Origin: Candidatus Altiarchaeota archaeon
Lineage (GTDB): Archaea > Altiarchaeota > Altiarchaeia > IMC4 > SCGC-AAA252-I15
Direction of reading: 5' to 3'
DNA: 34,570 nucleotides
Assembly: GCA_043804895.1 (NCBI GenBank)
Contig: JAZDIN010000052.1
Span: 1-34,570, forward strand
Shown: positions 1 through 34,570 of the stretch, in pieces
How the letters are laid out: each line of letters opens with the position of its first letter
Position numbering within the stretch: the stretch's first letter is position 1
The notes under the pieces: generated by a model
What the model was told of the DNA's origin: nothing
The model's database searches: none
What the model saw: only the letters and a program-made list of their open reading frames with translations
Made by a program: the position numbers and the translations under genes

Positions 1-1016
1 CCGATTTGTTTCACTGATTCGAACTTCAGTTTCACGGCCTCGTCCAGTCTTTTTATCCTCCCGCCCCTGAATGCCGGAGTGTTCTGGCCGCCCATCAGTT
101 TCGGGGCTATGTAGAACAGGTATTTGTCCACTATGCCGGCCTTGGCTGCTGCTGCGTTGACTATTCCTCCTCCTTCGATTAGGACTGATGTGACTCCTCG
201 TTCGCCTAGTTTTTTCATTAGCTTTACAATGTCGACCTTACTCCTGCCCACCACCAAGACTTCGGCCTTTCTTCTGACTAATTTCATCTTCTGCCTGTTG
301 TACTTCTCGCTTGTCGCGATTACTGCGTTCCTGCCCTTGAGTACGTTCGCATTCAGCGGAATTCTGAGCCGGCTGTCAAACACCACCCTCAGCGGGTCTT
401 TCCCCCCTTTGACCCTGCATGTCAGTCTAGGGTTGTCACGCAACACTGTGTTTATGCCGACTAGCACGGCATCATACCTGCCCCTCATCCCGTGTGCATG
501 TCTCCTCGACTCCTCTGAGGTTATCCATTTACTCTCCCCAGTGGATGTCGCTATCTGCCCGTCCACTGTCATCGCAGTCTTCAGGACGATGAAGGGTCTG
601 CCGGTCCTAGCGTGCTTCAGGAACACCTCGTTCGCCCTCTCGCACTCACCCTTAAGCACCCCCCTCCTAACTTTTATCCCTGCAGCAATCAGCTCCTCCC
701 TCCCCCTCACCTTCTCAGTGGGGTCGTCTACTGCATAGACGACCTCGGAGACTCCTGCAGCAATGATTGCCTTAGTGCAAGGTGGAGTGCGGCCGTAGTG
801 GGAGCACGGTTCCAGTGTGACGTAAAGCGTCGCCCCCCTTGCGTCAACTCCCTTCAGCGCTTCGACTTCTGCGTGCGGCATCCCTGCCTTCCTGTGGTAG
901 CCTTCGGATATTATCCTACCCCCTCTCACGAGCACTGCGCCGACGTACGGGTTCGGCGTAGGCCTCCCCTTCAGTGAGAGTTCAAGGGCCTTCCGCATGT
1001 ACTCTTCATCTTTCAT
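1..1016 (-). CDS. ribD: Bifunctional pyrimidine deaminase/reductase RibD (runs off the window start)
   Basis: Not in the ORF track. Manual translation from ATG at 1016 gives MKDEEYMRKALELSLKGRPTPNPYVGAVLV...MPHAEVEAL...LYVTLEPCSHYGRTPPC (HAE and PCxxxxxxxxC deaminase motifs), followed by reductase-like sequence. ATGA overlap with the ribA stop. Confidence 0.93.
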   Translation of the reverse strand, partial: MKDEEYMRKALELSLKGRPTPNPYVGAVLVRGGRIISEGYHRKAGMPHAEVEALKGVDARGATLYVTLEPCSHYGRTPPCTKAIIAAGVSEVVYAVDDPTEKVRGREELIAAGIKVRRGVLKGECERANEVFLKHARTGRPFIVLKTAMTVDGQIATSTGESKWITSEESRRHAHGMRGRYDAVLVGINTVLRDNPRLTCRVKGGKDPLRVVFDSRLRIPLNANVLKGRNAVIATSEKYNRQKMKLVRRKAEVLVVGRSKVDIVKLMKKLGERGVTSVLIEGGGIVNAAAAKAGIVDKYLFYIAPKLMGGQNTPAFRGGRIKRLDEAVKLKFESVKQI

Positions 1017-1588
1017 AGGAGCTGGTCCATCTTCACCTTCTTATCGTGAAGATATCTCCTATTATATTTGTTCGGCTTCGTTATTAACGGAATCCTCCCC
1101 TCGACCTTGATGCTGGCTTCCTCAAGCCCTTTCATTTTCTGCATGTTGTTCGTCATCAGGAGCACAGACTTCACCCTCAGGCATTTGAGCATCTCGGCTG
1201 CGACAGTGTAAGTCCTCAAGTCAGATTCGAATCCTAGTTTCTCGTTGGCCTCAACGGTGTCGGAGCCGTTCTCCTGCAGGAGGTAGGCGTTAATCTTGTT
1301 GAATAAACCGATTCCGCGGCCTTCCTGCTCCATGTAGAGGACTACACCATTACCTTCGGATTGGATGTACTTCAACGCTTTAATCAGCTGTTTCCCGCAG
1401 TCGCACCTGAGCGAGTGGAACGTGTCTCCTGTAGTGCACTGGGAGTGCACCCTAACAGGCACCCTCTCAGACTTTATGTCGCCTTTATAGACTGCCAGAT
1501 GCTCCCTCCCCTCAGGGTCCCGAAACGCCCTCACCCTGAAAGTCCCGTAGTCTGTGGGCAGGGAAGCCTCGCACGACGATGTTATCAA
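1013..1588 (-). CDS. ribA: GTP cyclohydrolase II (bacterial type)
   Basis: VRVHSQCTTGD...RCDCG, QEGRGIGL, NKINAY and LMTNN motifs. Confidence 0.95.
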   Translation of the reverse strand: MITSSCEASLPTDYGTFRVRAFRDPEGREHLAVYKGDIKSERVPVRVHSQCTTGDTFHSLRCDCGKQLIKALKYIQSEGNGVVLYMEQEGRGIGLFNKINAYLLQENGSDTVEANEKLGFESDLRTYTVAAEMLKCLRVKSVLLMTNNMQKMKGLEEASIKVEGRIPLITKPNKYNRRYLHDKKVKMDQLL

Positions 1589-2034
1589 CCTACCATCACC
1601 GGCGCGTTCTTCTTCTCAAGCTCCTTCGTCCGCCTCACCAACTTCACCGCAGCCTCCACTCCCCTCCTAGCGTAATCTTCAATCCTCGCCTGGCCTTGCG
1701 CCCGGCTCATCCCAGGGCCTGATATCCCCAGGCCGACCGGTTTCCCGTACTCTAAAGCCAAGTCCATCAGCTTCCTCGCTGCATGCTGAGCCACCACCTG
1801 GTCGTGGTCTGTGTCGCCTTCAAGGACTGCTCCAATAGCCACGACAGCGTCCACATCCTCCCTCTCCATCAGCTTCTTCGCACCATACGGCGTGTCAAAA
1901 GTCCCAGGCACCCTCACTATGTGGGTGACGTCGCATTCAAGGAATGCTGCGTGGGCTCTAGCCCTTTCCATCATCAGTTGCGTGATGTCGGCGTTGAATT
2001 CGCCCACCACAAACCCTAGATTTATTCTTTCCAT
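1585..2034 (-). CDS. ribH: 6,7-dimethyl-8-ribityllumazine synthase
   Basis: GEFN, VPGTFDTP, AIGAVLEGDTDH, KPVGLGISGPG (archaeal-like RibH). Confidence 0.93.
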   Translation of the reverse strand: MERINLGFVVGEFNADITQLMMERARAHAAFLECDVTHIVRVPGTFDTPYGAKKLMEREDVDAVVAIGAVLEGDTDHDQVVAQHAARKLMDLALEYGKPVGLGISGPGMSRAQGQARIEDYARRGVEAAVKLVRRTKELEKKNAPVMVG

Positions 2035-2035
2035 C

Positions 2036-3114
<1,079 letters not shown>

Positions 3115-3151
3115 CCACTGATACTGGGAACAATTACTTAAAAACGATAAA

Positions 3152-3169
3152 ATACTCAAAAAAGAGTAT
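3152..3169. promoter_or_regulatory. 18-bp palindrome ATACTC-AAAAAA-GAGTAT upstream of the rib operon TATA box (candidate operator)
   Basis: Perfect 6-bp inverted arms, lying just upstream of a minus-strand TTTTTAAG box at ~3138-3145 that precedes ribB. Confidence 0.55.
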
Positions 3170-3218
3170 GATGGAATACATTGTGCATTAAAATCCCAAT
3201 AACGCACATAACCTACTA

Positions 3219-4922
3219 ATGGAAGTACTCAAAGCCGATGAGAAGCCAGTGTTACCTGCTCTGAAGACCGTGCATGGGACACCGTTGACCGAGCATGACC
3301 TAGTCTCCCTCTCATACATCGCGAACATGAACAACTGTGTATTAGAATTCATCGAAAGCAGCAACCTAACACTTAAGGGTAAGGCATACCGTGTGGAAGA
3401 GAAGATAGCCCCGGGTGGACTTACATACACTACCATGAGAGTAGCTAAAGACCTTACAGCAGAGGAATATGAACAACTGACAGAAGCCATAAACCCGAAA
3501 TACAAGGGCAGGCCGATAGAGGAGATTCTTGTCGAGGAGGGGCTAAGAAGCCTCCTCCAGATAAAAGACTCCGATGTGGGGGGCAGCGTGTTCACATTGG
3601 GGGAACCATACGATATGATGACGTTATCTAGAGGCTTCAATATACTTAAACTAAAAGTTGACGGTGAGCTAGGGGATAACGCCAAAAAAGTCGGTAATTC
3701 AGATTGGATGGTGACCACCACAAAAGGCCAGACATGGAAGATAAGATATTTTGAGGACGGCGGAGGTAGGGGGGAAGTATTGGTATACGAGAGGGTCGGC
3801 GATAGCGATATCGAACGTCGTAGGCTGACCGGAGTGGAACGCCCAGGATACCCAGGGACGGTAGACGTTTACGGGACAGAGGAGCCGGAGCGGCTCATGA
3901 GCATCAGAAGCGCCATAGCTGAAGCCAGATTCCTGCTACATCAAGCTGAATTCCCAGAGATGAGTATACGGGCAAAGGCTGAAAAACAAGCTAATGCAAT
4001 GCAGACACTGCAAGATTCGTTCCGAGAGAACATGTCCCAAACGGTTCCCTCTATCGAGAAGATAAAGGAGTGTCCGAGCCCTAGACGCACCCTCCACGCC
4101 CTAGACACGGTCTGTGAGCAAGATAGCGCACTCGCCTATGCACTACTGGAAGCCATTAGACCTGACAATAGCAGCATGGAAACCCACCTTGCTAAAGTAA
4201 TGGTCAACTATCAGGGGGTAGGAGCAGGCCACACATGCGTGCTTTGCAGGCTCGCTGACGGAAGCCACTTCCTATTCGACCCCAACCAACCAGAGTCCAG
4301 CGGACGTATACTGCAAAATCTGTCATACAAGAAGCCGGAAAGGGGTGAACCCGCGATAGTGGACCTATTGCCTGAGGAACGGGGAGTAGAGAATAGTGAG
4401 AGGCGGGTATACCACCGAAAACTTGAGCTGTTACACCCGCTAGACTATAACCTATCCTCACAGCACCTGCACCTTGGCATGGTACACCATAGTCAAGAAA
4501 AACCCGAAGAGGCACTGAGGGAGTATAACAAGGCCTTGGAGATATGCCCCTCCTCTGTTGAGGCGATAGGGAATGTTGCAATCTACCATCTGCAAAAGGG
4601 GGATACTAGAATGGCGATAGACAAGGCTAATGAAGCCCTTAGGGTAAACCCCAGGTTCGCCGGAGGTTACCATATCATCGGACTTGCACTCAGTGAAGAG
4701 GGTGATTTGGACGGCGCAATAAGGGAATACAGCAGATCGTTGGAAATAGAACCCGAACAGGCGACGGTATATTATAATCTCGGACGTGCCTACCATAAGA
4801 CTGACAGGACAGGCGAAGCAGTCATTGCATACCAGAACTTCCTGAAATACTGCCCTGAGGATGAACTCGAATTACAAAGGAAAAAAGCAAAGAAGTTCAT
4901 CGAAAAACATAAGCGTAAGTAG
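3219..4922 (+). CDS. TPR-repeat protein with a central transglutaminase/papain-like Cys-His-Asp motif set
   Basis: About four C-terminal TPRs (e.g. YYNLGRAYHKTDRTGEAVIAYQNFLKYCP). Central VCEQDSALAYALL...GHTCVL...HFLFDPN. Confidence 0.75.
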   Translation: MEVLKADEKPVLPALKTVHGTPLTEHDLVSLSYIANMNNCVLEFIESSNLTLKGKAYRVEEKIAPGGLTYTTMRVAKDLTAEEYEQLTEAINPKYKGRPIEEILVEEGLRSLLQIKDSDVGGSVFTLGEPYDMMTLSRGFNILKLKVDGELGDNAKKVGNSDWMVTTTKGQTWKIRYFEDGGGRGEVLVYERVGDSDIERRRLTGVERPGYPGTVDVYGTEEPERLMSIRSAIAEARFLLHQAEFPEMSIRAKAEKQANAMQTLQDSFRENMSQTVPSIEKIKECPSPRRTLHALDTVCEQDSALAYALLEAIRPDNSSMETHLAKVMVNYQGVGAGHTCVLCRLADGSHFLFDPNQPESSGRILQNLSYKKPERGEPAIVDLLPEERGVENSERRVYHRKLELLHPLDYNLSSQHLHLGMVHHSQEKPEEALREYNKALEICPSSVEAIGNVAIYHLQKGDTRMAIDKANEALRVNPRFAGGYHIIGLALSEEGDLDGAIREYSRSLEIEPEQATVYYNLGRAYHKTDRTGEAVIAYQNFLKYCPEDELELQRKKAKKFIEKHKRK

Positions 4923-4958
4923 GCGATTTTAAATCCTCAAATGCTAGTAGGTTACCTG

Positions 4959-6044
4959 ATGATAAGGCAAATAATAAACAGGAGGGTCATAGACGGCCTC
5001 TACGGTGAAGGTCACCTTTATTCCGCGTATGGGATGTATGAGCGGAAAACGCACGGTTATAAGGTCTTTAAAGTCCCGCTCAACGCCAACTTCGTGTGCC
5101 CTAACTGGGATGGTCGCCTAGGCGATGATGGTTGTATATTCTGCCCGTCGCAGGCTAGGCAGTTCACCTACCAGAGTTTCAGGGAGGTCATCGACAAGGG
5201 GTTCACTGAGCAGATTAGGACTCAGGTCGAGCATTATAAGGCTATGGGGGCCGGGGAGAAGGGCCTCGTGTACATCGCCTTCGGCACCAACACCTACGCT
5301 CCGCTTGACAGGCTGAAGCAGATTTTCGACGAGGCTGTGAAGGCGCATGAGGACGTCATCGGCTTCACTGTGGGGACGAGGCCAGATTGCCTACCAGATG
5401 AAGTGTTGGACCTCCTGGGGGAGTACCGGAAATCAGGATACGACGTCTGGGTGGAGGCAGGCCAGCAGACCGTTCACGAGCACACACTCAGGGAGACGAA
5501 CCGCCACCACGGCCTCGCAGAGCTTATCAGGGCAACGGACGAATGCCACAAGAGGGACATACCACTACTTGCTTTCATAATACTCGGCCTCCCTGGTGAG
5601 ACCCATGAGGAGATGATTGCGACAGCGAAGATAATCTCAGCAGTCGGAGTCGATGCAGTGAAGATTTACCCGCTGGTTGTCATGAAGGACACTAGGCTCG
5701 CGAGGATGTGGGAGATGGGAGCATACAAGTCGCTTGGATTCGACGAGTACGTGAACCTCGTTGCTGACTTCCTCGAGCACCTGAGCCCGTACGTCCTCAT
5801 ACAGCGGATGTCGAAGGACTGTGGATTGGAGATTAAGCTCGCACCGGAGTGGAACACCTACAGGAACATAGTCACGCCCATGGTTGAGAAGACTCTCAAA
5901 GCCAGGGGCACCAAGCAGGGCGTTAAACACAAGCTTACGTTAAGCGCTGAGGAGCTTATTCCCCTCGCCAGGGAGAAGGGCGGGAAGTTCTACGAGGAGC
6001 TTAAAGAGCAAAGAAAGAAGACCCATCTGGAGAAAGTCGACTAG
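4959..6044 (+). CDS. TIGR01212/YhcC-family radical SAM protein
   Basis: CPNWDGRLGDDGCIFC cluster motif, TNTYAP, GTRPDCLP, ILGLPGET. Start is ATG 4959 or 4941. Confidence 0.88.
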   Translation: MIRQIINRRVIDGLYGEGHLYSAYGMYERKTHGYKVFKVPLNANFVCPNWDGRLGDDGCIFCPSQARQFTYQSFREVIDKGFTEQIRTQVEHYKAMGAGEKGLVYIAFGTNTYAPLDRLKQIFDEAVKAHEDVIGFTVGTRPDCLPDEVLDLLGEYRKSGYDVWVEAGQQTVHEHTLRETNRHHGLAELIRATDECHKRDIPLLAFIILGLPGETHEEMIATAKIISAVGVDAVKIYPLVVMKDTRLARMWEMGAYKSLGFDEYVNLVADFLEHLSPYVLIQRMSKDCGLEIKLAPEWNTYRNIVTPMVEKTLKARGTKQGVKHKLTLSAEELIPLAREKGGKFYEELKEQRKKTHLEKVD

Positions 6045-6045
6045 G

Positions 6046-7128
6046 TCACAGCCACTTCTTGTTCCTGAAGTAGACCAGCATTATTATCGCGACGATGGTT
6101 ATAATTCCCCAGAACATGGGGTACCCGTAATACCATGTGAGCTCCGGCATGTTCCACGGGCTCTTGTCGGTGTGGAAGTTCATGCCGTAGACTCCTGCAA
6201 GGAACGTTAAAGGCATGAAGATTGTCGCGATGACGGTCAGCACCTTCATCACCTCGTTCAGCCTGTTGCTTATGCTTGAAAGGTATATGTCAAGCATGCC
6301 TGAGGTCATGTCCCTGAAAGTCTCCACAGTGTCCATAACCTGTATTGTGTGGTCGTAGACGTCCCGGAGGTAAATCTTCGTAGGCTTGCGGATGAGTGGC
6401 GAGTCAGCCTTCTCCATGCCGTTAACGACCTCCCTCAGCGGCCACACAGACTTTCTTAGGAAGATCAGCTCCCTCTTTAGCCTGTGTATCTCGCGCAACA
6501 CCTTCCGGTTAGGGTCTGAAACTACCTTCTCCTCTAGGAGCTCTATCTCCTCGCCGACTTTCTCAAGTATTATGAAGTAGTTGTCGATGATGGCATCAAT
6601 CAGGGAGTACGCCAGGTAGTCTGCCCCGTTCTTCCTATGCCTGCCTTTCCCCTCCCTAATCCTCTGCCTCACCGGATCGAATACGTCGCCGATGTCCTCC
6701 TGGAATGAGAGGACAAAATTCCTCCCCAGGATGAGGCTCACCTGCTCTATCTTCAGGTCCTTCACCTTCTCGTCGTATGTGAGCATCTTCAACACCAGGA
6801 ACATGTAGTCTCCGAAGTCCTCCATCTTCGGCCGTTGTTCGGTGTTCACTATGTCCTCCACCAAGAGCGGGTGGAAGTTGAAGTCTTTGCCGAACCTCTC
6901 GATTATGTCGACATCGTGGATTCCGTCCACGTTAATCCACGTCACGGTCGGGTTGTCCTTGAAAATCAGGCAGTCCTCCGCCTTCTCAACAACAGCCTCC
7001 TTGAAATGGCCTTCGTCGTAGTCGATGACTGTTATCCTCACCTTGCCAGTCTTTTCCTCTCCGATGTGCATCGGTGTCCCGGGCGGGAGGCCTGCCTTCC
7101 TGGAGCGTTTCCTCATGAAGCTTGGCAT
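6046..7128 (-). CDS. corA: Magnesium/cobalt transporter CorA
   Basis: GLPPGT N-terminus, HPLLVEDI, QRPK, YGMNF signature, MPEL, two C-terminal TM helices. Confidence 0.96.
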   Translation of the reverse strand: MPSFMRKRSRKAGLPPGTPMHIGEEKTGKVRITVIDYDEGHFKEAVVEKAEDCLIFKDNPTVTWINVDGIHDVDIIERFGKDFNFHPLLVEDIVNTEQRPKMEDFGDYMFLVLKMLTYDEKVKDLKIEQVSLILGRNFVLSFQEDIGDVFDPVRQRIREGKGRHRKNGADYLAYSLIDAIIDNYFIILEKVGEEIELLEEKVVSDPNRKVLREIHRLKRELIFLRKSVWPLREVVNGMEKADSPLIRKPTKIYLRDVYDHTIQVMDTVETFRDMTSGMLDIYLSSISNRLNEVMKVLTVIATIFMPLTFLAGVYGMNFHTDKSPWNMPELTWYYGYPMFWGIITIVAIIMLVYFRNKKWL

Positions 7129-7218
7129 GTTCAGGTTATAGAATTGAATGTGTGCTTTTAAGCCAGCTTGTGTATGGTATTTATACGATCGATGCTATTA
7201 TTGTAATACGGTGATGTC

Positions 7219-7431
7219 ATGGATTTTGTCACAGTATCCCCGAAATTCCAAGTTGTCATACCCAAGGGCATAAGGGAGCATCTTGACCTGAAACCCGGGG
7301 AGAAGATGGTGGTGGTGGAGCGGGGCAGGACCCTGCACTTTGTCCCGGTCGGCGAAATGAAAGACCTGAGAGGGTTCGCAAAAGGATTGGACACCAAAAA
7401 CCTGAGGGACGAAAGTGACCGTTTTGATTGA
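7219..7431 (+). CDS. AbrB/MazE/SpoVT-family antitoxin
   Basis: VSPKFQVVIPKGIREHLDLKPGE. GGTGA RBS upstream. Overlaps the PIN gene. Confidence 0.9.
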   Translation: MDFVTVSPKFQVVIPKGIREHLDLKPGEKMVVVERGRTLHFVPVGEMKDLRGFAKGLDTKNLRDESDRFD

Positions 7432-7792
7432 TAGTTACGGCTTCATAGAATACTTCACCAACGGGCCGAAGGCTGGAAAATACGCTGATGCCGTGGAGAA
7501 CGCAAGTCCGAATGACTGTATCACCCCGACAGTAGTGGTCTACGAGGTATACAAGAGGATAAAATCAAAGTATGGTCTTGAGAAGGCTCTCCAAGCCCAC
7601 GCTCACATAACACTGCACACCCGGATAGTCCCACTCACCGTGGAGATATCCCTCGATGCTGCGGAAACAAGCCTACAGGAAGGCCTTGGCATGGCGGACT
7701 CCATAGTGCTTGCAACGGCAAGATACTACAATGCGACAATAGTCACTGGGGACCAGCATATGAGGGGAAAAAATGGCGTTGATTACATTTAG
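7415..7792 (+). CDS. vapC: PIN-domain VapC toxin
   Basis: LIDS, YEV, MADSIVLATA and VTGD acidic residues. GTG start overlaps the antitoxin by 17 nt. Confidence 0.9.
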   Translation: MTVLIDSYGFIEYFTNGPKAGKYADAVENASPNDCITPTVVVYEVYKRIKSKYGLEKALQAHAHITLHTRIVPLTVEISLDAAETSLQEGLGMADSIVLATARYYNATIVTGDQHMRGKNGVDYI

Positions 7793-7889
7793 CCCTGTTA
7801 ACCAGAATACCATCATGTTTTTAAAGGAGTGTTCCTTATAGTTGTTAGTAATTTTATCATGCCTTTATCCTATTTTGGAGGCGGTTTCT

Positions 7890-8513
7890 TTGGAGTCTAA
7901 AAATTTTGAAGGTACTACGACAATCGGCCTAGTCTGCAGCGATGGGATAGTCTTCGCCACAGACAAGAGGGCTAGTTGGGGCGGTTTCATAGCCAGCAAG
8001 AAGGCCAGGAAGACGTTCAACATAAACGACGCAGTAGGAGCTACTGTGGCTGGCAGCGTAGGCGATGCTGAGTCGCTTATGAGGCTCATCCAGGCCGAGA
8101 CGAAGCTGTATGAAATGAACAACGGGGAGAAGATGGGCACCCAGTCGGTGAGCGTCCTCATGGCGAACATACTACAGGGCAGCAAATACTTCCCATACCT
8201 AGTGCAGCTTCTAATCGGCGGCTACGTGAAAGGGAATGCCCAACTTTACACCCTAGACCCGGTGGGTGGTCTAATCGAGGAGAAGATGGCCTCCACAGGC
8301 TCCGGAAGTCCCATGGCCTATGGCATACTGGACTTGGAGTATAAGGAGAGCAAGACCGTTGTTGAGAACATCCCCGTAGCCTTGAAGGCAATCAAGGGCG
8401 CCCTGTCAAGGGACTCCCACACAGGCGACGGAGTGGAGCTCGTCACAATAACCAAGGACGGTTTCAAGACATTTAGCGAGAACGAAGTCAAGGAGCTCAT
8501 GAAGGGTTCCTAA
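7890..8513 (+). CDS. psmB: 20S proteasome beta subunit
   Basis: EG|TTTIG autocleavage site, DKRAS, AGSVGDA, TGSGSPMAYG, RDSHTGDG. Likely TTG start at 7890 after GGAGGCGG, giving an 8-residue propeptide. Confidence 0.95.
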   Translation: MESKNFEGTTTIGLVCSDGIVFATDKRASWGGFIASKKARKTFNINDAVGATVAGSVGDAESLMRLIQAETKLYEMNNGEKMGTQSVSVLMANILQGSKYFPYLVQLLIGGYVKGNAQLYTLDPVGGLIEEKMASTGSGSPMAYGILDLEYKESKTVVENIPVALKAIKGALSRDSHTGDGVELVTITKDGFKTFSENEVKELMKGS

Positions 8514-8561
8514 GGGAAAGTCATTCTATGACTGGTTTTAGTTTGTTTACTGTAACTTACG

Positions 8562-10448
8562 ATGGAGTTTAAGGAGATACAGCGTATCGTCGACGAGACT
8601 GCGCCAGAGGGCAAGATATTGAAGGTCGATGTAGAAGGCCCGAAGGTGATTCTCTACACGAACGATATGCCGTACTTTGTGGAAAACGGCAACGAGGTCC
8701 GGAACCTCGCGACCTCCCTCAAGAAGAGGATAATCATCAGGAGCACCCCCGAGTCCCTCATGGACCCTGTTGAGGCTAGGAAGGTTATCGAGGAGGTCAT
8801 ACCAGCCGAGGCGAACATCTGCGAGGTCGAGTTCGACGATAACTTCGCAGAGGTTAGGATAGAGGCTGAGAAGCTCGGCCTAGTCATCGGCAAACACGGC
8901 GACACCCTAGACCAGTTGACCAAGAGGATAAGGTGGACTCCGAAGCTACTTCGGAAGCCGCCCCTCCAGTCCGAGACTGTGAGGAGTATCAGGAAGACCC
9001 TCTTTGACAACGGTAAGGAGAGGCAGAAGATACTCAAAGCAGTCGGCAAGAGGATATACAGGAAACCAGACGCCGAATGCGACTGGATAAGGGTCACCCC
9101 ACTCGGGGGAGCTCAACAGGTCGGCAGGTCATGCGTCCTCCTACAGACTCCGGCAAGCAACGTCCTAATAGACTGCGGCATAAACGTCGCAGCGCAGGAT
9201 GCCGAACGATTCCCAGACTTCAGGGCGATGAAACTCGCCATAAGCGAACTCGACGCAGTCGTCATATCACACGCCCACCTCGACCACTGCGGATTCGTAC
9301 CATACCTATACAAATACGGCTACGAAGGCCCAATATACTGCACCGAACCGACACGTGACCTAATGGCCTTACTCGTCCTAGATGCGGTTGAGATCGGCGT
9401 CAAAGGCCAGAACGAGCTTCCCTTCGGTAGCAAGGAAATAAGGGACATGATAAAGCACACGATACCACTTGAATACCAGGAGGTTGCTGACATCACCCCC
9501 GACATCCACCTGACCCTATACAACGCAGGCCACATACTAGGCTCCAGCGTATGCCACTTCCACATCGGGGAGGGATTGCACAACATGGTCTACACCGGGG
9601 ACTTCAAGTTCGGTGACACAAGGCTCCTTGAGGCAGCACACTATGATTTCCCACGAGTTGAGACGCTCATAATGGAATCAACATATGGTGGCAGATACGA
9701 CGCTCAGCCCAACAGAAGGGACGCTGAGATGTTGCTCATAGACACGATAAAGAAGACCATCGAACGCGGCGGCAAAGTCCTGATACCGGTCTTCAGCGTA
9801 GGCAGAAGCCAGGAGGTTATGATGGTCCTGGAGAACGCATTCCGTTTCGGAGACCTTAAGGTGCCGGTTTACCTGGACGGTATGATATGGGAGGCGACCG
9901 CAGTCCACACATCATACCCTGAGTACCTGAAGAAGCACATCAAACACCACATATTCAACGGATACAACCCGTTCCTGGTAGACCAATTCGAGAGGGTCGA
10001 ACACAGCAAACGCCAGGACATAATACAAAGCCCGGAACCATGCGTCATACTCGCAACATCAGGGATGATGACCGGCGGCCCCAGCGTCGAATACTTCAAA
10101 GCCCTCGCCGAGGACGAGAAGAACACGATAGCGTTCGTCGGATACCAGTCCGAAGGCAGCCTCGGAAGGAGGATACAAAACGGAATAAACGAGATGGCAA
10201 TAGACGACGATGGGAGAACAAGGGGGATCAAGGTGAAGATAGGGGTGAAGACCATCGACGGATTCAGCGGACACGCAGACCGCAGACAACTCCTCGGATA
10301 CTCCAAGAAGATAAGCCCGAAACCGAAGAGGGCCATAATCATGCACGGCGAAGCAAACAAGGCCATGAACCTCGCCATGACCCTCTACGACATGTTTGGG
10401 ATCGAATCCACAGCCCCCAAAAATCTGGACAGCATAAGGCTCATTTGA
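8562..10448 (+). CDS. fttA: aCPSF1/FttA beta-CASP ribonuclease with N-terminal KH domains (transcription termination factor)
   Basis: GLVIGKHG KH motif, LGGAQQVGRS, SHAHLDH, AGHILGS, MESTYGG, GFSGHAD. psmB-aCPSF1 adjacency is conserved in archaea. Confidence 0.95.
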   Translation: MEFKEIQRIVDETAPEGKILKVDVEGPKVILYTNDMPYFVENGNEVRNLATSLKKRIIIRSTPESLMDPVEARKVIEEVIPAEANICEVEFDDNFAEVRIEAEKLGLVIGKHGDTLDQLTKRIRWTPKLLRKPPLQSETVRSIRKTLFDNGKERQKILKAVGKRIYRKPDAECDWIRVTPLGGAQQVGRSCVLLQTPASNVLIDCGINVAAQDAERFPDFRAMKLAISELDAVVISHAHLDHCGFVPYLYKYGYEGPIYCTEPTRDLMALLVLDAVEIGVKGQNELPFGSKEIRDMIKHTIPLEYQEVADITPDIHLTLYNAGHILGSSVCHFHIGEGLHNMVYTGDFKFGDTRLLEAAHYDFPRVETLIMESTYGGRYDAQPNRRDAEMLLIDTIKKTIERGGKVLIPVFSVGRSQEVMMVLENAFRFGDLKVPVYLDGMIWEATAVHTSYPEYLKKHIKHHIFNGYNPFLVDQFERVEHSKRQDIIQSPEPCVILATSGMMTGGPSVEYFKALAEDEKNTIAFVGYQSEGSLGRRIQNGINEMAIDDDGRTRGIKVKIGVKTIDGFSGHADRRQLLGYSKKISPKPKRAIIMHGEANKAMNLAMTLYDMFGIESTAPKNLDSIRLI

Positions 10449-10500
10449 TTATAGGGGTGGAAATGTTAATCTCAGAGGCGGTGTCAAAAGCCCAGGTGAT

Positions 10501-11298
10501 ATGATGTTAGACGCATACTCTCTACTAGCAAGAGTCCGTGACAACAAACCCCTGATACACCACCTAACAAACTGGGTCACCATCTACGACTGCGCGAACA
10601 TCACCCGAACCTTCGGGGCATTGCCTGTGATGGCCCACGCGAAAGAGGAGGTTGAGGAGATGGCAGGCCACGCTGGGGCGATCGTACTCAACATAGGGAC
10701 ACTCACTCCAGAGCTAATCGACTCGATGGTGCTCGCAGGCAAAGTCGCCAACCGCCGCAAAATCCCGGTCATATTAGACGCTGTCGGAGCGGGCGCAACA
10801 AAATTAAGGACTGAAAGCACCATGAAACTCCTCCATGAATTGCACGTCGACGTCCTCAAAGGCAACCAAGGAGAAATCGGAGTCATAGCAGGCGCGAAGG
10901 GGAAGGTGAGGGGCGTCGAGTCGATGGGAGTCAAAGGCGACCCTATCGAGATAGCTAAGGCACTCTCAGCGAAGCTGAAGAACACTGTGGCTGTGACAGG
11001 CAAGACCGACATAGTCTCAGGTGGAGGGGAAACTTACCTAATCGACAACGGCACCCCAATGATGGGGTCCATAGTCGGCACAGGCTGTATGGCAGCTTCC
11101 GTGATAGGATGCTTCTGCGCTGTCGAGAACGACTATGCTAAGGCCTCCGCAGCCGCCCTCGGGTGCTTCGGAATAGCGGGCGAAATCGCATCCCATAAGG
11201 CGAAAGGCCCAGGCTCCTACAAGGAACACTTCTACGACGCAGCACACTCCCTGGATAAGAAAAATGTTGACTCCCTCCTAAAAGTCAGAGAGCAATAA
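10501..11298 (+). CDS. thiM: Hydroxyethylthiazole kinase
   Basis: PLIHHLTNWVT, GALPVMA, LNIGTL, LDAVGAGAT, KGNQGEI, GTGCM. Confidence 0.95.
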   Translation: MMLDAYSLLARVRDNKPLIHHLTNWVTIYDCANITRTFGALPVMAHAKEEVEEMAGHAGAIVLNIGTLTPELIDSMVLAGKVANRRKIPVILDAVGAGATKLRTESTMKLLHELHVDVLKGNQGEIGVIAGAKGKVRGVESMGVKGDPIEIAKALSAKLKNTVAVTGKTDIVSGGGETYLIDNGTPMMGSIVGTGCMAASVIGCFCAVENDYAKASAAALGCFGIAGEIASHKAKGPGSYKEHFYDAAHSLDKKNVDSLLKVREQ

Positions 11299-11382
11299 CC
11301 CTATTCTAGCCCTATCTTAGCACAGGAATAACCCAAAGTTCATATCATGGTCCACCTAATCCATTATCGAGGGAGGGGTGGA

Positions 11383-11556
11383 ATGATGGAAGCCACGGAA
11401 GCATCAAACACGGCGGCCTACTGGGTAACAGCATACGCTCTGGCCTACCTGCTTTACCTCCTAGTGAAAGCAGCCAGCCAAAAGGGGGGATTGGGCTACC
11501 CCACCATGCCATACGACCACGGCCACATCATCCTCAGACGAAAACACATCTACTGA
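11383..11556 (+). CDS. Possible small single-TM membrane protein
   Basis: GGAGGGGTGG RBS-like tract before ATG 11383. One hydrophobic stretch. No recognisable family. Confidence 0.4.
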   Translation: MMEATEASNTAAYWVTAYALAYLLYLLVKAASQKGGLGYPTMPYDHGHIILRRKHIY

Positions 11557-11592
11557 AAGGTCAATAAGCAACAAACCAAACACCAACAACAA

Positions 11593-11662
11593 AGGCGGCG
11601 TAGAACCAGCCCACAAACCTACGCCGCCTAAACCGGGGTGCCTGCAATAAGGCAGGCACTCC
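11593..11662. other. Tandem pair of strong hairpins in an intergenic region
   Basis: AGGCGGCGTAG/CTACGCCGCCT (11593-11629) and GGGGTGCCTGC/GCAGGCACTCC (11635-11662). Confidence 0.6.
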
Positions 11663-11731
11663 AAACAATCCTGGAAAATCTACTACGCTCCACCTGTTTA
11701 TGTATATAAGCCCATATTAGAAATTATTCAT

Positions 11732-11962
11732 ATGACTGAGGATTCTCGTAAGTCGTCGCTTCGTGAGAGGTTGTCTGAGAAGTATGATCACCCTGAGGTT
11801 AAGGAGGCTAAGAGGAAGGAGGTTCTGAAGACTTGGGTTAAGGATATTGATGTCAAGTATGCTGCGGTTGAGGAGCATCGGCCTGATGAGCGGCAGAAGG
11901 CTATTATAGCGAAGGTTGTTAAGAAGATTGATGAGCGTGAGAAGAAGCAGAAGGGTGTGTGA
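11732..11962 (+). CDS. Small highly charged hypothetical protein
   Basis: 76-aa ORF with a TATATAAG box ~28 nt upstream (leaderless-type) and gene-like codon use. Confidence 0.7.
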   Translation: MTEDSRKSSLRERLSEKYDHPEVKEAKRKEVLKTWVKDIDVKYAAVEEHRPDERQKAIIAKVVKKIDEREKKQKGV

Positions 11963-11968
11963 TTTCCT

Positions 11969-12295
11969 ATGAACGTTAAGCGTGTCATTGTGGCCTCGTT
12001 AATCGGCCTCTTAGCTGGGATATTCTGCGCATACGGTACTGAATCCAGTTTCCCAGGAATGTTCAGCGTCGCGATACTAACCTCCATAGTATATAACAGA
12101 GTCCTTATCGGTTTCGTCATAGGCCTCGCAGAGAACATCCAGTTGAGGCCTATTCTGCGCGGAGCCTTACTGGGGGCTATTGTCGGACTCGGAATCTCAT
12201 TAGCTTCTGGAATACAGGGTGGGGTAATAATGCTAGTGTTCAGCGTAATCTACGGTGTAGTAATAGACGTTATAACGACACAATACGTTAAGTGA
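11969..12295 (+). CDS. Small multi-pass membrane protein
   Basis: 108 aa with about four Gly-rich hydrophobic helices, directly upstream of thiE. Confidence 0.75.
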   Translation: MNVKRVIVASLIGLLAGIFCAYGTESSFPGMFSVAILTSIVYNRVLIGFVIGLAENIQLRPILRGALLGAIVGLGISLASGIQGGVIMLVFSVIYGVVIDVITTQYVK

Positions 12296-12325
12296 CTTAT
12301 TAAAGAATCGACTGAATATTCTCCT

Positions 12326-12937
12326 ATGCTTAGGGGTTTCTACTTCATCACCGACCGGGGTCTTAGCAGGAGGCCTGAGGTTGATGTTGTGCGGGAGGCT
12401 TTGGAGGGTGGGGCTAAGATCGTCCAATACCGTGAGAAGGACCTTCCAGTCGAGGACATGATCAGAACAGCCTCGAAATTGAGGCTGATGTGCAGCGGGA
12501 GGGCCTTGTTCATAGTCAACGACGAGGCTGAGGTCGCGATGGCAGTCGACGCTGACGGACTCCACATCGGCCAGGATGACATGAGCCTCAAGACTGCAAG
12601 ATACATCCTGGGGAAAGACAAGCTCATCGGAGTCACAGTGCACAGCGTCGAACAGGCTGTGGCAGCAGACGAAGGCGGCGCAGACTACGTCGCAGTCTCG
12701 CCGATATTCCCAACAGCCACGAAGAAGGACGCAGGCGAGCCTGTCGGCCTCCAGATGTTAAGGGACGTTAAGGCTAAAGTCACCATGCCCGTAGCTGCCA
12801 TAGGCGGAATCAACGAATCCAACGTCGACTCAGTCATAGAAGCCGGAGCTGACATGGTCTCATCAATATCAGCGACCGTCGGCAAACAAGATATAAGGTC
12901 TGCTGTAAAATACTTCTCAACAAAATGGACAAAATAA
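12326..12937 (+). CDS. thiE: Thiamine-phosphate synthase
   Basis: VQYREK, FIVND, DGLHIGQDD, PIFPTATK, AIGGIN. Confidence 0.95.
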   Translation: MLRGFYFITDRGLSRRPEVDVVREALEGGAKIVQYREKDLPVEDMIRTASKLRLMCSGRALFIVNDEAEVAMAVDADGLHIGQDDMSLKTARYILGKDKLIGVTVHSVEQAVAADEGGADYVAVSPIFPTATKKDAGEPVGLQMLRDVKAKVTMPVAAIGGINESNVDSVIEAGADMVSSISATVGKQDIRSAVKYFSTKWTK

Positions 12938-14445
12938 TCGTCCTCGACTTCGGAGGCCAATACTGCCACCTAATAGCAAGGAGGATCAGAGAGTTGGGGG
13001 TCTACTCCGAGGTCATGGCCTCGGATACCTCTGCAGATGAGCTTGGCAGGATAGGGAACCTGAAAGGTGTCATACTCTCCGGAGGCGCGGCCTCAGTCTA
13101 CGACAGTAACTCCCCGAAATGTTCAAAAGACATACTGGAAGTCGGAGTCCCACTCCTTGGTATATGCTACGGCCACCAGCTCATAGCCCACCTCCTCGGA
13201 GGGAAGGTCGATGTCGGGAAGGCAGGAGAATACGGTCTCACGAAGTTGACGGTCCGAGGCGGCGGACTTTTTTCCGGCCTTGGCAAATCCACCCCAGTCT
13301 GGATGAACCACAGGGATATTGTGACAAAACTCCCAGAAGGGTTTAAGGTGCTGGCATCCACAACCCACTCGAAGATCGCAGCATACGGGAACGATAAGAG
13401 GAGAATCTACGGCGTCCAATTCCACCCTGAAGTCACGCACACGAAAAAAGGGATGAAGATACTCAGCAACTTCGTGAGAATCTGCAAGGCCTCCAAGGAC
13501 TGGAGTATGAAAGAATTCATCACAAAATCGGTGAAGGAGGCGAAGTCCATGATTGGGGGCAGGAGGGCGGTAATCGGCCTCTCCGGTGGAGTAGACTCCT
13601 CAACGGCGGCGGTCCTGTTAAGTCGCGCATTAGGCGAGAAGTTGACTGCAGTCTACGTCGACACTGGCTTAATGCGCTATAAGGAGACGGAGTTCATGGA
13701 GAAGACCTTCACAGGCAGGAAGATGGAATTCAGGATTATCAGAGCTGCGGACAGGTTCTTTGGTGCATTAAAGGGCGTCACAGACCCTGAGCAAAAAAGG
13801 AAGGTAATCGGTGGACTCTTCGTGGACATATTCGAGGAGGAGGCCGAGAGGGTTGGCGCGGAGGTTCTTGTGCAGGGGACGATATACAGCGACAGGATAG
13901 AGTCCGGGGTCACAAAGCATTCGGACAACATCAAATCCCACCACAACGTCGGCGGCCTCAAAAAGGACATGAAGCTGGAAGTCTACGAGCCGCTGAGAGA
14001 TCTGTACAAGGACGAAGTCAGGCAGATAGCGAAGCAACTGAAGCTACCTAGCGAAATCATCACAAGACACGTGTTCCCGGGGCCGGGCCTCGGAATCAGA
14101 ATACTCGGTGAAGTCACTCAGGAGAAGGCTGACATAGCCAGAAAAGCCGGGTATATCATCGAGGAGGAGCTGAAGAGGGCCAAAGCATATGAGAGGTATT
14201 GGATGGGCTTCGCAGTCCTCCTGCCTGTGAAGAGCGTTGGAATACAAGGGGATTCAAGAAGCTACAAATACCCTGTGGTAGTCAGGATAATAGAGTCGAA
14301 GGACGCGATGACAGCCAACTTCAGCAAAGTACCCTACGACATACTCGAGGCCATCTCCACAAGGATAACAAACGAAATAACCGAAGTCAACAGGGTCGTA
14401 TACGACATAACTAACAAGCCGCCGGCGACGATGGAATGGGAGTGA
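12925..14445 (+). CDS. guaA: GMP synthase (glutamine-hydrolysing), single-chain form
   Basis: LDFGGQY, GICYGHQ, QFHPEV, LSGGVDS, IKSHHNVGG, FPGPGL, KPPATMEWE. Confidence 0.97.
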   Translation: MDKIIVLDFGGQYCHLIARRIRELGVYSEVMASDTSADELGRIGNLKGVILSGGAASVYDSNSPKCSKDILEVGVPLLGICYGHQLIAHLLGGKVDVGKAGEYGLTKLTVRGGGLFSGLGKSTPVWMNHRDIVTKLPEGFKVLASTTHSKIAAYGNDKRRIYGVQFHPEVTHTKKGMKILSNFVRICKASKDWSMKEFITKSVKEAKSMIGGRRAVIGLSGGVDSSTAAVLLSRALGEKLTAVYVDTGLMRYKETEFMEKTFTGRKMEFRIIRAADRFFGALKGVTDPEQKRKVIGGLFVDIFEEEAERVGAEVLVQGTIYSDRIESGVTKHSDNIKSHHNVGGLKKDMKLEVYEPLRDLYKDEVRQIAKQLKLPSEIITRHVFPGPGLGIRILGEVTQEKADIARKAGYIIEEELKRAKAYERYWMGFAVLLPVKSVGIQGDSRSYKYPVVVRIIESKDAMTANFSKVPYDILEAISTRITNEITEVNRVVYDITNKPPATMEWE

Positions 14446-15383
14446 AAATAAAGGATATTGGGGGGGAGTTCGCGCTTATTGACCGTGTGGCGCGGAGGGG
14501 TGGGGCCGTAGTCGGCGTCGGGGACGATGCCGCAGTTCTCAAGTACACTAAAGAAAAACACCTTCTCTTCACCACAGACATGTTGTGTGAAGGCGACCAC
14601 TTCAACCTCCTTTGGAGCACGCCCAAGGAGATTGGGATGAAGGCTATGGAGGTGAACGTTTCAGACATAGGAGCTATGGGCGGCCTCCCAACGTACGCCG
14701 TCATCTCATTGTCCTTGAAGCCTGACACGTCGGTCGAGTTCATGGATGGATTCTATGAGGGAATCTACAAGGCCGCGGACGAGTACAACGTGAAGGTTGT
14801 TGGCGGGGACACGACCCATGCGGCCCTGATGGTGGTGAACGTCGCGCTCCTCGGTGAGGTGGAGAAGGACATGCTCTCCCTCCGCTCGGATGCTAAGGTG
14901 GGGGACCTAATCTGCGTGACAGGAGACCTCGGCAAAAGCACTGCTGGGTTGGAACTTCTGAAGGCTGGAATCAAAGGCGACGTGAAGGCTCACCTGCAGC
15001 CGAAGTGCAGGCTAAAAGAGGCGAGGAAGATAGCTAAATACTGTAACGCGTTGATAGACGTCTCAGACGGCCTCGCAAGCGAGGTCAACCACATCTGCGA
15101 GATGGGCAGAGTAGGGGCTGTCGTCCACAGGGATAGGATTCCAGTATCAAAGTCGACTGTGGAGTCTGCGAGGAAGGTCGGCAAAGACCCGGTAGAATAC
15201 GCCTTAAACGGCGGGGAGGACTTCGAACTAGTGTTCACAGTGCCGAAGAAGAGAATGGGGAAAATTAAGGTAGACTGTCCGGTAACGGTCGTCGGCGAGA
15301 TACTCGAGAGGAAACAGGGGGCTCTCCTGGAGTCAAACGGTACAAGACGGCAGCTAAAAGGCGGATACGACCACTTTAAATGA
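14442..15383 (+). CDS. thiL: Thiamine-monophosphate kinase
   Basis: GEFALI, GVGDDAA, NVSDIGAMGG, GGDT, IDVSDGL, GGEDFEL. GTG start overlaps the guaA stop (GTGA). Confidence 0.95.
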   Translation: MKIKDIGGEFALIDRVARRGGAVVGVGDDAAVLKYTKEKHLLFTTDMLCEGDHFNLLWSTPKEIGMKAMEVNVSDIGAMGGLPTYAVISLSLKPDTSVEFMDGFYEGIYKAADEYNVKVVGGDTTHAALMVVNVALLGEVEKDMLSLRSDAKVGDLICVTGDLGKSTAGLELLKAGIKGDVKAHLQPKCRLKEARKIAKYCNALIDVSDGLASEVNHICEMGRVGAVVHRDRIPVSKSTVESARKVGKDPVEYALNGGEDFELVFTVPKKRMGKIKVDCPVTVVGEILERKQGALLESNGTRRQLKGGYDHFK

Positions 15384-15384
15384 T

Positions 15385-16161
15385 TCAATCCACGACCACA
15401 GGATGGTATGTGAGTTTCCCGCCTTCCTCGAGGCTGCACAGGCCTATCAGCATCTTGTCGGGGTCGCCGGGGTACGGGGCGATGTAGAGGTGTTCATTGG
15501 TTAGGTGTTCTCTCAGTGACTTGTCGTGTAACCTCATTCTACCCCCCTTCGACTCACCATCCCTACCTACCTCCGTGTACAATAACATCATGTTAACGTC
15601 CAAATCGCCGACATGTGACGGGGCTGGCCCGTAGCCTGGGGGGTGGATGTGGCCTGCCCCGTATCGCTGGCCTGGTTTTGCTCTGTCTAACTGGCCCCAT
15701 TCCAAATCAAGTGGTGACGCCACGACTACGTCTCCATGGCTGCCGGTCTTGTATTCGTCGCCGCGTGGGATAATTTCCCTATGTAATACGATGTCATCCC
15801 TCTCTTGGTTTTGGGACTCCCTCGAGTAGATGAGCGAAACCTCTCTGTTCACCCTCCTTGACTTCTTGTACGACTCAACTATATCCTTCGCAGTATCCTG
15901 GGATATGTGCCTGTCTACCGTGCCCAAGGACACCTCGGTTATGCTCTTATGCGCACTCCAGTTACGCTTAACATAGGCTGCGCGGTCTCTGTTGTCCCTA
16001 CATGAAGACAACATCTCCCACGCATCATATACCTCCAGGCCACCCACGTTGCATATTGGGTTATTCCTGTCCCCTGCCTGCCTTGGAGGGATGAAGGCTG
16101 GGCCTAAATACCTCCGCGGGCCTAGTGTTATCTCTATGTCGTCATGTTTTTCCTTTGACAT
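15385..16161 (-). CDS. Hypothetical protein with a JAB/MPN+ (JAMM)-like metal-binding motif
   Basis: NREVSLI ... GHIHPPGYGPAPSHVGD resembles E...HxH...S..D. TATA-like TATATAA upstream on the minus strand. Confidence 0.6.
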   Translation of the reverse strand: MSKEKHDDIEITLGPRRYLGPAFIPPRQAGDRNNPICNVGGLEVYDAWEMLSSCRDNRDRAAYVKRNWSAHKSITEVSLGTVDRHISQDTAKDIVESYKKSRRVNREVSLIYSRESQNQERDDIVLHREIIPRGDEYKTGSHGDVVVASPLDLEWGQLDRAKPGQRYGAGHIHPPGYGPAPSHVGDLDVNMMLLYTEVGRDGESKGGRMRLHDKSLREHLTNEHLYIAPYPGDPDKMLIGLCSLEEGGKLTYHPVVVD

Positions 16162-16209
16162 GCGGTCTCACCTGCTATATTATATACATTGTAAGATAAT
16201 ATCTTACAT

Positions 16210-16935
16210 ATGACTGTGAACATCAACCTCTTGAAGGATTTGCCGCAGGGTGCCACTGTCGTTGAGGCCTTTCCGAGTAGGGGTTATGTGAGCACTATCG
16301 CCGCTAACCATCTCATAAGGCAGTTGAAGATGGAGCAGGTGGGCTATATCGAGTGCGATAAACTGGATGCGATAGCTGTGGTCCATGACGGGAAGCCGAT
16401 GCACCCTATCAGGATATACCAGAAGGACAATCTAGTCGTATTCTTCTCAGAGCTTATCATACCCTTCAACATGGTTCATGAGTTCACAACCGGCGTTGCG
16501 GACCTGTTGGCAGGCCTTAAACCGAAGTCGATGCTGCTTCTGGCGAGCATCCCCGGCGTGGAGTCGAAGAGCGAGCATGAGATATTGGCGGTGTCAACTG
16601 ACCCGGAGATGGCTGGGAAGCTGGCGAAGCTTAAGGTTAAGCGGATGGAGGAGGGCGTCCTCACCGGCATGTCCAGCAGCCTTATGATGAAATGCGTCGC
16701 CCTCAACATACCCTCCACCTCGCTTCTCATCGAGACTGCCTACATGCCTGACGTCCTGGCTTCAGCTTCGCTTCTGAGAATCCTAAGCGACCTTCTCGGG
16801 GTGAACGTGGACGTGGATGAGCTCGTGAAGACCGGCAAGCAGATTGAGGACAAGTTCAGGGATAACTTCGAGCAGATTAAGATAGGCCATGAGAACCTGC
16901 AGGAGATGCACCATCAGCTGCCGATGTACCGTTAA
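16210..16935 (+). CDS. PAC2-family proteasome assembly chaperone-like protein
   Basis: VVEAFPSRGYVSTIAANHLI, HPIRIY, PDVLASA, and a C-terminal MYR (HbYX-like) tail. Confidence 0.85.
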   Translation: MTVNINLLKDLPQGATVVEAFPSRGYVSTIAANHLIRQLKMEQVGYIECDKLDAIAVVHDGKPMHPIRIYQKDNLVVFFSELIIPFNMVHEFTTGVADLLAGLKPKSMLLLASIPGVESKSEHEILAVSTDPEMAGKLAKLKVKRMEEGVLTGMSSSLMMKCVALNIPSTSLLIETAYMPDVLASASLLRILSDLLGVNVDVDELVKTGKQIEDKFRDNFEQIKIGHENLQEMHHQLPMYR

Positions 16936-16941
16936 AAAAAA

Positions 16942-18897
16942 CTAACTCTTGGCTTTCTTCACGCACTGCATGAACGCTGCGAGCGATATCACGTACAGTA
17001 TGTACTTCAGCCATCCTGCGGCCACGAGGACGCTCACCTTGAGCGGGTTCGTGTCCTTGTTCACCAGGTGCGAGGTTACGCTGACTGTCTTGCCTAGGTT
17101 CGGAATCTCCATCCTCACAGGCAACACGCCCTCGCGGACTGGGACGTTCAATGCGCCGTCGCCTGAGCCGAGGACGTTCATCGACTTCATCGTCGGCGCC
17201 GCTTCCTCCACTTGGGCCCAATCTGATGCTATCGTCACACCCCCCCTTTCAGGCGCGCCGCCCATGTTGTAGGTCCCGAACATCCCGACGACTCCGAAGA
17301 GGAGCACAACAGCGATGCACAGGACTACGAGTATTGCGGCTCCGGCGAGCATCATCTTCATGGAATTCGCTGCGACGTGCCTTTTGATTATGAGCGCGAT
17401 TGAGACTATCACCGACAGGGCCAGGAGCATCGAGCTGAAGACCAGGAGGCCTGCGCTGTATATGATGTAGAGTATGCTGTACCCGATTCTAGGCTTCAGC
17501 ATGTAGCCTATCCATCCGAAGACTACTAGGAAGACCATCAAAGACTCTAGGGAAGGCAGTTCGCTGCCGCCCATGTCAGGGCCGAAGGTCCACAGCACCA
17601 CATAGTCTTTGGGGAGTATTATCTGTGTTTCGGCTTCTGTTATGGGGAGGTCTGTGTTAGCGACCGGCACGTCTATGTAATCGATCGGTTTAAGAGGCGC
17701 TCTGGTGTCGAAGTATATCATGTCAAGCGTCCCGCTTTGGGTTTTCGGGAAGGATAGGAACAGTTTCCCGTCGTCTTTGGTCAGCTTCACAGAGTTCCTG
17801 TAGCCTGTGCCAGCGTAAAGGGGCGTTCCAGGCGCATCAATCTGTATGTAATCCACCCCGGTGTTGCTGTACTGGTAGGAGAGTTCGCCAAGCATGCTGC
17901 CCTTCTCGGTTATCGCTATCCTGTTCGTTGCCCTGCTGACTGAGGCGGCAAGGGATGGGAACATCTGCAGGTCTCTGACGCTCACGGTGAACACGTTGTC
18001 CTTTGAGGCGAGGAACGCCCTCGCGTTGCTGTATGACGGGCTCATCGGCGACTGCGTCAAGTCGATTTCCTCAGCGTCTGTGGATATTGTTATCCTCTTC
18101 TGCGGGTCAGATTCGATGAGCACATTATGCCTGCCCTCATCTAACGGGACTATTATGACGCCGCCGTCGAACGTGCCTGAGACGGTGACATGCGCGGTGT
18201 CACCTTCAAGTTCGAGCATCAGCTTACTGCCTGAGATACTATAATCCTTGGCGCCGGCCACGGACGCTACAGCCTCCCCGTTTCGGAGGTTAACCACAGC
18301 CTGGCCGAGGGAGCTGCCGAACGAGCGGTAGTCCAGCAGGTAGTTGAATTGGTTCCTCTCCGCGAATGTGTACTTGAACGCGCCGTCCACTAGCATCGCC
18401 ACCTTCTCTGACCGCTGTATGATGACTTCGTCGCCGAATAGGCCGTACTGGTCTCCGTGTATCGCATACCCGTGTTTGAGGTCGAACTTCAACTCGTTCA
18501 CAGGCCCTGGGACGTGCAGTCTCACCTGGCCCATGGTCCTTAATGTGAGGTCTCCCTGGAACACAAATTCTCCGACATTCAAGACCATGAAATATCCTTT
18601 ATCGTCGAACGAGACTGGGACGCCTCTGCCGTTAACCTTCAGGTTGTCTATGAGGATATCAGACGGCCTCCCGAGGAGGTAAACTCTGACGTTTTCGCCT
18701 GATATGACTTGCCCCGAGCCTGAGATCATGAGTTTGTTAACGTCAAGGTCGCCCTTTAAAACCATGTCCTCGACAGCATAGAAACTCTGCTTAGTCTCGT
18801 TCACTATTATTATCTCAGCTGAGGCGGTCTTTGAAAAAAACACACCTAAAACCAATATAAGCACTGGAATCATCCACAGATTCAGCCTTTTTACCAT
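16942..18897 (-). CDS. Large membrane protein with signal peptide, beta-rich ectodomain and C-terminal TM helices
   Basis: Signal-like MVKRLNLWMIPVLILVLGVFFSKTASA. Several TM segments near the C-terminus. Start moved to ATG 18897. Confidence 0.8.
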   Translation of the reverse strand: MVKRLNLWMIPVLILVLGVFFSKTASAEIIIVNETKQSFYAVEDMVLKGDLDVNKLMISGSGQVISGENVRVYLLGRPSDILIDNLKVNGRGVPVSFDDKGYFMVLNVGEFVFQGDLTLRTMGQVRLHVPGPVNELKFDLKHGYAIHGDQYGLFGDEVIIQRSEKVAMLVDGAFKYTFAERNQFNYLLDYRSFGSSLGQAVVNLRNGEAVASVAGAKDYSISGSKLMLELEGDTAHVTVSGTFDGGVIIVPLDEGRHNVLIESDPQKRITISTDAEEIDLTQSPMSPSYSNARAFLASKDNVFTVSVRDLQMFPSLAASVSRATNRIAITEKGSMLGELSYQYSNTGVDYIQIDAPGTPLYAGTGYRNSVKLTKDDGKLFLSFPKTQSGTLDMIYFDTRAPLKPIDYIDVPVANTDLPITEAETQIILPKDYVVLWTFGPDMGGSELPSLESLMVFLVVFGWIGYMLKPRIGYSILYIIYSAGLLVFSSMLLALSVIVSIALIIKRHVAANSMKMMLAGAAILVVLCIAVVLLFGVVGMFGTYNMGGAPERGGVTIASDWAQVEEAAPTMKSMNVLGSGDGALNVPVREGVLPVRMEIPNLGKTVSVTSHLVNKDTNPLKVSVLVAAGWLKYILYVISLAAFMQCVKKAKS

Positions 18898-19025
18898 GGA
18901 TACATATTCGCATAGGCTATATATAAAAACCAGCCTTTTGCTTCGGTAAAAGCCGAAAAAAGGCATATAAAAGCTATTTATTTACTCTCTCATAACATAG
19001 ATTATCCTCCTAACATGGTGATTCT

Positions 19026-19502
19026 ATGAACCTTTTCAGGCTATTCAACGATTTGAAAAAAACCGAGGAATTCAGGGCCAGAGGCAAGATTCTCTCAAAA
19101 CTCAGCGGCAAACAATCGTTCTCAGAGGAGGAGATAAACGAGATATTCGCGTACAAGAAGCTGGAAGGCCACAGTAACCCGGAGGCTTCGAAGATAACCA
19201 GGAAGGCGTTCGAGACGAAGGACGTCGCAGAAAAGTTCAGGATGCTCAAACGCCTGAACGGCGTCAACACCCTCACAGCATCGACGATACTGATGTTCCA
19301 GAACCAGTTCAGGTACGCTGAAATCAACATAAAGACTTGGGGTGTACTCAAACGCGAGTACGGGTTCAAGGCGCCTGACAAGGACGTGCGCTCAGACTAC
19401 TCCCTCCAAGAGTACATGGGCTACTTGGAGATACTGAGCTCGATAGCTGCCGAATACGGGATGAACCTCAGTGACATAGAGCACGTCATAAATGTCTCCT
19501 AA
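19026..19502 (+). CDS. Hypothetical protein with a degenerate helix-hairpin-helix motif
   Basis: LKRLNGVNTLTASTIL. GGTGA RBS. Overlaps adk. Confidence 0.65.
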   Translation: MNLFRLFNDLKKTEEFRARGKILSKLSGKQSFSEEEINEIFAYKKLEGHSNPEASKITRKAFETKDVAEKFRMLKRLNGVNTLTASTILMFQNQFRYAEINIKTWGVLKREYGFKAPDKDVRSDYSLQEYMGYLEILSSIAAEYGMNLSDIEHVINVS

Positions 19503-20133
19503 AGACATGGCCAGAATTGTCCTACTCGGGCCTCCTGGTTGCGGGAAGGGCACTCAGGCCGAGAGGGTTTCCGACAGGTATAAGATACCTCAAATCTCGA
19601 CCGGTAACATCCTCCGCCATGCCATAGAGGCGAAGACTAAACTGGGTTTGGAGGCTCAAAGCTACATGAGCCGTGGCGAGCTGGTTCCTGACGAGACTGT
19701 TGAGTCGATAGTCGCTGAACGTCTTTCCCACAACGACTGCAGGAAGGGTTTCATACTCGACGGGTTCCCAAGGGATTTAGAGCAGGCCAAGTCACTGGAC
19801 AAAATAGTGTCCCTCGACGTTGTCTTCAACATAAAGGTCCCTGACAAACTACTAATCGAACGTCTGTCGAGGCGTCGTGTGTGCGACTGCGGGGAGACAT
19901 ACCACCTCACGCATAAGCCCCCGAAGAAGACTGGGGTGTGCGACAAATGCGAGAAGAAACTCTACCAGCGTAAGGACGACAAGCCGGCAACCATACGCCA
20001 CAGGCTGCAAGTCTACCACAAGAGCACGGAACCGCTGATAAAATACTACGAGAAAAAGGGGGCACTCATCGAAATCGACGGCAGAAGAGAGATAGGGGAG
20101 ATATCACAGCAAATAATCGACAACCTAGGATGA
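19492..20133 (+). CDS. adk: Adenylate kinase (bacterial type, zinc lid)
   Basis: GPPGCGKGTQA, ISTG, GELVPD, GFILDGFPR, lid CDC...CDKC, RKDD. Confidence 0.95.
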   Translation: MSPKDMARIVLLGPPGCGKGTQAERVSDRYKIPQISTGNILRHAIEAKTKLGLEAQSYMSRGELVPDETVESIVAERLSHNDCRKGFILDGFPRDLEQAKSLDKIVSLDVVFNIKVPDKLLIERLSRRRVCDCGETYHLTHKPPKKTGVCDKCEKKLYQRKDDKPATIRHRLQVYHKSTEPLIKYYEKKGALIEIDGRREIGEISQQIIDNLG

Positions 20134-21356
20134 AACCAAGGTCATGCGTACTGTTACTTATACTCCTTCTACCATTATCTTCGGCTCAGGAGACTACGGT
20201 CCTTAACATCGCGCAGCCTAAGCACCTTGGCGACGAAAACATAACCGAGTGGGAGTTGGGTTGGATGACCGAGGGAACCTCCTTAGAGCGCGAATTCTAC
20301 GCCGAATGCCCCTACGACCGGGCCTGGATTGACATGATGGTGATCGGGGCGTTCTTCAATGACGACCTAGTGATCGTCAATAACAAGACTGTTGGCAGCA
20401 TCTGCCAGTCTGAGAGGTGGGTTCCGTGCAACATAACCCTCCCCCCAGGAGTCGTGAAGGTGGGTGATAAGAACTCACTGAGGTTTGAGTCAAGGTGGCA
20501 TCTCATGACATACGACTTCGACGATTACATGTTCAAGAAGATGAAGCTTAAAATAGACTATGTGAACGTCGAGCCTCACATCACAGTCTCAAAATCCCAG
20601 TCTGCATATGAGCTCAGGCTAGGGGATGCGCTCAACGTGAGCGTGATGCTCACTAACATAGGCTGCAGGCCTGCGTTCAACCTGAGCGCGCATGACGTGA
20701 GGCTTACGTCGACATACGTCGTCTCAGGGTCTACTGGCGACTTCTTCTCGCCGCTCCGCGGAGGAGATGTTCTAAGATACCAGTACACGCTAGTCCCCTC
20801 GGAAACTGGATTGTTCACATCGCAGCCGGGATGGTTCGAATACTATGACAGCAACTGGACGAAACACAATGGCACCATCGAGCCGACTGTGTTGACTGTG
20901 AAGCCCCCGAAACCACAGCTTTACGCATACAAGCGAATCTCAGCTGAGACGATACCTGTGAACTTGCCAGCTGACGTTGAGATAACGGTGGCAAACAACG
21001 GTTCCGAACCTGCGTACAACCTCATTGTTGAGGATTCCGTGCCAGAGAACTTCAGCGTGACGTCGGGGTCTCCGAACCTGACCCTCGACTACCTCGCAGG
21101 AGGGCAGAACGTGACACTCAGATACACGCTGGCTCCAGGCGGAGTAAGCCTATACTCGTCCTCCGCCGTACTCCGATACAAGGACAAGGATGGATTCGAC
21201 TACGAGCGAACATCTAACCCAGTGAATATAACGGCTGTGAAGTCGTCAGTACCGACTGCGTTATCCAACCGAACAGTAGTGTTCAGTATAATAGCGGTCG
21301 TTGTGGTGGTCCTTCTTGCGGCATACTGGGTCATGCGTGGCAGTCACGCCAAATAA
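20130..21356 (+). CDS. Secreted, C-terminally anchored surface protein with two DUF11/BatD-like Ig repeats
   Basis: Signal peptide, repeated V.ltN.G..PA.Nl.v.D motif, C-terminal TM helix. Confidence 0.8.
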   Translation: MKPRSCVLLLILLLPLSSAQETTVLNIAQPKHLGDENITEWELGWMTEGTSLEREFYAECPYDRAWIDMMVIGAFFNDDLVIVNNKTVGSICQSERWVPCNITLPPGVVKVGDKNSLRFESRWHLMTYDFDDYMFKKMKLKIDYVNVEPHITVSKSQSAYELRLGDALNVSVMLTNIGCRPAFNLSAHDVRLTSTYVVSGSTGDFFSPLRGGDVLRYQYTLVPSETGLFTSQPGWFEYYDSNWTKHNGTIEPTVLTVKPPKPQLYAYKRISAETIPVNLPADVEITVANNGSEPAYNLIVEDSVPENFSVTSGSPNLTLDYLAGGQNVTLRYTLAPGGVSLYSSSAVLRYKDKDGFDYERTSNPVNITAVKSSVPTALSNRTVVFSIIAVVVVVLLAAYWVMRGSHAK

Positions 21357-21847
21357 CACTTCCCATCAACGGTCTTGACAGTCAGATAATAAACGCTGCC
21401 CTCCACGTGGGTCTTCCCAGTCGTGTCAACCCAGGAGCCGACATTATGCTCCTCAACGCTGAAGCCGAACTTAAATTCCTTCCAAAGGAAACGCTTTATT
21501 ATCTGGCTCTCATCAAGGTCCGGGGCCTTATACTTGCCTGCGCAGTAGTAGTACTCCCTGTTCTCACCGACGTTGTTGCCCCAGTAGCAGTTCAGCTCAT
21601 AGGTCCTCTTAATTGATTCTGCGGCCGGCGACTTGAAGTTGTCCACGAAGACTATCTCAAGCTCTGGTTTGATTGCCAGCGCGTTCAGGGTTTCGCTATT
21701 GACCTTAACCTGCACGCCCTTGCTTGCGATGTTGCAAGGCGTAACATACACCTTAGGTGGAGGAGCATTCTTGTTGCTTGACGATATACAGCCTGCTAGA
21801 AGGACTACCAGCGCAACAGCAAAAGCAACCGCTACCCTGAAACGCAT
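21344..21847 (-). CDS. Putative lipoprotein
   Basis: MRFR-hydrophobic-LLAGC lipobox. Confidence 0.8.
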   Translation of the reverse strand: MRFRVAVAFAVALVVLLAGCISSSNKNAPPPKVYVTPCNIASKGVQVKVNSETLNALAIKPELEIVFVDNFKSPAAESIKRTYELNCYWGNNVGENREYYYCAGKYKAPDLDESQIIKRFLWKEFKFGFSVEEHNVGSWVDTTGKTHVEGSVYYLTVKTVDGKCYLA

Positions 21848-21879
21848 ATTAATTAATGCACTTCCCTAAATAAACATCT

Positions 21880-21937
21880 GCAGCCACAGGCTGCGATGTT
21901 ATCTCGGGTTCAGCACGCTTGCTGAACCCTCGATAAA
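21880..21937. repeat. Two-hairpin intergenic element, a possible divergent member of the 29909/34121 family
   Basis: GCAGCC-ACA-GGCTGC, then TTATC-TC-GGGTTCAGCA-CGCT-TGCTGAACCC-TC-GATAA. Confidence 0.45.
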
Positions 21938-21949
21938 CCCGCTACTATC

Positions 21950-23176
21950 ATGGTCAAAAGGAACGAGAATCTGTCTAAACTGCCTTCAGGCTACCTATTC
22001 CCTGAGATTGAGAGGAGAAAGAGGAAGCTGATGGAGGAAAACCCCAAAGCCAAGATAATAAGCTTTGGGATAGGCAACACAACCGAACCGCTCACCCCCC
22101 ACATAACACAGGCCTTGAAAAAGGCGTCAGAAGGTTTGGGCACCCCTCAGGGATACTCCGGCTACGGGGATGAGCAGGGATTCACTGAGCTTAGGTCCAA
22201 GATAGCTGAGAAAATCTACCGCGGCAAAGTGGAAGCCGAGGAAGTGTTCATATCCGATGGTGCGAAATGCGACATAGGCAGGTTGCAGGTGATGTTCGGC
22301 CCCTCAGTGAAGGTTGCTATCCAGGACCCATCCTACCCAGTGTATGTTGACGGCAGCGTGGTAATGGGCGCGGCAGGCGACTACAACTTGGGGAGCGGGC
22401 ATTTTAGCGGCATAACCTACATGGCATGCACTCCGGAGAATAACTTCTTTCCCAACCTTGCGAAAACGCCGAAGACAGACCTGATATACTTCTGCTCCCC
22501 GAACAATCCCACAGGGGCGGCATCCACCAAAGATGAGCTGAAGGAACTGGTCGACTTTGCGAAAAAGAACCATTCGATCATAGTATACGACGCAGCATAC
22601 GCGGAGTTCATAAGGGACAAAACTCTCCCGAAGACGATATACGCGGTAGAAGGGGCCAGAGGAGTCGCAATAGAAGTGAATTCCTTCTCAAAGACCGCGG
22701 GCTTCACAGGAGTCAGACTGGGGTGGGCCACAGTACCATCAGAGCTTAGATTCGACGACGGGACACAAGTGAACAAGGACTGGAACAGGATAACCACGAC
22801 CATATTCAACGGAGCGTCAAACCTAGCTCAACACGGAGGCCTAGCAATACTAGACGACAAAGGACTCGAAGAAATACACCAGACGATAGACTACTACATG
22901 GAAAACGCAAGGATAATCAAAGACGCCCTAGAAGGGATCGGCATAAAAACATACGGCGGAACCAACGCCCCCTACATATGGGCTCACTTCAAAGGCAGAA
23001 AATCATGGGACGTCTTCGAGGAGATGCTCACAAAAGCGAATGTGGTCACCACACCGGGCTCAGGATTCGGCCCAGCAGGTGAGGGGTTCATAAGGTTCAG
23101 CGCCTTCGGACACAGGGCGGACGTGCTCGAGGCTGTGGAAAGGCTTAAGAAGAACATAGGATATGTGCGCAGGTAG
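21950..23176 (+). CDS. dapL: LL-diaminopimelate aminotransferase
   Basis: GYLFPEI, SGYGDEQG, SDGAKCD, DPSYPVY, FCSPNNPTG, SFSKTAGFTGVR, NAPYIW, TPGSGFG. Confidence 0.95.
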   Translation: MVKRNENLSKLPSGYLFPEIERRKRKLMEENPKAKIISFGIGNTTEPLTPHITQALKKASEGLGTPQGYSGYGDEQGFTELRSKIAEKIYRGKVEAEEVFISDGAKCDIGRLQVMFGPSVKVAIQDPSYPVYVDGSVVMGAAGDYNLGSGHFSGITYMACTPENNFFPNLAKTPKTDLIYFCSPNNPTGAASTKDELKELVDFAKKNHSIIVYDAAYAEFIRDKTLPKTIYAVEGARGVAIEVNSFSKTAGFTGVRLGWATVPSELRFDDGTQVNKDWNRITTTIFNGASNLAQHGGLAILDDKGLEEIHQTIDYYMENARIIKDALEGIGIKTYGGTNAPYIWAHFKGRKSWDVFEEMLTKANVVTTPGSGFGPAGEGFIRFSAFGHRADVLEAVERLKKNIGYVRR

Positions 23177-23207
23177 ATTCACCTCCTCTACCTGCCTGAC
23201 AATCCAG

Positions 23208-23369
23208 TTACTTCTTCCCCTCTAACTTGCACATCGTAGCGCTCTCGGCGAAGAATATGGACATCACAATAATGGCCGTAGCCGCCGCCACCTTCTGTTC
23301 AGCTGGAACGAAGATTATAAGGCCTCCAGCAACCAAACCTATAACAGCCGCTAATACATATTTCACCAT
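23208..23369 (-). CDS. 53-aa two-helix membrane protein (below the ORF-track cut-off)
   Basis: Manual translation MVKYVLAAVIGLVAGGLIIFVPAEQKVAAATAIIVMSIFFAESATMCKLEGKK. GAGGTGA RBS, and TTTTTAAA box at ~23413-23420. Confidence 0.7.
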   Translation of the reverse strand: MVKYVLAAVIGLVAGGLIIFVPAEQKVAAATAIIVMSIFFAESATMCKLEGKK

Positions 23370-23439
23370 CAATCACCTCAAAAGTTTAACTAATCAATAC
23401 TCTACCTGAACATTTAAAAACACGAGAAAAAGACCAATA

Positions 23440-23468
23440 CTCTGCAGACTATCAACCAGTCTGCAGAG
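23440..23468 (-). terminator. Hairpin plus T-tracts downstream of rpl12
   Basis: CTCTGCAGACT/AGTCTGCAGAG 11-bp stem followed on the minus strand by TCTTTTTCTCGTGTTTTT. Confidence 0.6.
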
Positions 23469-23482
23469 CAAAATAGACTAAC

Positions 23483-23779
23483 CTAACCGAAAAGCGAAGC
23501 CAGGCCGCTTGCAGCATCCTCCTCGCTCTTCTTGTCGTCCTCCTTCTTCTTCTCCTCCTTCACGGCAGGAGCTGCGGCTGCAGCAGGAGCTGCGGCTGCA
23601 CTAACGACAGACTTCTCAATAGCCTCCTCGATGTTAACGCCCTCTAGGCTGGCAACCAACGCCTTAACCCTGGCGTCGTTAACCTCTACTCCAGCGGCCT
23701 TCAGCACGGCGGCAACGCCGGCTTCGTCAATCTTCTTCCCAGCGGAATGCATGAGCATCGCAGCGTAAACGTATTCCAT
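23483..23779 (-). CDS. rpl12: 50S ribosomal stalk protein P1 (L12p)
   Basis: MEYVYAAML, Ala-rich hinge, GLASLFG C-terminus. Confidence 0.97.
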
Positions 23780-23931
23780 CTTAAAAACCCTCCAAAAGTT
23801 AACCTAAAACGTAGCAGAAGTATAGGGAATAGCTATATAAAAGCGTTTTCTGGCGGAGCGAGTTGCCGGGTGTGCAGCGCTCTAACACATACTCTGGTAA
23901 TATACGCCTGAAGCCATATCTATCAACAATT

Positions 23932-25629
23932 ATGGAGAAACATGGGAAAGAAAAGAGTATCTGGCTCTTCTTAGCCATTGGCTTAGTGCTGACATTGGCA
24001 ATATCCCTGTACCAGATAGCTGTAATCCAGAAGTCGTTCAATATCACCTCGGTGGCCTACTCGCCTGACGGCGTCAACTTCAGGCCGATTAACCTGCCCT
24101 CATTCGTAAACGAGGGCTACTTCATGATAAACTTCACGACAGACAGGAGAAACCTCAACCTTTATCTCTTCGCTGATGACTGCATAGAATACGGTTACCT
24201 TAACGGCGCCAAATTCTCCGGCGGCGAATGCACCCCCTGCAAACACTGTAGGGGTGTACTGGGCAAGGGGACATTCGACCCAGCCGCAGGAAGACAAAAC
24301 ACCCTCCTAATTAAAACAAGAAAAATCTCAGGCGGGACGCCGTTTTTTGTGGTTGAGAATGAGGAGAACGACGTTGTTTGGAGGGCACTGGCGGTTCTAT
24401 CAATCATGGCACTCTCAATCCTTATCTACTCAAGGGTTGCGGGCAGGGATCTTCGAACAGACGTCAAAACCATCAGGGCTGCCATATCGAAGAGACATGG
24501 TTTGGCGTTGGTTCTGCTCATGTCACTGGCAGTCCAGCTTGCCATGACACCGTGGGGGCAGTCAAGAGATATCGTAGTCTGGTTGATACGCGCCGAGAAC
24601 ATCATACACAAGGGGGATTGGTCATTCACAAGAACTGCGCCCGACTACCTGTACATGGAGGAGACGAACATGTGCAAGCCGCCTGGGGCATACCTCTACG
24701 AGTTCATAATCCTCCGTCTGCTCTTCGGATTCAACCACATCTACACTACGTTCCTTGTGAAGTTGCCCCCGATTGCAGGAAACCTCCTCGTCGGTTATGC
24801 TGTATGGTCAATCCTCATGGGAAGGGTTAAAAACAAACGAATCCCGCTCGTCGCCGCAAGCTTATACGTCCTAAATCCAGTCGTCATACTGCAGGCGGCA
24901 TATCTTGGGAAACACGATTCACTCGTAATAGGGTTCTTGCTCATGGCATTAAAAAACCTTGCGAAAAGGCGGTTCTCGCTTTACTACGGCCTGGCAGTCC
25001 TTGGCAAGCAGTTCCCCCTCCTCATGGCCCCATGGATACTGTTGCAAAGGGGGATGATAAGAAAGATGATCCTAGCAGGTTGTGTCTTCGTCATCCTCGC
25101 CTTCCCGTTCCTGCTAGACAACCCCATGTTGTTCTTCGAACGTCTAATCAAAACAAGCACTGAGAAGGCCCCGAGCGACCTGTCATGGATGATTAACCTG
25201 AAGCCGCTTGGGGAGGGGTTTGTGCTCACAGCCAGTAAAGTCTTCCTTGGAATCTACTTCCTGACGGTTGTTCTCGTAGCATTTGCCGTGGCTGCAGATG
25301 CCTATGCCATGGGGGCTATAGTCTTCACCCTCTTCGCAGTCTTCAGCAAGGTGGTGTTCGAACAGTACGTGTTGTGGAGCCTTCCCTTCCTAATCATAAC
25401 GTATTATCTGACAAAAAAGAGGACAACAATGGCCGCTTTCATAATAGGCTCAGTCTCATGCGCAATAAACAACGAGGATTACCGTATGCTGCCTGAAAAC
25501 CTGGCCAACCTCTGGAATATCCTACTGGCTTTGACTTACCTCGCAGCTGCCGTTGACTTGGCTCGCACTGGATTCACCCCGCGGAAGGTTAGGGACAGGG
25601 TTCACGCAGCATGGCAGAAATTAAAGTAA
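23932..25629 (+). CDS. GT-C-fold membrane glycosyltransferase (GT87/PIG-M-like) with a Cys-containing N-terminal ectodomain
   Basis: Many TM helices, with SRD...W, KPP, KLP, LNP, GKHD and KQFP motifs. Start moved to ATG 23932. Confidence 0.75.
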   Translation: MEKHGKEKSIWLFLAIGLVLTLAISLYQIAVIQKSFNITSVAYSPDGVNFRPINLPSFVNEGYFMINFTTDRRNLNLYLFADDCIEYGYLNGAKFSGGECTPCKHCRGVLGKGTFDPAAGRQNTLLIKTRKISGGTPFFVVENEENDVVWRALAVLSIMALSILIYSRVAGRDLRTDVKTIRAAISKRHGLALVLLMSLAVQLAMTPWGQSRDIVVWLIRAENIIHKGDWSFTRTAPDYLYMEETNMCKPPGAYLYEFIILRLLFGFNHIYTTFLVKLPPIAGNLLVGYAVWSILMGRVKNKRIPLVAASLYVLNPVVILQAAYLGKHDSLVIGFLLMALKNLAKRRFSLYYGLAVLGKQFPLLMAPWILLQRGMIRKMILAGCVFVILAFPFLLDNPMLFFERLIKTSTEKAPSDLSWMINLKPLGEGFVLTASKVFLGIYFLTVVLVAFAVAADAYAMGAIVFTLFAVFSKVVFEQYVLWSLPFLIITYYLTKKRTTMAAFIIGSVSCAINNEDYRMLPENLANLWNILLALTYLAAAVDLARTGFTPRKVRDRVHAAWQKLK

Positions 25630-26361
25630 ATTGGTCTTAATCTTTAACGTGTTGTCTTCCAGCATAGGTTTCGTCTTGTTCATGGACTGCACTTTCAGCC
25701 TGATAAGGTCCAGTAGCCCTCTGACCAGCCTACCGCAGCCGTACTTGGATTTACCGCGCATCCTTGGCATGTGCGTTACTTTCACCTCAGCCACCCTGAA
25801 GCCCTTCAAATAAAGCAAGGTTGGTATGTACCTGTGCATGTCACTGTATAACTCAAGCCCCAAGATGCACTCTCTCCTATAAACCTGCAGCGGGCAGTTG
25901 CTGTCATGGAAGCCGTCCCAGAAAAGCAGGCTTCTTAAGGTGTTGTAAGCTTTGGAAAACATCAGCTTACTAAACGAATCATGCCTGTCATGGCGCCAAC
26001 CCACCACTGCATCATATCCTCCATCAATCTTTGCCAGAGCACTTGTTATCCCAGCTGGGTCAACCTGCAGGTCTGCATCCATCATGCCAATGAGTTTCCC
26101 GCTCGCTGCCTTGAACCCAACGTCCAATGCGACAGTCTTGCCGTAGTTCCTCTTCAGTTGTATGACTTTCACTTTAGGGTCGTGTTCGTGTAATGAAGCA
26201 AGGCAGTCGAACGTGCCGTCGCTGCTTCCATCGTCAACGAACACAAGCTCATAGCTTCTGCCCATGTCCTCCAAGGAGCTCTTCAATCTCTCATATACTG
26301 GAGCGATATTCTCGCACTCATTATATGCTGGAATGACGACGCTCAGATAGACCTCTCCCAT
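25621..26361 (-). CDS. GT2 family glycosyltransferase (DPM/ArnC-like lipid-phosphate sugar transferase)
   Basis: SVVIPAYNE, VDDGSSDGT, RNYGK, DADLQ, HRYIP, R.RGKSKY. Start at ATG 26361. Confidence 0.92.
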   Translation of the reverse strand: MGEVYLSVVIPAYNECENIAPVYERLKSSLEDMGRSYELVFVDDGSSDGTFDCLASLHEHDPKVKVIQLKRNYGKTVALDVGFKAASGKLIGMMDADLQVDPAGITSALAKIDGGYDAVVGWRHDRHDSFSKLMFSKAYNTLRSLLFWDGFHDSNCPLQVYRRECILGLELYSDMHRYIPTLLYLKGFRVAEVKVTHMPRMRGKSKYGCGRLVRGLLDLIRLKVQSMNKTKPMLEDNTLKIKTNLL

Positions 26362-26450
26362 ATCATATCCTCTTCCAAAACCAAGAACATGGAATACTTT
26401 CCATTCAGAGTATTTAAAACAACACACCTCAATATGACCTACCTAACAAA

Positions 26451-27752
26451 ATGGACGTTGCAGTGGTCGGTGGCGGGATATCTGGGCTAACAGTAGCTTA
26501 CGAGCTTGCAAAACGCGGAACTAAAGTAGTGGTCTTCGAGAAACACCGGGAGGTGGGCGGAATAGCAGGCTCACTTGAGGCAGTCAAGGGAGTTCAACTT
26601 GAGAAATACTACCACCATTTCTTCACCAACGACAGCGACCTCGTTACCCTGCTTCGAGAACTCGGCTTAGAGAAGTCGCTGCAGACGTTCCCGACGAAGA
26701 TGGGCTTCCTATGCGACGGGAAGGTATACCCATTCACCAGCCCAATGGATCTACTCAGATTCAACCCCCTCAAAATACTAGACAGAATCCGCCTCGGCTT
26801 AACCCTCCTATACCTCCAAAGCCTGAAAAGTCCAGGACACCTAGACCCGGAAAGCGGCCTTGAATGGCTTAGAAGATACGCTGGCAACGCTTCAGTCGAA
26901 AAGATATGGGGGCCCCTTTTGAAGACAAAGTTCGGCAGCAACAACCAGAACATATCAGCTTCATGGATATGGGGGCGAGTATCCGAAAGAGGACGCTCCA
27001 GGGGCGCCAAGAAGCTCAAAGAGAGACTGAATTACATCCAAGGCGGCTGCCACACACTACTCACTCGCCTGGTGGACTCGATAGTCTCAAAAGGTGGCAT
27101 GATAAAGGTCGGCAGCGAAGTCACAAAGTTGAGACAACGTGGGGGTAAAATTGAGTGTATGCTGAAAAACGGTGAAACACACCTCTTCGACAAAGTAGTG
27201 GCCGCAGTCGAAACCCCGACATTCCTCACGATCACCGAAGGCCTTCCTGCCGATTATGCCACAAGAATCAGCGGAATAAAATACAATGGAGTAATATGCG
27301 CAGTCATAGTCCTCAAGCGGCCTCTGAGTGACGTGTACTGGCTTAACATATCCGACCCTACCATCTCGTTCGGCGGGGTCATAGAACACACAAACTTTGT
27401 TCCCCCAGAGTATTACGGGGGTTATAGCATAGTCTACCTGTTCAACTACGTTGACAAGGACAGCCACTTCAGGGCTATGAAAGACGATGATATCATCGGA
27501 TTATACCTCGCTGACCTTGGGAGGATATTCCCGGATTTTGCGAAGGATTCATTAGTCCGGTACTCCATGTTCAGGGATGAATACGCCACACCAGTATACG
27601 TCAAGGGGTTCTCGCAACTCAAACCAGGCTATGTTACTCCTACGAAAAACGTCTACCTGGTCAACAACACCCAGGTATACCCCCATGGGAGGAACTTGAA
27701 CAACCTCATAAGAAACTCTAAAGACGCGGTCAACGCCATACTCAAAGAATGA
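26451..27752 (+). CDS. FAD-dependent oxidoreductase (protoporphyrinogen oxidase/amine oxidase-like)
   Basis: VVGGGISGL, EKHREVGG, EKYYHHFF, YWLNI, IEHTN. Confidence 0.88.
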   Translation: MDVAVVGGGISGLTVAYELAKRGTKVVVFEKHREVGGIAGSLEAVKGVQLEKYYHHFFTNDSDLVTLLRELGLEKSLQTFPTKMGFLCDGKVYPFTSPMDLLRFNPLKILDRIRLGLTLLYLQSLKSPGHLDPESGLEWLRRYAGNASVEKIWGPLLKTKFGSNNQNISASWIWGRVSERGRSRGAKKLKERLNYIQGGCHTLLTRLVDSIVSKGGMIKVGSEVTKLRQRGGKIECMLKNGETHLFDKVVAAVETPTFLTITEGLPADYATRISGIKYNGVICAVIVLKRPLSDVYWLNISDPTISFGGVIEHTNFVPPEYYGGYSIVYLFNYVDKDSHFRAMKDDDIIGLYLADLGRIFPDFAKDSLVRYSMFRDEYATPVYVKGFSQLKPGYVTPTKNVYLVNNTQVYPHGRNLNNLIRNSKDAVNAILKE

Positions 27753-29464
27753 AAAAAAATATCGTCCGGCGAATCCACCTGGGGCTTATACTAGCATCCG
27801 CAGCCGTCCTCATAGCCTCGACATACCTTGCATATGACAACAGTGAGGCGTTCAAGGTCGTCAACACCATGTACTCGAAAGACGGCAGGAGCTTCAGGCC
27901 AGCGAACCTGCCATTCTTCATCGATGACGGGTACTTTCTAGTAAATTTCACCACAAACAGGGAAAAACTAAGCCTAGTATTCTTCGCTAAAGACTGCATA
28001 GAGGATGGTCTGCTAAATGGCCAGAGATTCTATCACGGTGACTGCAGCCGTTGCAAGCATTGCAGGGGCGTCAAGGGCACCGGCATCTTCAACCAGACCG
28101 AACGGAAATGGAACACACTGGTCATAAAGACAAGGGCCCTCGAGGGGATACCCCTCTTCTTTGTTGAAAACGAGGATACTGGTGTTCTATGGCGTTTTCT
28201 GGCATACGCCTCGGCTTCGACGCTGATGGCCTTACTACTCCTCTGGTACCTGGGAAAAGACATCATGCAAACACTTGAGAAAACAATATCATGGGTCAAG
28301 AAAAACAAGGGGATAACCCTACTGCTCACCTTATCCTTCACCATCTCGATGCTTCTCGCCCCAATCGGCCAGAAATCAACAGACGTTGACGGCTGGATTA
28401 TCCGCGCCGAGAACATAATACACAAGACTGATTGGACCTTCACCAAAACCGAACCTGACTATTTTGTCAACGAGCATTTCAACATGGCCAAGCCGCCTGG
28501 AGCGTACCTCTACGAGTTCATAATCCTTCGTCTGCTCTTCGGCTTCAACCACATATACGCCCAAACACTCGTGAAACTGCCGCCCATAATAGGCAACCTA
28601 ATACTGTGTTATCTGATCTGGTCCATTCTCAGCTCGAGGCTGAAGGACAGGAGAACCCCGCTCATTGCCGCGGCTGCGTATGCCCTAAACCCTGTCGTCA
28701 TATTCCAGGCTGCAGTACTCGGCAAACACGATGCCCTCACCTTAGCGCTCGTCCTTTTGGCTTTGAGGAATCTCAGCAAGCGGCGTTTCTCCATATACTA
28801 CGGGCTTTCCCTAGTCACAAAGCAGTTGCCTCTGTTCTTCCTTCCATGGCTTTTAATCCAGAAGCGGATGGTACGGCAGTTGCTTGCAGCGCTCGTCATA
28901 CCCTTACTCATATTCTCCCCGTACCTACTGGACGACCCGGTATTCTTCATCAACCGCCTGGTTAAGACGCACACGGAGAGGGAGCCTTTCGAGCTGACAT
29001 GGATGGTCAACCTGAAGGATTGGGGCGTCAGCAACACAGCCCTTGTGAGCGAACTAGTCCTGTTCCTCTACTTTGCGCTGGTGCTCATCATATCAGTCGG
29101 GATGAGGGACGAGCCGTACGTCATCGCCGCGGCGATATTCTCCCTCTTCATCGCATTGAACAAATCCGTGCTGGAGCAGTACATCATGTGGTCCATGCTG
29201 TTCCTGCTGCTCGTTTACTTCATAAAAGGTAACAGGCTCGCAGGATTCACATACCTCATCGGCACATTCACCTGCATCATAAGCCATGAAGGCGAGAATC
29301 TACTACCAAAGGACTTAATCAACCAGTGGACAATCGTCCTGGCGCTGATATACCTAACAACCGCCGCAACCATCATCATGAGCTCATTCAGAATAGAAAA
29401 CGTAAGGGAATCAATTGGCGGATGGCTCACCTACGCCAACATTAAAAGGCGAAAATCCCGCTAG
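27749..29464 (+). CDS. GT-C-fold membrane glycosyltransferase, paralog of 23932..25629
   Basis: Colinear similarity with the first copy, including the identical block KPPGAYLYEFIILRLLFGFNHIY. Confidence 0.75.
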   Translation: MKKNIVRRIHLGLILASAAVLIASTYLAYDNSEAFKVVNTMYSKDGRSFRPANLPFFIDDGYFLVNFTTNREKLSLVFFAKDCIEDGLLNGQRFYHGDCSRCKHCRGVKGTGIFNQTERKWNTLVIKTRALEGIPLFFVENEDTGVLWRFLAYASASTLMALLLLWYLGKDIMQTLEKTISWVKKNKGITLLLTLSFTISMLLAPIGQKSTDVDGWIIRAENIIHKTDWTFTKTEPDYFVNEHFNMAKPPGAYLYEFIILRLLFGFNHIYAQTLVKLPPIIGNLILCYLIWSILSSRLKDRRTPLIAAAAYALNPVVIFQAAVLGKHDALTLALVLLALRNLSKRRFSIYYGLSLVTKQLPLFFLPWLLIQKRMVRQLLAALVIPLLIFSPYLLDDPVFFINRLVKTHTEREPFELTWMVNLKDWGVSNTALVSELVLFLYFALVLIISVGMRDEPYVIAAAIFSLFIALNKSVLEQYIMWSMLFLLLVYFIKGNRLAGFTYLIGTFTCIISHEGENLLPKDLINQWTIVLALIYLTTAATIIMSSFRIENVRESIGGWLTYANIKRRKSR

Positions 29465-29865
29465 GCGAAGACCTTCTTCTTATAGGTGAGGTATTTGAGT
29501 ATGAACAGTGTGCCTGAAACAACCGTGATGGAAACCACGTAATGCAGGCCGATATACTCTGTGAAGACCTTCACTAAGAAAGTGTTAGCTAGGGTGAATG
29601 ACGCGAGGACCGCCAAGTACCTTACGAACCTGCTCCCAACCCTCCCCCTAGCATCGAATATCCACTTCAGCGACAGCATGAAATTAAAGACGACTGCAAC
29701 CGACATGGACAGCAGGTATGCGGCCAGATAATAAATGCCAATATACTCCGTGAGACAGTAGGTTAGAAGCACAACCAGTGGATAGGTTATAATAGCGTTC
29801 AACAGATACTTCAGAAACTTCGCCGACAACAAGTCCCCCACCAAGTTAGAAAGTCTAGCTTTCAT
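29461..29865 (-). CDS. GtrA-family lipid-linked sugar translocase
   Basis: KFLKY, four TM helices, NF..S.KWIF, K.VF end. Start moved to ATG 29865. Confidence 0.85.
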   Translation of the reverse strand: MKARLSNLVGDLLSAKFLKYLLNAIITYPLVVLLTYCLTEYIGIYYLAAYLLSMSVAVVFNFMLSLKWIFDARGRVGSRFVRYLAVLASFTLANTFLVKVFTEYIGLHYVVSITVVSGTLFILKYLTYKKKVFA

Positions 29866-29908
29866 GAGAATAATACTGAAAAGAGTGTTTTGCGATGGGG
29901 TTGCCCTG

Positions 29909-29966
29909 GAGCCTTTACTAAAGGCTCGCGAAATGAGGGACTTCCGCTTACACTCCAGTCCCTCTG
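29909..29966. repeat. Two-hairpin element, copy A, between 24-bp direct repeats (29885-29908 and 29983-30006)
   Basis: GAGCCTTT-ACT-AAAGGCTC-GCGAA-AT-GAGGGACT...AGTCCCTC-TG. Flanking repeats are 22/24 identical. Confidence 0.7.
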
Positions 29967-29980
29967 AATGTGACATGTGA

Positions 29981-30148
29981 AGGTGTTTTGCGGTGGGGTT
30001 GGCCTGCGGTCACCCCGGGTGGGAGATCATCACTTCTCCCTGCGAACCTTGTAGGGTTCTGGTCGTGCAGGGGCCGTTTCCACCGCAATGTAGCCTTGCC
30101 TCTTGACGCACTCCGTTCACTAGTCGCGGAGGCCTTCGCAGGCAGGCT
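29981..30148 (-). ncRNA. Candidate two-hairpin box H/ACA guide RNA
   Basis: TTTTAA box at 30171-30176. Two hairpins, each with an internal pocket, an apical K-loop or K-turn (CGA...GUGA), and an ACA just after the stem (30089-30091 and 29984-29986). Spacing from upper stem to ACA is 14 nt in hairpin 2. Confidence 0.72.
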
Positions 30149-30186
30149 TTTTATTACGGGTAATCGGAGGTTAAAAGCGTGTGGTG

Positions 30187-31566
30187 TCAGAAGTAGATGT
30201 CCCGTTCCCCCTCTTCGACTCTTTTGAGGCGGTTTTTAGTTTCTTTCCGGGTTTTTTCGTCGGTTATCTCCTTTGTGTACCTTTCAAGTATCTTTTCGCC
30301 TAGTTTTTTGTTCTCGTCTGAGGCGTAGTCCATAAGGTATTCCTTGAACGTTAGGAGCGCGTTCGGCCTGCAAAGTTCGTGTATGTTCCCTGGTTTCGCG
30401 AGTTCCATGAAATGTTTCCCTGTGCGGCCTTTGCGGTAGCATGCTGTGCAGAAGCTTGGGAGGAGGTTGTTTTCAAGCATGGCTTGTATCAGCTCCTCAA
30501 CTGTCCTCTTGTCTGCCGTGTGGAATTGCGTTAGTTCCTCTTTTTTTCCGTAGCCTCCTGGGGATGTCCTGGAGGCTGCGGACGTCTGTGATATGCCTAT
30601 CTTAAAGGCTTTCGTCCTGGTTTCCTCACTTTCCCTAGTGGAGATTATCATCCCAGTGTAGGGGACTGCCATCCTGAGTATGGCGATTACCTTCAGAAGT
30701 TCATCCTCAGTGACTGGGTGGGGTGGTTTCTTATACCTGACTGTGTCTGCTGGCTGCCAGCGTGGCACAGAGAACGTGTGCGGGCCGACTCCGTATTTTC
30801 TGTCGAGGTATTGTGCGTGTGACACTAGGGCGAGCACTTCGAACCTGTAGTCGTAGAGTCCGAAGAGGACTCCAAGTCCTACGTCGTCTATGCCTGCCTT
30901 GAACGCCCTGTCGTGGGCGAACAGTTGCCGCTCGTAATCTGCTTTCGGGCCCTTATGTATTCTCTCATATGTCTTGCGATGGTATGTCTCCTGGAATAGC
31001 TGGTAGGTGCCTATTCCAGCCTCCTTGAGTTTCCTGTAGTCCTCTACTTCTGTGGCTGCGATGTTGACGTTCACCCTCCTTATCTCCCCCTTGCCTGACT
31101 TGGTTGCGTATATTGTCTTGATAACGTCCACGACATAGTCTATCGGATTCATCTCATGGTCTTCGCCGAATTCTAGTAGCAGTCTCTTGTGTCCCATGTC
31201 CTCCAGCACCCTCACCTGCTCCTCCACCTCCTTGAGTGTCAGTTTTTTTCGCGGAGTTTGGTTGCTTGCGTGGAAGCCGCAGTATTCGCAGTCGTTGACG
31301 CAGAAGCTGGAGACGTAGAGGGGGGCGAAGAAGACGAGGCGTTCACCGTATATCTCGTCCTTTATTTTTGAGGCTGTCTTGTGCATCTCAGCTATAAGCT
31401 TAGGGTCTGTCGTGTTCAGCAGGCAGGCCACATCCTCAAGGTCGAGTCCCTTCTTCTTCGCTGCTTTCTTAAGTATCTTTTTTATCCTCTCCTCGGAGGG
31501 TTCCCTAGTATCCTTAAGTAGCCTGTTGATCTTACCCTCGTCAACGACATCCTTGACGTTAAGCAT
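30187..31566 (-). CDS. hydG: HydG-like radical SAM tyrosine lyase ([FeFe]-hydrogenase maturase family)
   Basis: FAPLYVSSFCVNDCEYCGF, IRRVNVN, GIGTYQLFQETY, GPHTFSVPR, and the C-terminal CTAC-X22-C auxiliary-cluster motif that ThiH lacks. Confidence 0.9.
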   Translation of the reverse strand: MLNVKDVVDEGKINRLLKDTREPSEERIKKILKKAAKKKGLDLEDVACLLNTTDPKLIAEMHKTASKIKDEIYGERLVFFAPLYVSSFCVNDCEYCGFHASNQTPRKKLTLKEVEEQVRVLEDMGHKRLLLEFGEDHEMNPIDYVVDVIKTIYATKSGKGEIRRVNVNIAATEVEDYRKLKEAGIGTYQLFQETYHRKTYERIHKGPKADYERQLFAHDRAFKAGIDDVGLGVLFGLYDYRFEVLALVSHAQYLDRKYGVGPHTFSVPRWQPADTVRYKKPPHPVTEDELLKVIAILRMAVPYTGMIISTRESEETRTKAFKIGISQTSAASRTSPGGYGKKEELTQFHTADKRTVEELIQAMLENNLLPSFCTACYRKGRTGKHFMELAKPGNIHELCRPNALLTFKEYLMDYASDENKKLGEKILERYTKEITDEKTRKETKNRLKRVEEGERDIYF

Positions 31567-32863
31567 TCGCCTTCACCCCCAAGTCGGTAGGCGCACGCCC
31601 GAGCGAGTAGAGCAGCTTTAAAGTCTCCTTAATCTGATCTTCCGTGTCAGACGAGTTACTGTGGCCTGGGTATATGCTGTAGTACCGTCTGTGCGAAAGC
31701 GGAGTCAGATTAACCATCAGGGAGTTCCCGCCTGTTAAAAGGCCCCTGCGTCTGCAGTCGCCGCCCAAGGCTTCAAGCGCAGTTGTTACCAGGATTTTCG
31801 CCTGAGGGTCTGCGAGCCTGCTTACTGCAAGAGCCTTCAATACTGTGTCAACCTCAGGCGCGGGAGCGTCTGCCAGTGGCGTCTGGGGAGATGGTATGAA
31901 CGGGCCGAATGAGTACATCTCTGCTTTCAGCGACTTTGTTAAGAGTATGTCGTTGGCAATGTCCTCTTTAGTCTGCCCTGGCAGTCCGATCAGCGAGCCT
32001 GTGGCGACGACAAAGCCGAGTTTCACAGCGTATTCTATCGTCTTTATCCTATCCTTGAGCGTTGACTTAGAGCCTGCGTGCATCTTACTGTAGAGCCTCG
32101 GATTAGACGTCTCAAACCTCAGAAGCACACCCCTCGCCCCAGCCTCGTACATCTCCCTATAACAGTCTAAGTCTCTGGTGCCAACGCTCATGAACAATAG
32201 CACACCGCAGCGTTCCTTTATCCCCCTGATAATCTGAGCTAGAATCTCTGGAGTGTACCAGTCATCCTCCCCGGACTGCAGCACCAGCGCCCTGAATCCG
32301 TGAACATTCACCGCCTCAGCTGCTGCTTCGACTATCTCCTCCACGCTCATCCTATACCTCGGCAGTGTACTGTTGCCTTCCCTAATGCCGCAGTACAGGC
32401 AGTTGTTTCCGCAGTGATTCGAGAATTCTATGATGCCGTGGACGCAGCAGGAGTTCTTCAGACTCTCATGCCTCACCCTGTTCGCGCTGCTATAGAGGAA
32501 ACTCAACTCCTTCGGGTTGGTCGTATCCAACAGCTGCAGAATATCCTCCCTCTCCAATCCTCCCGCCTTAGCTTTCCCAATAATCCTGCTGAATCCCTCA
32601 CTAACCTTCTCAACACCAGCATTCTTCACCGTCTCCTCATCAAGCCGTTGCAGCTTGAAGAAAGCCTCCCTCCACAACTCCAACACATCCTTAGCTTCCT
32701 CTTCAGGCATCACTTGCACTACGAACCCGCCCTGCGCGTAGACGTAGTCCCCAGGATTCACGTTTCTTAGCTCATTCAACACGTTCCTGCGTTCCCCGAA
32801 GTAGTCGACGACCGCTGTCCTGCCTGCTACCTCAACGACCCTGCCAGGTATGGAATAGCACAT
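31559..32863 (-). CDS. HypC/HupF-like domain fused to a HydE-like radical SAM enzyme
   Basis: N-terminal MCYSIPGRVVEV...AVVDY.G..R.V...PGDYV...GF...EEEA, then IIEFSNHCGNNCLYCGIR, LQSGED, LLRFET, GPFIP..TPL, TTAL and YSIYPG. GGAGGT RBS before ATG 32863. Confidence 0.88.
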   Translation of the reverse strand: MCYSIPGRVVEVAGRTAVVDYFGERRNVLNELRNVNPGDYVYAQGGFVVQVMPEEEAKDVLELWREAFFKLQRLDEETVKNAGVEKVSEGFSRIIGKAKAGGLEREDILQLLDTTNPKELSFLYSSANRVRHESLKNSCCVHGIIEFSNHCGNNCLYCGIREGNSTLPRYRMSVEEIVEAAAEAVNVHGFRALVLQSGEDDWYTPEILAQIIRGIKERCGVLLFMSVGTRDLDCYREMYEAGARGVLLRFETSNPRLYSKMHAGSKSTLKDRIKTIEYAVKLGFVVATGSLIGLPGQTKEDIANDILLTKSLKAEMYSFGPFIPSPQTPLADAPAPEVDTVLKALAVSRLADPQAKILVTTALEALGGDCRRRGLLTGGNSLMVNLTPLSHRRYYSIYPGHSNSSDTEDQIKETLKLLYSLGRAPTDLGVKANA

Positions 32864-32864
32864 A

Positions 32865-34064
32865 CTATCCCCTACCTCCACCGTCGAAGACTTTGAGTGC
32901 GCAGTACTTACCGCACATGCTGCACTCCCCGCCTACCTTACGTTTCCCATGTTTGACTCCGACTTTCGGGTCCAACGCCAGCTTAAACATCCTGTTCCAG
33001 TCTAATTTTCTCCTCGCCCTACTCATCTCATCATCCCTGCCCCTATTCCCCAACTTCACAATGTCTGCCGCATGTGCAGCAATCTTCGAGGCGATAACCC
33101 CCTCATGGACGTCCTCCTCCGATGGGAGCCCAAGATGTTCGCTTGGAGTGACGTAACAGAGGAAGTCTGCGCCATACATCCCAGCCAAGGCCCCGCCAAT
33201 AGCTGAGGTGATATGGTCATGGCCTACTCCTATGTCAGTCACCAAAGGCCCGAGCACGTAAAACGGCGCATTATGGCATACGCTCTTCTGCAAACGCATA
33301 TTATACTCAATCTGATCCAAAGGCACATGACCCGGCCCCTCCACAATAACCTTCACACCCTGCTTCCAAGCTTTAGAAGTCAAATGGCCTAGCACCCTCA
33401 ACTCACTAAGCTGCGCACTGTCAGTCGCATCATGGATGCAACCCGGCCTCAAAGCGTCGCCGAGGCTGACAGTAACCTCATACTCAGCCAACACCTCCAT
33501 GATATCCCCAAAACCCGTGTAGAGCGGATTCTCAGCCTTATGCTTCAACATCCACGCGGCCAGGAAGCATCCGCCGCGGCTGGTGATGGGAATAATCCTC
33601 TTTTTAGCCCGCCTCACACCCTCCCTGGTCAAGCCCGCGTGGACTGTCATGAAATCCACCCCCTCACGGCACTGCAATTCAACCTCCCTCAGATAATCCT
33701 CTAAGGTGAAATCCAATCCATGCTCAGCATAAACCTGATAAATCGGGACAGTCCCGAAAGGAACCTTACTCCCCTTCAAAATAGCCTTCCTCAACCCCCT
33801 CGTGTCCCCGTCCACACTCAAATCCATCAACGTGTCAGCCCCGGCCTCCACAGCCGCCTTAGCCTTCCTCAACTCCTCCCTCAGGCCGCTACTACTCGGG
33901 GAAACACCGATGTTAGCGTTAACCTTAGTCGACACACCAGCGCCAATAGCAAGAGGATTGATGCCCCGGCGGGCATTCTTCACCAGAACCAGACTACCAT
34001 CACGCACACGCTTAGTTAACCTAGCCTTAGACACGCCCTCAACCTTAGCAACGTAATCCAACAT
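32865..34064 (-). CDS. thiC: Phosphomethylpyrimidine synthase (ThiC family)
   Basis: KVNANIG, GADTLMDLS, GTVPIYQ, SRGG, SLGDALRPG, EGPGH, PFYVLGP, CYVTPSEHL, CSMCGKYC. Confidence 0.92.
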   Translation of the reverse strand: MLDYVAKVEGVSKARLTKRVRDGSLVLVKNARRGINPLAIGAGVSTKVNANIGVSPSSSGLREELRKAKAAVEAGADTLMDLSVDGDTRGLRKAILKGSKVPFGTVPIYQVYAEHGLDFTLEDYLREVELQCREGVDFMTVHAGLTREGVRRAKKRIIPITSRGGCFLAAWMLKHKAENPLYTGFGDIMEVLAEYEVTVSLGDALRPGCIHDATDSAQLSELRVLGHLTSKAWKQGVKVIVEGPGHVPLDQIEYNMRLQKSVCHNAPFYVLGPLVTDIGVGHDHITSAIGGALAGMYGADFLCYVTPSEHLGLPSEEDVHEGVIASKIAAHAADIVKLGNRGRDDEMSRARRKLDWNRMFKLALDPKVGVKHGKRKVGGECSMCGKYCALKVFDGGGRG

Positions 34065-34120
34065 ACTCCCCAACTATTTAACGCAACCGGGTATATAATA
34101 AGACTCAAGCCCGCTTGGGG

Positions 34121-34176
34121 GAGCCTTGCTAAGGCTCGCGAAGGAGTCATCTTCGCCCTCGGGCTCGATGACTCTG
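34121..34176. repeat. Two-hairpin element, copy B, between 15-bp direct repeats (34106-34120 and 34217-34231)
   Basis: GAGCCTT-GCT-AAGGCTC-GCGAA-G-GAGTCATC...GATGACTC-TG. Flanking repeats are 14/15 identical. Confidence 0.7.
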
Positions 34177-34219
34177 GCGAATTTAACCTAACGTAACCTA
34201 TCAATATCAACAAAACCAA

Positions 34220-34442
34220 GCCCGCATGGGGTAGCGGATATCCTAGGAGGTTGCGGTGAACCGTCACGCCGCAAGGCAGAGGCGCACTCTGCCTGCGCAC
34301 GAAGAGCACGCTCTTCGTTGTGGTTCACGGGCGGGACGAATTGAGGGACCTACGGCCCCTCATGCATCTCACCCGAATGAACAGTTAAAAATCAGACGTT
34401 CGCAAACACCTCCAGACTCGGGTTCGAATCCCGATGCGGGCG
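34220..34442 (+). tRNA. tRNA-Arg(GCG) with a 151-nt intron at 37/38 (34257-34407)
   Basis: Acceptor GCCCGCA/TGCGGGC, D arm GGGT/ATCC, anticodon stem GGAGG/CCTCC with loop TT-GCG-G|A, T arm TCGGG-TTCGAAT-CCCGA. Strict BHB: TTGC/GCAA core, bulges GG|T and AC|A, outer helix GAAC/GTTC. CCA not encoded. Confidence 0.93.
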
Positions 34443-34525
34443 ACCCCCTCATTTTGTATAACTCCCCGGCATTTTATTAACACTAAGTGGGGTAAAGATA
34501 AACGCTGCTAAGCCTTGGAGGAAAA

Positions 34526-34570
34526 ATGAAAACCAAGGAAATAGGAACTAAAACCAACTCTAAAACTGCC
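34526..34570 (+). CDS. Possible start of a gene running off the window
   Basis: GGAGG then ATG 34526, open to the end (MKTKEIGTKTNSKTA). Confidence 0.35.
   Translation, partial: MKTKEIGTKTNSKTA

Follow-up and report, generated by a model that had tools for sequence, protein, structure and literature searches.

A two-hairpin element of Altiarchaeota that borders tRNA and other genes, in many cases next to a second copy of the gene end

REP/BIME elements and REPINs of bacteria are mobilised by RAYT, an IS200-like Y1 HUH transposase, and REPs are not known to make long gene-end duplications. Integrative elements leave partial tRNA-gene repeats, attL and attR. Cas1-family integration prefers tRNA 3′ ends and produces long duplications, which measure 14–15 bp with casposons and equal the repeat with CRISPR spacers, and the tRNA-linked repeats of E. 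coli are classified as RtT (Rfam RF00391). Transposing bulge-helix-bulge (BHB) tRNA introns were reportedly described in Archaea by Fujishima and colleagues in 2010. Candidatus Altiarchaeum hamiconexum is reported to rank with the most MITE-dense archaeal genomes, at 146 per Mb (PMC11602168), and a tRNA-disruption model from Caldiarchaeum is set out in two further papers (PMC3293823; PMC3218864).

We analysed a window of 34,570 nucleotides of a Candidatus Altiarchaeota archaeon (assembly GCA_043804895.1, hereafter G000; contig JAZDIN010000052.1, positions 1–34,570), which contains two copies, A and B, of a family that we name R1. R1 is a non-coding two-hairpin element of 55–60 nt (about 60 bases), composed of hairpin 1 (N-AGCCTT/AAGGCT-N′), the sequence GCGAA, hairpin 2, in which a free 8-bp stem encloses a TTCGC...GCTC interior, and CTGA. 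Both window copies run from GAGCCTT-loop-AAGGCTC through GCGAA and a second hairpin to CTGA or CTGG, and their hairpin 2 stems are unlike yet paired (GAGGGACT/AGTCCCTC in copy A versus GAGTCATC/GATGACTC in copy B), exactly as an earlier note on this DNA had described. Single-strand folding of copies A and B on either strand gives z of −3.1 to −4.1 against 200 shuffles, with 0, 0, 0 and 2 shuffles per 200 folding equally well in the four copy/strand tests.

A covariance model trained on nine copies scores copies A and B, both in the training set, at E = 2.4e-15 and 6e-14, and recovers R1 copies absent from that set; in G000 it finds 13 copies at E<1e-7 and ~5 weaker ones. The stems covary: over 107 aligned matches, 92% of the stem cells pair, compared with at most 56% in slid controls, and 278 cells are changed on both sides versus 90 after shuffling, with none of 500 shuffles reaching 278. 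The single-stranded motifs GCGAA, TTCGC/GCTC and CTGA are kept across the order. Of the C box (RUGAUGA) and D box (CUGA) of a k-turn sRNA, R1 has the CTGA at its 3′ end and no C box; by eye, tandem G-A options occur on both strands and a canonical k-turn is absent. The stems hold 26 G-U versus 39 A-C pairs, i.e. no strand signal that would favour RNA over DNA structure. In the nine-copy alignment the ends, GAGCC... and ...CTGA, are mutually non-complementary, so that R1 has no terminal inverted repeats. No Rfam family matches the element at or near its gathering score, Rfam snoRNA models give no match above E = 3 in the region, and we found no published description of R1 in the literature searched.

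Copy A spans 29909–29967 on the plus strand. Alignment and folding place hairpin 1, with a GAGCCTT/AAGGCTC stem and an A/T-rich loop, at 29909–29927 (nine-copy alignment), the conserved single-stranded linker GCGAA(AT) at 29928–29934, and hairpin 2, with its variable 8-bp stem, at 29935–29964; the interior of hairpin 2 reads TCCGC...CTCC versus the family consensus TTCGC...GCTC. The TGA of the conserved CTGA end and a 15-nt spacer occupy 29965–29982, and a conserved structured sRNA gene on the minus strand follows at 29983–30150. The 3′ end of this gene (29983–30006, X2(A)) is the functional copy of a 24-nt flank repeat, the displaced and decaying copy of which (29885–29908, X1(A)) abuts the GAGCC end with two mismatches. 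The last ~6 nt of the spacer (GTGAAG) resemble the native flank at the empty site described below, a likeness by which the duplication may reach ~30 nt. The sRNA is conserved in three congeners and five metagenome contigs, and it folds into a terminal stem of 9 bp with a loop reading GUGAUGA, ACA standing close to the 3′ end; it is H/ACA-like as read by eye, and Rfam gives it no name. The empty site that the earlier note had proposed to look for is found on metagenome contig L140, where, beside the same sRNA at 90% identity, neither R1 nor X1 separates the start of the neighbouring gene from the sRNA end. Copy A sits within the sRNA gene, 24 nt short of its 3′ end. A listed 171-aa open reading frame (29461–29976) passes through copy A and is a false extension.

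Copy B (34121–34177, plus strand) was delimited by covariance model, alignment and fold, and comprises hairpin 1 (34121–34137), a GCGAAG linker (34138–34143), hairpin 2 with a TTCGCC..GGCTC interior (34144–34174) and a TGG end (34175–34177). A spacer (34178–34216), A-rich like other tRNA upstream regions of G000 and similar in its left part to the flank upstream of X1(B), leads to a plus-strand tRNA-Arg(GCG) gene with a 151-nt intron (34220–34442), the end coordinate of which comes from inspection of the acceptor stem by eye. X1(B) (34106–34120) is a displaced copy of X2(B) (34217–34231), i.e. of three leader bases and nucleotides 1–12 of tRNA-Arg, with one mismatch in 15 nt, and the similarity continues, weaker, to ~28 nt. 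The flank-repeat scores of A and B were matched by 0 of 200 and 0 of 100 shuffles in two shuffle runs, so the imperfect repeats first seen by the earlier note at the GAGCC ends (22 of 24 positions at A, 14 of 15 at B) stand, as does its observation that the element lies in opposite senses relative to the two RNA genes. Of the gene identities given there, tRNA-Arg was missed by a first ARAGORN run and by Rfam at gathering and was found once introns were allowed, whereas the H/ACA assignment is a reading by eye on which Rfam is silent. The tRNA-Arg orthologues of the related genomes G001 and G003 are intron-less; that of G001 lacks R1, while that of G003 carries two tandem R1 units and has 27 duplicated tRNA nucleotides, compared with 12 in G000.

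A scan of the genome and its relatives with the covariance model revealed further copies in G000 and gave hits in 24 of the 41 related genomes, every one of them a member of a single order of Altiarchaeota. Phylum-wide, R1 is present in 19 of 61 genomes, all 19 in the order of G000, and in 0 of 12 outside it. The assemblies are incomplete (57–97% complete), matches per genome range from 0 to 24, and the sites vary among congeners. At least 12 different targets are occupied in one genome. In genome G036, tandem arrays combine R1 with two further hairpin modules, and numerous contigs end within these arrays.

In 33 of 98 copies tested, the GAGCC end adjoins a duplicated flank of 12–155 bp (score ≥24, at most 2 nt away). 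Eight of the 33 belong to G036, some of them due to the tandem arrays, and about half of the R1 copies have no duplicated segment. The whole insert measures 52–82 nt in 21 of the 33 cases and is gene-free. Targets include the start of RLI/ABCE1 and the 3′ ends of other protein genes, and the intact gene lies on the CTGA side in all eight protein-gene cases examined. Specifically, 7, 50 and 155 nt of RLI/ABCE1 coding sequence are duplicated in G000, G001 and G003, respectively, and in all three species the frame from the displaced start codon crosses R1 and stops at the real start codon, a layout that hints at possible translational coupling. Displaced flank copies have decayed with indels in several tRNA cases; the 5S rRNA, tRNA-Val, tRNA-Phe and G003 tRNA-Arg genes have tandem units, with a gene-end copy in front of each; and the tail of one young insert has no second occurrence in its genome.

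These flanks contradict the alternative of the earlier note that R1 is a constant RNA scaffold with a locus-specific guide that pairs with the neighbouring RNA. The segment at the GAGCC end does match the nearby gene, but it is sense at tRNA genes and ABCE1 and antisense at the sRNA, RNase P and 3′-end cases, and with senses so mixed neither strand of R1 carries a consistent guide. In addition, the segment can consist of as much as 155 nt of coding sequence, decays with indels, and is missing from all 14 tested copies that trail a tRNA, and we now regard a guide as very improbable.

R1 has a strong tie to tRNA genes. According to ARAGORN, 15 copies follow a tRNA of their own strand by 2–3 nt, 16 precede one of their own strand by 15–67 nt, two lie within predicted tRNA introns and five are on the opposite strand, so that the element is co-oriented with the tRNA in 33 of 38 cases. 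Among the 15 copies behind tRNA 3′ ends, none of the 14 testable ones has a duplicated tRNA end, whereas of the 16 upstream copies ten have a duplication by script, two more weakly and two more by eye. The earlier expectation of long target duplications thus holds for a third of the copies tested, with no fixed length, and fails behind tRNA 3′ ends. Another R1 lies ~6 nt behind a 5S rRNA gene (Rfam call), resembling RtT, whose units also stand behind tRNA genes with copies of the tRNA 3′ end, as R1 does at the 5S rRNA and tRNA-Val loci; R1 differs from RtT in having no Rfam match and in being found as well before genes, within an intron and beside protein genes. An ordinary terminator family was considered and rejected, since the element itself lacks a T run, 16 copies precede tRNAs, one lies in an intron confirmed by Rfam and one within an RNase P RNA.

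The intron-borne copy is found on contig L117, where positions 423–568 are spanned by the Rfam tRNA model (1–71) with a 76-nt insert that contains R1. The insert is an anticodon-loop intron, in which CTGT pairs, by eye, with GCAG beside the anticodon stem, and in our own reading the first base of R1 is at the 5′ splice site. A second tRNA intron with R1, on contig L040, is based on ARAGORN and a reading by eye, and Rfam gave no confirmation. R1 is thereby reminiscent of BHB introns, being a module that occurs within an anticodon-loop intron and beside other tRNAs. Most copies, however, flank genes, show duplications at the DNA level and can be on either strand relative to their neighbours, which means that the movement of R1 is not confined to spliceable RNA positions. 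Copies A and B themselves are outside the mature RNAs and hence not intron-placed.

The link with tRNAs raises the alternative that R1 acts mainly as a structured RNA with a function, transcribed along with stable RNAs in the form of a tRNA 3′ trailer, 5′ leader or intron. RNase Z, RNase P or the splicing endonuclease would release it and a protein would bind it, the duplications being by-products of recombination at such active loci. This is favoured by the co-orientation, by T runs that come after R1 and not after the tRNA at several loci (e.g. the C2 tandem pair, and C48), by the conserved single-stranded motifs, and by RNase P RNA, whose P3 hairpin shares the form of hairpin 1 in G000, G002 and G006. 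Furthermore, the tRNA-Ala(GGC)-R1 and tRNA-Pro(GGG)-R1 arrangements are common to two genera, with stems that differ and still pair, which looks like in-place selection on the fold and would make a host function possible. R1 also occurs, however, in antisense orientation downstream of the sRNA and RNase P RNA genes, and downstream of protein genes on the minus strand; its numbers and positions change between congeners, the G036 arrays break contigs, and there is neither a G-U strand bias nor an Rfam family nor, by eye, a canonical C box or k-turn. We consider a co-transcribed RNA module unlikely, albeit the strongest of the rivals.

A mobilising enzyme was sought among Y1, tyrosine recombinase, RVT_1, Cas1 and TnpB families, with no match in G000, G001 or G004. 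Tyrosine recombinase (PF00589) has one match in G003 and four in G036. Cas1 (PF01867) occurs only in G036 among five genomes and is absent from G000, G001, G003 and G004, and reverse transcriptase (PF00078), which a SINE-like retroposed element would need, has no match in any of the five, which are 81–92% complete. Thus, of the enzyme kinds that the earlier note had listed, none was found in three genomes of the genus, and a single tyrosine-recombinase match in a fourth. Across the 41 genomes, Y1 (PF01797) and R1 occur together in seven, R1 alone in 17, Y1 alone in seven and neither in ten, so Y1 transposase is unrelated to the presence of R1. Because the assemblies are incomplete, a missing enzyme is weak evidence.

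R1 resembles REP/BIME elements in being a short non-coding hairpin element with a conserved foot and free stems, extragenic at gene ends and present many times per genome, and in forming mosaic tandem arrays with small motifs, as in G036. It differs from them in having no RAYT/Y1 gene in G000, G001, G003 and G004, two unlike hairpins, the tie to tRNAs and long gene-end duplications. Like a MITE, R1 is small, non-autonomous and multi-copy, with direct target repeats and insertion polymorphism between relatives; unlike one, it has no terminal inverted repeats, its duplications range over 12–155 bp and are missing at tRNA 3′ ends, and the search of G000, G001 and G004 for Y1, TnpB, tyrosine recombinase, Cas1 and RT gave no parent transposase. 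Casposons and CRISPR spacers share with R1 long target duplications and a preference for tRNA 3′ ends, but the four genomes of the genus have no Cas1, the duplication length varies more than tenfold and the ends are not inverted repeats.

R1 could also be the recombination site or scar of an integrase- or cassette-type system, each unit of which would carry the end of its target gene, much as integrative elements bring along the 3′ part of a tRNA, so that the two end copies would come from different lineages. As with att repeats and tRNA disruption, an intact gene stands beside a displaced fragment, with 5′ fragments upstream of a complete tRNA, and folded sites with free stems resemble integron attC sites. 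The tandem units, each after a gene-end copy, would fit such a system, and so would the coding duplications, the two copies of which differ by 30 synonymous versus 15 non-synonymous changes (in automatically chosen frames, one of them doubtful; 10:2, 7:0 and 5:2 in the three clearest cases), as expected of two once-functional alleles. This ratio is unlike the decay of a dead copy; it fits either recombination with element-free alleles that overwrites, or gene ends imported from a different lineage, and an overwriting of the displaced copy by element-free alleles would yield the same pattern with no cassette. The repeats, moreover, enclose in 21 of 33 cases a geneless 52–82 nt, far below the size of a double-stranded circle; the 12 or more targets in one genome would each require a matching element-borne copy; tyrosine recombinase has no match in G000, G001 and G004, three of the genus's four genomes with R1; and no full R1 occurs in a viral collection. 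We judge this scenario quite unlikely.

We favour instead the reading, to which we assign a probability of about 0.55, that R1 is an inserted DNA element rather than a guide, which enters gene ends in general and spares the gene by way of the duplicated end. The tiny mobile element that the earlier note had offered as one option, a small non-autonomous element with long target duplications, is supported by further copies, by the flank duplications in 33 of 98 cases, by the empty site of copy A and by presence and absence among congeners; its targets are not limited to RNA genes. Under this reading, copy A would have entered 24 nt inside the 3′ end of the sRNA gene and copy B after nucleotide 12 of tRNA-Arg, and the DNA between a point slightly beyond the gene and the site of insertion would have been doubled. 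This doubling would let the gene survive: the CTGA-side copy would stay attached to it and be conserved, with the GAGCC-side copy left behind. Where landing is presumably harmless, i.e. behind a tRNA or 5S rRNA, in a tRNA intron or in RNase P RNA, no duplication is seen. Against it, we found no enzyme, intermediate or donor copy, and duplication upon insertion would be expected at both kinds of site, yet it is found in 0 of 14 cases behind tRNA ends. The compensated stems that two genera share behind tRNA-Ala(GGC) and tRNA-Pro(GGG), and the synonymous excess in the coding duplications, also weigh against this reading.

Within the inserted-DNA reading, a minor share of our belief, a little under a third, goes to host replication or repair as the agent that copies R1 in where heavily transcribed genes begin or end. 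The gene end would be re-copied by template switching or by gap repair, in place of a dedicated transposase with a fixed staggered cut, and the conserved fold would be recognised by the copying process or by a trans-acting protein. A broader proposal, which we put forward as speculative and on balance improbable, is that R1 represents a transposase-free class of mobile structured modules that host replication, repair or RNA-processing machinery copies into borders and loops of genes under heavy transcription; the gene would be saved by its re-copied end or by splicing, and the modules would be the long-sought origin of new introns in archaeal tRNAs and would sometimes add helices to other RNAs, e.g. 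RNase P RNA.

Elements of this type break assemblies, hide tRNA genes from ARAGORN and Rfam, and produce falsely extended open reading frames. How introns arrive in archaeal tRNA genes is called an open question in a 2026 census of Asgard tRNA genes (bioRxiv 10.64898/2026.10.13.758758). Here a single module is found in several settings, in an anticodon-loop intron, behind tRNAs, within tRNA 5′ parts that a duplicated gene end rescues, and in an RNase P RNA, and R1 is a concrete, testable candidate for the incoming DNA of tRNA introns, with an empty site for one of the window copies. R1 also shows how a gene may survive an insertion in its own body, its end being present twice.

The window contains two copies of an element, R1, at 29909-29967 (copy A) and 34121-34177 (copy B). 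Hairpin 1 of both copies consists of GAGCCTT, a short A/T-rich loop and AAGGCTC, and is followed by a GCGAA linker. Hairpin 2 has an 8-bp stem, the sequence of which is unlike between the two copies but paired in both, and an interior of the form TTCGC(C)...(G)GCTC; the element ends with CTGA or CTGG. Reading of the sequence bore out every detail of this arrangement of a GAGCC hairpin, GCGAA and a second, unlike-but-paired hairpin, as described in the earlier note. On either strand, copies A and B fold better than nearly all of 200 shuffles.

Each copy has an imperfect repeat immediately left of its GAGCC end, with the partner sequence slightly right of the element, as the same note had it. 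The repeat at copy A (24 nt, 2 mismatches) corresponds to the 3′ end of a minus-strand sRNA gene (29983-30150), which has conserved counterparts in three congeners and in five metagenome contigs, has an H/ACA-like fold by eye and received no family name in an Rfam search. The repeat at copy B (15 nt, 1 mismatch) corresponds to three leader bases plus nucleotides 1-12 of tRNA-Arg(GCG), confirming the proposed match to this tRNA gene (34220-34442, plus strand), which ARAGORN detects only with introns allowed. The tRNA intron (34256-34406) is 151 nt long and contains several hairpins, and the orthologues in the congeners G001 and G003 are intronless; by this comparison the intron is probably a recent gain or loss inside the genus. 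A 171-aa open reading frame listed at 29461-29976 (minus strand) passes through copy A; it is an insertion artefact, since the likely start codon lies at 29863-29865, as at the empty site L140 described below.

A regular-expression search of the window's own genome, G000 (1.58 Mb, 71 contigs), yielded 8 copies of R1. The covariance-model scan of this genome and its relatives that had been proposed did find further copies: the model, built from 9 copies, gives 13 matches at E<1e-7 in G000, plus five that are weaker but appear genuine when read. Of 41 related genomes, 24 have matches, and the number per genome ranges from 0 to 24. Over the phylum, 19 of 61 genomes have a match; all 19 belong to the order of G000, and the 12 genomes from other orders have none. 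In a set of 107 matches from 82 loci, both helices covary, with 92% of cells paired and both-side changes at 12 of 15 pairs. Cells with both-side changes number 278, compared with 90 in shuffles, and none of 500 shuffles reaches as high a value. Controls with slid partners are at most 56% paired; fitting the alignment to the model favours structure, and the slid controls carry the same bias. Wobble pairs (26 G-U on the plus strand versus 39 A-C, equivalent to G-U on the minus strand) allow no call of the strand. By eye, the consensus fits neither a hammerhead nor a canonical k-turn, variants ACGAA, ACAAA and TCCGC are uncompensated and thus contradict a GCGAA/TTCGC pseudoknot, and hairpin 1 makes a weak anticodon arm, its loop being just 3-5 nt after T-A pairs form. 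The hairpin 1 loop is too far from the downstream tRNA (60-110 nt) to be its promoter TATA box.

For 17 of the 18 copies in G000, the distance to a stable-RNA gene, or to the start of the protein gene RLI/ABCE1, is no more than about 70 nt. Specifically, single copies directly follow tRNA-Met, tRNA-Pro(GGG), tRNA-Ala(GGC), tRNA-Gly(GCC) and 5S rRNA, and a tandem pair follows tRNA-Phe. Copies upstream of tRNA-Arg, tRNA-Phe, tRNA-Lys, tRNA-Ile and ABCE1 are abutted by a copy of the 5′ end of the gene, and one upstream of tRNA-Thr is without a gene-end copy. One copy each lies antisense behind the sRNA gene and RNase P RNA, with a copy of the 3′ end of the gene. Short arrays are located behind 5S rRNA and tRNA-Val, each unit being preceded by a copy of the RNA 3′ end. 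ARAGORN on all 107 matches places 15 at 2-3 nt after a tRNA and 16 at 15-67 nt upstream of one (both same strand), 5 within 70 nt of a tRNA on the opposite strand, and 2 inside a predicted tRNA intron. One intron case (L117:423-568) is confirmed by the Rfam tRNA model, which matches end to end around a 76-nt insert holding R1; the other (L040) rests on ARAGORN and reading by eye, with Rfam matching the T arm only. By eye, 16 junctions have no evident target consensus, and 2-3 of them have a possible microhomology (CAGGCT versus CAGCCT).

In RNase P RNA of G000 (C58:9820-10111, minus strand) and of the related genomes G002 and G006, the P3 hairpin has the form GARCC-TTT..AAA-GGYTC, the same as hairpin 1 of R1. 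Furthermore, RNase P RNA of G006 (L105:420-600, minus strand) holds a whole R1 in antisense, without duplication, with a further P3-like hairpin on one side and the conserved TGAGGAAGTTCC on the other. Hairpin 1 of R1 may have been taken over as P3.

R1 is inserted DNA. A suggested search for empty sites was successful: at locus L140, where the sRNA is 90% identical, 16 nt separate the start codon of the neighbouring gene from the sRNA end, and both the element and the second copy of the sRNA end are absent. In addition, tRNA-Arg of G001 is without the element, and tRNA-Arg of G003 has two tandem R1 units, the nearer of which duplicates 27 nt of the tRNA, compared with 12 in G000. At locus L067 of the congener G004 and the matching metagenome contig L121, a hairpin-rich insert of ~110 nt, different from R1, lies between duplicates (about 19 nt) of this sRNA 3′ end; more than one element family uses the site.

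To define the junction, we aligned 200 nt left of GAGCC with 400 nt right of the element for 98 full-length matches. A duplicated flank, with a best repeat score of at least 24 and ending within 2 nt of the GAGCC end, is present in 33 of 98, and the repeat ends exactly 0 nt from GAGCC in 25 of these; eight of the 33 are from one related genome, G036, and some are explained by neighbouring tandem modules rather than by target copies. The duplication is 12 to 155 bp long, and 21 of the 33 cases have 52-82 nt of DNA between the two gene-end copies. In the shortest cases the second copy follows right after CTGA, so the insert is essentially a core of 55-60 nt, sometimes with up to about 25 nt more. 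Every duplicated case has its complete gene on the CTGA side, and the duplicated stretch starts near a gene boundary: tRNA position +1 to about −25, a few bases before the ABCE1 start, or a stop codon. The earlier note's proposal of target duplications at RNA genes is supported, but not for RNA genes alone, as eight cases concern protein genes. Two of the eight are RLI/ABCE1 starts, with the first 50 nt (G001) or 155 nt (G003) duplicated, a shorter duplication being present at the same gene in G000; the other six are minus-strand gene ends, with the last 21-89 nt duplicated beside R1.

The two kinds of tRNA site differ. Among the 16 copies upstream of tRNAs, a tRNA 5′ fragment is found by script in 10 and more weakly in 2, and by eye in 2 more, which the script misread owing to their 55-nt insert in hairpin 1; the last 2 lack such a fragment. 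In contrast, none of the 14 testable copies directly behind tRNAs (of 15) is accompanied by a repeat of the tRNA end. Were a duplication part of every insertion, it would be expected at sites of either kind at similar ages; the displaced copies upstream of tRNAs, which abut the GAGCC end, are still visible at loci common to congeners. A fixed staggered cut is ruled out by this asymmetry together with the range of duplication lengths.

The RLI/ABCE1 locus bears signs of later change at the junction. G000, G001 and G003 have related R1 elements at the ABCE1 start and similar sequence from element to start codon, while the displaced copy comprises 7, 50 and 155 nt of coding sequence, respectively. 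In G003 the displaced copy and the gene have 1 difference in the 95 nt nearest the element and 11 in the farthest 60 nt. Over the coding duplications, with frames taken as the longest open frame (that of L104 being doubtful), the two copies differ by 30 synonymous, 15 non-synonymous and 1 non-coding changes; the clearest cases have synonymous:non-synonymous ratios of 10:2, 7:0 and 5:2. Decay of a dead copy in place would be expected to produce mostly non-synonymous changes. The synonymous excess fits recombination with element-free alleles in the population, which would keep overwriting the displaced copy, as this copy and the normal locus are collinear as far as the junction; it equally fits the arrival of one copy from another lineage together with the element.

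The frame from the displaced ABCE1 start codon reads through the whole element in G000 (L023), G001 (L102) and G003 (L042). Its stop lies 4 nt upstream of the real start codon in the first, overlaps that codon (ATGA) in the second and lies 1 nt upstream of it in the third. This arrangement suggests possible termination-reinitiation coupling. The ABCE1 frame of G000 is open for 140 codons only, which points to a frameshift or assembly error.

Several R1 copies carry or adjoin other modules. A two-hairpin module of ~52 nt (CCGAC..GTCGG, GTGTGTGT, CCGAGAC..GTCTCGG) interrupts hairpin 2 where the 5′ stem strand meets TTCGC in three G000 copies (C25:40206-40323, C30:697-815 and C48:4048-4165; loci L011, L013 and L009), at one spot, once reversed and without visible duplication; the copy on contig C2 has a different insert of ~50 nt there. 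In a subfamily (C11:54001-54130, C33:4800-4931 and C25:107592-107730; loci L021, L025 and L023), a ~55-nt insert with two small hairpins follows the sixth base of the hairpin 1 loop, so the model matches only the 3′ part of these copies. A second conserved module of ~70 nt (RCGTGAKATGCATTCG, a hairpin, AATTCGTTTCGGYGTGARC...), with GTGATAA-like and CTGA motifs, lies 0-75 nt past CTGA in four G000 copies (C24, C25, C48:3272 and C15), behind a tRNA or a tRNA 3′-end copy, and is possibly a small RNA or a further mobile module. In G036 (L078-L094), R1 forms tandem arrays with two other hairpin modules (GTGTGCTTGAGC..GCGAAACACAC and CCTCGGCAAACTCCGAG); the ends of at least six contigs fall within such arrays, indicating that the repeats break assembly.

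The earlier note had suggested looking for copies beside genes of mobilising enzymes. The families searched, Y1 HUH transposase (PF01797), tyrosine recombinase, RVT_1, Cas1 and TnpB zinc ribbon, have no match in G000, G001 or G004; the assemblies are 81-92% complete, and an enzyme gene may have escaped detection. A single integrase match is present in G003, and in G036 the counts are one for Y1, one for Cas1, four for integrase and five for TnpB. Across 41 genomes, 7 have both Y1 and R1, 17 R1 only, 7 Y1 only and 10 neither; the presence of Y1 is unrelated to that of R1. The lack of a tyrosine-recombinase match in three of four congeners is odd if a Xer-type recombinase is general in archaea, and may reflect the completeness of 81-92%.

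A search for a source copy found the 22-nt tail of a young G003 insert only once in that genome. We found no full R1 in the viral collection: its 30 pattern matches are close to the estimated chance number, and just 7 weak model matches (17-21 bits) all represent hairpin 1 plus GCGAA in other structure. Several viral contigs (L165, L166, L182, L183 and L191) share a different structured element, a CAGCC..GGCTG-GCGAA hairpin nested in a CCCGC/GCGGG stem, which is present at both ends, inverted, of one 5.3-kb contig. Locus L213, in a MAG titled Thermococcus sp., matches hairpin 1 plus GCGAAAGG exactly over 26 nt but has no hairpin 2; possible explanations are chance, mis-binning and a related module.

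We favour copy-in of R1 over a fixed-stagger transposase, because the GAGCC junction is exact, the CTGA side is loose, the length is variable and no enzyme was found. R1 would be copied in by replication or repair at heavily transcribed genes, where a nascent end would leave its template, copy R1 and resume behind the point of departure. The other reading offered for the two window copies, a constant scaffold with a locus-specific guide, fails on the sense, length and decay of the flank copies.

Of the nearest described kinds of element, REP/BIME, MITEs and the att repeats left by integrative elements each have defining features that R1 lacks. A fourth kind is the transposing BHB intron, whose position within an RNA gene is matched at L117 but not by the two window copies, which lie outside the mature RNAs. 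According to the accessible part of a MITE survey, the density of MITEs in Candidatus Altiarchaeum hamiconexum is very high; no R1-like element is described there (PMC11602168). Likewise, R1 is not the MITE-like C/D sRNA element of Pyrobaculum calidifontis, which, in the available text, is flanked by inverted repeats and lies far from genes (PMC6009581). Our literature search returned no account of such elements in Altiarchaeota, nor of hairpin elements with gene-end duplications in archaea. New here are the R1 model, the order-wide census, the empty site of copy A and the one-sided junction rule, as well as the 5′/3′ asymmetry, the synonymous pattern, the enzyme searches and the observations on RNase P and ABCE1.

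Our results fit a small, structure-defined element that enters the edges and tolerant spots of stable-RNA genes, with a gene hit internally staying intact because the stretch from boundary to insertion point is present twice. The arrangements tRNA-Ala(GGC)-R1 and tRNA-Pro(GGG)-R1 are common to G000 and G014, which belong to different genera, and pairing is retained in both although the stem sequences are unlike. The copies that trail tRNAs may have a function for the host.

Follow-up and report, generated by a model that had tools for sequence, protein, structure and literature searches.

A HypC-HydE fusion protein coupled to HydG as a candidate for [NiFe] hydrogenase maturation without HypD, HypE and HypF

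In this study, we report a two-gene unit of a Candidatus Altiarchaeota archaeon (assembly GCA_043804895.1) which encodes a HypC-like domain fused to a HydE-like radical SAM domain, together with a complete HydG. The unit is located in a stretch of 34,570 nucleotides (contig JAZDIN010000052.1), hereafter referred to as the window. From comparative genomics, the fusion protein and HydG probably constitute a HydG-based route, independent of HypD, HypE and HypF, by which [NiFe] hydrogenases obtain their Fe-CO/CN unit, and the distribution of the family suggests an undescribed way of making the iron-carbonyl-cyanide part of these enzymes. This genome has none of HypC, HypD, HypE and HypF, and the two genes would take their place. 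In a literature search, no paper on a HypC-HydE fusion or on a HydG route to [NiFe] hydrogenases was found, while the supplementary tables of PMC11216029 may list such genes as HydE or HydG.

Gene layout and domains

Three genes were read on the minus strand of the window, namely a ThiC-like gene, the fusion gene and hydG (Table 1). Neither hydF nor a hydrogenase gene was found within the window, in agreement with what the original prediction had stated for the operon. The ATG of the fusion gene lies 1 nt past the ThiC stop codon, is preceded by a Shine-Dalgarno-like GGAGGT at positions −16 to −11 and opens the peptide M-C-Y-S-I-P-G. There is also an alternative GTG start (31559-32881, minus strand). 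The Met-Cys start is likely the true one because MC opens 52 of the 52 aligned homologues. The overlap with hydG extends from the end of the fusion gene (31559) to the start of hydG (31566). Both this overlap of 8 nt with a full HydG and the fusion of a HypC domain bearing Met-Cys to a HydE-like radical SAM domain had been anticipated, and they agree with the open reading frames and with the Pfam and NCBIfam profiles.

Table 1. Features of the locus, in window coordinates.
Feature	Position	Strand	Basis or remarks
ThiC-like gene	32865-34073	-	ORF listing
HypC-HydE fusion gene	31559..32863	-	434 aa from ATG at 32863; stop codon 31559-31561
HypC-like domain, residues 1-70	32654..32863	-	Pfam, profile-profile comparison, AF2, Foldseek
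Cys2 codon	32858..32860	-	Invariant in 52/52 and 46/46 fusion proteins
HydE-like radical SAM domain, residues 85-434	31562..32611	-	Alignment with TmHydE; tree
CX3CX2C motif (C151, C155, C158)	32390..32413	-	Invariant in alignment A1; at least 90% in fused and canonical clades
Clade-specific C140-V-H142, directly before the radical SAM motif	32438..32446	-	Clade comparison
HydG, 459 aa	30187..31566	-	TIGR03955, 572.2 bits; 8-nt overlap with fusion gene

The N-terminal domain was matched by the Pfam model HupF_HypC (PF01455) with 57.5 bits (cut-off 28.5), from residue 7 to 70 of the ORF read from GTG and over positions 1-65 of the 65 of the model, and by the HypC model TIGR00074 with 48.1 bits (cut-off 48). 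A profile of 46 fusion N-termini matched HypC of T. kodakarensis (2z1c) with an E-value of 3.3e-15. The AF2 model of the domain (pLDDT 87.1) consists of a five-strand barrel followed by the start of a helix, the long helix comprising residues 54-80, and its top Foldseek match was HypC 2z1c_B (TM (target) 0.89, rmsd 1.9 Å). The full-length fusion was modeled with a pLDDT of 92.2 and a pTM of 0.92. Met1 and Cys2 were invariant in the 52 proteins of alignment A1 and in the 46 fusion proteins, and Cys2 becomes the N-terminal cysteine once Met is removed. The original prediction had considered another fold for this domain, or a variable Cys2, as grounds for abandoning it; the domain has the HypC fold and Cys2 does not vary. 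It had also noticed that the HypC histidine of GDYVLVHVGF is replaced; in the motif GDxVLVHxGF, this residue is His51 in E. coli numbering. In the sequence GDYVYAQGGF of the fusion, Gln44 indeed aligns with the histidine of T. kodakarensis HypC.

The second domain was recognized as Radical_SAM by Pfam (72.3 bits) and aligned over its whole length with residues 8-345 of T. maritima HydE (7o1o, E 1.1e-62). Of the three profiles proposed in the original prediction, HupF_HypC and HydG scored above their cut-offs, and HydE stayed slightly under (TIGR03956 in NCBIfam, 247.1 bits, cut-off 254.6). In a FastTree tree of the HydE part alone (143 rows, 14 rows omitted for length; midpoint-rooted, no outgroup), a 99* branch separated all 23 fused rows, along with 8 unfused rows, from the 112 canonical rows. 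C140 and H142 were each present in 94% of the fused clade and in 0% of canonical HydE, in which position 142 is Arg in 92% of the rows. In all, the fused clade has Cys, His and Phe at positions occupied in canonical HydE by His or another residue, Arg and Thr, respectively. Judged from its sequence, the HydE part of the fusion is a distinct paralogue, separate from canonical HydE.

HydG, the only one in the genome, matched TIGR03955 (cut-off 312.15) over positions 12-470 of the 470 of the model, while its score against the ThiH profile (302.5 bits) was beneath the cut-off of 380. The motif CX3CX2C (CVNDCEYC), the C-terminal CX2CX22C (CTAC, 22 residues and C) and GPHT were identified by eye in the translation, which includes the second motif and the PHT histidine reported in the original prediction.

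Hydrogenases and maturases in this genome and across the fusion family

The assembly comprises 1.58 Mb in 71 contigs and is 88.7% complete. It encodes one canonical-looking HydA, beside a NuoF-like subunit (contig C40), and one [NiFe] large subunit (contig C27), whose nearest named relatives are EhbN-type (Ehb-type, group 4). The large subunit matched PF00346 with 172 bits and PF00374 with 71.8 bits, keeps both metal-binding motifs (EKICGLCSHFH and DPCLSCSNR) and carries a C-terminal extension of 18 aa. Its residues C68, C71, C358 and C361 were invariant in 44 relatives. Profile searches of the genome revealed no HypD and, besides the fusion, no HydE. With regard to the possibility that hydF was encoded elsewhere, HydF was not found in this 88.7%-complete genome, the best match (34 bits) being to the GTPase part alone.

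The complex of the large subunit and the HypC domain was predicted with a median score of 0.48, versus 0.00 for the best of 3 controls, with a partner pLDDT of at least 74 and with runs sharing at least 49% of contacts. The mark used was attained for 58 of 80 solved complexes and for 2 of 110 mismatched pairs; at scores of 0.60 or lower, it was attained for just 7 of these 80 solved complexes and for both mismatches. The prediction lends weak support to docking of the HypC domain on the large subunit.

Restriction of the fusion to this assembly would have spoken against the original prediction, but the fusion is not unique to it. When an alignment was used as the query, 410 matching stretches were found, distributed over many phyla of bacteria and archaea in a set of species-representative genomes, whereas a single-protein query gave no relative. 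According to record titles, the family spans DPANN archaea, Margulisiibacteriota, Omnitrophota, relatives of Atribacterota, Chlamydiae and Patescibacteria. The co-occurrence survey proposed in the original prediction was carried out on 50 species-representative fusion genomes out of the best 80 of the 410 loci, in addition to the own genome. These 50 genomes, among which relatives are not independent, were chosen by visual inspection so as to favor longer contigs and a spread of taxa, with no count yet available, leaving out loci L018, L019, L023, L032, L034, L036, L038, L044, L046, L047, L049, L051, L053, L055, L058, L059, L062, L066, L070-L073, L075, L077, L079, L081, L084-L086 and L088. As a control, the profiles of HypC, HypD and PF00374 all matched the same four among the named control genomes.

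HypD was absent from the 50 surveyed genomes, as from the own genome, and neither HypE nor HypF was found above cut-off in any of the 51. The weak HypE- and HypF-like matches (best 126 bits, cut-offs 251.6 and 466.1) were read as PurM/ThiL-type, acylphosphatase or YrdC-type paralogues and not as HypE or HypF; the AIRS-family gene at 14436-15383 of the window is among them. The [NiFe] large subunit (PF00374) was usual, being present in 47/50 genomes and in the own genome, and HydG was above cut-off in 48/51. HydF was above cut-off in 9/50 genomes, with one additional near-full match at 301 bits, and was missing in 40/50. HydA was detected in 10/50.

Among the best 80 of the 410 loci, the fusion gene was near HydG in 48 cases (within 1 kb in 42), a [NiFe] large-subunit gene in 37, HycI in 28 and HypA in 20. 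The typical operon consists of Fer4_22, an FAD/NAD subunit, the small subunit, the large subunit, HycI, a short HypA, the fusion, a Rex-like gene and HydG, and in a complete Caldatribacterium genome the fusion is directly downstream of the large subunit. In addition, HypC-HydE-HydG triple fusions were found (P0121, P0132 and the partial P0035).

The comparison was extended to 61 genomes of the phylum of the window, in which HypD and HydG never occurred together. The large subunit (E≤1e-10) was present in 32 of them, 21 with HypD, 5 with the fusion and HydG, none with both and 6 with neither (G067, G082, G087, G100, G101 and G106). Therefore, the absence of HypD from these MAGs is not always paired with the module. 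The same alternation was seen within the own genus, where G000 and G088 have the fusion and HydG and G089 and G090 have HypC and HypD. GTPase-type HypB was not found in any of the 5 phylum fusion genomes, which carries no weight here, as archaea may rely on a different kind of HypB.

The proposed route and its alternatives

Starting from the observed architecture, fold, conservation, phyletic pattern and operon context, we infer a maturation in five steps. As canonical HydG does, the HydG of the window would cleave tyrosine, with an Fe-CO/CN species forming at the auxiliary cluster of HydG. This species would be processed by the HydE-like domain, in which residues close to the radical SAM cluster are altered, and the resulting Fe(CN)x(CO)y unit would pass to the HypC domain of the fusion via the invariant N-terminal Cys2. 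The HypC domain would then dock on the large subunit in its apo form, which in this genome is the Ehb-type protein, and hand over the iron unit, nickel insertion and C-terminal processing being the last step. A more specific chemistry, by which two proteins replace four, is conceivable but rather doubtful. According to it, the free amine and the thiolate of Cys2, exposed by removal of Met, would mimic the free cysteine which chelates the fifth iron of HydG, so that the Fe-CO/CN unit would be built on, or passed to, a protein-tethered cysteine. The altered HydE domain (Cys140, His142, Phe224) would convert it to Fe(CN)2CO for insertion into the [NiFe] large subunit by the HypC domain.

It must be noted that some observations count against the [NiFe] reading. 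The known HydG product contains 2 CO and 1 CN, and the [NiFe] site requires 1 CO and 2 CN. Gln44 takes the place of the canonical HypC histidine invariantly across the fusions. Furthermore, no large subunit was seen in 3/50 fusion genomes, HypA, HycI and GTPase-type HypB were not found in the 88.7%-complete assembly, and the fusion and HydG genes have ThiC and glycosylation genes, not hydrogenase genes, as neighbors in this genome.

Since HydA is present here without HydF or canonical HydE, an [FeFe] role of the unit is possible in this genome. The HypC domain would then act as scaffold and carrier of the iron unit made by HydG and HydE, delivering it to HydA in a HydF-independent maturation. 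Two more fusion genomes (G027 and G042) have HydA without HydF, and a passage of a Cell 2024 paper (PMC11216029) states that the known maturases are missing in most archaeal genomes with [FeFe] hydrogenase, from which its authors infer an alternative pathway. Nevertheless, we regard this explanation as quite improbable. HydA is missing in 40/50 fusion genomes (E≤1e-10), and in five of five rechecked it was not found even at E≤0.01, two of these being closed chromosomes. Only 2 of the 5 phylum fusion genomes have it, and within the own genus the occurrence of HydA is independent of that of the fusion, G088 having the fusion and HydG without HydA and G089 having HydA without any HydG. The four tested genomes with HydA and HydF (G049, G044, G048 and G033) each retain a separate canonical HydE of 350-370 bits, the fusions scoring 220-259 bits. 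None of the best 80 loci has the fusion in a hydA operon. For the family, these data do not support the suggestion of the original prediction that the HypC domain replaces HydF as carrier, while its other suggestion, that CO/CN iron from HydG goes to a [NiFe] hydrogenase, is supported by the absence of HypD, HypE and HypF, the presence of the large subunit, the loci and the phylum comparison. Dual use, in which the fusion and the only HydG act for the Ehb-type enzyme and also help H-cluster synthesis for HydA, appears unlikely as well. It would agree with the presence of both hydrogenase types beside one HydG and one HydE-like gene. Moreover, the complete Caldatribacterium genome has a single HydG with HydF, canonical HydE, HydA and the fusion; therefore, one HydG could plausibly feed two lines. 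However, HydF and canonical HydE are missing here to complete the [FeFe] line, and the HydA of G089 is similar to that of the own genome, although G089 has no HydG, so that HydA of this genus is apparently HydG-independent.

It is very unlikely that the Fe-CO/CN or another organometallic unit has a target other than hydrogenase, or that the radical SAM reaction is an unrelated one, e.g., thiamine-related. ThiC is directly upstream of the fusion and HydG is homologous to ThiH, but ThiC was rejected as a functional partner, being within 10 kb of the fusion in just 2/81 loci (the window and L087), and HydG reaches the HydG cut-off and not that of ThiH. The genomes without large subunit and the 14 of the best 80 loci with neither HydG nor large subunit nearby would also fit such a target. 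On the other side, the operon partners are the large and small subunits, HycI and HypA, and we know of no role of the HypC family outside hydrogenase maturation.

Relation to known maturation systems

As stated in a passage of a 2025 review (PMC12134894), anaerobic [NiFe]-cofactor synthesis needs six Hyp proteins. If the HydG-based [NiFe] reading is true, the coupling of HydG, a known CO/CN-making enzyme, to a HypC carrier would give [NiFe] genomes without HypD, HypE and HypF another complete way of making the Fe(CN)2CO unit. It would provide a concrete and testable anaerobic CO source and tie together the ways in which the two main classes of hydrogenase mature, and a two-gene maturation set could ease the heterologous production of [NiFe] hydrogenases. 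If the Cys2-tethered chemistry also held, many uncultured anaerobes would obtain both the CO and the CN of their [NiFe] hydrogenases from tyrosine, and [NiFe] and [FeFe] maturation would share a common chemical core. The fusion family spans many candidate phyla and therefore bears on the reading of hydrogen metabolism from metagenomes.

The unit resembles the HydE/HydG/HydF system of the [FeFe] H-cluster in the whole-length alignment of the radical SAM domain with T. maritima HydE (7o1o), in the full HydG and in the adjacent, translationally coupled genes. It differs from this system in the N-terminal HypC domain, in the separate clade of the HydE part and in the usual absence of HydF and HydA from fusion genomes. 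With the HypC-HypD-HypE-HypF system (2z1c; HypCD 3vyr) it shares the HypC fold, Met-Cys and the operon company of the large subunit, HycI and HypA. In contrast to that system, HypD, HypE and HypF are missing from fusion genomes, the HypC histidine is Gln and the HypC domain shares one polypeptide with a radical SAM enzyme. Both CN and CO would derive from tyrosine, in place of carbamoyl phosphate and a separate source of CO. HypX, an aerobic accessory protein that supplies CO, is likewise an add-on route to a diatomic ligand of the [NiFe] iron (PMC12134894). It acts together with HypCD and makes CO alone, from formyl-tetrahydrofolate, whereas this genome has no HypCD and both CO and CN could be supplied by HydG. 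HmdB/HcgA, of the [Fe]-hydrogenase cofactor, is another radical SAM paralogue of the HydE/BioB type that came to work for a hydrogenase of another class. The fusion scored only 64.6 bits against the HmdB profile TIGR03957, far under its cut-off of 320.9, carries a HypC domain that HmdB lacks and was not seen in an Hmd context. Finally, in algal HydEF, which serves [FeFe] hydrogenase, HydE is fused to the carrier of its own pathway, with HydF as the C-terminal partner. The fusion would similarly join a HydE-type enzyme to a carrier, which is an N-terminal HypC domain and not a C-terminal HydF.

Gene order and domain structure of the fusion

Three genes are packed tightly on the minus strand of the window and encode a ThiC-like protein, the HypC-HydE fusion and HydG (see the table of features). 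The fusion starts at an ATG (32863) located one base past the ThiC stop and preceded by GGAGGT, which gives the Met-Cys N-terminus common to all aligned homologues. As originally predicted, the window ORFs and the Pfam and NCBIfam profiles confirmed a HypC-like domain with Met-Cys fused to a HydE-like radical SAM protein, in a gene overlapping HydG by 8 nt. The motifs CX3CX2C, CX2CX22C and GPHT were seen by eye in the HydG translation. A ThiC gene was near the fusion in 2 of 81 loci, the other one being from Caldatribacterium, and this proximity is probably a coincidence. Two paralogous large proteins of the window, grouped in one cluster, sit among glycosyltransferase and GtrA-like genes.

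Location of the features described (G, C and L numbers denote genomes, contigs and fusion-bearing loci, respectively)
Feature	Location	Strand	Remarks
ThiC-like gene	window 32865-34073	-	NCBIfam ThiC, 560.6 bits
HypC-HydE fusion	window 31559-32863	-	HupF_HypC and HydE profile matches
HydG	window 30187-31566	-	NCBIfam, 572.2 bits (cut-off 312.15)
Large protein, 588 aa	window 23863-25629	+	no Pfam match
Large protein, 571 aa	window 27749-29464	+	
HydA of the window's genome	C40, L007 1288-3135	-	615-aa ORF
ThiC, Caldatribacterium	L087:1229-2524		
Rex-like gene	L043:11389-12021		between fusion and HydG
Short HypA	L043:9663-9908		
Standalone HypC directly after group-3-type large subunit	G088:C51:14648-15986; G084:C91:5789-7198; G087:C152:9723-11062; G100:C12; G101:C15		genomes without HypD
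HypC and HypD matches in one frame	G065:C6:2283-3488		447 aa

The N-terminal 70 residues of the fusion matched the whole HupF_HypC model of Pfam with 57.5 bits (cut-off 28.5), and a profile built from 46 fusion N-termini matched the HypC of T. kodakarensis (2z1c) at E 3.3e-15. In the latter alignment the His of HypC is paired with Gln44, which is invariant in the fusions; this is the position at which a replacement had been noted. The best structural matches of the AF2 model of residues 1-100 (pLDDT 87.1) were HypC chains (2z1c_B, TM (target) 0.89, rmsd 1.9 A), which bears out the suspected HypC fold. The conservation of Cys2 in orthologues also held, M1, C2, Y3, I5, P6, G7 and Q44 being invariant in 52 aligned sequences. 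The AF2 model of the full-length fusion reached a pLDDT of 92.2 and a pTM of 0.92, and therefore suggests a defined mutual arrangement of the HypC and HydE domains.

The remainder of the fusion matched HydE with 247.1 bits, slightly below the NCBIfam cut-off (254.6), and its radical SAM part aligned with residues 8-345 of T. maritima HydE (E 1.1e-62). In a FastTree analysis of the HydE part alone (143 rows, after excluding 14 for length), a branch with a support of 99 placed all 23 fused rows and 8 unfused ones, some of them N-terminal fragments, opposite the other 112. Since no outgroup was included, the division is unrooted and should be taken as a split of the rows, not as a clade. Residues specific to the fused side were Cys140, His142 (Arg in 92% of canonical HydE) and Phe224 (Thr in 89%). 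According to these sequence comparisons, the HydE part is a paralogue of canonical HydE.

Distribution and genomic context of the family

The fusion is real and widespread. PF01455 and PF04055 were both present in 119 of the best 120 clusters of the protein search, in which the closest non-self relative showed 64% identity. A pattern scan of species-representative genomes, surveying the architecture across genomes as had been proposed, yielded 410 stretches encoding a relative, so that the fusion is not unique to this assembly. According to their record titles, the best 80 of these belong to Aenigmatarchaeota, Altiarchaeota, Woesearchaeota/Nanoarchaeota, Micrarchaeota, Margulisiibacteriota, Omnitrophota, Chlamydiae, Caldatribacterium, Patescibacteria and others. 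HypC-HydE-HydG triple fusions were found as single polypeptides in the proteins P0121 (906 aa), P0132 (881 aa) and P0035 (727 aa, partial). A second, more divergent fusion group (P0130, P0133, P0135 and P0137), with N-termini MCLTIP/MCIALP nearer to classical HypC, branches close to the base of the fused group.

When the ORFs of the best 80 loci were clustered, HydG was found in 48 (within 1 kb of the fusion in 42), the [NiFe] large-subunit gene in 37, HycI in 28, HypA in 20 and a Rex-like regulator gene (CoA_binding and Put_DNA-bind_N) in 20. Fourteen loci, of which many were short, had neither HydG nor a large subunit nearby. In L043 and relatives, the HypA gene adjacent to the fusion encodes a short protein (about 80 aa) that matches the 112-position model at positions 1-70 only. 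In one Omnitrophota locus, the Pfam order was Fer4_22, FAD/NAD subunit, small subunit, large subunit, HycI, short HypA, fusion, Rex-like gene and HydG. This operon is group-3b-like, and in it fusion and HydG occupy the place expected for HypC-F.

Fifty genomes were picked from the best 80 loci ahead of counting. The [NiFe] large subunit was present in 47 and HypD in none, while HydA was found in 10 and HydF over its cut-off in 9, plus one near-full match (301 bits). A recheck at E<=0.01 detected HydA in none of five genomes, two of them closed chromosomes. With the window's genome included (n=51), HydG exceeded its cut-off in 48 and HypA in 35, not in the window's genome; HypE and HypF did so in none. 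Four genomes with HydA and HydF each keep a separate canonical HydE (350-370 bits) besides the fusion (220-259 bits); in these genomes the [FeFe] line has a HydE to itself.

Hydrogenases and maturases in the phylum of the window

The window's genome (G000) is archaeal, with Cdc6/Orc1 and an FttA-type factor, and its nearest named relatives are Altiarchaeota. In a phylum sample of 61 genomes, HypD was found in 22 and HydG in 8, never together. The fusion occurred in five (G000, G073, G084, G088 and G092), all of them with HydG and a large subunit and without HypD. Among the 32 genomes with a large subunit (E<=1e-10), 21 had HypD, 5 fusion plus HydG and 6 neither; the hypergeometric probability of all 5 falling among the 11 HypD-negative genomes is about 0.002, a significance overstated by non-independent kin. 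The absence of HypD and HydG in those six (G067, G082, G087, G100, G101 and G106; 70-92% complete) may come from incompleteness or another route. Standalone HypC genes follow a large subunit in several genomes without HypD, coexisting with the fusion in G088 and G084, and G065 encodes a possible HypC-HypD fusion.

In the window's genome, fusion and HydG are not beside a hydrogenase, and searches of the assembly, which is 88.7% complete, yielded no HypA, HycI or GTPase-type HypB. Contig C27 ends within an operon encoding a 4Fe-4S protein, a small subunit, a 382-aa large subunit and a NuoH-like membrane subunit. The large subunit carries EKICGLCSHFH and DPCLSCSNR and has a tail of 18 residues. 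Its relatives bear the annotation energy-converting hydrogenase B subunit N, and its four Cys do not vary among 44 relatives. Complex prediction with the HypC domain gave a median score of 0.48 (best of 3 controls, 0.00), with partner pLDDT of at least 74 and runs agreeing in at least 49% of contacts. In the benchmark, 58 of 80 solved complexes attained this mark, as did 2 of 110 mismatched pairs; of those attaining it, both mismatches and only 7 of the 80 complexes scored at most 0.60. The prediction thus lends weak support to a pairing of both proteins.

An additional [FeFe] role of fusion and HydG may exist in this genome, because HydA is present and neither HydF nor canonical HydE was found in the assembly. 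This HydA adjoins a NuoF-like subunit and looks canonical, its H-cluster motifs being seen by eye. Within the genus, G000 and G088 have fusion plus HydG, and G089 and G090 HypC plus HypD; HydA, found only in G000 and G089, tracks neither system, since G089 has a similar HydA without HydG, and G088 lacks HydA. On balance, we lean towards fusion and HydG constituting a hybrid module that would mature [NiFe] hydrogenases in place of HypCDEF.

Comparison with known maturation systems

The known HydG product has two CO and one CN, and the [NiFe] iron carries one CO and two CN. This difference weakens the [NiFe] reading, as do the position of the module away from a hydrogenase and the missing HypA, HycI and HypB in the window's genome, and the six large-subunit genomes with neither system. 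Literature searches turned up neither an account of a HypC-HydE fusion nor one of HydG serving [NiFe] maturation. All three maturases were reported in only 5 of 130 genomes, and an incomplete set in 3, in the available text of a study of archaeal [FeFe]-hydrogenases (Cell, 2024; PMC11216029), in whose main text "HypC" does not occur as a separate word and "hypABCDEF" appears in a figure legend. The accessible portion of a 2025 review (PMC12134894) ranks the anaerobic source of CO first in urgency among the open questions, with no mention of HydG, and that of a paper on Altiarchaeales (PMC4975002) contains nothing about maturation. With respect to these systems, fusion and HydG would form a module that varies the known machinery of maturation in a new way.
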